In this document: positions 1 through 64,000 of the stretch, in pieces
Numbering within the stretch: position 1 is the first letter of the stretch
Layout: every line of letters starts with the position of its first letter
From: an uncultured Prevotellaceae bacterium
GTDB lineage: Bacteria; Bacteroidota; Bacteroidia; Bacteroidales; Bacteroidaceae
Length of the DNA: 64,000 nucleotides
Assembly: GCA_947168555.1 (NCBI GenBank)
Contig: CAMVMJ010000006.1
Coordinates: forward strand, 648-64,647
Reading direction: 5' to 3'
Made by a program: the position numbers and the translations under genes
The notes under the pieces: model-generated
Told to the model about the DNA's origin: nothing
Seen by the model: only the letters and a program-made list of their open reading frames with translations
Database searches by the model: none

Positions 1-335
1 TAGCCGTTGTTGAACGAGCCGGAGGTCTGGATGGCCGTCTGCATGATGAAGCGCTTGGTGGGCGCACCGTTTTCGTCGGCCATCAGCTCCTCGCCCATCA
101 GCTGACTTTTGGTCAGCTGCTGCTCGATGCTCAACTCACCGGCGGGCACAAGCCAGCCTTCCTTCTTAAACTCCTTGGCCTGCTTCTTGGCATCCTTGGT
201 GGGCTTCTGGTTGAGCATCTTGCGGTTGATGTCGTTCAACTCCTTCTGCTGCTTGGCCAGCTCGATAGCGCTCTGGGCATTCACTGCGGTGGAGGTCATC
301 AGGACTGCTGCCACCATCAAAATCATTTTCTTCAT
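1..335 (-). CDS. exported hypothetical protein, N-terminal ~111 aa only (gene runs off left edge)
   Basis: Read by hand on the minus strand from ATG at 333-335. Starts MKKMILMVAAVLMTSTAVNAQ (signal peptide), then a Lys/Gln-rich helical segment. Missing from the ORF track because there is no stop in the window. Lies 38 nt downstream of the stop of 374..2239 on the same strand. Confidence 0.6.
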   Translation of the reverse strand, partial: MKKMILMVAAVLMTSTAVNAQSAIELAKQQKELNDINRKMLNQKPTKDAKKQAKEFKKEGWLVPAGELSIEQQLTKSQLMGEELMADENGAPTKRFIMQTAIQTSGSFNNG

Positions 336-373
336 CATAGTTGTGTTGTTTTTATGGGTTAATAAAATAAGGT

Positions 374-2239
374 TTATTCACTGTAGAAGTCGCCGGCATT
401 GTAGAGCTTGTCCATCGACACCTCGTTGGGCTGCCAGGTGCGTATCTTGATTTGCGGGGCTTCACGGTCGGTCATGTCCACCAGGAGGAAGAGGAAGCCC
501 TTGTCGGCGTAGCGCGAGGAGTTGTATTCCTGACCGATCTGGATGGCGAAGAGCTTCTTGTCCTTGTATTTCTCGAGCCACTGCACCTCGTTGTTGGAGA
601 AGCGTATGTTGATGAACTCGTTGCGGGCAAAGTTTTCCTTGAGCTTCTTGAGATAGCCGTCCTTCGTATAGCGGTTGTACTGGATGATGTCCTGTCCGCC
701 CACGGAGACGCCGCGCTCGCCGGGAATCTGACTGCTAGGGCGCTTCACCACGTTGCCGGAGATGATGACGGCGTCGTCGGCAAAGATGTCGCTGATGTAG
801 TCGAGGCGCTTGAGGCAGTAGGCCGTCTTGTAGTTTTCCATAAACTCCATCAGCACTTCGCGCGTCTCGTCGCTCCATCCGGGGGCGTACTTGCAGAGGA
901 TGTCGTTCTCGGCCACCTGACCCAGACCGAAGGCCACGTTGTCGATGCGACCCTCCGTGTTGAAGGTGAAGACGACGTCCTCCACATAGGTCTTCTTCGT
1001 GCCCGACTTGAAGGAGAACGACATCTGCAGGCCGCGAGCCACAACGGTGCCGTTGGTGCCCTTGAAGAAGGAGATGTTGGGCGTGCCCACGATGCGACCC
1101 GTGCCGTAGGAGATGAGTTTGTTGTACATGTCCAGGCCGTCGAGCGTGAAGCAGCGGTTGGCGTCGGAGTAACTGCGGCGCTGGATGGCGGTGATGACCT
1201 GATTCATCGTGGCGACGAAGGCATCGGACTCGGCCACCGTCTGCGTGGCGCTGGGCTTGAGGTTGACACCCGTGCCGTCGCTCTTCACGGCGGCGGGGCG
1301 GCCGGAGGCGGTGATGGTGAGGTCCTTCTTAGGCTGCGCGGCACTGCCGCCCTTGCCCTTCACCGTGTGCTCAGCCTTGGGGAAGGTCTTGCGCGTGATG
1401 ACATCCAGCACGCTCTGCATCTCGGCATCGCCGCGCGCCTGTCCGGCGTATTCGTATTCCAGGCTGACGTGGTAGGTGGACGTCTCGTAGCCGGGCACCA
1501 TCTCCATCATGCCGCGCCCGTCCTTGGCGCTGCCCTGACACATGGTGCGGCCGTCGTTGTAGTTGAACTCCAGGCTCGATACGGGTTGTCCCTGGTAGGT
1601 GAAGAGCAGATCGACAAAGTCGCCGTCGCGGTGGTCGAACTTCACGTCCACGTCGCCAAGTATCTCGTTGATGCGCAGGGGAATCCAGTTCACCAGGATG
1701 CGTCCGTCCTCGCCCGTCACCTCGTCGGGGCGCTGAACGGAGCGGATGAGGGAGTAGGCCCAGTAGTAGTATTGCAGGGCCATGTCGATCTTGCCTTTCT
1801 TCTTGGCCTCTCCAGCGATATAGACCATGTCCCTGGCTTTGGCGATGCGCGCCTCGTAGATGCGGGCCAGCTCTGAGCGCTTCATGTAGCGGCGCACGGT
1901 GACGTTGGGCTCCTTGCCCACCACCCACTTCTCCACGTTGGTCAGCGTGGACTGCGAATAGGTACGCACGCAGTTGAGCACGCGGGCTTTGTGGTCGATG
2001 TTGCCGTTGGTGTTGGTCTCGTCCTCGATGCCGACAAACTCGCTCGACACGTGGGTGGCGATCATGCCCACCAACTCGGCCATCGCGGCCTCGGAAGCTT
2101 CCGCCTCCGTGGCGCCTACGCCCACGCCGTAGTAGTATTCACCCGAGGAACGGATGTAGTCCCAGTTTTGCGCCTGCCCCGCAAGACTGGAGAGGAGCAG
2201 GGCGAATGCCGTCAGAAATATTGGCCGAATGTATTGCAT
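374..2239 (-). CDS. exported protein with LPP20-like N-module and NTF2/SnoaL-like C-terminal region (function unknown)
   Basis: 621-aa ORF. Signal peptide MQYIRPIFLTAFALLLSSLAGQAQ. The segment GVGVGATEAEASEAAMAELVGMIATHV fits the LPP20 lipoprotein pattern. Starts 18 nt after the stop of 2258..4099. Confidence 0.8.
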   Translation of the reverse strand: MQYIRPIFLTAFALLLSSLAGQAQNWDYIRSSGEYYYGVGVGATEAEASEAAMAELVGMIATHVSSEFVGIEDETNTNGNIDHKARVLNCVRTYSQSTLTNVEKWVVGKEPNVTVRRYMKRSELARIYEARIAKARDMVYIAGEAKKKGKIDMALQYYYWAYSLIRSVQRPDEVTGEDGRILVNWIPLRINEILGDVDVKFDHRDGDFVDLLFTYQGQPVSSLEFNYNDGRTMCQGSAKDGRGMMEMVPGYETSTYHVSLEYEYAGQARGDAEMQSVLDVITRKTFPKAEHTVKGKGGSAAQPKKDLTITASGRPAAVKSDGTGVNLKPSATQTVAESDAFVATMNQVITAIQRRSYSDANRCFTLDGLDMYNKLISYGTGRIVGTPNISFFKGTNGTVVARGLQMSFSFKSGTKKTYVEDVVFTFNTEGRIDNVAFGLGQVAENDILCKYAPGWSDETREVLMEFMENYKTAYCLKRLDYISDIFADDAVIISGNVVKRPSSQIPGERGVSVGGQDIIQYNRYTKDGYLKKLKENFARNEFINIRFSNNEVQWLEKYKDKKLFAIQIGQEYNSSRYADKGFLFLLVDMTDREAPQIKIRTWQPNEVSMDKLYNAGDFYSE

Positions 2240-2257
2240 ATTTGTCTTTTACTTTTT

Positions 2258-4099
2258 TTAAGGTTGAACTGAGAGAGCAAGGCGAAAGCCGCGGTGGCTT
2301 CCCGCGTCCGAGGGCTTGCTGCTAATCCGGTAAGACACGCGCCAGCTCCGCGCGAAGAAGTACCAACTGCCCCCACGGCTCACACGGTAAGAGCCCGAAG
2401 TAGGACCAGCAGGATTGTTACTCGGAGATATCTTGTAGTAATTCATATCATACCAGTCCTGACACCATTCATACACATTGCCGCTCATATCGTAAAGACC
2501 CAGCTCGTTAGGTTGCTTAGTGGCTACAGGGTGCGTTTTTCTGCCGCTATTGTCATCGTACCATGCTACATCTGCAAGCGTGTTGCTGCCGCTGTACTTA
2601 TAACCCTTGCTCTGTCGGCCGCCGCGGGCAGCAAATTCCCATTCGGCTTCCGTCGGAAGACGGAACTTCTGGCCTGTGAGTTGGTTAAGCTTCGTGATGA
2701 AGGTTTGGCAGTCATTCCAAGAAACTTGTTCTACAGGAAGATTGTCGCCTATCCACTTGGAAGGATTGGAACCCATCACCGCCTGCCACAGCGCCTGCGT
2801 CACTTCCGTCTGGCCGATAGAGTAGCTGCTCAGGGTCACACTGTGTGCAGGCTTTTCCCATTCATAAGCATCATTGCCCTGCTCTGCAGTGCCCCCCATC
2901 TGGAATGTGCCTCCCTCTACGGGCATCATCACAAAAGAGACACCATTGACCGTGAATGTGCGGCCGCCGGAGACATTGGGCGTGCCGCCAACGGAGGGAG
3001 TGGTTGCCTTGGGTTTCTCTTTCAGGGTGAGGTTGACATCCGTCGTCTGCTGCTCCGCAATCTCTATCGTGGTCCGGGCGTCCTCGTAGCCCTCGCGGCT
3101 CAGCGTCAGCGTGTGCCGGCCGATCAGTACATCGGAGAGCATCTTAGGCGTTTGTCCATAGTCCTTGCCGTCTATTTTGATGGTGGCGCGCAAGGGCGAG
3201 GAGTTCACTGCCAGCGTGCCCGTGACGGGTGCGGGCGGCGTGAGGGTGACAGCGGCGTCTTTGTCTTCCTCAACGGTGATGGTCCGGAAGGACGACCTGT
3301 GGTTCTGTTGGCGGCACTCCACCTGATAGGTGCCGGCACGGAGCAGGCCCGTCCACGAGCGGGTGCCGCGCTTCTGGTCGTTGACATAGATGTCTGCGTC
3401 AGACGCTACGGAGAGCGTGACGTTGGCGCCGTTGCGGCGCAGCGAGACGTTCTCGATGTGCGTCTCGCCTCTGTTGTCCAGCGTGAAGCGACCCTCGGTG
3501 TTGTGGTAGTTCTCCGCCATCACACGGTAGGTGTAGGTGCCGTATTCCCGCGTCTTGGCCACACTGCCCTCCGCATCGGTGATGCCGAAGACCTCCTCCT
3601 GAGCACCGGCAGCCTCGCGACGTATCATGACGGTGGCGCGGGCGTCGGCGGGCTTCACCTGAAACATCACCATCTGGGTCATGATTACGGGAGCCTGTTC
3701 ACTGAGCTGCATCACATAGGTCTTGCCGGACTCTATGGTGGTGTGCAGGTCGTAGCGGTCAACGGTGGTGTAGCCGGGGCGCATGATGGTGACCATCTTG
3801 GCGTTCTTCTGCACATACACCCACAGCTTGCCGTCGTGCCACTCCACGAGGTGGTTCATGTTGCCGAAGTTGAAGTTGTATTCGCGCAGGCCCTCCGGAT
3901 TGGTGCTGCCCACCTTGATGACGGCGTAGAGAGACCCACTGCCGTCCACTTTCTTATACTGATCGTTGCGGGCAGTGAGGTCGAAGGGATCTGCAGCAAA
4001 ATCCGTCACACTAAACTTCAGCTGTCCAAAGGACGACAAGACTCCCAACAAGAGCAGAAGCCATGTCATCAGGAAGATATGTTTAGCGTGTTGCTTCAT
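2258..4099 (-). CDS. exported PEGA-domain protein with C-terminal FGE-sulfatase (SUMF1-like) fold that lacks the catalytic Cys pair
   Basis: 613-aa ORF with a signal peptide. N-terminal module is paralogous to 5768..8053 and 8064..9578. PEGA-type segment LAVNSSPLRATIKIDGKDYGQTPKMLSDVLIGRHTLTLSREGYED. C-terminal motifs LPTEAEWEFAARGG, YRVSRGGSW, HRGFRLAL. Confidence 0.85.
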   Translation of the reverse strand: MKQHAKHIFLMTWLLLLLGVLSSFGQLKFSVTDFAADPFDLTARNDQYKKVDGSGSLYAVIKVGSTNPEGLREYNFNFGNMNHLVEWHDGKLWVYVQKNAKMVTIMRPGYTTVDRYDLHTTIESGKTYVMQLSEQAPVIMTQMVMFQVKPADARATVMIRREAAGAQEEVFGITDAEGSVAKTREYGTYTYRVMAENYHNTEGRFTLDNRGETHIENVSLRRNGANVTLSVASDADIYVNDQKRGTRSWTGLLRAGTYQVECRQQNHRSSFRTITVEEDKDAAVTLTPPAPVTGTLAVNSSPLRATIKIDGKDYGQTPKMLSDVLIGRHTLTLSREGYEDARTTIEIAEQQTTDVNLTLKEKPKATTPSVGGTPNVSGGRTFTVNGVSFVMMPVEGGTFQMGGTAEQGNDAYEWEKPAHSVTLSSYSIGQTEVTQALWQAVMGSNPSKWIGDNLPVEQVSWNDCQTFITKLNQLTGQKFRLPTEAEWEFAARGGRQSKGYKYSGSNTLADVAWYDDNSGRKTHPVATKQPNELGLYDMSGNVYEWCQDWYDMNYYKISPSNNPAGPTSGSYRVSRGGSWYFFARSWRVSYRISSKPSDAGSHRGFRLALSVQP

Positions 4100-4119
4100 A
4101 TTTTATACCATTACGCGTA

Positions 4120-4127
4120 CAAAAATA
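4120..4127 (-). promoter_or_regulatory. Bacteroidota -7 promoter box (TATTTTTG) for 2258..4099
   Basis: The reverse complement of caaaaata matches TAnnTTTG and lies about 20 nt upstream of the ATG at 4099. Confidence 0.55.
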
Positions 4128-4191
4128 CAAAAAAAATTAAAAAATATAATATAATGCTTAAAGATTTATATGCAACGTGCAATTTTATCAC

Positions 4192-4199
4192 TACATTTG
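4192..4199 (+). promoter_or_regulatory. Bacteroidota -7 promoter box (TACATTTG) for 4227..5741
   Basis: TACATTTG matches TAnnTTTG, 27 nt upstream of the ATG at 4227, inside an AT-rich divergent intergenic region. Confidence 0.55.
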
Positions 4200-4226
4200 T
4201 GCATCAAACCTCTAAAAAACACGACT

Positions 4227-5741
4227 ATGAAGACATTGTTTAGACTATCAATCAGCTTTATGAAGAATGTGATGATGTTTTTGTTGTTAATAACATCGGG
4301 CATCGCAACGGCACAAAAGCCTCAGGTGACGTTTGACGAGCCTCAGGAAGAACCGGCAAACTGGCGAAAAACGCCATTGCATAATGCCGCTAACCTGAAC
4401 ATACTTAATTGGGATGACAATGAAATCATAATAAGTTCGTTCAAGGAACAGCTGTATCTGGCGCGCATTGACAAAAATCTCAATATAAAAGAAAGCTCAA
4501 AGACAAGGCTTGGAGAAAGTCGTGCGCGTGAAGATGAAATTCTAAGAATTTGGCACGAAAACGACAGCATTTATATCATTATGAAAGAAGAGCACAATGT
4601 ATTGTTCTATACTTTTGATTACAAAAGTCTCCAACAGACCAATATGAAACAAATCTATACGATAAGTAAACACGACCCGTCTCAGACGGCAACACCAGTA
4701 GATATAGCATGGTCGGACAACGGAGAATATATTGCCCTTGTAGTCCGTCACATTCCACGTAACTCAGAAGAATTTATGGGACTGAGGAAAAAACAAAGTT
4801 CTTTTCATGAGTTTAGACTGTATGACAAGCATTTCAACCCCATCGGAAGCGGTGTGTTCGATGCAGTAGTGCTCCCGCACAGAATCGGAACCGGTTACGG
4901 TTACGCCTCCTCCTGGACGCTCACAGATAATGGCGAAATCGTCTTTGTCTCACTGAAAGCAGCAAGAAACCCAGCGGATTACCCTGATTTTGGTGCCACT
5001 GCCACCCAGATGGAAATCGGGCTGTTCAAGGACGGTGAAATGACAACGTCCACTATCCCCAATGTTTACAGGGGCAATCTCCCGGTTGGCGCTGTTAACT
5101 GTACGGAGGACATAAATTCTTATGAGAACAGGAACAGTTTCTCGATGAGCCTGAGAACCGGAACCATTCTGAGATACGACGGGAAATCCATGATGATATT
5201 CTTCCTGAACACACTATACAAATACTCGTTTGAAGAGAATACTGTCACACCGCAGGTTGCTATGCCTTACGCTCTGGAACCAACTTATTACAGTTCCGGA
5301 TTGTCAAATGTTATAGACGATAACGAAGGAGGACAAATCATCCGCGGCATCGGCGGTTTCGTGTGGATTCCACAAGACATCTCCAAGTCTTTTATAGGAA
5401 CTTGGAATGTAAACAGAAGTTCTTCAACTAAGTGGAGCGTGAGCTCAACAACTGCAATCAGAAATTTGACTTTCTTACGCAATAACCGTCTTTATCATTT
5501 CGCTGATATGGAAAAATCCACAACAAGTTACTTCATTATCGGAATTGCAGAAGGAACGGAAAAATTAGCACCTCAGATAACCTGTGTTGGCAAGGACGGG
5601 AAGTCTGAGACATTCAATCTTGATGCTGTCGGATATACTTATTTCTACAAAATCAGCGACAACCGTATAGCATTGTGGGAAAGAAACATAAAGGTGAATG
5701 GAAAGGAGTGCATGCGTTTCGGACACGTTGACTTACCTTAG
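4227..5741 (+). CDS. exported hypothetical protein (no recognisable domain)
   Basis: ORF 4170..5741. Start moved to the Met that begins MKTLFRLSISFMKNVMMFLLLITSGIATAQ (signal peptide). AT-rich, and the only plus-strand gene in the island. Confidence 0.7.
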   Translation: MKTLFRLSISFMKNVMMFLLLITSGIATAQKPQVTFDEPQEEPANWRKTPLHNAANLNILNWDDNEIIISSFKEQLYLARIDKNLNIKESSKTRLGESRAREDEILRIWHENDSIYIIMKEEHNVLFYTFDYKSLQQTNMKQIYTISKHDPSQTATPVDIAWSDNGEYIALVVRHIPRNSEEFMGLRKKQSSFHEFRLYDKHFNPIGSGVFDAVVLPHRIGTGYGYASSWTLTDNGEIVFVSLKAARNPADYPDFGATATQMEIGLFKDGEMTTSTIPNVYRGNLPVGAVNCTEDINSYENRNSFSMSLRTGTILRYDGKSMMIFFLNTLYKYSFEENTVTPQVAMPYALEPTYYSSGLSNVIDDNEGGQIIRGIGGFVWIPQDISKSFIGTWNVNRSSSTKWSVSSTTAIRNLTFLRNNRLYHFADMEKSTTSYFIIGIAEGTEKLAPQITCVGKDGKSETFNLDAVGYTYFYKISDNRIALWERNIKVNGKECMRFGHVDLP

Positions 5742-5767
5742 GACTTTTTCAACACCTGTGTCATGAC

Positions 5768-8053
5768 TTATTTGCGGTTACTTAACTTGCTCTGTGCTTT
5801 GGCATTTCCCTGACTGGCAGACTTCTCGTACCAGAAATACGCCTTCTTCAAATCTTTCGAGACGCCCTTACCATTCTCGTAGAATACGCCTAATGTGTAT
5901 TGTGCACCGGCGTTTCCTTGATTGGCAGCTTTTTCGAACCAGTAAAAAGCTTTCTGATAGTCCGTGCCAACACCCAAGCCAGCCTCATAGAGACAGCCTA
6001 AATTGTTTTGAGCAAAAGCATTTCCCTGGTTGGCAGACTTTTCGTACCAATAAAAAGCCTTATGTAAGTCTTGCTGAACGCCAATGCCATTCTGATAACA
6101 AAAGCCTAAATCGCATTGCGCACCGGCGTTTCCTTGATTGGCAGACTTCTCATACAAGTTTACAGCTTTTAGAAGATCTTTCTCAACACCATAGCCTTTC
6201 TGATAGCACACGCCTAAATTGTATTGTGCAGCGGCATTTCCCTGATTGGCAGACTTCTCATACCAGTAAAATGCTTTCTGATAGTCTTTCTCTACACCCC
6301 AGCCATTCATATAGGAAAGGCCTAAGTTGTATTGTGCAATAGCATTATCTTGATTGGCAGCCTTTTCGTACAAAGAAACTGCTTTATTTAAGTCTTTTTC
6401 AACGCCATGACCATTCTCATAGCACACACCCAAATTGCATTGCGCATCGGCATATCCCTGATTGGCCGCTTTTTCGTACCAGTAAAATGCTTTCTGGTAG
6501 TCGTTCTCTACACCAAAACCATAATAATAGAGTATACCTAAATGGTATTGTGCCTTGGCATAATCCTGATTGGCAGACTTCTCATACAAGTTTACAGCTT
6601 TTAGAAGATCTTTCTCAACACCATAGCCTTTCTGATAGCACACGCCTAAATTGTTTTGTGCAACGGCATTACCTTGATTGGCAGCCTTCTCGAACCAGTA
6701 CACAGCCTTGTCATAATTTTGGGCAATGCCTGTGCCATTACAATAGAGATTGCCTAACTCGACTTGTGCACCAGCATGTCCCTGATTGGCCGCCTTCTCA
6801 AACCAACTTTCCGCTTCTATTATGTTTTTAGTTATTACTACATAGCACAATGCCAAATAATATTGAGATTCAGCATGTCCTTGCGGTGCCAGCCTTTGAA
6901 ACTCACTAATGGCCTGCTGATACTCTTTCTTTTCATATAAATCCATCGCTTCCCGGTAAACTGTACCGGTATCACTCAGGGCAACATTCAGGCCTGCAGC
7001 CCCGTTCTCCTGCACTTCCACCGTGGCTTTTGTTACTGCAAATCCGGAGAGAATAAGCGTCACTTCATGCTGTCCTATCAATAATCCGTTGATGTCACTC
7101 GGCGTGGTGCCGTAGTCCTTTCCGTCAATCTTGATGCCGGCGCCTGCGGGGGTTGATTTGACATGAAGCGCACCTGTAATCGGAGTGGGTGGTGTCAGTT
7201 CAATGGTGCGGACATCGTTTTCTCCCACCGTGATGCTCCGGGTACTGCTGAGATGATTCTGCTGACGACACTCCACTTGACATGTGCCGGAAATCAGCGG
7301 CCCCGTCCACGAGCCGACACCCTTCTTCTCGCCGTTGACCCAGATTTCTGCACCGCCGTCCACCGAAAGGGTAATCTGAGAAGAATACGGACGCAGCGTC
7401 ATCTTCTCGCTGTGCGTCTTACTTCTGTCGTTGAGCGTGAAACGTCCTTCTGACGGATAGTAACTTACAGACGCAATGCGATAGGTGTAGGTATCAAGGG
7501 GCATATTCTTTAATAACAGGCCTGCTGCATCCGTTACACCCAATATCTGCTCCTCAGCATCCGCCGCAGAACCTTTCGCCATTATCGTCACCCTGGCATC
7601 GGCGGGCTCCACCTCGAACATGACCATCTGAGTGCTGATTGCTGTCCCTAACGCAGATAGCTGCATGCGGTAGGTCTTACCGGATTCTATGGTCGTACGG
7701 AGGTCGTAGTTGCGCAGGGGTGCGCAACCCTCACGGGTGATGGTCACCTGTTTTGCGCTCTTCTGCACATAAACCCAGAGTTGGTCATCGTGCTCCTCTG
7801 TGAGGTGGTTCATGTTGCCAAAGTTGAAAAGATATTCACGTAAGTTGTCACCTTCATCACCGCTCACCTTGATGATGGCATAGAGCGCCCCGCTGGGGTC
7901 GACCTTCTTGAAACGTTCGTCCCGGGCCGACAAATCAAACACGTCCTCGCTAAAACTCACCACCCGAAGCTTGGGAACTTCCTGTCCGATGACACTCAAT
8001 GCCCCCGACAACAATAGGAACAATGCAGAGGATACAATTTTTATAGTCTTCAT
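5768..8053 (-). CDS. exported PEGA-domain / Sel1-repeat protein
   Basis: 761-aa ORF with a signal peptide. Shares the N-module and PEGA region (LHVKSTPAGAGIKIDGKDYGTTPSDINGLLIGQHEVTL) with its paralogues. Followed by about 10 Sel1-type repeats (KAANQGNAxAQxNLGxCYxxGxGVEKDxxKAxxWYEK). Confidence 0.88.
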   Translation of the reverse strand: MKTIKIVSSALFLLLSGALSVIGQEVPKLRVVSFSEDVFDLSARDERFKKVDPSGALYAIIKVSGDEGDNLREYLFNFGNMNHLTEEHDDQLWVYVQKSAKQVTITREGCAPLRNYDLRTTIESGKTYRMQLSALGTAISTQMVMFEVEPADARVTIMAKGSAADAEEQILGVTDAAGLLLKNMPLDTYTYRIASVSYYPSEGRFTLNDRSKTHSEKMTLRPYSSQITLSVDGGAEIWVNGEKKGVGSWTGPLISGTCQVECRQQNHLSSTRSITVGENDVRTIELTPPTPITGALHVKSTPAGAGIKIDGKDYGTTPSDINGLLIGQHEVTLILSGFAVTKATVEVQENGAAGLNVALSDTGTVYREAMDLYEKKEYQQAISEFQRLAPQGHAESQYYLALCYVVITKNIIEAESWFEKAANQGHAGAQVELGNLYCNGTGIAQNYDKAVYWFEKAANQGNAVAQNNLGVCYQKGYGVEKDLLKAVNLYEKSANQDYAKAQYHLGILYYYGFGVENDYQKAFYWYEKAANQGYADAQCNLGVCYENGHGVEKDLNKAVSLYEKAANQDNAIAQYNLGLSYMNGWGVEKDYQKAFYWYEKSANQGNAAAQYNLGVCYQKGYGVEKDLLKAVNLYEKSANQGNAGAQCDLGFCYQNGIGVQQDLHKAFYWYEKSANQGNAFAQNNLGCLYEAGLGVGTDYQKAFYWFEKAANQGNAGAQYTLGVFYENGKGVSKDLKKAYFWYEKSASQGNAKAQSKLSNRK

Positions 8054-8063
8054 ATCTTAAGTC

Positions 8064-9578
8064 TTATTTGTTCGGGTTTTCCTCGTATTTTTTCTTCCAA
8101 TAGGCTGCTTTCTGAAGATCTTTTTCTACAAGCTCGCCATTCTCGTAGCACGCTCTCAAATTGTTTTGCGCCGTAGCATTTCCTTGATTGGCAGCCTTTT
8201 CGTAAAAGTATAATGCTTTTTGATAGTCTTTCTCCACACCCCAGCCATTCTCATAGCACACACCCAAATTGCATTGCGCAGCGGCATATCCCTGATTGGC
8301 CGCTTTTTCGTACCAGTAAAATGCTTTCTGGTAGTCTTTCTCCAAGCCCACGCCATTCTGATAATAGTGACCTAAATCGTGTTGCGCTTCTGCCAATCCC
8401 AAATTGGCCGCCTTCACCAACCAAGAAATAGCTTTCTGAACGTCCTTCTCAACACCCATACCAAAAAGATATAGTCTGTATAAATTATACTGCGCGATGG
8501 GATGTCCCTGATTGGCGGCCTTTTCGTAAAAGTATAATGCTTTTTGATAGTCTTTCTCTACAACCCAACCATTCTCATAGTATATACCTAACGTACCTTG
8601 TGCTGCTGCATATCCCTGATCGGCAGACTTCACGTACCAGTTTAATGCATTTTTGAGGTCTGGGGAGGTGCCTATTCCTGCAGCATAACACTCCCCTAAG
8701 TTGAATTGAGCTTTCGCATCTCCTTTATTGGCCTGTGCGCTAAAAATCTCAAAAGCCTTCTTTCCCAAAGATTTTGCCTTTTGAAGATTCTTCTCAACCC
8801 CCCAGCCGCTTGCATAACATCCGGATAAACCCATTTGTGCTTCAGCATAACCCTGATTGGCCAAGCTTTGTAAAATTTCAACGGCCTGCAAATACGCTTG
8901 ACTTCTGAGTAAAGTGTTTGCCTTCTGATAACTTGTCTCAAAATCATCCAAAGAAATATTCAACTCTGCTGTCTCGTTCTCCTTCACCTCCACAGAAGTG
9001 CCTACATCCAAATAGCCGTCTAAGACGAGTTTCACCGTATGCTGACCGACAGGCATATCGGGAATATTGCACGGCGTGACGCCGTAATCCTTGCCGTCAA
9101 CATTAACATTCGCCCCTTTCGGTGTGGTAATTACCGAGATATTTCCTACTTTGGATTTGGACACCGGCACCAACAGAGAAAGATGCATCACATAGGTCTT
9201 GCCCTCCTCGATGGTAGTGCGCAGGTCGTAGTTGCGCAAGGGCAAATAACCGCTGCGGCTAATAGATACCCTCTTGGCATTCTTCTGGACGTATATCCAC
9301 AACAGGCCTTCATGCTCCTCCACGATGTGATTCATGTTGCCGAAGTTGAACTGATACTCACTCAGTTTGTCCCCTTCCTCTCCACTCACCTTGATGATGG
9401 CGTAGAGCGCACCGTTGCCGTCGATCTTCTTATACTGGTCACTGCGAGCGGTGAGATCAGACTGGGTTAATGCGAAATTCTTCACGTGAAACCTCAGCTG
9501 CTGTCCAAAGGCAGACATGATTCCCGTAAAGAACAGGAGTAATGTCATCAGGAAGATATGCTTAACGTGTTGCTTCAT
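8064..9578 (-). CDS. exported PEGA-domain / Sel1-repeat protein (shorter paralogue)
   Basis: ORF 8064..9617. Start set at MKQHVKHIFLMTLLLFFTG (signal peptide). Same N-module, one PEGA segment (VITTPKGANVNVDGKDYGVTPCNIPDMPVGQHTVKL), then Sel1 repeats. Confidence 0.85.
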   Translation of the reverse strand: MKQHVKHIFLMTLLLFFTGIMSAFGQQLRFHVKNFALTQSDLTARSDQYKKIDGNGALYAIIKVSGEEGDKLSEYQFNFGNMNHIVEEHEGLLWIYVQKNAKRVSISRSGYLPLRNYDLRTTIEEGKTYVMHLSLLVPVSKSKVGNISVITTPKGANVNVDGKDYGVTPCNIPDMPVGQHTVKLVLDGYLDVGTSVEVKENETAELNISLDDFETSYQKANTLLRSQAYLQAVEILQSLANQGYAEAQMGLSGCYASGWGVEKNLQKAKSLGKKAFEIFSAQANKGDAKAQFNLGECYAAGIGTSPDLKNALNWYVKSADQGYAAAQGTLGIYYENGWVVEKDYQKALYFYEKAANQGHPIAQYNLYRLYLFGMGVEKDVQKAISWLVKAANLGLAEAQHDLGHYYQNGVGLEKDYQKAFYWYEKAANQGYAAAQCNLGVCYENGWGVEKDYQKALYFYEKAANQGNATAQNNLRACYENGELVEKDLQKAAYWKKKYEENPNK

Positions 9579-9618
9579 ACGCGATAGTGTCGTCGGGGTG
9601 AATCTTTGGGTTATCAAT

Positions 9619-11259
9619 TTAATTGTTTAACAAAATCACCGTAGCCTCGCTGTTGTTCATTCCCGGCATGGTCATTCCCAAAGGCGCTCCTATGTATGTG
9701 GGGTCGCATACGACAAACTTCCTGCCGTCGCTCATAATGTAGTCTCCCTTGACGTCCGATTTAAAGCAAACCGCCGTGGCCAGGTGACCGGGATAAAAGA
9801 CCAGGATGACGTCCAAACCCAACAAGTCACGCACAAGATGCGAAAACAGGATAGAACGGTCTTCACAATCGCAATAAGGATAGTAGAGCGTCTCTTCGGC
9901 AAAAAAGGCTCTGTCACCACCCCACACCTTGTCGTCATATTCATAGACAAACGCCGTCTGCACCCAGTTCAAGAGGCGCTCCACAGCTTCTTTCTCACTC
10001 TTGGCCACAATGAATTCCTTCAGTGCGGGATACAGCGATGAAGCGACAGACTTGTCCAAAGGCGTGTTGGCATATATGGCCCATTTCGTCATGAAGTTGT
10101 GATTGATAATCGACGTGGGATACTCATTGAAGAAGTCCACGAGATTCTTATTCACCGCCACACGCACGGACATATCGGGATAACGCACGGAAGAGAGAGT
10201 TCTCTGACCGGATGTCATCTCATCGAAATCTTGCGCATTGGTTATATAAAGGGACAAGGCCTTCTCCTTCGGAAACTGCGCATTGCAGATGTTCAACGAT
10301 TGCTCGTCGCCGTTGAAGACATAGTAATCTGTCCCGTCAATGTCATAATACGGTTTGCCAAAAATAAAATGCTTCGAAGAATACAGCATTCTCAGCTTGT
10401 CGCCGGCAACGGCCAGTCGCATCTGGTATCCCGACTGGCAGAAGATGAAGGCCGTCAGCAGAGTGGCTTCATTGGTCTTTCCCAAGCAGGCCTCGGACAT
10501 GGCGCTCAGCATGTTCAGGTAAGCCCAATCGCTCAGATGCTTCGTCTGCCTCAAAGCCAGGCAATCGCGAATCGTGTTGTTGTAATCACTGCCCGACAAC
10601 TTCTCCCAGGCTTTTGCGATGCTGTTGCCGTCAAGTCCCGACAATTGGAACCTCTGTCCGTCGTTGAAGCGAACCTTCATGGAGGTGCCGTACACCGCAA
10701 ACTCATTCTGCGTCTCGTCGGCCACAGGCTGTTCGCGTATCGGAGCAACAGGTTTAGGCTGAGGCTCCGGCGCCGGAGGCGTCACAGTCTCCTTTATGGG
10801 CAAGGGGTTGTCTTGGGGGGCTTTCTTCTTCTCTTCCTCCTTAATCACCACAGGAGGCTTCTCGTCTTCTTTGGGTTGCGGCACGGCAGGCTGTGCACGG
10901 AACGATGCCCAGGCCTCCTTGACGAACTCTGCATAGTCCCGATTGACCTCGTCACGGAAATTCGAGAAATCCTTCCTCGCATTCCTGCGAAACGCCTCAA
11001 AATCCTCAAAGTCGTCCAGCATCGGATCGTCCGCACCATCCTCATTCTCTGCTTTTTCACGCGTCACGGTGGCAGGGTCGCTGGAGCGCTTTTGGGCTTT
11101 CTTCTCTTCGCCGTTTGCCTTATCCTTCACATAACGCGTATATATCTTGGATGCTTTGGATACAGATTTGCTCTGAGCGTAAAGATCTGAACAAACTCCT
11201 GCAAGGAAAGCAAGGGCAAACAATATTGCAACAATTCTATTTCCCATTTTTCTTATCAT
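9619..11259 (-). CDS. exported transglutaminase-like (Cys-His-Asp) protein with acidic/Pro-rich linker
   Basis: ORF 9619..11280; the start is ambiguous (Met at 11259 or 11247 precedes the signal peptide RIVAILFALAFLAGVCSDLYAQ). The C-terminal segment YCDCEDRSILFSHLVRDLLGLDVILVFYPGHLATAV...VVCDPTY fits a transglutaminase-core triad. Confidence 0.72.
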   Translation of the reverse strand: MIRKMGNRIVAILFALAFLAGVCSDLYAQSKSVSKASKIYTRYVKDKANGEEKKAQKRSSDPATVTREKAENEDGADDPMLDDFEDFEAFRRNARKDFSNFRDEVNRDYAEFVKEAWASFRAQPAVPQPKEDEKPPVVIKEEEKKKAPQDNPLPIKETVTPPAPEPQPKPVAPIREQPVADETQNEFAVYGTSMKVRFNDGQRFQLSGLDGNSIAKAWEKLSGSDYNNTIRDCLALRQTKHLSDWAYLNMLSAMSEACLGKTNEATLLTAFIFCQSGYQMRLAVAGDKLRMLYSSKHFIFGKPYYDIDGTDYYVFNGDEQSLNICNAQFPKEKALSLYITNAQDFDEMTSGQRTLSSVRYPDMSVRVAVNKNLVDFFNEYPTSIINHNFMTKWAIYANTPLDKSVASSLYPALKEFIVAKSEKEAVERLLNWVQTAFVYEYDDKVWGGDRAFFAEETLYYPYCDCEDRSILFSHLVRDLLGLDVILVFYPGHLATAVCFKSDVKGDYIMSDGRKFVVCDPTYIGAPLGMTMPGMNNSEATVILLNN

Positions 11260-12421
11260 ACAAAACAACAATAACTTCATCGTATATGCATCGGGCCAGA
11301 ATCAGGAAAGCCATTGCAGACAATGCCAGACCCATGTTCAAAGTGACATCGTAGGTGTAAAACAAAACAAAGGCCATCCACATCCAGAAGCTGATGAAGA
11401 AAAACATCATATATCCCTTCGTAAACGATGCAGACAAAACGACACGGAAAAACGTGATGCGTCGATGCTGCGCCCAATACGCATAAATGCTGAGCATCAT
11501 CTGTGTCAACAGCACCATCAGGAAGGAAATCGCAACCGTGGCCCATCTGTTGACCTCACGTATTTCGTTCTTTCGCAGAACCGTCTCGACAGCGTATGCC
11601 AGCAACTCCACCCCGGCCATCTTGCCCAGCGGCGTGTAGTGTCTGTCATTCTCTTCCTTAATGGCGCCAAAGAGCACCAACTTGTCCTTAATGCACTCCG
11701 GATGCAATGCTATGGAATCAGGAGACAATATGCGATATTTGCGCGGAATAAAATTGATATTGACAACGTCCGGAGTCACCTCACCCACCTTATGCCCTTC
11801 GTACATGGCCACGGTTTGGGTGATGAACGACGGCACGAGCTTCCCCTCCGCCTTTTCTCCAAGACTCAGCTGGCGTTTGATTCCTCCATAGAGGTTCCGC
11901 GGCATATTGGTGTAGCCTTCCGTTACAGCACCCTCATCCTGCGCAAAGAAGGAATGTACGGTGATGGCATGGCCTATGGAATCGTTTTCGTAATCGAGCA
12001 ACTTATAGGAAAACACGAGGTTTTTGTGCGTCAAGGCCACCTCGGCAATCATCTCGTCGCCGACGGAGTCTTCTTTCAAGCCCTCAAAAACAACATCGAT
12101 GCCTATCACACGCGGCTGACACTGCTCTATCGCCTCCAATGCCGCTGCCAACTCGCGTCGGGTGTACAGATCCGACATATCCACAATCGTCACCACATCA
12201 CTGGTGTCAGCTTCGTCCGTATCCTGCAGGATATGGTAGTACACATCCGTCATCTTGTAGTCCTTTATCGTTTCTGCTATCGGGCTCATGAAAGGCATCT
12301 GATAGGCCGAGAAGGCAAACACCGCCACAAGCAGGAAGGCAAGGACCGTGACGATGAGATGTCGTAGTAGAGACCTCACCAGGAAATACTTCTGCGGGAA
12401 GAAATGCTTAACGTGTTGCAT
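11237..12421 (-). CDS. CHASE2 domain membrane protein without output domain
   Basis: 394 aa. N-terminal TM helix, then the CHASE2 pattern (VVTIVDMSDL...PRVIGIDVVFEG...LVPSF), then 3-4 C-terminal TM helices ending the protein. No kinase, cyclase or caspase domain follows. Confidence 0.78.
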   Translation of the reverse strand: MQHVKHFFPQKYFLVRSLLRHLIVTVLAFLLVAVFAFSAYQMPFMSPIAETIKDYKMTDVYYHILQDTDEADTSDVVTIVDMSDLYTRRELAAALEAIEQCQPRVIGIDVVFEGLKEDSVGDEMIAEVALTHKNLVFSYKLLDYENDSIGHAITVHSFFAQDEGAVTEGYTNMPRNLYGGIKRQLSLGEKAEGKLVPSFITQTVAMYEGHKVGEVTPDVVNINFIPRKYRILSPDSIALHPECIKDKLVLFGAIKEENDRHYTPLGKMAGVELLAYAVETVLRKNEIREVNRWATVAISFLMVLLTQMMLSIYAYWAQHRRITFFRVVLSASFTKGYMMFFFISFWMWMAFVLFYTYDVTLNMGLALSAMAFLILARCIYDEVIVVLYDKKNGK

Positions 12422-12433
12422 TGTGCGTGACGG

Positions 12434-13270
12434 TTAATCCCGAGGCTTTACGGTGATGAGAGTGAAAGACTCCTGAAGCTCATGATTGTAGGACATCACG
12501 TGACTCAGCCACTTCCGGTAGTCCTTGATACTCATCTCCTCCGGGACATCCTTGTTGATAAAGTTCACCGGCGAAAACAAGACATGGACCAAGTTGACTT
12601 CCTGCTCCACACATGTGGTATAAAATCGGTTGCCGGGAGTGTCAAAAAACACGTTGCGAATCCCTTGCGCCACATGAAAGGCGCTGCCGTCCTCCCCCTG
12701 ATAAGGCAGCAAGCGAGTCACCTTGCCCGGCTCTTCAAAGAATACTGCCACATAGCCCTCTGTCCAAGACTTGAAAGACATATAGAACCTGTCGCTGTTG
12801 CTCTGATACCTGCTACCATGAAAATTGCCTCCGTTGTCGAAGCGGTCTTCTGTGCCATTGCACAACACATGATACTCGAATTGAGCCGGTACTTTTTCTA
12901 TCGGACGGGCCATAAAATCTACACGGACCCGCACAAATTGAAGATTATCCTGAAAGGTCACTTCACATTGCGGCTCCTCCTTGTCCTTCACCCACTGTCC
13001 GCGCACAACCGACTGCGAAAGCTGGTAGAATTTAGTCGGCTGACTGGTAGTCATTTCCAAGAACGACTGCGCGCTGATGAAGGTGCCCAGCTTATCTCCT
13101 ATCGCCCTCTGCACGGCAGCAGCCTTGCTCTCTTCTATCGCCTGAGTGCGAGGCACATCCTGAGAGAACGAGAAGACATACTCTCCCGTGCACCTCACCA
13201 GATTATCCTTAGCGGATGCACTGGTGAGGCAGAGAGAGAGTAACCATATGAAAAGCAATCTCAGAGACAT
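12434..13270 (-). CDS. exported LPP20-like + DUF4384-like protein
   Basis: 278 aa. Signal peptide MSLRLLFIWLLSLCLTSASA. LPP20-like helix (RTQAIEESKAAAVQRAIGDKLG). The C-terminal segment DRFYMSFKSWTEGYVAVFFEEPGKVTRLLPYQG fits the DUF4384 pattern. Confidence 0.7.
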   Translation of the reverse strand: MSLRLLFIWLLSLCLTSASAKDNLVRCTGEYVFSFSQDVPRTQAIEESKAAAVQRAIGDKLGTFISAQSFLEMTTSQPTKFYQLSQSVVRGQWVKDKEEPQCEVTFQDNLQFVRVRVDFMARPIEKVPAQFEYHVLCNGTEDRFDNGGNFHGSRYQSNSDRFYMSFKSWTEGYVAVFFEEPGKVTRLLPYQGEDGSAFHVAQGIRNVFFDTPGNRFYTTCVEQEVNLVHVLFSPVNFINKDVPEEMSIKDYRKWLSHVMSYNHELQESFTLITVKPRD

Positions 13271-13277
13271 TAAATTA

Positions 13278-14075
13278 TTATCTTACAACAGGGCGAATGC
13301 GATTAGCCCCATATCTGTCTAATATTCTACCAGATTCATCCATGATGTCGTAATTTGACCCTAAAACCTGATAGATTTGAGCCCTTACAAATATTGCATT
13401 GGAACCACTCATCCAAATTCGTCCTTTTATGTTGTTCATATAAACCTCATTACTTGTAATAGACGTATTGTTAGCAGGTGTTTGATCATCCTCACTACAC
13501 ATACGCCAACCCTCCCCCCACGAAGTGAAGCTCTCATATCTACCATAGTAATCACCCTCTCCTGATGGACTAGAGGCCCCTGCTGCACATGTTGACCACT
13601 TGGTGCCTGCGAGTGTCACATAGGCATGACCATTGATATATCCTGTTGGTTTGCTCAATTGGTAGAACAATACCGAATAATTATCCGACCCGCCTTTAAT
13701 CGTAACAGTCCCTTTATGATATCCTCCAGTGTTCTTTGGGATGGTAAGGGTAAGTTTATGGGTAGTATTGTTAAGGTTTACGGACATCCAGTCTGGGCTA
13801 CTTACTAAGGAGTAACTCATTGCACTTTCCAACTTATAGGCAATCTTTACTGCATCGTAATCAAAACAAATATCTTTATTAACACCCGTGAAATACCCTG
13901 CTTCTATTACAGGATCGGGGTCAGGATCGGGGTCGGGATCTACAGGATCTACAGGATCTACAGGAATATATCTTCTTCCTAGCAGCTCCGCCTGTAATTC
14001 TTCTGTAAAATCTTGACAGGAGGACAGGGCAAACAATACACTAATAATGCCTAAGAAAAATATTTTCGCTTTCAT
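13278..14075 (-). CDS. lipoprotein with Pro/Asp linker, BACON-like domain and degenerate FISUMP/DUF1566-like C-terminus
   Basis: 265 aa. Lipobox LFALSSC. Linker PVDPVDPVDPDPDPDPV. BACON-like segment SSPDWMSVNLNNTTHKLTLTIPKNTGGYHKGTVTIKGGSD. C-terminus GEGWRMCSEDD...IRPVVR. Confidence 0.65.
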   Translation of the reverse strand: MKAKIFFLGIISVLFALSSCQDFTEELQAELLGRRYIPVDPVDPVDPDPDPDPDPVIEAGYFTGVNKDICFDYDAVKIAYKLESAMSYSLVSSPDWMSVNLNNTTHKLTLTIPKNTGGYHKGTVTIKGGSDNYSVLFYQLSKPTGYINGHAYVTLAGTKWSTCAAGASSPSGEGDYYGRYESFTSWGEGWRMCSEDDQTPANNTSITSNEVYMNNIKGRIWMSGSNAIFVRAQIYQVLGSNYDIMDESGRILDRYGANRIRPVVR

Positions 14076-14111
14076 AATATTTCTTTATTCTATTGTTTAC
14101 AAACCGATTTC

Positions 14112-14855
14112 TTAAAATTTAACACCGAAAGTCAAGTACATACCATAGTGATGGAAAGCCGACAAAGAAGAGTTCTCCTCATTAGACGACAAACCACCAA
14201 TAAGAGTATAACTTGTGAAGTAGCCGTAGATGCCGGCGTTGTCATATACATATTTCTCCACCCCCATCTCCTGGGATGTTATACTATAATACCCACTAAG
14301 TCCGATGACAAAACGCTTGATTTCGAACGCCAAATCCAAATAAGGTCCGATGATGAAACTGTTTTTCTCTCTAAAAACGGCCATTACTCCACTACCTAAA
14401 TTATCACTGTATGAAGAGGTCCACTCCTCAACATATCCGGGTGGAATAATTCCGCCAAAACCTAAATAATCTTTGCCGGAAGAAGAGATAAGATAACCAA
14501 GGGTCGGGCCAATTTTCGGAACGAAGAAGATACCATTACCCATCCTCACTCTATAGCCGAAAAGCAGGGGAACAGATATCACGTGATCCATGTGTAGATC
14601 AGTAGTAAATCCACTCACCTCATATTGTAATGTGGGTGCCAAAACAAATTGTTTCTTTGAGCCAACACAGATATTAGGTTGAAACATCACAGTTGCACCC
14701 GGATCAGGTCCAAGAATAGCCCCGTTAAGTTTCTTTGGAGCATCAAAACCACTCGCCAAACCTCCACCGATACGGGCGTTAAAGTAATACGTGGTTTTAG
14801 CACCGGCAGTAACAGCACAAAACACACAAAACAAAATTGAAAAGATTTTTTTCAT
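14112..14855 (-). CDS. outer-membrane beta-barrel protein
   Basis: 247 aa. Has a signal peptide, alternating aromatic/Gly beta-strand pattern and a terminal ...YLTFGVKF with C-terminal Phe. Confidence 0.7.
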   Translation of the reverse strand: MKKIFSILFCVFCAVTAGAKTTYYFNARIGGGLASGFDAPKKLNGAILGPDPGATVMFQPNICVGSKKQFVLAPTLQYEVSGFTTDLHMDHVISVPLLFGYRVRMGNGIFFVPKIGPTLGYLISSSGKDYLGFGGIIPPGYVEEWTSSYSDNLGSGVMAVFREKNSFIIGPYLDLAFEIKRFVIGLSGYYSITSQEMGVEKYVYDNAGIYGYFTSYTLIGGLSSNEENSSLSAFHHYGMYLTFGVKF

Positions 14856-14888
14856 AACTATGTTTTTTTATAATATTTTTTATAATAT

Positions 14889-22548: not shown

Positions 22549-22815
22549 ATGTATCTGAAATGTTGGGCCAGAGACTCCAAGATTTCACCCAACAACCGCC
22601 CCGAAAACAAAGTGGAGGTGCACCGGGAATTCACCGAAATGGGAACCTCCTTTCACCTCAGTTGGTGCATCAAAGACACGCGGGAAACGGACAAGCCGCT
22701 CGAACCGTTCCTCATGCAGAAGTTCTGCGACACACTGCACCTCCAACGCGAAGTGGAGCTCACCGAGCGCGAAGTCATCAATCCGCAAGTGCGCGCCATG
22801 CTGGCGCAGATGTAG
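22549..22815 (+). CDS. small hypothetical protein
   Basis: ORF 22525..22815 starts on GTG; the first ATG gives MYLKCWARDSK... (88 aa). A TATTTTTG box lies about 50 nt upstream. No motif recognised. Confidence 0.5.
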   Translation: MYLKCWARDSKISPNNRPENKVEVHREFTEMGTSFHLSWCIKDTRETDKPLEPFLMQKFCDTLHLQREVELTEREVINPQVRAMLAQM

Positions 22816-22850
22816 CCCCCTCCCTTGCAGCCTGTTTTTTTATAAAACCG

Positions 22851-23525
22851 TCAGCGAAGCGCCCTGACGACGTTGCCCTCGCGCATGAGGGGGACGGCGG
22901 AGCGCAGGTGCTCTTCGAGCTCGGCATCGTCCACGCGATAGACCTTCACGACCTTGGAGCGCGGGAAGCGGTTGAAAAAAGGATCGCGCGTGACATACCA
23001 GCGGAACTCCCCCACCTCAGACCACCCCGCAAGGGCATCCCAGAGCGGCAAGAGGCGCGTGTGGACCGCCACGGTGAGACCCGAGCGACCGTCGCGGAAG
23101 CGGACCCGGCAGACCAGATGCTGGCGCACGGCGGTGTCGCGCGCATTGTCCTCGGCGGTGCGGCGGTGGGACACGGTGATGTGGCGCCCGAAGCGGCGGT
23201 TGATGTCGTCCATCATGCGGCGAAACAGAGGGCCGTGGGCCGACTCGTCGCGGAGCTGGCGCGAGAGGATGCTGTAGTGAATCATCTCGTGGAGAATGAC
23301 GTCATCGAGCTCGTCCTCGGGCAGGTCGAAGAGCGTGGAGATGCGCAAGACGAAGCCCTCGTTGCGGCCGCGGCCGAAGAAGCGGCGCTCGCGACGATAA
23401 GTGATCTGCCCCAAGAAACTGCGCGCACGGCTTAAACGCACGGGGATGGGCCGAAGCTCACCCCCGAAACAAAGTGCGTTGAACTCGTCGAAGCGACGCT
23501 GGACGTAGTCGCGCGTAGGCTTCAT
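22851..23525 (-). CDS. SprT-like zinc metalloprotease domain protein
   Basis: Starts MKPTRDYVQRRFDEFNALCFGGEL, a typical SprT N-terminus. Contains the HExxH motif VILHEMIHY. Confidence 0.8.
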   Translation of the reverse strand: MKPTRDYVQRRFDEFNALCFGGELRPIPVRLSRARSFLGQITYRRERRFFGRGRNEGFVLRISTLFDLPEDELDDVILHEMIHYSILSRQLRDESAHGPLFRRMMDDINRRFGRHITVSHRRTAEDNARDTAVRQHLVCRVRFRDGRSGLTVAVHTRLLPLWDALAGWSEVGEFRWYVTRDPFFNRFPRSKVVKVYRVDDAELEEHLRSAVPLMREGNVVRALR

Positions 23526-23529
23526 CCCA

Positions 23530-25128
23530 TCAGAAGCGTGCACTGAGCGTGCAGACCACCGTGTGGCGGCGCTGGTTCATATCCACATGGGCGGGATAGG
23601 CGTCGAGATTGCCGAAGTAGTAGCCGCTCTGCAGACGGCACTTGTAGGCCAGGTCGATGCCGAACCACTTGATGCGCGTGCCCAGACCCATGGTGATGAG
23701 GTGCGTAGGCGAAGTGGTGACCCAACTGGTGCCGATGCTGTTGACAGTGCTCTCGTCGGCGCAACCAGGATCCCACTCCTCGTTCTTGTAGATGCTGCTG
23801 ATATAGTTGTAGCCGAGACGCAGAGCCAGCTGACGGATGGGCTTGGCCTCCAGGCCGAACTTCACGCGATACTGGCCGCTGAGGCAGCTGCGCGTGTTGG
23901 TGTTCATATAAACATCCTCGATAGTATTGAAGATGGAGCGACGCTCGTCGTTGGCGGGATAGCCCTGACCCTCGTACTTGAAGATGGCATACTCGAAGTC
24001 AGCACCCCAGGCAAACCAGTTCTTCACCGTGCTGCCGATGCCCAGACGGAAACGCCAGGGCGTGCGCAGGCTGTAGTCCTTGTCGTAGTAGCCGCTGCAA
24101 TAGGTGGGATAAGCATTGGGGACAGGAAAGAAAACATTGGCAGGACGGTAATAATAATTTATAGGCATTACTGGAGGATTCGGATCATTCAGCTCAGAAT
24201 TAAACTTGGAATAGAGCGTGTAGTCGTAGCGCGAAGTCAGGAGGAACCACGTCGGGGTCTCGATGGCAACACCCAGGCGCAGGGGATTGTCCTCGATGGG
24301 GCGAATGATGGCGCCCAGCTTGAAGTTGACGCCCGTGCCCTTGATGGTGTGGAGGTCCTCGATGTAGTAGTCCAGAGGGGCCTCGTCGGTGCCGATACGT
24401 TCACTGTAGCTGCTCTCGTTGCGGTAGCTCATGTACTCCACGCCGATGTTGAGGCCCACGTAGTAGCGGTCCTTGACGTTAACGGAGAAGTTGATGTCGT
24501 AGGCATGGAGGCCGCCGCTGGTCATGCGGTACATGCTCTGGCCCCAAGTGGGCGACAATTGAGAAGAACGGCTCCACCTGGCATCCACGCCAGTACCTGA
24601 CTTATCAAGCAGACCACAATCGTAATAGGCTCCGTAGAGACTAGAGTTTAAAATGCCATCGCCCCAGTCATTGAGCAGGCCGGCCAACTGGTTGAGCTGG
24701 GAACCCGCGCAATAGGTCTCGCCGCCGTTGAGGTTGTTGTAGTTGATCTTCTTGTGGTAGTTGAAGCCGATGTTGAAGTTCTTGACATAACGGCCGTCGA
24801 TGCGGAAGCTGCCCACGAGACCGCCCTGGTCGAAGGTGGCATGGGTGCGGTCGTACATGTGGGTCATCGTCTCGTCGGCGCCCCAGATGGCACCCGCCGT
24901 GATGGCCACCTCACTCTTGCGCATGAGGGCCGTGGCAGCGGGGTTGTCGCCCATGGCCGAGATGTCGGCACCGAGGGCCGTGAAGGCACCGCCCATGGCC
25001 ACGTAGCGGGCCGTGCCCTGAAGATCGTGGTCCTGAGAGACCTCTGCATTCTGAAACGTGTTCTGCGCCTGCAGGAAGGAAGCGCCGAAGAGAAGGCTGA
25101 TCGCAGAAATATAATGTTTAGCTTTCAT
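23530..25128 (-). CDS. outer-membrane beta-barrel protein, FadL/TodX-like
   Basis: Signal peptide MKAKHYISAISLLFGASFLQAQ. N-terminal segment GTARYVAMGGAFTALGADISAMGDNPAA is typical of the OMPP1/FadL/TodX family. Ends ...CTLSARF. Confidence 0.7.
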   Translation of the reverse strand: MKAKHYISAISLLFGASFLQAQNTFQNAEVSQDHDLQGTARYVAMGGAFTALGADISAMGDNPAATALMRKSEVAITAGAIWGADETMTHMYDRTHATFDQGGLVGSFRIDGRYVKNFNIGFNYHKKINYNNLNGGETYCAGSQLNQLAGLLNDWGDGILNSSLYGAYYDCGLLDKSGTGVDARWSRSSQLSPTWGQSMYRMTSGGLHAYDINFSVNVKDRYYVGLNIGVEYMSYRNESSYSERIGTDEAPLDYYIEDLHTIKGTGVNFKLGAIIRPIEDNPLRLGVAIETPTWFLLTSRYDYTLYSKFNSELNDPNPPVMPINYYYRPANVFFPVPNAYPTYCSGYYDKDYSLRTPWRFRLGIGSTVKNWFAWGADFEYAIFKYEGQGYPANDERRSIFNTIEDVYMNTNTRSCLSGQYRVKFGLEAKPIRQLALRLGYNYISSIYKNEEWDPGCADESTVNSIGTSWVTTSPTHLITMGLGTRIKWFGIDLAYKCRLQSGYYFGNLDAYPAHVDMNQRRHTVVCTLSARF

Positions 25129-25160
25129 GGAATGAAAAGTTTGGTTCATGATTCAACATC

Positions 25161-26183
25161 TTAACGGCCTCTGCCCATGGAACGGCCTCCGCCGCCACCC
25201 ATAGAGCGTCCGCCACCGCCGAAGCCGCCGCCGCGCGAGCCGCCGCCCATCGTGCCGCCGCTCAGGCTGGGACGGTAGGAGCCGCCACCGCCGCCGGAGG
25301 GACGAGAGCTGCCGCCGGAAGGACGGCCGCCACCGTTGAAGGTGCCGCCACCGCCGTAGGAACGGCCGTTGTTGTAGGAGCGTCCGTTATTGTAAGAGCG
25401 TCCGCCGCCCATGCGTCCGTAAGAGGGATTGGTGGAGCGGGCTCCGGTGCGGCCCATCACACCGCCGTAATTGTAACGGTTGCCGTGACCTGTGTAGCGG
25501 CCCGTGACCACATTGGAGTGGCGATTGCCGGAATAGGTGCGCCCGTTGTAGAGCGGACGGCCCTCGCCCGGACGGCGCCAGTAGTCGTAGCGTCCGCCGT
25601 AGTAATAAGGACTGCGCCAGGAATAGTAAGGGCGTCCCCAGCCGTAGCTGTAACCGCCGTACCAGCCCGGACCGTAGTACCAGGGACGGTAGTAGCTCCA
25701 ACCCCAGCCCCAGGAGTAGCTCCAGCCGCTGTAGTACCAGGGATCGTACCAATAGGGCGACCACAGCCAGGAGTCATACCAGAAGGGATCGTAGCAGTTG
25801 AAGAAACGCACACGGTAAGACGGGATGTCGTAGGTGGCATCGGTGTAACCGCGGGAATAGGCATCGCCGTAGCCCTGGGCATAGCCCGCTGTATAGGCCG
25901 TCGCCAGCGAATCGACGCCGGAGGCCTCAGACCCGTCGCCCGCAGCGGAGCGGCGATAGCGGCCGCGACGGTTGTATTCGTCCACATCACGCGTGCTGCC
26001 CGAATAGGAGGACGGCACATAGGTGGTCACTGTGGTTTCGGAAGGAACGGTGGTGGTGATGACCGAAACCTGACGCGTCTGCTTCTTCGAAGGCACGAAG
26101 TAGAGGTCGTCGTCATCGTATTGAGCCATTGCGACAAACGGCATCAACAAACCCCACATGAGTAAAACAGACTTGGTTTTCAT
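25161..26183 (-). CDS. secreted Gly/Tyr/Trp/Arg/Ser-rich low-complexity protein
   Basis: ORF 25161..26252. Start at MKTKSVLLMWGLLMPFVAMAQ (signal peptide). The rest is biased sequence (WYDPWYYSGWSYSWGWGWSYYRPWYYGPGWYGGYSYGWGRPYY...GGGRSMGGGGGRSMGRGR). It has its own TAATTTTG box (rc of 26207-26214). Confidence 0.7.
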   Translation of the reverse strand: MKTKSVLLMWGLLMPFVAMAQYDDDDLYFVPSKKQTRQVSVITTTVPSETTVTTYVPSSYSGSTRDVDEYNRRGRYRRSAAGDGSEASGVDSLATAYTAGYAQGYGDAYSRGYTDATYDIPSYRVRFFNCYDPFWYDSWLWSPYWYDPWYYSGWSYSWGWGWSYYRPWYYGPGWYGGYSYGWGRPYYSWRSPYYYGGRYDYWRRPGEGRPLYNGRTYSGNRHSNVVTGRYTGHGNRYNYGGVMGRTGARSTNPSYGRMGGGRSYNNGRSYNNGRSYGGGGTFNGGGRPSGGSSRPSGGGGGSYRPSLSGGTMGGGSRGGGFGGGGRSMGGGGGRSMGRGR

Positions 26184-26236
26184 AGGACTTTTTGTTGGTT
26201 TATGTCGCAAAATTAACACCTTTTTTGAAAACGGCA

Positions 26237-26272
26237 AGAGGATTTTACCCAATTTTAAGAGGAAAATCCCCC
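26237..26272 (-). terminator. candidate intrinsic terminator after the FtsX-like permease gene
   Basis: On the minus-strand transcript, GGGGGAUUUU pairs with AAAAUCCUCU (about 10 bp including G-U pairs) and is followed by a short U-run (GUUUUC). Confidence 0.45.
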
Positions 26273-26277
26273 TTTTA

Positions 26278-27462
26278 TCATTCGAAGCGCATGGTTTGGG
26301 CCGGACGGATGTGTGAAATGACCAGTGAAGGAATCAGCAAAGCAGCTATAGTGACAACGAAAACAGCCACATTGACAAGCAGAAAGAGCAGCGGCGAGAA
26401 ATACATCGGCACCTCGGAGAGGTAATACGTGTCGGCGTCGAGCCTCAGCAGCCCCGTCCAGCGCTGCAGCGCAATGAGCGCAAAAGCCAGCGCGTTGCCC
26501 CACAGCAGCGCCCGCACCACGATAAGGGCCGAGAGGCGCAGGAAGACGGCACGCACCTGACGGTTGTCGCTGCCCAAAGCCTTGAGCAGGCCGATGAGGC
26601 CCGTCTCCTCCAGGATGATGATGAGCAGACCGCAGACGACCGTGGTGGCCGCCACAAGCGTCATCAGAATCAGGATGGCCCACACGTTGCCGTCGAGCAG
26701 GGAGAGCCAAGAGAAGATCTGAGGATAAAGCTCCTTGACCGAAAGCGACACGTAAGGACGGCCTCCGCCGTCGGCAAGGCGGTTAAACCTGCGCTTGAAC
26801 ACAATAGATTCATCGTCCAGAGAATCATAGGAATCGAGCGTCACCTCAAGGCCGCCAACCTCGTCGGAGGTCCAACCGTTGAGCTGCTGCACCAGAGGAA
26901 GTGGACAGAAGCAGACGTTCTCGTCGAACTCCTTGAGATGGGTCTCGTAGATGTCCACCACGGTGAAGCGGCGGGCTCTCAAAGAGCCGTCGAAAAAGTA
27001 GGCAAAAACACGGTCGCCGCACTTGACGCCCAAAGCCCGGGCCACGGAGCGCGAGATGCGCAGCGAGGGGCCGTGGTCGAGATTGAGCACAGAGTCGGCC
27101 TCGACACCCTTGAGCTGCATGCCGCGGAAGACCTCATCGGTCTTGAGCATGCCCTCTTTCAGGGCAAAAGGCCGGACGCTCTCCACATGAGGCTGCGCGG
27201 CAATCCAGTCGAGCTGCTCGCGGGAAAAGGTGACGGGGCGCGAGAATGGGCTGTAGAGGCTCTCGTGGGCCATCACCTGGATGTGGCCGGAAAAGGAGGC
27301 CATCTTCTTGCGTATCTCACCGCGGAAGCCCAACACAATGCTCACGGAGAGCAGCATGACGAAGACGCCCACCGCCACGCCGGCAGTGGCAATCTGCATG
27401 GCCAAACCGCCGCCGCGCGAACGGCGGAACAGACGCGAAGAGATAAAGGCGGGAGCGCTCAT
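26278..27462 (-). CDS. ABC transporter permease, FtsX/LolE family
   Basis: 394 aa. N-terminal TM helix, a large periplasmic loop and three C-terminal TM helices, typical of lipoprotein-releasing-system permeases. Confidence 0.8.
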   Translation of the reverse strand: MSAPAFISSRLFRRSRGGGLAMQIATAGVAVGVFVMLLSVSIVLGFRGEIRKKMASFSGHIQVMAHESLYSPFSRPVTFSREQLDWIAAQPHVESVRPFALKEGMLKTDEVFRGMQLKGVEADSVLNLDHGPSLRISRSVARALGVKCGDRVFAYFFDGSLRARRFTVVDIYETHLKEFDENVCFCPLPLVQQLNGWTSDEVGGLEVTLDSYDSLDDESIVFKRRFNRLADGGGRPYVSLSVKELYPQIFSWLSLLDGNVWAILILMTLVAATTVVCGLLIIILEETGLIGLLKALGSDNRQVRAVFLRLSALIVVRALLWGNALAFALIALQRWTGLLRLDADTYYLSEVPMYFSPLLFLLVNVAVFVVTIAALLIPSLVISHIRPAQTMRFE

Positions 27463-27480
27463 GCCGCAAGCGGAACGGCT

Positions 27481-28680
27481 CTACTCCACCCTGCCGGGAT
27501 ACGCCTCGAGGGCTTTGCGCAGGACGAAAAGGGCGCGGTTGAGGTCTTCCTTCTTCAACACATAAGCCAGACGCACCTGATTTCGGCCGGCACCGGGCGT
27601 CGTGTAGAAGCCGGCGGCAGGCGCCATCATGACGGTCTCGCCCTCATACTGGAACTCGGAGAGACACCAGGCACAGAAGCGCTCGGCGTCGTCGACAGGC
27701 AGCTTGGCCACCGTGTAGAAGGCGCCCATGGGGATGGGAGAATAGACGCCGGGGATGCGGTTGAGGCCGTCGATGAGGCACTTACGGCGCTCGACGTACT
27801 CGTCGTAGACCTCCTGAGCGTACTCCTCGGGCTCGTCGAGCGAAGCCTCGGCGGCAATCTGGCCGATCAACGGAGGCGACAGGCGGGCCTGACAGAACTT
27901 CATCACGGCCTTGCGGACCTCGGGATTCTTGGTGATCAGGGCGCCGATGCGGATGCCGCACTCGCTGTAGCGCTTGGAGACGGAGTCGATGAGCACCACG
28001 TTCTGCTCGATGCCCTCCAAGTGGCAGGCCGAGATATAGGGCGAACCCGTGTAGATGAACTCGCGATAGACCTCGTCGGAGAAGAGATACAGGTCGTACT
28101 TCTTGACCAGGTCGCGGATCTGATTCATCTCGCGACGCGTGTAGAGATAGCCCGTGGGGTTGTTGGGGTTACAGATAAGGATGGCGCGCGTGCGCTCGTT
28201 GATGAGCTCCTCAAACTTCTCCACCTTGGGCAGCGCAAAGCCCTCCTCGATGGTGGTGGCAATGGTGCGGATGACGGCGCCGGCGGAAATGGCAAACGCC
28301 ATGTAGTTGGCATAGGCCGGCTCGGGCACGATGATCTCGTCGCCGGGATTGAGGCACGCCAGGAAAGAAAAGAGCACCGCCTCGGAGCCGCCGCTGGTGA
28401 CGATGATGTCGTCGGGCGAGAGGTGGATGTTGTACTTCTCGTAGTAGCCCACCAGCTTCTTGCGGTAAGAAAGATAGCCCTGAGAGGGGCTGTACTCGAG
28501 AATCTTGCGGTCTATTCCACGAATCGCGTCGAGCGCCGCCTTAGGCGTAGGCAGGTCGGGCTGACCGATGTTGAGATGATAGACTTTCACTCCGCGCTCT
28601 TTGGCGGCGTAGGCCAAAGGAGCCAGCTTGCGGATGGGAGATTCGGGCATTTCTGTGCCGCGTACGGAAATTTGAGGCAT
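27481..28680 (-). CDS. pyridoxal-phosphate-dependent (aspartate-type) aminotransferase, class I
   Basis: 399 aa. Motifs PIRKLAPLAYAAKERGVKVYHLNIGQPD, NPNNPTG, SVSKRYSECGIRIGAL (PLP lysine). Confidence 0.88.
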   Translation of the reverse strand: MPQISVRGTEMPESPIRKLAPLAYAAKERGVKVYHLNIGQPDLPTPKAALDAIRGIDRKILEYSPSQGYLSYRKKLVGYYEKYNIHLSPDDIIVTSGGSEAVLFSFLACLNPGDEIIVPEPAYANYMAFAISAGAVIRTIATTIEEGFALPKVEKFEELINERTRAILICNPNNPTGYLYTRREMNQIRDLVKKYDLYLFSDEVYREFIYTGSPYISACHLEGIEQNVVLIDSVSKRYSECGIRIGALITKNPEVRKAVMKFCQARLSPPLIGQIAAEASLDEPEEYAQEVYDEYVERRKCLIDGLNRIPGVYSPIPMGAFYTVAKLPVDDAERFCAWCLSEFQYEGETVMMAPAAGFYTTPGAGRNQVRLAYVLKKEDLNRALFVLRKALEAYPGRVE

Positions 28681-28712
28681 TATCTTATATATTTAATCTT
28701 ATCTATATATGG

Positions 28713-29534
28713 TTATGGTAGTGAAGCGCGAAAGGTTTGCAGGCGCGTCATCCTGACGGTGCGGGCATCGGGGACGGTGTCGTTAAGCTGCTCCGCAAGG
28801 ATGGCCTTGTCGAGGAAGCGCTCCAGCGGCATCGAAGGCGATTGGGGCACATAGCCCAAATAGCGGTAGAGCCGGTCGGGCACCTGCATCGTGCGGCCGA
28901 CAATGTTGTCGGGAGCAAGCAGACGGCGCGTGAGGCGCCCCATGTGGCGGGGCGAAGCCATCAGCTCCACGAAGCGGCCCTTGCACACGAGATGTGACGT
29001 CTCGAGGTCGCGATGCAACTCGAGGTCGCAGTTGGTCACCGTCCAGCAAATCACCATGGACGACAGCGTGACCAGAAGATTGGGCACGGCCAGATGCAGC
29101 CACTTGATGCGCTGCACGGCAAAGGGGCGCGATAAGGCGGAGGACAGCACAAAGGCCGACACCAGCATGACAAGGCAGAAGACGGCCCAGAGGAGGCGTC
29201 TGAAGGAATACTCCGAAGTGGCGCACAGAGAGGCCAGCAGGCCCAAACAGAAATACGACGGGGCCCACACCAAAGCCTTCAGCTCCAGAGGGATGCGATG
29301 CGAAAAGAGCGAGATGCCCAAAGCGCCGATCACCATCACCGCAACGGAAATCATCGCGGCACGGAAATGGTCGAAAGGCGTGTTGGAGAGATCGTGAAGG
29401 GCGTAGGTCAGCAACAACACCTCCCTCTGCTCAATAAAAAGAAAATGCAGAGCAAAGGCGATAAACAGGAGACCGCAGACGCCGTGAATGGCGTATGCGG
29501 TCTGACGGTTAGCGTTATCGCGACGACGCATCAT
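28713..29534 (-). CDS. multi-pass membrane protein, function unknown
   Basis: 273 aa with 5-6 hydrophobic helices. Overlaps the glgB stop by 4 nt. Confidence 0.6.
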   Translation of the reverse strand: MMRRRDNANRQTAYAIHGVCGLLFIAFALHFLFIEQREVLLLTYALHDLSNTPFDHFRAAMISVAVMVIGALGISLFSHRIPLELKALVWAPSYFCLGLLASLCATSEYSFRRLLWAVFCLVMLVSAFVLSSALSRPFAVQRIKWLHLAVPNLLVTLSSMVICWTVTNCDLELHRDLETSHLVCKGRFVELMASPRHMGRLTRRLLAPDNIVGRTMQVPDRLYRYLGYVPQSPSMPLERFLDKAILAEQLNDTVPDARTVRMTRLQTFRASLP

Positions 29535-31675
29535 TCCTTCACACGGCGCAGCACACAGGCGCTGCGAGCAGGCAGATAAAGTTTAAGCCAACCCTTGCCG
29601 TCGCGGGAGAGCATGCTGTCGAAGATGGTGAGATGACGCATGGTGTCGTCATTGAAGCCCTTGCCGCCGAAGTTGACGGCATCGGTGTTGAGCACATACT
29701 CATAGGCACCCTGCTTCACCATGAAGCCGTAGTCGGTGAACGACTTGAACGGCGAGAAGTTGAAGAAGAACAGCAGGTCGCCGCGCTGATAGGCAAACAC
29801 CTGGTCGCCGTCGTTGTGCCAAATCTCGGTGACGGGCTGGGACTGAATGTTCTTCTGACTCTTGAGCACCTTCAGCATCTGACGGTCGAAGTCGCCCAGG
29901 AAGTGGAAGCAGAGGTCCTTGTTGTCCACCAGATTCCACTGACGGCGGGCGTATTTGTAGCTCCAGCCGTTGCCCTCGCGGGGGAAGTCAATCCACTCGG
30001 GATGGCCGAACTCGTTGCCCATGAAGTTAAGGTAGCCGCCGTTGATGGTGGAGGCTGTGAGCAGGCGTATCATCTTGTGGAGGGCGATGCCGCGCTCCAC
30101 GGTGCCGGTCTCGTCGCCCTTCTTGAAGTGCCAGTACATGTCGGAGTCGATCAGACGGAAGATGATCGTCTTGTCGCCCACCAAAGCCTGATCGTGGCTC
30201 TCGCAGTAGGAAATCGTCTTCTCGTCGGCACGGCGGTTGGTGGTCTCCCACAGGAGGCTGGAAGGCTTCCAGTCCTCGTCGCGCAACTCCTTGATGACCT
30301 TGATCCAGTAGTCGGGGATGTTCATGGCCAAACGGTAGTTGAAACCGTAACCGCCGTCCTCGAAGGGAGCGGCCAGACCGGGCATGCCGGAAACCTCCTC
30401 GGCAATGGTGATGGCGTTCTTGTTGACCTGATGGATCAGGACGTTGGCCAGCGTGAGGTAAACAATGGCGTTGTCGTCTTCGTGGCCGTTATAGTAGTCG
30501 GCGTAGCTGCCGAAGGCTTCACCCAGGCCGTGGCTGTAGTAGAGCATCGAGGTGACACCGTCGAAGCGGAAACCGTCGAAATGGAACTCGTCGAGCCAAT
30601 ACTTACAGTTGGAGAGCAGGAAATGCAGCACCTGATTCTTGCCGTAGTCGAAGCAGAGCGAATCCCAGGCGGGATGCTCGCGACGGTCGCCGGGATAGAA
30701 ATACTGGCAGGGATCGCCGCACATGTTGCCCAGACCCTCGTTCTCGTTCTTCACGGCGTGAGAGTGGACGATGTCCATCACGACGGCAATGCCGCGGCCG
30801 TGGGCGTCATCAATAAGAGCTTTCAACTCCTCGGGCGTGCCGAAGCGACTGGAGGGAGCGAAGAAGTTGCTCACGTGGTAGCCGAAGCTGCCGTAGTAAG
30901 GATGCTCCTGGATGGCCATGATCTGAATGCAGTTGTAGCCAGCCTTGGCCACACGGGGCAACACGTTCTGGCGGAACTCCTCATAGGTGCCCACCTTCTC
31001 TGCATCCTGACTCATGCCGATGTGGCACTCGTAGATGAGCAGAGGAGACGTGTTGGGCTTGAACTTGAGGTTCTGCCACTCGTACTCGTTCTTCGGCGCC
31101 CATACCTGAGCGGAGAAGATCTTGGTCTGGTCGTCCTGCACCACGCGACGGCACCATGCGGGAATGCGCTCGCCCTGACCGCCGTCCCAATGAACGGACA
31201 GTTTGTAGAGCTCGCCGTGCTTGAGGCCGCGGGGACCCAGCTTCAGCTCCCAGTTGTCGGTGCCGCGAACGCGCTTGAAAGCATACTTCTCGTTTTCCTT
31301 CCAATCGTTGCAGTCGCCGATGAGATACATCTCGGTGGCATTGGGAGCCCATTCGCGGATCACCCAACCCTTGTCGTTGCGGTGCAAGCCGAAGTACAGA
31401 TATCCGGATGCAAAATCCGAAAGCGTCTGCTTGCCGTGCTGGGTCAGCTCGTCCATCTTGTTCAAAACGGCCTGATGGCGGCCTTCGATGGCGGCGCTGA
31501 AATCCCGGAGGTAAGCATCATTACGCAGAATCTTCAGCATCTGAGGTTCCTGAGCCTTCTGAGCCTTTGCCTTGGCGGCAGCGGCCTGTTCTTTCTTCGT
31601 CATCTTCTTGGCGGAAGATTTCTTAGCGGACGGCTTGGAAGCTGATTTGGCTGAAGTCTTTGTCGTAGTTGCCAT
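29531..31675 (-). CDS. glgB: 1,4-alpha-glucan branching enzyme (GH13) with Lys/Ala-rich N-terminal extension
   Basis: 714 aa. GH13 motifs VMDIVHSH, DGFRFDGVTSM, GNEFGHPEW, SHDQ. The first ~45 aa are MATTTKTSAKSASKPSAKKSSAKKMTKKEQAAAAKAKAQKAQ. Confidence 0.9.
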   Translation of the reverse strand: MATTTKTSAKSASKPSAKKSSAKKMTKKEQAAAAKAKAQKAQEPQMLKILRNDAYLRDFSAAIEGRHQAVLNKMDELTQHGKQTLSDFASGYLYFGLHRNDKGWVIREWAPNATEMYLIGDCNDWKENEKYAFKRVRGTDNWELKLGPRGLKHGELYKLSVHWDGGQGERIPAWCRRVVQDDQTKIFSAQVWAPKNEYEWQNLKFKPNTSPLLIYECHIGMSQDAEKVGTYEEFRQNVLPRVAKAGYNCIQIMAIQEHPYYGSFGYHVSNFFAPSSRFGTPEELKALIDDAHGRGIAVVMDIVHSHAVKNENEGLGNMCGDPCQYFYPGDRREHPAWDSLCFDYGKNQVLHFLLSNCKYWLDEFHFDGFRFDGVTSMLYYSHGLGEAFGSYADYYNGHEDDNAIVYLTLANVLIHQVNKNAITIAEEVSGMPGLAAPFEDGGYGFNYRLAMNIPDYWIKVIKELRDEDWKPSSLLWETTNRRADEKTISYCESHDQALVGDKTIIFRLIDSDMYWHFKKGDETGTVERGIALHKMIRLLTASTINGGYLNFMGNEFGHPEWIDFPREGNGWSYKYARRQWNLVDNKDLCFHFLGDFDRQMLKVLKSQKNIQSQPVTEIWHNDGDQVFAYQRGDLLFFFNFSPFKSFTDYGFMVKQGAYEYVLNTDAVNFGGKGFNDDTMRHLTIFDSMLSRDGKGWLKLYLPARSACVLRRVKE

Positions 31676-31696
31676 GATAAAAAAATGTTATGTTGT

Positions 31697-32767
31697 TTAT
31701 TTGTTTTGATATCTGTCCTTGTGGAAAGTGCCCTCAAAGCGCTTCCCGTCTTTATCGATAAGCACGCCGTAGCCCTCCTTAAGGCCGGCCCTGTAGTATC
31801 CCTTGTACTTAGTGCCGTCGGTCTGGCGGAACATGCCCTCGCCATCCATCAGCCCTTCCTTCCATTCACCCTCGTAGGTATCGCCGTTGGCCCAGGTGTA
31901 TTTGCCGCGGCCCTGACGCTGGTTGGACTTCCAGCCGCCGGTGTAGGAGGCGCCGTTTTTCCAGGTGAATGTGCCCTGCCCTTCCTGACGGCCGTCGTTG
32001 AAGTGGCCGATGTATTTGTCGCCGTTGTGGTAAACGAAGATGCCTTCGCCGGTGCGCTTGCCGCCGTCATAGATGCCCTCATAGCGGTCGCCGTCGGCAA
32101 AGGTGTAGATGCCGCGTCCGTGCTGCTTGTCGTGCAGCCATTCGCCGGAATAGACGTCGCCCGAAGCGTATTTGAAGATGCCGCGCCCCGACTTCTCGCC
32201 GTCCTTCCAGGTGCCCTCGTAGCGATTGCCGTCGCCCCAGTCGAAGATACCCTTGCCCGAGCGCTTGTCGTCGTGCCAGGAGCCCTTGTACTGCGCACCT
32301 TTGGCGTAGTAGTAAGTGCCCAGGCCCTCGCGCTTGTCTGCCTCCCACTGACCTACATAGCGGTCGCCGTTGTGGTAGTACATCGTACCCTGGCCCTGCT
32401 GGTAGTCGCGGAACCAAAGACCTTCGTAGCGGTTGTTGTTCTTGAAATAATACGTGCCCTGACCGTGCTGCTGGTCCTGAAACCATTCGCCCTCGTAGCG
32501 CTCGCCGTCAGAGAACTGGTAAACGCCGCGACCCTGGCGCTTGCCCTTGACATACTCACCGGTGTAACGGTCGCCGTTGGGGAACGTCGTCGTGCCTTTG
32601 CCGTAAGGCTTGCCGCGAAACATCTCACCCTGATACTCGCTCCTGTCGGGGAACGTGTAAGTGCCTACAGTGATCTGCTGGGAATAAGACGGGAGAGAAA
32701 AGAAAACAATGAGGGCCGTCAGAGCACAACGCAAAAAGAAGCTGTATAGTGTATGACCTGCCGTCAT
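31697..32767 (-). CDS. exported MORN-repeat protein
   Basis: 356 aa with a hydrophobic leader, then about 13 tandem YxGxWxxGxxxGxG repeats (for example YEGEWFQDQQHGQGTYYF). Confidence 0.85.
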   Translation of the reverse strand: MTAGHTLYSFFLRCALTALIVFFSLPSYSQQITVGTYTFPDRSEYQGEMFRGKPYGKGTTTFPNGDRYTGEYVKGKRQGRGVYQFSDGERYEGEWFQDQQHGQGTYYFKNNNRYEGLWFRDYQQGQGTMYYHNGDRYVGQWEADKREGLGTYYYAKGAQYKGSWHDDKRSGKGIFDWGDGNRYEGTWKDGEKSGRGIFKYASGDVYSGEWLHDKQHGRGIYTFADGDRYEGIYDGGKRTGEGIFVYHNGDKYIGHFNDGRQEGQGTFTWKNGASYTGGWKSNQRQGRGKYTWANGDTYEGEWKEGLMDGEGMFRQTDGTKYKGYYRAGLKEGYGVLIDKDGKRFEGTFHKDRYQNK

Positions 32768-32828
32768 TAAATAATTCGTTTACTGCGCACAAAGGTACGA
32801 CAATTTCACGAATTACACAAATTTTTGC

Positions 32829-33584
32829 TTATTTTTTTAATTGTTTTAAGAATTCTTCGGCGCGAGCCAAATCTTCCGGGGTGTCAATGCCGATGGTTTC
32901 AACGTCGGAAACGCCTACTTTGATGACATAGCCGTTCTGCAGCCAGCGCAGCTGTTCGAGCGACTCTGCAAGCTCCAGTGAAGACTGTGGTAAACGGGTG
33001 ATTTCCAACAAGGTATCGCTGCGGTAGGCATAGAGCCCGATATGCTTGTAAAACGTGTGACGCGAGAGCCAGTCTTCCTGAGGCACACCGCGCAAATAAG
33101 GGATCACACTGCGGGAGAAATAAAGCGCATGCATCTCGTTGTCAACCACCACTTTGGGAGAATTCATATTGAAGAGGGCCGCACAGCCGTCAGCAGGCAC
33201 AAAAGGCTTCACGAGCGTGGCAATCTGAGTAGCCGAATCGTCGAAACAGGAGACCACCGTACGTATCTGGGAAGCCTGGATGAAAGGCTCGTCGCCCTGG
33301 ATGTTGACCACCACATCGTATGTCTGTCCCAAATTCTCATAAGCCTCTCTGATTCTGTCCGTTCCGCTGCGATGCGAGGTGGAGGTCATGCAGGCCTTGC
33401 CGCCGAAGGCTTCCACGGCTCGAAAGATGCGCTCGTCATCCGTGGCCACAAGGACGTCGTCCAGGACGCCGGACACCTGTTCATATACCCTCTGAATCAC
33501 GGGCTTGCCACCCAACACGGCCAGGGGTTTGGCCGGAAAACGCGTGCTCGCATAGCGGGCAGGAATAATGCCTATAGTCTTCAT
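32829..33584 (-). CDS. kdsB: 3-deoxy-manno-octulosonate cytidylyltransferase
   Basis: 251 aa. Motifs IIPARYASTRFPAKPL, VNIQGDEP, ESLEQLRWLQNG. Confidence 0.9.
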   Translation of the reverse strand: MKTIGIIPARYASTRFPAKPLAVLGGKPVIQRVYEQVSGVLDDVLVATDDERIFRAVEAFGGKACMTSTSHRSGTDRIREAYENLGQTYDVVVNIQGDEPFIQASQIRTVVSCFDDSATQIATLVKPFVPADGCAALFNMNSPKVVVDNEMHALYFSRSVIPYLRGVPQEDWLSRHTFYKHIGLYAYRSDTLLEITRLPQSSLELAESLEQLRWLQNGYVIKVGVSDVETIGIDTPEDLARAEEFLKQLKK

Positions 33585-33590
33585 ATTCAG

Positions 33591-35909
<2,319 letters not shown>

Positions 35910-36009
35910 GGAAAATGTACTCTGTCAATTCTCCCCGCAAAGTTACGACAAAATATCGAAATTGCAAAAAAAACAACCCTGTATAAGTGCACAACTCTCA
36001 ACTTTTTCG

Positions 36010-36017
36010 TACCTTTG
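36010..36017 (+). promoter_or_regulatory. Bacteroidota -7 promoter box (TACCTTTG) for pyrBI-glyA
   Basis: TACCTTTG lies 26 nt upstream of the pyrB ATG. Confidence 0.55.
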
Positions 36018-36043
36018 CACTCGCATCAAGAGAAACAACCACA

Positions 36044-36976
36044 ATGGAGAACAGAAGTTTGGTGACGATTGCCAACCATTCGCGCGAAAAAATCGAATAT
36101 CTCATCAAAATGGCCTCGGCCTTCGAACAGAATCCCAACAGACGACTGCTCGAAGGAAAGGTGGTGGCCACCCTCTTCTTTGAGCCTTCGACCAGAACCC
36201 GACTCTCCTTCGAGACCGCAGCCAACAGGCTCGGCGCCAGAGTGATCGGATTCGCCGACCCGAAGGTGACCAGTGGCACCAAGGGAGAGACGCTGAAGGA
36301 CACCATCATGATGGTCTCCAACTACGCAGACCTCATCGTGATGCGTCACTATCTAGAAGGCGCCGCACAATACGCCTCGGAGGTTGCCCCAGTGCCCATT
36401 GTGAACGCCGGCGACGGAGCCAACCAGCACCCCTCGCAGACGATGCTCGACCTCTACACCATCTATCAGACCCAAGGCCGTCTGGACGACCTGGACATCT
36501 ATCTGGTGGGCGACCTGAAATACGGACGCACCGTGCACTCCCTGCTGATGGCCATGCGCCACTTCAACCCCACATTCCACTTCATCGCCCCCGAAGAGCT
36601 GGCCATGCCCGCCGTCTACAAAAAATACTGCGATGACCACGGCATCCGCTACATCGAGCACTCGGACTTCAACGCCGAAACCATCAGCGGCGCCGACATC
36701 TTATATATGACGCGCGTGCAAAAGGAGCGCTTTGTGGATCTCGACGAATACGAACTCGTCAAAGACCGCTACCTGCTGAAACTGAACATGCTGACAAAGG
36801 CACGCGAGAACCTAAAAATCCTCCATCCGCTGCCGCGCGTGAACGAGATAGAATACTGCATCGACGACACGCCCTACGCCTACTATTTCCAGCAGGCCCG
36901 CAACGGACTCTACGCCAGAGAGGCGCTCATCTGCGACGCACTCGGCATCACCCTGGATGACGTCATGAAAGCCTGA
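36044..36976 (+). CDS. pyrB: aspartate carbamoyltransferase catalytic subunit
   Basis: Start at [13 protein letters not shown]. Motifs STRTR, HPSQ, HPLPR. Confidence 0.92.
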
Positions 36977-36990
36977 AACACCATTGCACA

Positions 36991-37461
36991 ATGAAAAGAA
37001 AAGAACTACTCGTTGCAGCCATTGAAAACGGAACGGTGATCGACCACATTCCGAGTGACAAGCTTTTCGACGTTGTCAGCCTGCTCCATCTGGAACGCAT
37101 GAAGACCGCCGTCACCGTCGGCTTCAACCTCAAGAGCAAAGTCACGGACCAGGGACACAAGAGCATCATCAAGATTGCCGACAAATTCTTCACCGACGAG
37201 GAGCTGAACCAACTCTCTGTGGTAGCGCCCAACGTCACACTTTGCCTCATCCGCGACTACGAAGTGGTGGAAAAGCGTCAGGTGGAAATGCCGGACATGC
37301 TGGAGGGCATCGTCCGCTGCCCGAACGCCAAATGCATCACCAACAATGAGCCCATGCGCACACGCTTCCGTGTGGCCAACCGTGAGATGGGCATCCTGCA
37401 GTGCTGCTACTGCGACAAAGACCTCCCCCTTTCGGAAGTAAAAATCGTTGAACAACAATAA
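36991..37461 (+). CDS. pyrI: aspartate carbamoyltransferase regulatory subunit
   Basis: 156 aa. Begins [12 protein letters not shown]. The C-terminal zinc domain has CPNAKC...CCYCD. Confidence 0.9.
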
Positions 37462-37470
37462 TAAACGTTT

Positions 37471-38751
37471 ATGGAAAGAGATTCTGTTGTATTTGACCTC
37501 ATCAAAAAGGAAAATGAGCGTCAACTCCGTGGCATCGAACTGATCGCATCGGAAAACTTTGTCAGCGACGAAGTGATGCAGGCCATGGGATCGTGCCTCA
37601 CCAACAAATACGCCGAGGGATATCCCGGCAAGCGCTACTACGGCGGTTGTCAGGTGGTGGACGAAGTGGAAAGCCTGGCCATCGAGCGCATCTGCAAACT
37701 GTTCGGTGCAGAATATGCCAACGTGCAGCCCCACTCAGGCGCACAGGCCAATGCCGCAGTATTTCTGGCATGCCTCAATCCCGGCGACACCTTCATGGGC
37801 CTCAACCTGGATCACGGAGGGCATCTCTCACACGGCTCTCTGGTGAACACCTCCGGCATCATCTACAAGCCCGTCGGCTACAACCTCAACAAGGAGACCG
37901 GCCGCGTGGACTATGACGAAATGGAGCGACTGGCTCAGGAATACAAGCCCAAACTGATCATCGGCGGCGGCTCCGCCTACAGCCGCGAGTGGGACTACAA
38001 GCGCATGCGTCAGATTGCCGACAGCGTCGGTGCACTCCTCATGATCGACATGGCTCATCCCGCCGGTCTGATTGCCGCCGGACTGCTGGACAACCCCGTC
38101 AAGTATGCTCACATCGTGACCTCCACCACCCACAAGACGCTGCGCGGTCCCCGCGGCGGCATCATCCTGATGGGCAAGGACTTCGAGAACCCCTGGGGCA
38201 AGACCACACCCAAGGGCGAAATCAAAATGATGTCGGCCCTGCTCAACAGCGCCGTATTCCCCGGCATTCAGGGTGGCCCGCTGGAGCACGTCATTGCCGC
38301 CAAGGCCGTGGCCTTCGGCGAATGCCTGAAGCCCGAGTGGAAAGAATACGCCCTTCAGGTGAAGAAGAACGCTGCCTGTCTGGCCGATGAGCTCATCAAG
38401 CGCGGCTTCAATATCGTGTCCGGCGGCACGGACAATCACTCCATGCTGGTGGATCTGCGCTCCAAGTATCCCGATCTGACGGGTAAGGTGGCAGAGAAGG
38501 CTCTGGTTGCTGCCGACATCACAGCCAACAAGAATATGGTACCCTTCGACTCACGCAGTGCCTTCCAGACCAGCGGCATCCGTCTGGGCACTCCCGCCAT
38601 CACCACCCGCGGCGCGAAGGAAGACCTGATGGTGCAGATAGCCGCCTTCATCGAGCGCGTGCTCAATGATCCCGAGAACGAGCAGAACATCGCCGCCGTA
38701 CGCAGCGAGGTGAACACCATCATGGCCGGTTATCCTCTATTTGCCTGGTAA
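37471..38751 (+). CDS. glyA: serine hydroxymethyltransferase
   Basis: 426 aa. Motifs [31 protein letters not shown]. Confidence 0.95.
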
Positions 38752-40176
38752 GCGAAGTTTCCCTCCTTCGATATACCATCCCCTCGGGCGTTGTCCTGAG
38801 GGGATTTTTCGTCCCAGAAGGTCGTAACGCTCCGTTCCCTCTTCAAACGAGATTTCAGGAAGCTCGCCGACACCGGTGCCCTCCTTCTTCACTTCGAAAG
38901 AAAAATACTGACCCGTGGACTTCACACCGTCAATGGCCAGAGGAAGCACTTCGGGCGGCGTGTTGAAAAGCGGCAGACTCACCCAGTCCGCAGACTCCAC
39001 CAGACTCATGCGGGGATGATTGGGATCGACATTAACATGCTTCTTGGCCCAATCCTCCATATTATAATCCACGTGCGTCACGGTGAAACACGATGCCGGC
39101 AGATACCGGTCCCATGAAATCTTCTGGCGATTCTCCAGGACAAAACACTCGTTGCGGTCGCTCTCATTATAGAGCACATAGACTTCGGAAGAAGATATTG
39201 TCGGCATCATGGCAGCCACCTTGCAGGGCGATGAAATCTCAACGGGATCCACCCATCCTAGCAGCAGTTTGTGATAGGCCGATAAAGAGCCCGGCGTGTG
39301 GCATTCGTTCATATAGTTGCCAGTATCCATGAGGTCATAGTCCTCCAACGGTTTGCCGACATTCATTTTTTGAGCATAAGTGTCGGGGACGCCGAGGGCA
39401 TGCATGAATTCGTGACAGGCCACTCCGACGCCGTCAATCTTCGTCCCCGTACTGCCGTGCAACTCACAACTGCAGGCATAGGTATCAAAGACGGTGCCGC
39501 CGACAGATTTAGGCCCCACGCCGTCGTTGTAATACTCTTTCTGAAGAGTAAACGTGAACATGTGGGGCCACATCAGCGAGGGCCTGGCCCGGAGATAGTT
39601 CTCTCCTCTCCCGGCGTATTGGGCAAAGACGATGTTGGCAATGCCGTCACCGTCCCAATCATAACGGCTGAAATCCCGTTCAGGCTCTTCGGCATAGAGC
39701 ATGTCGAGCGCCTCCTGAATCATCTCCGCCGGATGAAAATCGCTGCCGTCCGGAACATTCTGACCGTAATAGGCATACGAGCGCGACAGCTTAAAGGGAC
39801 CGCAGACGTCGAAATTCACGTCGAAGCGCTCATAGCTCTGCGTCCAATAATAATCGCGCACACTGCCCTCGTTACCGTCAACGTTAAAGCCCTCTTCGTT
39901 GAAGAACGCATCATAATAGGTCTGCGGATCGTCCATCGTGAAGGCGACGTCGGAGAACTCTATCAGAAGCACCAGCCCGTGTTTCGTCTCAGGGACGTCA
40001 GAGAGTTGTCCGGCCAGACCACGGGCATTGGCGCACGAAACGGATTTCTGTATCGGAGGCAGAGGAGCCCGACAGCGAATTCTCTCCTGCGCCGCAGCAG
40101 AGAGACTCAGCAGCCAGACGGCTAACAGAAAAGGTATTTTACCGGACAAAAACCTTTTCTGTGCTGCCATCGGCAT
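38737..40176 (-). CDS. secreted M6-like (immune inhibitor A-type) metalloprotease with T9SS-type C-terminal tail
   Basis: 479 aa with a signal peptide. Zinc motif [11 protein letters not shown]. The C-terminal segment [26 protein letters not shown] resembles a Por/T9SS sorting domain. Confidence 0.75.
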
Positions 40177-42046
40177 ATCTCACAATGACAATCCCTCCAC
40201 GGCCTCTCACATAGCGGGCAATCTGACTGCGCATGCAACGGCCCATTTGAATACCCGTGAGGGAATAGACATCAACAGTCTGTTCGCTCCCAGGCGTGCG
40301 CAAAGTAGCCACATCGGTGGGTGTGCTGATCGTCTGCCATTCGGAGAAGGAACTGTTGCGCCACTCGTCGTTCATGGCCTTGACACGATAGCGCACATTA
40401 GTGTTGGCAGCAAGAGAGCTCAACTCGTAAGAAGTATTCTCCAGGCTGTCGACCGTCACCGCCTCGAGCTCGTCCACCTGATATTCCAAGCGGTAAAGAT
40501 CGGCATTCTCAGGAACATTCCAGGTCAGCGTAACACGATGGAGATCCGCAGTGGAGCTGAACACGGAAGGAGCGTCGAGCGTGCCGCGCGGCATGTATTT
40601 CAGATGAATATGATTTTCTTCATCCATTTCGATGTCGTAGAGGGGCTGGCCAAGAACGTCGCCCGTGAACACCACTGAAGCCGGCACACTCGTGTCGGTC
40701 AACTCCGTATTGCCGGATGTGCCGGGATAAACGTGTCCGCGAATCTCGTCACGATAGACATTCCAACCCTGTTGCTTGACAATGTCGTCGATTAGCTGAA
40801 ACAGGTTGTTGGCAGGCGCAATGGTCATGCGCTGCTTGTTGACGTCGTTGTTGACGGTGTTGTTGTCCCAGGTGTTGTCCAAAGTCTGGTGGTAGACAAT
40901 GAGCCCCATGTGACTGTTCATCCAGGAGGCAGAATTGAGCAGATAGTAGTCGCAGTCCTTGTTGTTGGTGTTGCGGCACTCGAGCACATAACACTCGTTG
41001 GGATTGGCGGCATTGACCAGCTTATAGCCTACACCGCCTTCACCCAATGCCGTGAGGTGCAGCGTACGAGGCTGCAGAGGATCGAGCACTTCGAGGGCAC
41101 GCCATCCCATGTAGTCGCGCTCCACCGTATTGAGGTTGGTAGGGCAATAGCCATTGTTCAGGTTTTCGCCGTAGTCCATCAGGCTCCACACATCCATACC
41201 GGGAGCTGTTTTCTGGGTCTTTGTGTCATAAAAATCCGGGAGCCCCAGAGCATGGCAGAACTCGTGACAGGGAACACCGATGGTGGGACGGACGTAGGCG
41301 TGAGGCTTGCCGTCTTCAAAGTACTGGTTGGGAATGTTCACCTTGCAGGCGAACGTCACCTTGGTGTTGTCGCTGCGCGTCACGGTGGTGGCTGTGGAGT
41401 TCTCCCAGGCCCAAAGTGCATCGGCCACTCCCGTCAGATTGCGGGAAGAGCCGGCAAAGACCACCAGCGCCATATCGACGATGCCGTCGCCGTTGCTGTC
41501 AAACTGACTCACATCGTCGATCTGCTCCGCCATCAGCTTAAGCACCTCAGGCGTGAAATGGGACGAGCGGCGCGACACGTAATAAGCACGTTCGTTGGTA
41601 AGTGTGACTGGATCGAGCAGCACAAATTCCGGCACGAACTGCCCGTCGCTCTGTTGCTTGAAGTAATCCTTCATGGACGCCAGATAGAAGCCGTTGATGA
41701 CAAAGGGCGTGCCGTCGGCATTGCCGTTGAAGAAGGGGTTGATGTTTTCCTTCCACCGGCCGAAGTCCTCCGTGTCGTAAAACAGGCTGTCCTTCACGTC
41801 GGTGAATTGGGCCAGGACGACCGGAATACGCGGCGTGCCGAAGGCTCTCATCGGAGCGTCGGACTGACGCTTGGTGCGATGCTGCAAGACGAACACATCC
41901 TCCGCCTCGTCAAGGAAACAGTCGGGCCGCCCTATCAATCGGGGCATCTCGTCTTCAAAAGACTGGGCGTTCAAAGGCATCGTTGTTGCGACTGCCATCA
42001 GGGCTGCCGCCAAGAATCTCGCACCGTAAGATTTCAATATTATCAT
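40139..42046 (-). CDS. secreted M6-like metalloprotease with FN3-like region and T9SS-type C-terminal tail
   Basis: 635 aa with a signal peptide. Zinc motif HEFCHALGLPDFYD. C-terminal VDVYSLTGIQMG...[17 protein letters not shown]. Confidence 0.75.
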   Translation of the reverse strand: MIILKSYGARFLAAALMAVATTMPLNAQSFEDEMPRLIGRPDCFLDEAEDVFVLQHRTKRQSDAPMRAFGTPRIPVVLAQFTDVKDSLFYDTEDFGRWKENINPFFNGNADGTPFVINGFYLASMKDYFKQQSDGQFVPEFVLLDPVTLTNERAYYVSRRSSHFTPEVLKLMAEQIDDVSQFDSNGDGIVDMALVVFAGSSRNLTGVADALWAWENSTATTVTRSDNTKVTFACKVNIPNQYFEDGKPHAYVRPTIGVPCHEFCHALGLPDFYDTKTQKTAPGMDVWSLMDYGENLNNGYCPTNLNTVERDYMGWRALEVLDPLQPRTLHLTALGEGGVGYKLVNAANPNECYVLECRNTNNKDCDYYLLNSASWMNSHMGLIVYHQTLDNTWDNNTVNNDVNKQRMTIAPANNLFQLIDDIVKQQGWNVYRDEIRGHVYPGTSGNTELTDTSVPASVVFTGDVLGQPLYDIEMDEENHIHLKYMPRGTLDAPSVFSSTADLHRVTLTWNVPENADLYRLEYQVDELEAVTVDSLENTSYELSSLAANTNVRYRVKAMNDEWRNSSFSEWQTISTPTDVATLRTPGSEQTVDVYSLTGIQMGRCMRSQIARYVRGRGGIVIVRYADGSTEKVFVR

Positions 42047-42050
42047 TCGC

Positions 42051-44993
42051 TTACTTAATATATGCTTTACCGTTGATGATATAGAAGCCCTTCTCGGGTA
42101 CAGCCTTCAGACGGCGGCCGTTGATGTCGTAGATTGCAGCATCGCCGGCATTCTTCTTGCCGTCGGCCTTGAGCTCGGATACGGCCAACGGGACGGCATT
42201 GACGTAAGCCTCGGTGGCTGCCGTGATGGCGTTGTAGAGCGCACTGATATCGGCATAGGCAGCGGGCATGGCCGTCATCTGCTGCTCGGCCGTAGCGATA
42301 GCCTCCTCGAAAGTGGCAATATCGGCCGCGCTGCGCTCCTCACGATAGAGTTCCAACGTCTCACGGGCGGCAACGATAGCCTGCACGAAACTGTGCATCT
42401 TGCTGTCCACACGGACTGCGCCGGCCATATTGGCCAGAGTGCAAGCCACAGTCCTGTAGGCCGTGAGGGCCTTCACCTCAGTTCCGGCCTCGGGGAACGA
42501 CATCGCGGTGCCGGTGGTAATGGCCTGCGAAGTGCCGTCGGCGGGGAAGTTGACAAAGGTGCCGATAAAGTTCATGTAGCCGGTGGAGGCAGGCATGTCG
42601 GCCAGACTCTTCACGGCAACGTTCTCCGCCGTAAAGTCAATGTCGTCCAGCGTGAGATATACGTAGGGCGTGCCGGCGTAGAATGTGGGGCAGCAAGACT
42701 CCGTCGACGAGGTGGGGCCGGTGAAACGACGGGCCAGAACACCCGTGGGCACAGGCATCTCGAAGGGCAGAACGAGCGTGTTCCAATAGTAGGAATCATT
42801 CGTGCAAAGCACACTCTCTCCCACTACGGTGGCCTTCGTGGCCGTGAACGAAGCGGCGGGATCGAAGTTGTGACCCACCTGCAGCACGAGCTCCTTGCAC
42901 AGGCCGTCAACGACCACATTGCGGCCGCTCATCTGGGCCTCGGAGGCAGCATAGAAAATCACATTGGGATTGGCCGGAGCAGGAACATCGGCAGGGAAAC
43001 CTCCGGTGTAGCTCCGTACGTCGACGCTGCCGATCTCCTCGTTGGCCATAAGCATTCGGTAGGCATAGGGACTGAAGCCCGTGCCGGTAACGGTGGCGTG
43101 ACGACCTTCAATATCAATGTTCATATCGCTGCCTACGAGACGGAAGAAAGCGACGGTGTCTGCCGAGGTTTCGTAGAGCAGTTTGGTGGATGCGGGGTTG
43201 TTGCCGTTATAAATCACGGGCGCGAGCGAGGCCTTGTAGAGCACGTCTTTCTCCAAACCGGCAAAGTCAAAACCGATGAGCTTCTCCTCGTTGGCGGCGA
43301 AGAGGCCGTTGTCGGACGAGATGTTTTTCACCTTCGTCACGCTGCCGTCGGCCTCCACACGATAGATGATGGCTTCGGCAGAAGGCAGGCAGACGGTAGG
43401 ACGCTGACGCAGGGTGCCGGTGTTGGTCAGGCGGGCGTCCACATGCACCTCGTTGTTGTTGCCCACACGATAGACGGTGCGTGTGACTACCTCTCCGCCG
43501 TAGTTGAAGCTTTCGCTCGAAGCCACGCCGTCACCGATCTGCATTTGATTCAGCGTGAGATTGCACCTGGTGAGACTGACCGGCTTGCCCTTCTTCGTAC
43601 AATAGAGCACGCTGAGATTCTCGTCGGTGATGAGGAAATAGATGCCGCCGGCCGTGTTGTATGTGGTGGGTTGATAGACGGCCGTTGTCTCCCACGTAGC
43701 GCCGTTGCTCAGAGATCCGGGATGCGAGACAATGGCATCGGCCAGGGTATAGTGATCAGGAAGTGAGGCGGTGGCGCTGGCAAAAAGATAGGCACCCTTG
43801 AGGGCCATAGAGCTGCCGTTGTACACCTTCACGTTGAGGTGGTTGGGCAGATACTGATAGAAGGTCTCCTCCACAGGCGTCACCTCCAGCGTGCGGTCCA
43901 TATTGGGCGAATAGATGCCGTAGACAACACGTTCATGGTAGCCGTAACCGTTCACGCTGCCGTCGATGAGCTGATAGTAGCCGTCGCCCGATCCGCCCCA
44001 GCCGAAGTTGAAGTGGAAGGAGTTGTCGGAGGTCCTGTAGCCGTCCATCACGATGGCGTGTCCGGCATTGTATGCTGCATCGTAACCGGCATAAAGGATG
44101 GGATGACCGAGGGCCAGATCGTTGGCACAGATGGTTTCAAAACCGGATTGAGACATACGGTCTTTCTCTATCTCCGTGCCGCCAATCAGGCCAATTTGAT
44201 TCTTGAACACAGCGATTTCATTTCCAATGTGACCACCGGTGCTGGCGCCGTAGGCCAACTCGGCGTCAAAACCCATCACAGCACAAAGCACGGCAACGGC
44301 ATCGCGTTGTGCTGCCGTAGTAGTACCGCTGTGAGGAGAATCAAGCATCAGCTCCCACATGAACTTGGTGCCTTTGGGGATCACATCGCTCTGAGTCACA
44401 GGGGCATCAGGGCTCCAATAGCCGTATTTCGTCGAGGATTGCGTCTCGGCGTTCACGCCTTCGTTACGCCAGTAGTAGGCAATCTGAGCGGCCGCTGTAG
44501 CCACACAGCCCGTCACGGCTCTGCCGCCGCCGTCGGCCCTCTGGGGGCAACGGTTGTTGTAGGGCGCGCTCTGGTGCCAGTGCGACTTGATCATCGGGGA
44601 GATATTCTTGGGATAAACCGAAGCACGGGCCTGACGGGCCGGAGCGCCGCCGTTGCGCTGCACGCTGTCCACATAGTGCTCGTACATCTTCACCCACTGG
44701 AGCAAGAGAGGAGGCATGTCGTCCTCGTTCCAGTCGCCCGAATCGGCCACACCGAGCACGAGCGGCAGCGAATTGTCGCCCGAGACGATGACAAAACCCT
44801 CTCCCGCCCCGCGTGAGAAGATATAGACGGGCTGTTCGGCGCTGCCGGCACGAGCCTGACGCTGCAGCGTGGCATCGGCGCTCTTCATATAGGGCAAAGC
44901 GGCCTGCAGAGCTTCCGTTGGGGAAATCTTCTCCGCCAGCGACACGAGCGTCGCCAGGAGTACAAGACAAAAGAGAGTAAATGTTCTTTTCAT
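42051..44993 (-). CDS. peptidase C10 (streptopain/interpain-like) cysteine protease with long C-terminal extension and T9SS tail
   Basis: 980 aa. Spi-type propeptide (YIFSRGAGEGFVIVSGDNSLPLVLG). Catalytic Cys in WHQSAPYNNRCP...TGCVATAAAQIAYYW and His in GHAIVMDGY. C-terminal IYDINGRRLKAVPEKGFYIINGKAYIK. Confidence 0.85.
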   Translation of the reverse strand: MKRTFTLFCLVLLATLVSLAEKISPTEALQAALPYMKSADATLQRQARAGSAEQPVYIFSRGAGEGFVIVSGDNSLPLVLGVADSGDWNEDDMPPLLLQWVKMYEHYVDSVQRNGGAPARQARASVYPKNISPMIKSHWHQSAPYNNRCPQRADGGGRAVTGCVATAAAQIAYYWRNEGVNAETQSSTKYGYWSPDAPVTQSDVIPKGTKFMWELMLDSPHSGTTTAAQRDAVAVLCAVMGFDAELAYGASTGGHIGNEIAVFKNQIGLIGGTEIEKDRMSQSGFETICANDLALGHPILYAGYDAAYNAGHAIVMDGYRTSDNSFHFNFGWGGSGDGYYQLIDGSVNGYGYHERVVYGIYSPNMDRTLEVTPVEETFYQYLPNHLNVKVYNGSSMALKGAYLFASATASLPDHYTLADAIVSHPGSLSNGATWETTAVYQPTTYNTAGGIYFLITDENLSVLYCTKKGKPVSLTRCNLTLNQMQIGDGVASSESFNYGGEVVTRTVYRVGNNNEVHVDARLTNTGTLRQRPTVCLPSAEAIIYRVEADGSVTKVKNISSDNGLFAANEEKLIGFDFAGLEKDVLYKASLAPVIYNGNNPASTKLLYETSADTVAFFRLVGSDMNIDIEGRHATVTGTGFSPYAYRMLMANEEIGSVDVRSYTGGFPADVPAPANPNVIFYAASEAQMSGRNVVVDGLCKELVLQVGHNFDPAASFTATKATVVGESVLCTNDSYYWNTLVLPFEMPVPTGVLARRFTGPTSSTESCCPTFYAGTPYVYLTLDDIDFTAENVAVKSLADMPASTGYMNFIGTFVNFPADGTSQAITTGTAMSFPEAGTEVKALTAYRTVACTLANMAGAVRVDSKMHSFVQAIVAARETLELYREERSAADIATFEEAIATAEQQMTAMPAAYADISALYNAITAATEAYVNAVPLAVSELKADGKKNAGDAAIYDINGRRLKAVPEKGFYIINGKAYIK

Positions 44994-45027
44994 GATATCA
45001 ATTCATTATTTATATATACATCGGGGA

Positions 45028-45035
45028 CAAAGATA
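45028..45035 (-). promoter_or_regulatory. Bacteroidota -7 promoter box (TATCTTTG) for the protease operon
   Basis: The reverse complement of caaagata lies about 35 nt upstream of the ATG at 44993. Confidence 0.5.
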
Positions 45036-45075
45036 CAACTTTTTGTCCACAAAACTAAATTTTCTGCTCCAAAAA

Positions 45076-45107
45076 TTTGGTTAAATCAAAGAATTGTCAT
45101 ACCTTTG
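45076..45107 (+). promoter_or_regulatory. canonical Bacteroidota promoter TTTG-N20-TACCTTTG for tRNA-Ala
   Basis: TTTG at 45076-45079 and TACCTTTG at 45100-45107, with a 20-nt spacer. Confidence 0.65.
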
Positions 45108-45160
45108 CAGCGCATTTCGGATAAAGCAGGCGGCTTTTACTTAAGGAATGCAGGAAATTA

Positions 45161-45236
<76 letters not shown>

Positions 45237-45240
45237 CAAA

Positions 45241-45271
45241 AAACTTCGGATTTCGGTTCGAAGTTTTTTTT
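45241..45271 (+). terminator. intrinsic terminator after tRNA-Ala
   Basis: AAACTTCG / CGAAGTTT 8-bp stem, 10-nt loop, followed by a T-run. Confidence 0.75.
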
Positions 45272-45613
45272 GTTATTCCCCCACTCCGCTTTTTCTCCAC
45301 AACTAAGGCCGCAAGAAATACTGCAAAAATCGGGCGTCTAAAATGTTAAAGAGAAACGCACTTCCGCGCTTCCCTACAGCACATTCCGAACATCTGCGCC
45401 TCAAAAACCGCCCTTCGTTTTAACATTTGTGGCCTCTGAGGGGAGTCTGGTCGGTCTCTGAGGGGAGGCTAAAAAGGGGCTTTTGAGACTCCAAAATTTT
45501 GCAATAGACTCTATTCCAATGCGTTGCGAATTTTAACACTTCATCCTCCAAGCACCCTTTCAGCGCCCGAGGACAATGTCAGGATTTTTCCTGGAACGCC
45601 CGAAAGGACGGAA

Positions 45614-46138
45614 TCACATGAACGTTACGGTCTCCGAGAGCGGCTTGCGCTCGAAATGACGCCACGCGGGCTTGAGGCCCTCGAGCGAAGCGTAGCCCAA
45701 ATCGAGCAGCATCACGATGTCCTCATTCTCCGGAAGTCCGATCGCTTCGTGGAGTTCGTCCATATGGACGGCATTGAGCCAGCAGCTGTCCACACCCTCG
45801 TCTTTGGCGGCCAGCATCATGTGTGTGGCCACAATGGCGGCGTCCTCGATGCCAGACTGACGGTTGCTGCCGGGATAGGTGTAGACGTTGTTCTTGTCGT
45901 AGGTAACGGCCAGCACCGTAGGCGCGCCGAAGCGGCAATGACTCCAGGCGTCCACTTTGGCCAGAGCCTCTTCACTCTGCAGCACATAGACGTGATGCTC
46001 CTGCAGATTCTTCGCCGTCGGGGCCAGACGACCGGCCTCCAGAATGGCCTTCAGAGCTTCCTCGGAAACCTGACGGTCGATGTAGCTGCGACATGAATAA
46101 CGCGCTTTAACAACTTCTTTGAACTCCATATTTTTCAA
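45614..46138 (-). CDS. nitroreductase family protein
   Basis: 174 aa. N-terminal VVKARYSCRSYIDRQV and LEAGRLAPTAKNLQ are typical of NAD(P)H-flavin nitroreductases. Confidence 0.82.
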   Translation of the reverse strand: MKNMEFKEVVKARYSCRSYIDRQVSEEALKAILEAGRLAPTAKNLQEHHVYVLQSEEALAKVDAWSHCRFGAPTVLAVTYDKNNVYTYPGSNRQSGIEDAAIVATHMMLAAKDEGVDSCWLNAVHMDELHEAIGLPENEDIVMLLDLGYASLEGLKPAWRHFERKPLSETVTFM

Positions 46139-46157
46139 TAATTTATTTATACCAAAA

Positions 46158-47516
46158 TCATTTCACGGCCTCCACAAGCTCTTCGGGCGTAAGCTGCTGC
46201 TGTTCGCCCGTCAGCATATTCTTGAGCGTCACCCTGCCTTCGCCGATTTCCGTCTCGCCGGCAATGGCCACGAAGGGCACACCCTTGGCGTTGGCGTATT
46301 GCATCTGCTTCTTCATCTTGACGGCGTCGGGGTATATCTCGCAACGGATGCCGGCTTCGCGGCAACGGCCGATGACGGGCAGCAGATACGCAGTCTCTTT
46401 CTCGCCGAAGTTGACAAACAGCAGCTGGGTGGACGTCAGCACCTCTTCGGGATAGAGCTCTAGCTGGTTGAGCACATCGTAGATGCGATCGGCGCCGAAG
46501 GAAATGCCGACACCCGAAAGTCCGGGCATGCCGAAGATGCCCGTCAGGTCGTCGTAGCGACCGCCGCCGGTGATACTGCCGATCTCCACATCGAGGGCCT
46601 TCACCTCGAAGATGCAGCCCGTGTAGTAGTTGAGGCCGCGCGCCAGCGTCAGATCCAGCTCGATGGGGTTCTTCAAAGCGTTCTGTCCGCTCAGCGTATT
46701 GAGCACATACTCAACCTCATCGACGCCCTTCTGCCCCACCTCGCTGCCGGCGATCACCTCGCGCATCACGGCAATCTTTTCAGCGCTGGTGCCGCTGAGC
46801 TTGATGATGGGCTGCAGCTTCTCCACAGCCTCTTCGGGCAATCCGTCTTGACGCAGCTCCTCGTTGACGGCATCGAGGCCGATTTTGTCCAGCTTGTCAA
46901 TAGCCACCGTAATGTCGACGATCTTGTCGGCCTGACCGATGACTTCTGCAATGCCGGAGAGGATTTTGCGGTTGTTTACCTTAATACAAACGCGCACGCC
47001 CAAACGGGTGAACACCGTATCGACGATTTGCATGAGCTCCACCTCGTTGAGCAGCGAATTGCTGCCCACGACGTCGGCGTCGCACTGATAGAATTCGCGA
47101 TAACGCCCCTTCTGCGGACGGTCTGCACGCCACACGGGCTGAATCTGATAGCGGCGGAACGGCAGCTGAAGCTCCTCGCGATGCTGCACGACGTAGCGCG
47201 CAAAAGGCACCGTAAGGTCGTAGCGAAGTCCTTTCTCCGAAAGACGCGAAGTGAGATGACCGATGGTGTCGCCCGTCCAGTCGTCGGCGGTGATGCCCTG
47301 ACGGAAGTCTCCGCTGTTGAGCAACTTGAAGAGCAGTTTGTCGCCCTCTTCGCCGTATTTTCCCATCAGCGTGGAGAGGTTCTCCATCGCCGGCGTTTCT
47401 ATCTGCTGAAAACCATAGAGAGAATATACCTGACGAATGGTGTTGAAGATATAGTTGCGACGGGCCATCTCCTGAGGGCCGAAATCGCGCGTTCCTTTGG
47501 GTATTGAGGGCTTCAT
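46158..47516 (-). CDS. hisS: histidine--tRNA ligase
   Basis: Start at [17 protein letters not shown]. Class II motifs [25 protein letters not shown] and GGGRYD. Confidence 0.93.
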
Positions 47517-47636
47517 TTTGGCTGATAATAATGTATTTACTATAAAAAAACTCACTATTTTTGTGCAAAAGTACAAAAAAAAGGCCAAAACGCCGTCCCG
47601 AAAGACAAGTTTTTTTTATATGTGCGATTTTTTTCT

Positions 47637-47644
47637 TACTTTTG
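47637..47644 (+). promoter_or_regulatory. Bacteroidota -7 promoter box (TACTTTTG)
   Basis: Lies 19 nt upstream of the ATG at 47664. Confidence 0.5.
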
Positions 47645-47663
47645 CAGCGATTTTCAGAGCAGA

Positions 47664-49502
47664 ATGGAACAACTGACCGACAGAGAACTGAAAAGCAGAC
47701 TCGGACTTGAGGAAACCCGCCTCAACCACATAGGCGAAAGTATTCAGCGCGTGATACGCCTGAAAGACGCCCTGCTGCAATATGGCGAAGTGTATGCCCA
47801 ATACAGTTCGCTGCTCGAACAGTTGAAAGAGCTTCGCCGCAAGGAGGCCACTCTTGCGCCCGAGGCCGCACAGATGAAGCGCTACGAATCCATTGAAAGC
47901 ATCACGACGCCCGTCGTGCGCCTGAGTCTGATGCGCGAGGACACCAAAGAGAGCATGCAGCTCTCCCACAAGACCATCACCACCGGCAAAGAGCTCGACC
48001 GCTTCGTGGTGGAAGCCAGAAAGCAGATTGCGCAAAACCTCTCCGGCATCGAAAGCCGCAAGAAGTCGATGGAAGACGCTGCAGAAACACTCTGCTCCAG
48101 CCGTCATCACGAAGGCGCTTTGGAGGTGTTGGAGCAAAACATCGCCAATCTGGAGAACCTCGCCGACCAAATCACACAGCACAGGACCGAAAGCCAACAA
48201 ATCGTGCGCCAGCTGGAAGAACAGACGGCGCTGAAGAAAAAAGAGCTCGACCGCATGGAGAAAAGACCTCTGGTGGGGCATCTCGACATGCTGGAGAAGG
48301 TCAGCGTGGTGCTCACCCGCCTGCAACGCATGCAGTCGCTCAAACAGAGCAGCGTGCAAGTGGGCAAAAAAGTGGACGAAGTGAAGGTGGGACTGGAAAA
48401 AGAAACCGCAGCCCTGAATCAGCTGCGCGAAAAGACCATCGTCATCGATCAGCAGATACAGCACCAGCTGGAAGCCATCAACGCCCTGCGCATTGACACC
48501 ACACAAGAAGACAGCACGGTGAAGAAAGACCGGCTCTCAAGCCTCACCAAGACGATGAACAACCTGGGCAATGAGCGCGACGAGTTGTTACGCCAGATTG
48601 CCGGGCTCAACGTGGCCTATGAGGTGCATCTGGACCAACTGGAGCACTTCAAGGCGGAAGAGAAAGAGATGGAAGAGGCCTACCTCATGCTCTACGAACA
48701 GCTGCAGAACATCATTTCGCTGCACGACTGGTACACCACGTTTGAGAAAGACCCCTCCGCCGTGATCCAGCGCATCGAGACCATGAAGCTCGACTGGGAA
48801 ACGCACAAAGAACGCGTGGCGGAAATGGCCCACAACATAGACATTCTCGAGACCAAACTCTCAGATCGCAAGGAAGAGCTCCACTGGCAGGAGGAGCGCG
48901 CCGAACGCTTCAGCGAGCAGATTATCAACATGAATCATCTGCGCCAGCAGTTGCGCCAGGACCTCACGGGCATCACACCCGACGGCAGCCGTCCGGAAGA
49001 CTATTATAATAAGAAAAAAGAAGCCTTCACGCAGGAGTTGGAAACACTGCAGGGCTACATCGACAGCTATCAGGACAAATGCCTCGAAGCCCAAAGAAAC
49101 GCGGGCCGCGTGGAAGCCATACACGAAATCGACGAGGCGCGCAAGAAACGCATGGAACAGATGCAAAGCCAGGTGGATCTCTGGCTGCATCAATACAGCG
49201 CCGATCACGCTCCGCTGCAATACGTCCAGTTGGAGGATATCCTCACGGGCGATCACCCCTGGAGCAAACATCGCGACGAGGTGTTGCAGACGCGCGTGGA
49301 CGTTGCCTCAATGGAGGCCCGCGTGGAAGAACTCAGAAAACAACTTGAACGCCTCGAAGGAGAAACCGGCGCCCTGCGTCCCGAAGAACTTTCTTCACTG
49401 ACGGTCAAGGCAGATATGGAATTGGAAAACTTAATAAGGGAACAAAAAGAAACAGCAATAAAACTCGCGAGACTGGAGATTCACATAAAAATGAGCTCCT
49501 GA
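47664..49502 (+). CDS. long coiled-coil protein (function unknown)
   Basis: ORF 47622..49502. Start at MEQLTDRELKSRL. 612 aa, Glu/Leu/Gln/Lys-rich heptad-like sequence throughout, with no TM helix and no Walker motif seen. Confidence 0.7.
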   Translation: MEQLTDRELKSRLGLEETRLNHIGESIQRVIRLKDALLQYGEVYAQYSSLLEQLKELRRKEATLAPEAAQMKRYESIESITTPVVRLSLMREDTKESMQLSHKTITTGKELDRFVVEARKQIAQNLSGIESRKKSMEDAAETLCSSRHHEGALEVLEQNIANLENLADQITQHRTESQQIVRQLEEQTALKKKELDRMEKRPLVGHLDMLEKVSVVLTRLQRMQSLKQSSVQVGKKVDEVKVGLEKETAALNQLREKTIVIDQQIQHQLEAINALRIDTTQEDSTVKKDRLSSLTKTMNNLGNERDELLRQIAGLNVAYEVHLDQLEHFKAEEKEMEEAYLMLYEQLQNIISLHDWYTTFEKDPSAVIQRIETMKLDWETHKERVAEMAHNIDILETKLSDRKEELHWQEERAERFSEQIINMNHLRQQLRQDLTGITPDGSRPEDYYNKKKEAFTQELETLQGYIDSYQDKCLEAQRNAGRVEAIHEIDEARKKRMEQMQSQVDLWLHQYSADHAPLQYVQLEDILTGDHPWSKHRDEVLQTRVDVASMEARVEELRKQLERLEGETGALRPEELSSLTVKADMELENLIREQKETAIKLARLEIHIKMSS

Positions 49503-49543
49503 AACAGAGTACACACAACAACACACACAACACACACCAAACT

Positions 49544-49960
49544 ATGAGCAAGTACAACATCAAAGCGAAAAAGGAGAAAAACCCCGAGTACCTGACCCTG
49601 CACAGCGTGGAATACGTAGAACGGGTGTACAGCCAGATTCTCCAAAAACTTGTGATCGAGAAAAAGTACCGTGACAAAGAGTATTCCGCCAGCTCCCTCT
49701 CCAAGGAAATCGGTGTGAACACCCGTTGCCTGTCCTCAGTCATCAATCTGAGATACCGCGACAACTTCTCCCAGATGGTGAACGACATGCGCATACGCGA
49801 AGCACAGTATATGCTCTCCGACCGTCATTTCCGCGACAAAAACGTTGAGGAGATCGGTGCAGAAGTGGGCTACCTGACCCGCCAGAGCTTCTATACCGCC
49901 TTCTACAAGCGCACCAAGATGACGCCTAAAGAATACAGAAAACAATTCTATAAGGAATGA
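49544..49960 (+). CDS. AraC-type helix-turn-helix protein (DNA-binding domain only)
   Basis: 138 aa. The segment IGAEVGYLTRQSFYTAFYKRTKMTPKEYR is the second HTH of AraC/XylS regulators. There is no ligand-binding domain. Confidence 0.75.
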   Translation: MSKYNIKAKKEKNPEYLTLHSVEYVERVYSQILQKLVIEKKYRDKEYSASSLSKEIGVNTRCLSSVINLRYRDNFSQMVNDMRIREAQYMLSDRHFRDKNVEEIGAEVGYLTRQSFYTAFYKRTKMTPKEYRKQFYKE

Positions 49961-50002
49961 GCGGCGCCCGCAGGACGGACGCGAGGCTCTTCTGAACTGC
50001 AC

Positions 50003-51886
50003 ATGACAAAATTCGCCGACATTCAGATACTGCACTACAAAGTGCTCGGATTTGAGGCGCTGCCTCTCCGCACCAAACTTTATATCTATCACCTCTCCGA
50101 AGCCGCCCTCTGGGGGCGCGACATCCTATGGGACCAGAACGGACGCTACAACCTGCGCATCCGACGTCTCTTGGAGCGTATTCTGCCCCAAACGGACAAT
50201 GAGGACTTTCACACCTACATCCGTCAGGTGTGGTTTGCCAACGGCATCCACCACCACTACTCCACGGATAAATTTCAGCCCCGATTCAGCGAAGAGTGGC
50301 TGAGACAGTATACGGACGACGACGAACTCGTCAACGTCATCATGAATCCGGAAGTGATGCCCAAGAGGGTGTGTCAGAGCGGCGAAGATCTGATTCAGGG
50401 GAGCGCTTCCAACTACTACGGCGAAGACGTCACGCAGCAGGAAGCGGAAGACTTCTACAACACGCTGAAGGCCCAGGCGCCTAATCCCGATGAACCTGTA
50501 GCCTACGGCATGAATTCCAGACTGGAGCACAGGAACGGTGCGTTGTACGAGAATATTTACAGACTCGGCGGACTCTATACGCAAGCCATAGAACACATCT
50601 GCGAGGAACTTTCTTTGGCGCGCAAGTACGCCGAGAATCCGCAGCAGCAAAAGGTCATCGATCTTTTATTGGAGTTCTACAGAAGCGGAGACCTGGAAAC
50701 CTTCGACCGCTACACCATCGAGTGGGTCCAAGAGACGGAAGGCTTTGTAGACTTCGTCAACGGCTTCACCGAAACCTACGGTGATCCGCTCGGGCTGAAA
50801 GCCTCATGGGAAGGCTACGTGAACTATCGCGACAGGGAAGCCACAAAACGTGCCGATCTGCTTTCGGCCAACGCCCAATGGTTCGAAGATCACTCGCCCG
50901 TGGACGAACGCTTCAAAAAGAAAGAGTGCAAAGGGGTCTCAGCCCGCGTTGTGAACGCCGCCATACTCGGAGGTGACCTCTACCCCTCCTCTGCCATCGG
51001 CATCAATCTGCCCAACTCCAACTGGGTGCGGGCCGCACACGGCAGCAAAAGCGTCACCATCGGCAATCTCACAGCCGCCTACGAAGAAGCCGCCAAAGGC
51101 AGCGGATTCCGCGAGGAGTTTGTTATCGATGCCGACACAGTGGCACAAATCGACCGTTACAGCGCTGTGACGGACGACCTACACACCGATCTGCACGAAT
51201 GTCTCGGACACGGCAGCGGACGTCTGCTTCCGGGCGTCGATGCTGACGCGCTCGGCGTATACGGCGCAGCGATAGAAGAAGCACGTGCCGATCTTTTCGG
51301 CCTTTACTACATTGCCGACAAAAAAATGGTGGAGCTCGGACTTGTGCCTGATGCGGAAGCCTGGAAGTCGCAGTACTACAGCTACATGATGAACGGCGCA
51401 ATGACACAACTCGTACGCATCAAACGGGGCTGCGTCATCGAAGAAGCCCACATGCGCAACCGCAGCCTCATCGCCCATTGGTGTCTGGCTCAGGCAGAGT
51501 ATTGGGGACGTTGTTTCAATATGTCTCCGGCACTTGAACTCATCAAGCGCGACGGCAAGACCTATCTCCGCATCAACGATTACATCACCCTGCGTCAATA
51601 TGTCGGGCAACTGCTCGCAGAAATCCAGCGCATCAAATCCGAGGGCGATTTCGCTGCAGCAAAAAATTTGGTGGAGCGTTATGCCATCAATGTTGATGCG
51701 GGGTTGCACGAAGAAATGCTCTCACGCTACGAGGCGTTGCATCTGAGTCCCTACAAAGGTTTTGTAAATCCTGTTTACACACCCATAACGGACGCCGAAG
51801 GACACATTACGGACATCACCGTCAGCTACGACGAAGAGTTTGACGAACAGCAGTTGCGCTACTCCAAGCAGTACGCCACACTTTGA
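50003..51886 (+). CDS. dipeptidyl-peptidase III (peptidase M49)
   Basis: 627 aa. M49 zinc motifs HECLGHGSG (HExxGH) and EEARADL (EExRAx). Confidence 0.85.
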   Translation: MTKFADIQILHYKVLGFEALPLRTKLYIYHLSEAALWGRDILWDQNGRYNLRIRRLLERILPQTDNEDFHTYIRQVWFANGIHHHYSTDKFQPRFSEEWLRQYTDDDELVNVIMNPEVMPKRVCQSGEDLIQGSASNYYGEDVTQQEAEDFYNTLKAQAPNPDEPVAYGMNSRLEHRNGALYENIYRLGGLYTQAIEHICEELSLARKYAENPQQQKVIDLLLEFYRSGDLETFDRYTIEWVQETEGFVDFVNGFTETYGDPLGLKASWEGYVNYRDREATKRADLLSANAQWFEDHSPVDERFKKKECKGVSARVVNAAILGGDLYPSSAIGINLPNSNWVRAAHGSKSVTIGNLTAAYEEAAKGSGFREEFVIDADTVAQIDRYSAVTDDLHTDLHECLGHGSGRLLPGVDADALGVYGAAIEEARADLFGLYYIADKKMVELGLVPDAEAWKSQYYSYMMNGAMTQLVRIKRGCVIEEAHMRNRSLIAHWCLAQAEYWGRCFNMSPALELIKRDGKTYLRINDYITLRQYVGQLLAEIQRIKSEGDFAAAKNLVERYAINVDAGLHEEMLSRYEALHLSPYKGFVNPVYTPITDAEGHITDITVSYDEEFDEQQLRYSKQYATL

Positions 51887-52422
51887 GCAGCCTTTCGCAA
51901 CACGACGGAGGCCGTCTGCGGAATCGCATCCAAATGGTCTCGCAGTTCCGCCTCGCTTTCGGGCATCAGTTTTGCTCCTCCTCTCAAAAGATGACACAGG
52001 GTGTAGAGGCCGCAGAGCATCGGCAACTCCTTTCCGGATGCCAACCATCTGAAAGCATAATCGCAGGCCCAGCGCTGCGGACGAATCAACGTCATGGCCA
52101 AAAGTGAAGCCTCTTCCGGCGTACGCAATTCTGATACCCATATATCCGCGACTTCAGCCAAATACTCCTGCGGCGGCGTCAAAAGGATGGCAGCCAAACG
52201 CGACTCGCGCACATTCTCATGCCAAAGTTCTTGCGCCATCGCACGATCCTGCTCATACTCTGACAGAATCTCTCTAAGTCGCGGCAACTCAATGCCGAAG
52301 ATTACATGAAACGACATCCCCGCCTCTCTCATTTTTTGAGAGGCGATGCCGTTCATTGCTGCACGGAAATCGCTCTTAAGCCCGGGAAATGGTTTGGGCA
52401 CGATCGGGACCGACACTGACAA
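51859..52422 (-). CDS. DNA alkylation repair (AlkD-like HEAT repeat) protein
   Basis: 187 aa. The pattern FRAAMNGIASQKMREAGMSF...GIELPRLREI matches my recollection of the Bacteroidota DNA-alkylation-repair family. The start overlaps the purA 3' end by 47 nt and could instead be the Met at 52356. Confidence 0.6.
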   Translation of the reverse strand: MSVSVPIVPKPFPGLKSDFRAAMNGIASQKMREAGMSFHVIFGIELPRLREILSEYEQDRAMAQELWHENVRESRLAAILLTPPQEYLAEVADIWVSELRTPEEASLLAMTLIRPQRWACDYAFRWLASGKELPMLCGLYTLCHLLRGGAKLMPESEAELRDHLDAIPQTASVVLRKAAQSVAYCLE

Positions 52423-53647
52423 TCGTTATGGGTGTCTCCAAAGCCTTCTCCAGATAATCGATATAGTTCTGGAACGCCTTGGGGAACTGATCCGGCGAAG
52501 TGAGACCCGTCAGATCCGTTTTCCATCCGGGAAGCTCCTCATAGACAGCCTCCCAACCTTCTGTGTCGTAGGGCATGTCCTCTGTCACGACACCGCCTTT
52601 CTTATAAGCCACACAAGCCTTAATGGTGTCGAAGGTGTCCAGCACGTCGGACTTCATCATGATCAATTGCGTCACGCCGTTGAGGGCAATGGCATACTTC
52701 AATGCCACCAGATCCACCCATCCGCAACGACGGTTACGACCCGTCACTGCACCGTATTCGTTGCCAATCTCGCGAATTTTGTCGCCAGTCTCGTCAAAGA
52801 GCTCCACGGGGAACGGACCGCTGCCGACACGAGTGGAGTAAGCCTTGAAGATGCCGAAAATCTCACCGATAGCATTGGGAGCTACACCAAGACCCGTGCA
52901 GACGCCGCCGCTGCAAGTGGACGAAGACGACACAAAAGGATAAGTACCGTGATCGATGTCGAGCATCGTGCCCTGTGCCCCCTCCGCCAAAACACTCTTG
53001 CCGGCCTTCAGGGCTTTGTGCAGCTCTATTTCGGTATCGGTAAGAGGGAACGACTTCATGTACTCCACACCTTCGAGCCACAAACGCTCTTCTTCCGTAA
53101 TATCGTAGTCGGTGTAGTGCAAGTCTTTCAGAATTTGTTCGTGACGACTCTTCAATGCGGTATATTTCTCGGAGAAATTCTCCAAGATGTCTCCGACACG
53201 CAAAGAAGTGCGGGCTGCCTTTTCGGAATAAGTGGGACCTATGCCCTTTCCGGTGGTGCCGACTTTATTCTTGCCCTTTGCAGCCTCATATGCGCGATCC
53301 AGCACACGATGCGTGGGCAAAATGAGATGTGCACGCTTGGAGATATGCAGACGGCTCTTAAGATCGTAGCCGGCAGCTTCCAACTCCTTGGCCTCTGCCA
53401 TGAACAGGTCGGGGGCAATCACGCAACCGTTGCCGATAATGTTGACCTTGCCCTCATCAAAGATGCCGCTCGGAATACTGCGGAGAACAAACTTTTTGCC
53501 TTCGAAAATAATGGTATGTCCGGCATTCGGACCTCCGGCGAAACGCGCAACGATATCATACTTAGGCGTAAAGCAGTCAACCACCTTACCTTTGCCTTCG
53601 TCACCAAAAACAATACCCAAGAGGGCATCTACTTTTCCTTTTGCCAT
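52376..53647 (-). CDS. purA: adenylosuccinate synthase
   Basis: 423 aa. Motifs FGDEGKGKVVD, GPNAGHT, GTTGKGIGPTY. Confidence 0.95.
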   Translation of the reverse strand: MAKGKVDALLGIVFGDEGKGKVVDCFTPKYDIVARFAGGPNAGHTIIFEGKKFVLRSIPSGIFDEGKVNIIGNGCVIAPDLFMAEAKELEAAGYDLKSRLHISKRAHLILPTHRVLDRAYEAAKGKNKVGTTGKGIGPTYSEKAARTSLRVGDILENFSEKYTALKSRHEQILKDLHYTDYDITEEERLWLEGVEYMKSFPLTDTEIELHKALKAGKSVLAEGAQGTMLDIDHGTYPFVSSSSTCSGGVCTGLGVAPNAIGEIFGIFKAYSTRVGSGPFPVELFDETGDKIREIGNEYGAVTGRNRRCGWVDLVALKYAIALNGVTQLIMMKSDVLDTFDTIKACVAYKKGGVVTEDMPYDTEGWEAVYEELPGWKTDLTGLTSPDQFPKAFQNYIDYLEKALETPITIVSVGPDRAQTISRA

Positions 53648-53731
53648 AGCAATAAATTATTTTTGCGCGACAAAGGTACAAAGAAATTTCCACTTATCGA
53701 CCCGCATACGGGACTTTTTTTCCGTCGGGAT

Positions 53732-53771
53732 AAAAAAAAGCCCTTCCGCAGGTCAAGAATCGCGGAAGGGC
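53732..53771 (-). terminator. intrinsic terminator after 53794..54135
   Basis: On the minus transcript, GCCCTTCCGC / GCGGAAGGGC form a 10-bp stem with a 12-nt loop, followed by U8. Confidence 0.8.
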
Positions 53772-53793
53772 CAAACAACAAACTTCTTTTCAA

Positions 53794-54135
53794 TCAATCA
53801 ACTGACTTGGTGCGTGCCTCAAAATCACGTCCAGTCTTAAAAGAAGGCATCTCAGGGGCGGTGATGGTGATGACCACTTCGCTACCCTCTGCCAGAAGCA
53901 ACGTCTCATCAATCGTGTTGATGGAGAGTGTTCCGTTTTCTACAGAATAACGTATTGCACTGGTGAGCAGGCTGTCTTCTGCAGAGAGGTTGATGCCATA
54001 CTGGCTGCCGCGAATCACGCGAACACGTGCGGGGACATTGACTTTCACCTCGCTGAAGGCGTTTATGTTCTTCACCTCAGCATTCATGCCAAGCGTCATC
54101 ATCACGACAGCAATAAGAACCAATACTTTTTTCAT
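53794..54135 (-). CDS. small exported DUF2807/GIN-domain-like protein
   Basis: 113 aa. Signal peptide MKKVLVLIAVVMMTLGMNA. The segment FSEVKVNVPARVRVIRGSQYGINLSAEDSLL resembles the N-terminal part of putative auto-transporter head (GIN) domain proteins. Confidence 0.65.
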   Translation of the reverse strand: MKKVLVLIAVVMMTLGMNAEVKNINAFSEVKVNVPARVRVIRGSQYGINLSAEDSLLTSAIRYSVENGTLSINTIDETLLLAEGSEVVITITAPEMPSFKTGRDFEARTKSVD

Positions 54136-54211
54136 CTTTCAAACAATCTTTTTACCTTAATAATAAAGTAGCTGCCCTTCTCCGGGGCTGCGCTTTTCTC
54201 TAAAAGCACTG

Positions 54212-54219
54212 CAAAGGTA
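54212..54219 (-). promoter_or_regulatory. Bacteroidota -7 promoter box (TACCTTTG) for 53794..54135
   Basis: The reverse complement of caaaggta. It predicts a 5' UTR of about 70 nt that includes 54141-54160. Confidence 0.55.
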
Positions 54220-54321
54220 CGGCAAAAGCTGATTTCATGCAAGAGGAAAGCCCTACTTTCTGCCACAAAAGCGCTCTTTCTTGACTGACATCAATTTTTT
54301 TGAAAAAAAGTTAGCAAAAGA

Positions 54322-54353
54322 TTTGGTCAATTAAAAAAATCGCCGTACCTTTG
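54322..54353 (+). promoter_or_regulatory. canonical promoter TTTG-N20-TACCTTTG for the tRNA cluster
   Basis: TTTG at 54322-54325 and TACCTTTG at 54346-54353. Confidence 0.65.
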
Positions 54354-54417
54354 CACCCGCAAACAAGGAAGAAAGGCCGAGCGAGGCTAATGAAGAGAGT
54401 TCCTTAAAGCATTTCTT

Positions 54418-54495
54418 GGGCAATTAGCGCAGCTGGTTCAGAGCATCTGCCTTACAAGCAGAGGGTCGGGGGTTCGAATCCCTCATTGCCCACCA
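54418..54495 (+). tRNA. tRNA-Val: tRNA-Val (anticodon TAC), CCA encoded
   Basis: Acceptor GGGCAAT/ATTGCCC. Anticodon stem TCTGC/GCAGA with loop CTTACAA. T-arm GGGGG TTCGAAT CCCTC. Confidence 0.9.
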
Positions 54496-54504
54496 AACAA
54501 GGAT

Positions 54505-54578
54505 GGCTCCTTAGCTCAACTGAATAGAGCATTTGACTACGGATCAAAAGGTTATAGGTTTGAATCCTATAGGAGTCA
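54505..54578 (+). tRNA. tRNA-Arg: tRNA-Arg (anticodon ACG)
   Basis: Acceptor GGCTCCT/AGGAGTC. Anticodon stem TTTGA/TCAAA with loop CTACGGA. T-arm ATAGG TTTGAAT CCTAT. Confidence 0.85.
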
Positions 54579-54634
54579 CAACACTTCAAGACGACTCAGA
54601 GGAGTCTAAAAAGACAATTTACTGAAAAAGTGTC

Positions 54635-54717
54635 GGGTAGATACCAGAGTGGCCAAATGGGGCAGACTGTAAATCTGCTGGCTTATGCCTTCGGTGGTTC
54701 GAATCCATCTCTACCCA
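54635..54717 (+). tRNA. tRNA-Tyr: tRNA-Tyr (anticodon GTA), long variable arm
   Basis: Acceptor GGGTAGA/TCTACCC. Anticodon loop CTGTAAA. Variable arm GGCTTATGCCTTC. T-arm GGTGG TTCGAAT CCATC. Confidence 0.88.
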
Positions 54718-54762
54718 CATCGTGTTGAATCGGAAACGCAGTGAACAGCGAGTTCCTTGAAT

Positions 54763-54835
54763 GCGGAAATAGCTCAGTTGGTAGAGCACAACCTTGCCAA
54801 GGTTGGGGTCGCGAGTTCGAGTCTCGTTTTCCGCT
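54763..54835 (+). tRNA. tRNA-Gly: tRNA-Gly (anticodon GCC)
   Basis: Acceptor GCGGAAA/TTTCCGC. Anticodon stem CAACC/GGTTG with loop TTGCCAA. T-arm GCGAG TTCGAGT CTCGT. Confidence 0.9.
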
Positions 54836-54856
54836 CAATTTGACACAAAGAATTAC

Positions 54857-54930
54857 GGTGCGGTAGTTCAGCTGGTTAGAATACTAGCCTGTCACGCTAG
54901 GGGTCGCGGGTTCGAGTCCCGTCCGCACCG
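54857..54930 (+). tRNA. tRNA-Asp: tRNA-Asp (anticodon GTC)
   Basis: Acceptor GGTGCGG/CCGCACC. Anticodon stem CTAGC/GCTAG with loop CTGTCAC. T-arm GCGGG TTCGAGT CCCGT. Confidence 0.9.
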
Positions 54931-54936
54931 CAGAAG

Positions 54937-54962
54937 AAGGAGGTCTCAAGGCCTCCTTTTTT
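54937..54962 (+). terminator. intrinsic terminator after the tRNA cluster
   Basis: AAGGAGG / CCTCCTT 7-bp stem, 8-nt loop, followed by T6. Confidence 0.75.
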
Positions 54963-55005
54963 CGTTTGATATTGTTGCACTTGTTTGTCTCTAATACAAC
55001 AGTTT

Positions 55006-55881
55006 ATGAAGGATACATTCAAATCGGTCGGCGAAGATGTCGTTTCGGAATTGGCCAAATTAAACATCGGCGACGTTGCCATGGGCGACATCATCAGCTA
55101 TATCACTGCATTCGGCAAAAATCTGCTTATCGCAGTCGTTGTTTACTTTATCGGACGCTTTCTAATAAAATATGCCATCAAAGCACTGCAGATCATGTCC
55201 GTCAAAAGGGATATGGCTCCTTCTTTGACCACTTTCCTGCACAGCCTGGTGAGCATATCACTCAATCTGCTTCTGGCCATCACCATTGTCGGAATTATGG
55301 GCATAGACACGAGCTCGTTTCTGGCAGTATTTGCCTCAGCCGGCGTTGCCGTCGGCATGGCCTTAAGCGGCACGCTGCAAAATTTTGCGGGCGGAGTGCT
55401 CATTCTCATTTTAAAACCCTATAAAGTAGGCGACCGAATCGAGGCTCAAGGTTATGCCGGCGTCGTGAAAGAAATTCTCATTTTTCATACCGTCCTGACC
55501 ACCCCCGACAACCAAACCATCATCATCCCCAACGGCCCGTTAGCCAACGGAAGCCTCATCAATTCTACTGCGGCAACCACAAGGCGCGTGGATATCAATG
55601 TCGAAGTGGCCTACGGCACCAAGACGGACGACGTCCGCAAAGTGCTCAACAACATCATCGAAACCGATGAGAGAATCATCAAAGACACAGCCGATCTGGC
55701 ACCCGTCATCCCCATGACATCGATGGGCGCCAGCAGTATAGGATTTCAAATGCGGGTTTGGGGCAAATCTGCTGATTATTGGGATCTTAAGTTTGACCTG
55801 ACTGAGAAAATCTACCAGGAACTGACCGCAGCCGGTATAGAAATTCCATTCCAACAGATGGACGTACATCTCATCAAGTAA
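55006..55881 (+). CDS. mechanosensitive ion channel (MscS family)
   Basis: Start at MKDTFKSVGED. Three TM helices, then the MscS beta-domain GDRIEAQGYAGVVKEILIFHTVLTTPDNQTIIIPNGPL. Confidence 0.85.
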   Translation: MKDTFKSVGEDVVSELAKLNIGDVAMGDIISYITAFGKNLLIAVVVYFIGRFLIKYAIKALQIMSVKRDMAPSLTTFLHSLVSISLNLLLAITIVGIMGIDTSSFLAVFASAGVAVGMALSGTLQNFAGGVLILILKPYKVGDRIEAQGYAGVVKEILIFHTVLTTPDNQTIIIPNGPLANGSLINSTAATTRRVDINVEVAYGTKTDDVRKVLNNIIETDERIIKDTADLAPVIPMTSMGASSIGFQMRVWGKSADYWDLKFDLTEKIYQELTAAGIEIPFQQMDVHLIK

Positions 55882-55890
55882 AGATCCGAT

Positions 55891-56520
55891 ATGCTTCAGT
55901 ATAAACGTTTTACTTTCAATCCCGTCGAGGAGAACACTTACGTCCTTTGGGACACTGACAGTCGCGATGTAGCCGTCATCGATTGCGGCGCCATAGACCC
56001 CTATGAATACGGGCAATTGGAACGCTTCATTCAAGAAGAAAAGCTGCACCCTACCCTGTCGCTTCTGACCCATATGCACTTTGACCACATCTTCGGACTG
56101 GGATGGCTGAACAAGAAATACAACCTTCGACCTATTTGTCATGAACTGGAGCAGAAAAACTATGACATGCAGGAGAAAATGGCAATGGAAATGTTTGGCG
56201 TAAGGATTCCCATCGAACGTCCGGCGGTGATGTATTACGTTAAAGACGGAGACAAACTGACATTGGGAAACCATACGCTGAAGGTTATTCACACTCCGGG
56301 ACACACGGCCGGCGGTGTGTGCTACCTGGCAGACTCGTTCTTGTTCTGCGGCGACACCCTGTTTGCCGGCAGCTGCGGACGCACGGATCTGCCAGGAGGC
56401 AACATGCAACAGGAAGTGGAAAGCATACGCGAAAAACTACTCACTCTCCCGGATGAAATTCGCGTGCTTCCCGGGCATGGTCCGGAAACCAGCATTGCCC
56501 GGGAAAAGCTATATTGGTAA
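55891..56520 (+). CDS. MBL-fold metallo-hydrolase (glyoxalase II-like)
   Basis: 209 aa. Motifs THMHFDH (HxHxDH), TPGHTAGG, GDTLFAGSCGRTD. Confidence 0.85.
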   Translation: MLQYKRFTFNPVEENTYVLWDTDSRDVAVIDCGAIDPYEYGQLERFIQEEKLHPTLSLLTHMHFDHIFGLGWLNKKYNLRPICHELEQKNYDMQEKMAMEMFGVRIPIERPAVMYYVKDGDKLTLGNHTLKVIHTPGHTAGGVCYLADSFLFCGDTLFAGSCGRTDLPGGNMQQEVESIREKLLTLPDEIRVLPGHGPETSIAREKLYW

Positions 56521-56597
56521 GAAAAAGGCGTTTTCAAGAAAATATTTTCATATTTTTCCGTACAGACTCCCAACTTTTTACTATCTTTGTGCCCGCA

Positions 56598-57830
56598 ATG
56601 AAAGAGACGAACCTCTCTGCACTGAAGACACGCTACGGCATTGTGGGCCTTTCCGACAAATTGGAAACGGCCTTAACCACCGCTTTGCAGGTGTCTGACA
56701 CCGATCTCTCCGTGCTGATTCAGGGAGAAAGCGGTGTCGGCAAAGAGATCTTGCCCCGCATCATTCACGAGCACAGCCGTCGCAGCAGAGGCCCCTACAT
56801 CGCCATCAACTGCGGCAGCATCCCCGAAGGCACAATCGACTCGGAGCTCTTCGGTCACGAAAAAGGAGCCTTCACGGGCGCCGTCGGTGAGCGCGAAGGA
56901 TATTTCGGCGCAGCAGACGGGGGTACGCTTTTTCTGGACGAAGTGGGTGAACTCCCCCTCCCTACTCAGGCCCGGCTTTTGCGCGTCCTGGAAACTGGGG
57001 AATACATTCGTGTCGGCAGCAGCGAGCCGAGAAAAACCGACGTTCGCATCGTGGCTGCCACCAATGTGCATATGCCCAGTGCCATACGTGACGGACGCTT
57101 CCGTGAAGATTTGTTCTACAGGCTCTCCACGATTAGCATCAAGATGCCGCCCCTGAGGGAACGCGGACGGGATGCAGTACTGCTGTTTAAGAAGTTCGCA
57201 CTGGAGACTGCGGAGAAATACAACATTCCTCAACCTTTGCGTCTTACTCCCGAGGGAGAAGAAGTGGTCAAGTCGTATCAGTGGCCGGGCAATGTGCGTC
57301 AGTTGAAAAACATTGCCGAACAAATGAGCATCCTTTCGCAAGAGCGCGAAGTGGGTGCAGAAACACTGGCAAAATACGATGTACTGCCCGGAGGAGGCGG
57401 CACCAACGTCGCCCTGGTCGGAGACGGCCGCACGCACCGTGATTACGACAAAGAAATCACATGGCTGGCAAGCGCCGTACTGGAGTTGCGCAAAGAAGTG
57501 AATGAACTCAAAGAAATGCTCAATATACACGACAACAAAACGTCAACTGCACGACTCCTGACCGAGAAACAGACAACGGACGCATTGTCTGCCGCTCCTT
57601 CTCACGATTTCACACCGACAGAGCAAGTACACTCCGACACGTTTGACGATATTGAGACTGCCGAAGAGATTGTGGATTCCGACATCCTCAATCTGGAGGA
57701 GATGGAGCGCCGCAACATCATTCGGGCACTGGAGCGCAACAATCACCGACGCGGAAAAGCTGCGGAGGAATTAGGAATCAGCGAACGCACCTTGTATCGC
57801 AAAATCAAAGAGTATGGCATTGAAGAGTAA
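56598..57830 (+). CDS. sigma-54-dependent transcriptional activator (AAA+ plus Fis-type HTH, no receiver domain)
   Basis: Start at MKETNLSALKTRYG. Motifs GESGVGKE (Walker A), ELFGHEKGAFTGA (GAFTGA), and a C-terminal HTH RGKAAEELGISERTLYRKIKEYGI. A TATCTTTG box at 56582-56589 ends 8 nt before the ATG. Confidence 0.88.
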   Translation: MKETNLSALKTRYGIVGLSDKLETALTTALQVSDTDLSVLIQGESGVGKEILPRIIHEHSRRSRGPYIAINCGSIPEGTIDSELFGHEKGAFTGAVGEREGYFGAADGGTLFLDEVGELPLPTQARLLRVLETGEYIRVGSSEPRKTDVRIVAATNVHMPSAIRDGRFREDLFYRLSTISIKMPPLRERGRDAVLLFKKFALETAEKYNIPQPLRLTPEGEEVVKSYQWPGNVRQLKNIAEQMSILSQEREVGAETLAKYDVLPGGGGTNVALVGDGRTHRDYDKEITWLASAVLELRKEVNELKEMLNIHDNKTSTARLLTEKQTTDALSAAPSHDFTPTEQVHSDTFDDIETAEEIVDSDILNLEEMERRNIIRALERNNHRRGKAAEELGISERTLYRKIKEYGIEE

Positions 57831-58338
57831 ACAACTGACCCTGTCGGCATTTGCGTGCGTTGCAGCCCTGTTGCTGGTCGGCTGCTCCATCAGCTACAAG
57901 TTCAACGGAGCCAGCATTGACTACAACACCGTCAAGACCATTCAGATTGACGTATTCCCCATTCGCTCCACATACGTATGGACACCCATGCAGAGCATTT
58001 TCCAAACCAGGCTTACGGACATCTTTGCCCAACAGACACGACTCAAGCAGGTCAAGAAAAACGGCGATATGCATCTCGCCGGCGAAATTACCGGCTTTGA
58101 CCAATACAACAAGGGCATTGCCAGCGACGGTTATTCTTCGCAGGTCCAGCTGAAGATGACGGTCAACGTGAGGTTCACCAATAACAAGAACCACAACGAC
58201 GACTTTGAGCGACAGTTCTCCGCCGTTGCCGATTACGATGCTTCACAGCAATTGGTCACCGTTCAGGAACAGCTCGTGCAGCAAATGTCCAAGGACATCA
58301 CCGAACAAATATTCAACGCCGCAGTTGCCAACTGGTAA
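57814..58338 (+). CDS. LptE-like lipoprotein
   Basis: 174 aa. Lipobox LLLVGCS followed by ISYKFNGASIDYNTVKTIQIDVF, as in Bacteroidota LptE-family proteins. Overlaps the upstream gene by 17 nt. Confidence 0.65.
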   Translation: MALKSKQLTLSAFACVAALLLVGCSISYKFNGASIDYNTVKTIQIDVFPIRSTYVWTPMQSIFQTRLTDIFAQQTRLKQVKKNGDMHLAGEITGFDQYNKGIASDGYSSQVQLKMTVNVRFTNNKNHNDDFERQFSAVADYDASQQLVTVQEQLVQQMSKDITEQIFNAAVANW

Positions 58339-58368
58339 ACACACCCGGGTAAAGTGACATCAACATAA

Positions 58369-59130
58369 ATGGCAAAAAACCTGATAGACTATATACGCCG
58401 ACCGGAAACGCTGGATGCCAAAGCTTTGACACAGCTCAAAGCGCTCGTGGAGAAATATCCTTTCTACCACGCTGCCCGCATCGTCTATTTGCGTACGCTC
58501 TATCAGATGCACAATCCGGAATTCGACGGCGAATTGCGCCGCACAGCCATAAGTGTGCCCTCCAGAAAAACTCTCTACAACCTGTTTGAAGGAGAAAACG
58601 CACGTCCAGAAAATCCCATACGCGGAGCACAAGGTCAGAAACCTCTTGTGGCCGACGCTGCCGCATCGGAGAAAGACACTACTGCGGAGTTTCTTTCTGA
58701 TTTCCTCGACACCCTGCCCCAGTCGCAGACAATGCCGGTCAGCAACACTGCAGACGCCCGCCAGGACTATATGGAGTGGCTGGTACAATCGGGCGCCAAT
58801 GAGAATGAAGAAAGCCGCGAAGACACACCTGTAATGGGACAGGAGAAAATTGACATCTTCCTTGACGAGAACGAAGGCCATATTGACCTTGAAGATATTG
58901 ATCAGGAAGAAGTGCAGCAGCCGGCCGACGCTGCGTCATCACCCTCACGCGAAATGCCCGAGAGCCAGCTCACAGAAGCTTTGGCACATATCTACATCAA
59001 GCAGAAACAGTACGGGAAAGCGCGTAAAATCATTCAGAGAATTGCCGAGCGAAAAGGAGATCGAAACCGTTTCCTCATTGACCAGCTGCGTTTTCTCGAC
59101 AAGCTCATTATCAACGAAAGCAACACATAA
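58369..59130 (+). CDS. hypothetical protein (acidic, no recognised domain)
   Basis: 253-aa ORF lying in the conserved-looking sigma-54 activator / lptE / secG gene string. Confidence 0.65.
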   Translation: MAKNLIDYIRRPETLDAKALTQLKALVEKYPFYHAARIVYLRTLYQMHNPEFDGELRRTAISVPSRKTLYNLFEGENARPENPIRGAQGQKPLVADAAASEKDTTAEFLSDFLDTLPQSQTMPVSNTADARQDYMEWLVQSGANENEESREDTPVMGQEKIDIFLDENEGHIDLEDIDQEEVQQPADAASSPSREMPESQLTEALAHIYIKQKQYGKARKIIQRIAERKGDRNRFLIDQLRFLDKLIINESNT

Positions 59131-59155
59131 ATAACAACATAAAAACTTAAACAAA

Positions 59156-59386
59156 ATGTACCAAAGCATTGTCATTTTAACAGTTATCGCATCTATTCTC
59201 ATGTGTCTCATTGTGCTCATCCAAGAGAGCAAGGGCGGCGGCCTGGCTGCAGACTACTCCAGCGGCAACCAGCTTCTCGGCGCTCCCAAGACGACCAACG
59301 TCATCGAAAAGGCCACATGGGGATTGGCTATTGCCATGATTGTGCTCAGCGTGCTCAGCGTAGCAGCACTTCCCGCTGCAGCCTGA
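59156..59386 (+). CDS. secG: preprotein translocase subunit SecG
   Basis: 76 aa with two TM helices. Contains LIQESKGGGLA, typical of SecG. Confidence 0.85.
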   Translation: MYQSIVILTVIASILMCLIVLIQESKGGGLAADYSSGNQLLGAPKTTNVIEKATWGLAIAMIVLSVLSVAALPAAA

Positions 59387-60219
59387 TGAACGCGCAACGT
59401 ATTTTAGTTTGCGACAGCGGCTCGACAAAAGCCGACTGGCTCTACGCAAACGGCGACAGCGAAGAGGCCGTTCGAACGGATGGCATCAACCCAGTGCGCG
59501 ATTCCGGCGAAAGCATCAACAGGATTGTTACATCGCTCCCGGATTGGAAGCCGGAGTGCATCTACTTCTATGGTGCGGGATGCATTGAACCCTACTCTGC
59601 TTCCGTACGCAAGGCACTTCAAGAGCGCTTCCCACAGGCGGTTGTCAGCGTAGAATCCGATTTGCTGGGAGCTGCACGGGCGCTTTTCGGTCACGAGGAG
59701 GGCATCGCGTGCATTTTGGGCACCGGAAGCAACTCGTGCTTCTGCAAGGACGGCCAAATAAAGGCTAACGTGCCGCCCATGGGCTACATCCTGGGCGACG
59801 AAGGCAGCGGCGCCGTATTGGGACGGCAACTGGTCAGCGATATCGTCAAGGGGCAGTTGTCACAAGAGTTGAGAGATGCTTTTATGGAAGAATTTCAGCT
59901 CACCCCCGCCCTTATCGTAGAAAACGTCTACAGAAAGCCTGCGGCAAACCGTTTTTTGGCCTCGCTGTGCCCCTTTCTTTCCAAGCATCGGGATTACGAT
60001 GAAATTCAACGGCTTTTGGCAAGCGAATTCGAACGTTTTCTGAGAAGAAACGTTCTCCTTTACAACCGCCCGGATTTGGAGATACGTTATGTAGGCAGCA
60101 TCAGCGTGCATTTTGAGCACGAATTACGCAATGTTCATGCAAAAATGGGGTTAAAGATGGGGGACGTTTTAGCCTCTCCGGTGAAGAAAATGATGTTTTT
60201 TCACCACAAAAGCGCATAA
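59386..60219 (+). CDS. BadF/BadG/BcrA/BcrD-type ATPase (N-acetylglucosamine kinase-like)
   Basis: ORF 59203..60219. Start at MNAQRILVCDSGSTKADW (ATG overlaps the secG TGA). Motifs DSGSTK and LGTGSNS. Confidence 0.8.
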   Translation: MNAQRILVCDSGSTKADWLYANGDSEEAVRTDGINPVRDSGESINRIVTSLPDWKPECIYFYGAGCIEPYSASVRKALQERFPQAVVSVESDLLGAARALFGHEEGIACILGTGSNSCFCKDGQIKANVPPMGYILGDEGSGAVLGRQLVSDIVKGQLSQELRDAFMEEFQLTPALIVENVYRKPAANRFLASLCPFLSKHRDYDEIQRLLASEFERFLRRNVLLYNRPDLEIRYVGSISVHFEHELRNVHAKMGLKMGDVLASPVKKMMFFHHKSA

Positions 60220-60254
60220 ATTGCGAAAAACATGCTGCACAACACATGAAATTA

Positions 60255-60286
60255 TTTGTTTCGTTCGCAAAAAGGGGCTACCTTTG
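60255..60286 (+). promoter_or_regulatory. orphan canonical promoter TTTG-N20-TACCTTTG with no downstream ORF
   Basis: TTTG at 60255-60258 and TACCTTTG at 60279-60286. This is the same architecture as the two tRNA promoters in this window. There is no ATG in the next ~130 nt on the plus strand. Confidence 0.6.
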
Positions 60287-60292
60287 CAGCGT

Positions 60293-60375
60293 TCAAATAC
60301 AAAAAACAATCTTTTTACCTTAAACAAACTAATACCTAAAGTTTCGAAGAAAGGGCGCTGTGAAGCGCCCTCATT
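60293..60375 (+). ncRNA. candidate small RNA (~80 nt) ending at a GC hairpin
   Basis: Start predicted from the promoter. Hairpin AGGGCGC tgtgaa GCGCCCT at 60352-60371. Nucleotides 60304-60323 are perfectly complementary to the 5' UTR of 53794..54135. Confidence 0.4.
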
Positions 60376-60641
60376 CGTTATCCTAGGCGACTCTCAGACC
60401 GAAGTGTTTTACAGGCAATAAACCGGAGAGCGCATTCCTGCAGGCCTCATCCGCCCGTTTTGAACCCTCTGAGAACAGTCTGGGAACAGTCTGAGAACAT
60501 TACGAATAAGTGAGCGCAGAGATAAGCTTGGTTAATCTCTGCCGAGCGTAAGTAATGTCTGCGGCAAATAGCCGCGTGCTTTTGCTTCAGCAAATGCGGC
60601 CGAGCCTTCAAGCGATGGCAACAAAACGACAGTCTGAGAGA

Positions 60642-61241
60642 TTACAACGTCCGGTTGATTTGCTCTATGTAGTCCAAAAGTTCATCGCGTCCCAAGCGCG
60701 TTTCGCTGCTGGTAACAAAATATGGCGGGAGCTCTTCCCATTGCTCCTCAAGATGCTTCATATAGGCATCGGCCTGCGCCTGAACCTTTGTTTTGGCGAG
60801 TTTGTCTCCTTTCGTGAAAACGATGGCAAAAGGAATGCCGTTTTCTCCAAGCCATTCTATAAACTCTAAATCTATTTTCTGGGCGTCGTGGCGCAGGTCT
60901 ATGAGCAGAAACAGACAAGTCAACTGCTCCCGGCCGAGAATATAGTCGGAAATGATGCCTTCCAGCTTTTCCTGCGTCTTTTTGCTCCGTTTGGCGTATC
61001 CGTAGCCGGGAAGATCCACAAGGTACCAACTGTTGTTGATCAAAAAGTGATTGATCAAAAGAGTCTTGCCCGGAGTTGCAGAAGTCTTGGCTAGTCCTTT
61101 TCTTCCGGTAAGCATGTTGATGAGCGAAGATTTGCCCACATTACTGCGCCCGATAAAGGCATACTCGGGGCGTTGTTCCTTAGGACACTGGTCCAGACGA
61201 AAACTGCTGACAGAAAATTCTGCTGACTTTATCTCACCCAT
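60642..61241 (-). CDS. engB: ribosome biogenesis GTP-binding protein YihA/EngB
   Basis: 199 aa. Motifs [12 protein letters not shown] (G1), DLPGYG (G3), TKGDK (G4). Confidence 0.92.
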
Positions 61242-62170
61242 ATCAAATCCCCCGGTTTGGCTACATAATCGGCATCAAGAGCGTTCAGCTGGTAAAGATT
61301 CTTGAGATGAACACCGTACATCTGAGAAACATCGTAGAGGCTCTGCCCCACTTCTATCGTATGGGGAACGCCGGCAAATTCCTTAGCTCCCTTCTTTTTC
61401 TTGTCCTTAAGATAAAGGATGTCGCCGGTCGTGAGACCGTATTCTGGCGTAAGGTCATTGAAACGGTAAAGATTCTTTACGCTGACACCTGTTGCCTCAG
61501 ATATACTCTTTATATTGTCTCCTGCCTCGATGACAATGAAATAGTTGCCGTTGTTGGCATAGACCGTATGAGTGTCGAAGAAAGCCGGAAGCTGGTCCTT
61601 AGCCTTTGCCTCGGAAACCGAACGGTCTTTCGCATCCAAATCACGCAAATTCATCTTGTCAAGCTGACTGAGAGAATAGAGTTCGATGATGCGTATCAGG
61701 CTTTCTGCATACGTAGGAGATGTGGCATAACCGCACGCCTTCAACCCGCGCGCCCAACCTTTATAATCGCGTATATTGAGACGAAAAAGGCGTTCGTAAC
61801 GCTTGCGCTTGAGGAAAAGCGAATGGTCGACGAAAGATTCTCTGTCGGTTTTATACTTGCGGAAATGTTCACCCTTGAGATCATCGTCAATAACAATATA
61901 AGGTCCCTTCCAATCGGAATGACATTTGATGCCGAAATGGTTATGAGCCTCCGTGGCCAGACGGCTGCGCCCTGCGCCGCTCTCGAGCAATCCCTGGGCC
62001 ATCGTGATAGAGGCAGGAATATGGTATGTTTGCATCTGCTCGACAGCAATCTTTTTATACTTGTCAATATAGGCCCAATACGCACGGTTCGTACTCCCTT
62101 GAGCCCACAGACAGCAAGGCGCCAAAAGAAGTAAAAACAAAGACAGAGAAAAGAGAATTAATCGCTTCAT
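61229..62170 (-). CDS. exported N-acetylglucosaminidase (GH73-type) with two LysM domains
   Basis: Start at [24 protein letters not shown]. Contains [29 protein letters not shown] (glucosaminidase). LysM-like segments [22 protein letters not shown] and [22 protein letters not shown]. Confidence 0.85.
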
Positions 62171-62265
62171 CGCCGCAAAAATACAAAAATGTTGCGACTT
62201 GGAAATTTTGAACATACAGATTTTTCGTTTATCTCAAAGATTTTTCATAATTTTGCGCCCACGAA

Positions 62266-64000
<1,735 letters not shown>

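What the first reader, a model, noticed from the sequence alone, without database searches (positions are those of the whole stretch)
60255..60375. Orphan canonical promoter driving a candidate sRNA with 20-nt perfect complementarity to a distant translation-initiation region
Two convergent genes (ending at 60219 and 60642) are separated by a 420-nt spacer. In it sits TTTG-N20-TACCTTTG (60255-60286), exactly the architecture of the two tRNA promoters in this window. No ATG follows within about 130 nt. A GC hairpin (AGGGCGC tgtgaa GCGCCCT, 60352-60371) lies about 60-80 nt from the predicted start.

Nucleotides 60304-60323 of this transcript (AAACAAUCUUUUUACCUUAA) are identical to plus-strand 54141-54160. 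They are therefore perfectly complementary to the minus-strand mRNA of 53794..54135 at positions -25 to -6 relative to its AUG (UUAAGGUAAAAAGAUUGUUU gaaag AUG).

A 20-nt exact match within 64 kb is unlikely by chance. Its position over an A-rich initiation region, in a phylum that does not rely on Shine-Dalgarno sites, fits a trans-acting translational repressor.
Basis: seen in the sequence. Interest (0 to 1): 0.6.

Follow-up and report, generated by a model that had tools for sequence, protein, structure and literature searches.

The report
Conserved Bacteroidales sRNA with conserved target
This spacer holds a roughly 90-nt regulatory RNA gene of a widespread but functionally uncharacterised Bacteroidales family (BTnc060/ScnR157), and its invariant unpaired stretch matches the ribosome-loading region of a small exported-protein gene across about 40 related species, which gives the family a concrete, testable target.

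Summary

**The sRNA.** Window ~60290-60378 (+) is a small-RNA gene. It has a Bacteroidetes -33/-7 promoter, about 55 nt of unpaired 5' sequence and a GC terminator hairpin. It is not an orphan. It is a distant paralogue of Bacteroides thetaiotaomicron BTnc060 (Rfam RF04184: 54.9 bits, E 6e-8, below the curated cut-off). It also shares its 5' sequence with Segatella copri ScnR157. Both of those RNAs are validated by northern blot, and neither has a known function.

**Conservation.** The 20-mer is kept in 32 of 36 congeneric genomes. All nine terminator stem pairs show compensatory changes. In relatives that are 78% identical elsewhere, identity is complete from the -7 box to the terminator, apart from one compensatory stem pair.

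**The target.** The second copy (54141-54160) lies at -25 to -6 of a 113-aa signal-peptide/DUF2807 gene. Its 17-nt core is exact in 24 of 42 orthologues and matches at 15 or more positions in 36 of 42, always 4-8 nt before the ATG. The proteins themselves are mostly only 32-45% identical.

**Reading.** Translational repression by occlusion of the initiation region is the most likely mechanism.

**Limits.** Covariation is uninformative because both partners are invariant.

The scan met this RNA family before on other genomes, with different predicted targets.

The parts
60232..60248 (+). Conserved block upstream of the -33 element (ATGyTGCACAACACATG). It corresponds to the ATGTTA..TAACAT-type palindrome found upstream of family members. 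Candidate binding site for a transcription factor.
   Evidence: Invariant in the footprint alignment A3 while the neighbouring promoter spacer diverges. Palindromic versions appear in the genus loci and the Bacteroides-like loci and in the Rfam consensus. The function is inferred only.
60255..60286 (+). Bacteroidetes-type promoter: -33 TTTG (60255-60258) and -7 box TACCTTTG (60279-60286).
   Evidence: 6 sites in the window against 0.65 expected. A TAnnTTTG box sits at the same distance from the seed in almost all of 37 homologues. In B. thetaiotaomicron an internal TSS mapped by dRNA-seq (1645333) lies just after the equivalent box.
60290..60378 (+). Predicted sRNA transcript of about 85-90 nt. 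It is a type-1 paralogue of the BTnc060/ScnR157 family. The 5' end is predicted to within about 4 nt.
   Evidence: RF04184 match at 54.9 bits, E 6e-8. Identity is complete from the -7 box to the terminator, apart from one compensatory stem pair, against relatives whose flanks have diverged. The position downstream of the 338-aa gene is syntenic in 23 of 29 genus loci.
60304..60323 (+). Seed. The 20-mer is complementary to the target leader. The conserved core is 60307-60323 (CAATCTTTTTACCTTAA).
   Evidence: The columns are invariant in 36 aligned homologues. The region is unpaired in the consensus fold. The opening energy is 0.4 kcal/mol.
60329..60338 (+). Second conserved unpaired box, CTAATACCTA. 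It may be a second seed or a protein-binding site.
   Evidence: Nearly invariant in alignment A2 and in the Bacteroides-like loci. Its complement lies just upstream of the anti-seed in a few orthologous leaders only.
60352..60378 (+). Terminator hairpin with an 8-bp stem and a GUGA loop (60352-60371), followed by a weak U-tract (TCATTCGTT).
   Evidence: All 9 consensus stem pairs show compensatory changes across 36 homologues. One compensatory A-U to G-C change occurs in the closest relatives.
54141..54160 (-). Anti-seed site in the 5' UTR of the target mRNA, at -25 to -6 relative to the AUG.
   Evidence: The 17-nt core is exact in 24 of 42 orthologous leaders and matches at 15 or more positions in 36 of 42, ending 4-8 nt before the ATG. 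The central motif columns are 97-100% conserved (73-94% at the four 5' positions), against 29-94% (mostly 35-70%) in the flanking columns.
54136..54219 (-). Target promoter and leader: a -7 box TACCTTTG (reverse complement of 54212-54219), a leader of about 70 nt with an imperfect 5' hairpin, then the anti-seed.
   Evidence: The same layout (box, hairpin, A-rich stretch, anti-seed, ATG) appears in orthologues.
53794..54135 (-). Target gene. It encodes a 113-aa protein with an N-terminal signal peptide and half a DUF2807/GIN domain. It is monocistronic, with an intrinsic terminator at 53732-53771 on the minus strand.
   Evidence: Pfam PF10988 at 30 bits against a cut-off of 24.2. ORF. Terminator read. 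Orthologue alignment A1.
60391..60640 (.). MITE-like dispersed repeat that fills the rest of the spacer. It is not part of the sRNA.
   Evidence: Terminal inverted repeats at 60391-60408 and 60623-60640. About 15 partial copies at 76-90% identity lie elsewhere in the genome. Window ~60500-60628 is absent from the same site in the nearest relative, a 97%-identical MAG.

Best explanation
Window ~60290-60378 (+) encodes a trans-acting base-pairing sRNA. It is a paralogue (here called 'type 1') of the BTnc060/ScnR157 family of Bacteroidaceae/Prevotellaceae.

It is transcribed from its own TTTG/TACCTTTG promoter and ends at a Rho-independent hairpin. Its first ~55 nt are unstructured.

The invariant stretch CAAUCUUUUUACCUUAA, extended to 20 nt in this lineage, pairs with the A-rich leader of the monocistronic mRNA 53794..54135 (-). 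The paired site lies 5 nt upstream of the AUG, inside the 30S footprint. The mRNA encodes a small exported DUF2807 protein. Pairing most likely blocks initiation and so represses translation, and it may also destabilise the mRNA.

Shown here:
- the sequence features;
- homology to validated sRNAs;
- conservation and structure of the sRNA;
- conservation and position of the complementary site.

Inferred:
- transcription in this organism;
- that pairing occurs in vivo;
- that the outcome is repression.
For: **The sRNA**
- The exact 20-nt match has zero chance expectation, with only 2-3 copies in the genome.
- RF04184 matches the full model at E 6e-8. The seed, the second box and the terminator are the best-aligned part.
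- Family hits form a continuum from 37 to 192 bits in 106 of 141 genomes of the same family, and the B. thetaiotaomicron control scores above the cut-off.
- BTnc060 has a second dRNA-seq TSS that yields a ~95-nt isoform, which equals the homologous part. It is also northern-validated.
- The ScnR157 riboprobe primer carries the same 5' sequence, and that RNA is northern-validated in several Segatella species.
- The 20-mer is present in 32 of 36 congeneric genomes, with controls near zero.
- The layout of promoter, seed, second box and hairpin is the same in 37 loci.
- The seed is invariant and unpaired, and 9 of 9 stem pairs covary.
- A footprint with sharp edges and one compensatory change is seen against close relatives.
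- The position is syntenic in 23 of 29 loci.

**The target**
- The anti-seed core is conserved in 36 of 42 orthologous leaders at a fixed distance from the ATG. Most of those proteins are only 32-45% identical.
- All 5 genomes that were checked and carry the target gene also carry the sRNA.
- Near-complete genomes of four genera without the sRNA showed no orthologue of the small gene, only one weak hit to a longer DUF2807 protein.
- The duplex energy is -23.2 kcal/mol, against opening costs of 0.4 and 7.0 kcal/mol.
- GibS and FopS in B. thetaiotaomicron show experimentally that sRNAs with this architecture repress by binding initiation regions (PMC11697453).
Against:
- The Rfam score is far below the curated cut-off (54.9 against 228.9 bits).
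- The window's terminator has only a weak U-tract.
- The core is invariant in both partners, so there is no informative covariation. Conservation of the leader motif could also reflect a role independent of the sRNA, such as a translation enhancer.
- Two congeneric MAGs (G019, 61% complete; G023, 85% complete) keep the leader motif, but no sRNA was found in their assemblies.
- Five genomes with high-scoring BTnc060 homologues lack the small DUF2807 gene, so it cannot be the family's universal target.
- The second complementary site in this genome (17 nt, upstream of an 828-aa acyl-ligase/acyltransferase gene) is not conserved in 19 orthologues.
- Perfect pairing over 17-20 nt is unusually long for a trans-acting sRNA. 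It could partly reflect shared ancestry of the two sequences.
Confidence: 0.7

Rival explanations
1. The RNA is real but is made mainly as the 3' end of the upstream 338-aa gene's mRNA, as a 3'-UTR-derived sRNA released by processing, rather than from its own promoter.
For: The sRNA lies directly downstream of that gene in 23 of 29 genus loci. BTnc060 also has a longer isoform of about 218 nt that starts upstream. The Rfam model aligns across the end of the upstream ORF.
Against: A TAnnTTTG box at a fixed distance is conserved in nearly all homologues, including those in other genomic contexts. B. thetaiotaomicron has a primary TSS right after that box. The structured 5' half of the Rfam model is not conserved here. 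The two routes are not mutually exclusive.
Confidence: 0.12
2. The leader motif is conserved for a reason unrelated to the sRNA, for example as an A-rich translation enhancer or a protein-binding site. On this view the complementarity reflects common descent by an ancient inverted duplication and has no regulatory consequence. Alternatively, pairing activates the mRNA rather than repressing it.
For: G019 and G023 keep the motif without a detectable sRNA. Part of the mRNA site is predicted to be paired, with an opening cost of 7 kcal/mol, so pairing could remodel the structure. Some long leaders in relatives are complementary to the whole unpaired part of the sRNA, including the linker, which suggests copying.
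Against: Two independent loci each hold 17 invariant nucleotides across genera while their flanks diverge, which is hard to explain without interaction. Those two MAGs are incomplete. A duplex that ends 1-8 nt from the AUG lies inside the 30S footprint, which favours repression. The sRNA seed is essentially free.
Confidence: 0.13
3. There is no functional RNA. On this view the hairpin is only a shared terminator for the convergent genes, the promoter-like motif is fortuitous, and the 20-mer is a fragment of a repeat.
For: On the minus strand the hairpin is followed by a T-rich run, so it could also terminate the GTPase gene. The rest of the spacer is a dispersed repeat.
Against: The repeat does not include the 20-mer. 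The whole unit is conserved in 32 of 36 congeners and 106 of 141 family genomes. Homologues are detected as abundant RNAs in two cultured species.
Confidence: 0.04

Closest known systems
BTnc060 of Bacteroides thetaiotaomicron (Rfam RF04184)
   Same: The layout is identical: a TAnnTTTG box, an unpaired 5' region, the same 17-nt core and the CUAAUACCUA box, then a hairpin with a GUGA-type loop. The short isoform has a similar size of about 95 nt.
   Different: The score is only 54.9 bits against a cut-off of 228.9. The structured upstream half of the model is not conserved. The 5' GUUAUCCUGA box is replaced by GUUCAAAUACAAA in this sub-clade. The linker and stem differ. The genomic position is different (type 1, downstream of a 338-aa gene). 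The 2025 paper read here calls BTnc060 uncharacterised.
ScnR157 of Segatella copri HDD04 (El Mouali et al., bioRxiv 10.1101/2024.04.05.588293)
   Same: It comes from the same family of bacteria (Prevotellaceae). The published riboprobe primer carries the same 5' box plus seed. It is an intergenic sRNA that is strongly conserved within its genus and is northern-validated.
   Different: Only the primer sequence could be compared, not the full RNA. The authors report no function or target. ScnR157 keeps the 5' GUUAUCCU box, which the window copy lacks.
GibS and the FopS sRNA family of B. thetaiotaomicron (PMC7366714, PMC11697453)
   Same: They work the same way in outline. [quoted passage not shown]
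   Different: The sequence families are unrelated, and no Rfam match to them was found here. Their targets are SusC-like and glycoside hydrolase mRNAs. Their seeds are shorter. Their link to RbpB was shown experimentally, whereas nothing is known here.

Membership tests
Rfam RF04184 (BTnc060) | Covariance-model score at or above the curated gathering cut-off (228.9 bits) | tested here: not met
   54.9 bits. None of 141 same-family genomes reached the cut-off. Only the B. thetaiotaomicron control did, so the cut-off is essentially species-level.
Rfam RF04184 (BTnc060) | Statistically significant full-length match to the model | tested here: met
   E 6e-8 over model positions 1-213. Scores form a continuum from 37 to 192 bits across 30 of 35 genera.
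Rfam RF04184 (BTnc060) | Conserved unpaired core (17-nt seed plus the CUAAUACCUA box) followed by a terminator hairpin | tested here: met
   The core is identical in the window, 36 genus homologues and 12 Bacteroides-like loci. Covariation is seen in 9 of 9 stem pairs.
Rfam RF04184 (BTnc060) | Structured 5' half of the long isoform (model positions 1-120) | tested here: not met
   The alignment marks most pairs of that part as non-canonical in the window, and it overlaps the end of the upstream ORF.
Rfam RF04184 (BTnc060) | Detected as a discrete transcript | not testable with these tools
Evidence exists only for homologues.
Trans-acting base-pairing sRNA that represses at the initiation region (GibS/FopS-like mode) | Own promoter and intrinsic terminator in an intergenic region | tested here: met
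Trans-acting base-pairing sRNA that represses at the initiation region (GibS/FopS-like mode) | Accessible, conserved seed | tested here: met
   Opening energy of 0.4 kcal/mol. Invariant columns.
Trans-acting base-pairing sRNA that represses at the initiation region (GibS/FopS-like mode) | Complementary site that overlaps the ribosome-binding window of an unlinked mRNA and is conserved in orthologues | tested here: met
   The site lies at -25 to -6 and 6 kb away. It is conserved in 36 of 42 orthologues.
Trans-acting base-pairing sRNA that represses at the initiation region (GibS/FopS-like mode) | Compensatory co-variation between seed and target | tested here: inconclusive
   The core is invariant in both partners. 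Variation occurs only at the duplex edges and is not compensated.
Trans-acting base-pairing sRNA that represses at the initiation region (GibS/FopS-like mode) | sRNA-dependent change in target translation or mRNA level | not testable with these tools
   This needs reporter assays, toeprinting or knock-out experiments.

The most novel reading that the evidence does not exclude
The BTnc060/ScnR157 family may be a hub regulator with modular seeds, whose binding sites spread as inverted copies of the sRNA's own unpaired region.

Near-perfect 'anti-seed cassettes' of 17-45 nt are seen in relatives in four kinds of place:
- at start codons (DUF2807, lysA, an EF-G leader);
- in long 5' leaders that are complementary even across the sRNA's linker;
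- 3-19 nt after the stop codon of a conserved gene, just before its terminator;
- as a stand-alone transcript with its own promoter and terminator, 7 kb from the sRNA in a Bacteroides-like genome. This last one could be a sponge.

A 17-nt perfect site in this genome that is absent from all 19 orthologues examined would then be a recent acquisition.
Probability: 0.2. Interest if true: 0.8.

Novelty: new member of a known kind. Interest (0 to 1): 0.55.

Why it matters
BTnc060 and ScnR157 are abundant, conserved sRNAs of major gut and rumen Bacteroidales. The papers read here assign them no target or function. BTnc060 is upregulated in B. thetaiotaomicron cells adhering to the mucus-producing epithelium, and ScnR157 is among the sRNAs most downregulated in human stool samples compared with in vitro culture.

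A conserved partner would help in three ways. It gives a direct handle on the family's function. It defines which part of the RNA is the seed. It also offers a simple reporter system for RNA regulation in bacteria that lack Hfq and do not rely on Shine-Dalgarno sites. The partner proposed here is positioned precisely and is shared by many Prevotellaceae and Paraprevotella species.

The unusually long, AU-rich perfect duplex may also show what pairing rules apply in this phylum.

Tried and rejected
- **Rfam at gathering thresholds.** Only tRNAs were found. The family appeared only in the E-value scan.
- **Dispersed repeat.** Rejected for the 20-mer. The true dispersed repeat in the spacer lies at 60391-60640 and excludes it.
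- **Whole-molecule duplexfold against shuffles.** This was uninformative for long inputs. It was replaced by seed-only duplex and opening energies.
- **Second own-genome site (contig 3, 17 nt).** Tested for conservation in 19 orthologues and not conserved. It is kept only as a lineage-specific candidate.
- **The target in Bacteroides-like genomes.** The small DUF2807 gene was not found in five genomes with high-scoring BTnc060 homologues. Their hits to the 17-mer with 2 mismatches were mostly inside coding regions and at chance level.
- **Coding potential.** There is no ATG in the transcript. Positions are invariant regardless of codon phase, and homologues differ by indels of 1-3 nt.
- **Covariation between seed and target.** Not informative.
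- **BTnc060 in supplementary files.** It was not found in the RbpB CLIP paper's supplements.

Full report
**Observation**

- The 20-mer occurs exactly twice in the window, at 54141-54160 and 60304-60323, both on the + strand. No further hit appears even at three mismatches, and no shuffle gave a hit.
- The held assembly is a 1.36-Mb MAG, 54% complete. It has no other copy at two or fewer mismatches. A blast of the predicted RNA found one more exact 17-nt copy on contig 3.
- The spacer lies between convergent ORFs that end at 60219 and 60642.
- TTTG-N20-TACCTTTG lies at 60255-60286. This promoter pattern occurs six times in the window against 0.65 expected, and two of those sites precede tRNA genes.
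- The hairpin at 60352-60371 has an 8-bp stem and a GUGA loop.
- The organism is about 97% identical to the rumen MAG 'uncultured Prevotellaceae bacterium RUG598'.

**What the plus-strand element is**

An E-value scan of Rfam matched 60181-60378 to RF04184, the Bacteroides sRNA BTnc060, over the whole model. The score was 54.9 bits and the E-value 6e-8, well below the curated cut-off of 228.9. The 20-mer, the following CUAAUACCUA box and the terminator are the best-aligned part.

Across 141 genomes of the same GTDB family, the model hit 106 genomes in 30 of 35 genera. Scores ran continuously from 37 to 192 bits. Only the B. thetaiotaomicron control exceeded the cut-off. The cut-off is therefore close to species-specific, and the window's RNA is a distant homologue.

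Twelve Bacteroides-like loci show the same layout: a TAnnTTTG box, then CGUUAUCCUGAAAA, the 17-nt core, an A-run, CUAAUACCUAUUGAAAACUGAAAA, a hairpin with a GUGA loop and a U-run.

*Experimental evidence exists for homologues only.*
- Ryan et al. 2020 list BTnc060 at 1645239-1645457 (-) with two TSSs. The internal one, at 1645333, gives a ~95-nt RNA that corresponds to the part conserved here.
- Prezza et al. 2025 validated BTnc060 by northern blot. They found it dependent on growth phase and upregulated in the bacteria adhering to the mucus-producing epithelium, and they call it uncharacterised.
I checked this. The published riboprobe primer for ScnR157 carries the same 5' box and seed. ScnR157 is northern-validated in several Segatella species, and no function is given for it.

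**Conservation and structure**

- The 20-mer, at two or fewer mismatches, is present in 32 of 36 congeneric genomes. Reversed-pattern controls gave almost nothing.
- Thirty-seven loci share the architecture.
- In a 36-sequence alignment the seed columns are invariant and unpaired. All nine pairs of the terminator stem show compensatory changes.
- Two sub-types exist. Type 1 includes the window. It has the linker ACAAA and a GCUGUGAAGC-type hairpin top, and it lies directly downstream of a homologue of the 338-aa ORF in 23 of 29 genus loci and in Paraprevotella clara. Type 2 resembles BTnc060 proper and lies elsewhere.
- Two relatives are about 78% identical to the window at the target locus. 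At the sRNA locus they are identical to the window from the -7 box to the end of the terminator, apart from one compensatory A-U to G-C change in the stem. Promoter spacer and downstream sequence have diverged. This footprint sets the transcript at about 60290-60378.
- In this sub-clade the family's 5' GUUAUCCU box is replaced, but the replacement is itself conserved.

**The proposed target**

The ORF 53794..54135 (-) encodes 113 aa with a signal peptide and a partial DUF2807/GIN domain. Pfam gives 30 bits against a cut-off of 24.2. The gene has its own -7 box (reverse complement of 54212-54219), a leader of about 70 nt and its own terminator. The anti-seed occupies -25 to -6.

Five orthologues found through the 20-mer are only 34-39% identical in protein, yet they keep at least 18 of 20 leader positions.

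A profile search then returned 42 homologous loci. They come from rumen Prevotellaceae MAGs, Paraprevotella clara and MAGs labelled Bacteroides. Most are 32-45% identical. Among their leaders:

| Match to the 17-nt core | Loci (of 42) |
|---|---|
| 17 of 17 | 24 |
| 15 or more of 17 | 36 |

The core always ends 4-8 nt before the ATG. The central motif columns are 97-100% conserved (73-94% at the four 5' positions), against 29-94% (mostly 35-70%) in the flanking columns.

*Phyletic pattern.*
- All five genomes that were checked and carry the gene also carry one or two sRNA paralogues.
- Five near-complete genomes from four genera without the sRNA showed no orthologue of the small gene, only one weak hit to a longer DUF2807 protein, and no exact motif.
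- Two congeners lack both the sRNA and the gene. Two incomplete MAGs keep the motif with no sRNA found in the assembly.
- Five genomes with strong BTnc060 homologues lack the gene, so the family must have other targets there.

*Energetics*:

| Quantity | kcal/mol |
|---|---|
| Duplex, 20 bp | -23.2 |
| Duplex, 17 bp | -19.7 |
| Opening cost, sRNA | 0.4 |
| Opening cost, mRNA | 7.0 |

**Mechanism**

The duplex ends 1-8 nt from the AUG, within the region covered by an initiating 30S subunit. That region is an A-rich leader, in a phylum that does not depend on Shine-Dalgarno pairing. The best-supported model is therefore translational repression by occlusion. This is the mechanism shown experimentally for GibS and FopS, which have the same architecture. 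Transcription here, pairing in vivo and the direction of regulation are all inferred.

**Limits**

The core is invariant on both sides. The outer three pairs of the 20-mer vary on the target side without compensation.
- The second complementary site in this genome lies at -31 to -15 of an 828-aa acyl-ligase/acyltransferase gene. It is absent from 19 orthologues.

**Comparison and novelty**

This is a new, divergent member of a known sRNA family. The new element is a conserved, precisely placed candidate target for a family whose function the papers read here leave open. Earlier follow-ups in this scan met the same family in other genomes. They proposed that its 5' GUUAUCCU box docks on AGGAUAAC leader motifs. 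The window copy lacks that box, and the target found here uses the neighbouring seed instead. The two predictions are therefore complementary.

**Other observations**

These are listed separately under the items noticed in passing:
- a MITE-like repeat that explains the long spacer;
- a conserved palindrome-like block upstream of the promoter;
- several classes of anti-seed sites in relatives.

Noticed in passing
window 60391-60640: MITE-like element with terminal inverted repeats (CTCTCAGAC ... GTCTGAGAG) and internal 11-nt tandem units. About 15 partial copies at 76-90% identity lie elsewhere in the genome. In the nearest relative, a 97%-identical MAG, about 129 nt (window 60500-60628) are missing at the same site. 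This element accounts for the unusually long spacer.
   Followed up: partly
window 60232-60248: A block just upstream of the -33 element is invariant in close relatives. It corresponds to an ATGTTA-N-TAACAT-type palindrome upstream of family members in other genera and in the Rfam consensus. It may be an operator for an unknown regulator of the sRNA.
   Followed up: partly
own genome G000 contig C3:124774-124790 (locus L167/L168): A 17-nt exact anti-seed lies at -31 to -15 of an 828-aa fused AMP-binding/acyltransferase gene. It is preceded by five tandem 7-mers (gacaatt/gataatt). The site is absent from 19 orthologues in the genus, so it may be a recent acquisition.
   Followed up: yes
L039, L047, L048, L051 (four congeneric genomes): An anti-seed (18-19 of 20 positions) sits 3-19 nt after the stop codon of a conserved gene of about 160-200 aa, immediately before that gene's intrinsic terminator. 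It may be a 3'-UTR target or a sponge site.
   Followed up: partly
L130 (G098, a Bacteroides-like genome), 7 kb from its BTnc060 homologue: A TAnnTTTG-type box (TACTTTGC) is followed by a short stretch that is imperfectly complementary to much of the sRNA's unpaired region (seed plus flanking boxes), and then by a strong terminator. It looks like a stand-alone anti-sRNA or sponge transcript.
   Followed up: no
L152, L153, L057, L055, L036, L163 (relatives): Long 5' leaders on the opposite strand are complementary to the seed, the linker and the second box of the sRNA. They look like inverted copies of the sRNA's 5' region, sometimes with two anti-seed-like repeats.
   Followed up: no
L033 (G025); L013 and L035 (G016, G032): Anti-seed-like sequences occur 18 nt upstream of an EF-G-like gene, where the complementarity extends over the 5' box. 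They also overlap the start codon and first codons of a diaminopimelate-decarboxylase-like gene (MVKRLFQ...).
   Followed up: no
window 54212-54136 (-) and orthologous leaders (L062-L103): The target leaders share a conserved architecture. A GC hairpin sits close to the 5' end (often CCCCTGGCGAGGGG), followed by an A-rich unpaired stretch that carries the anti-seed.
   Followed up: partly
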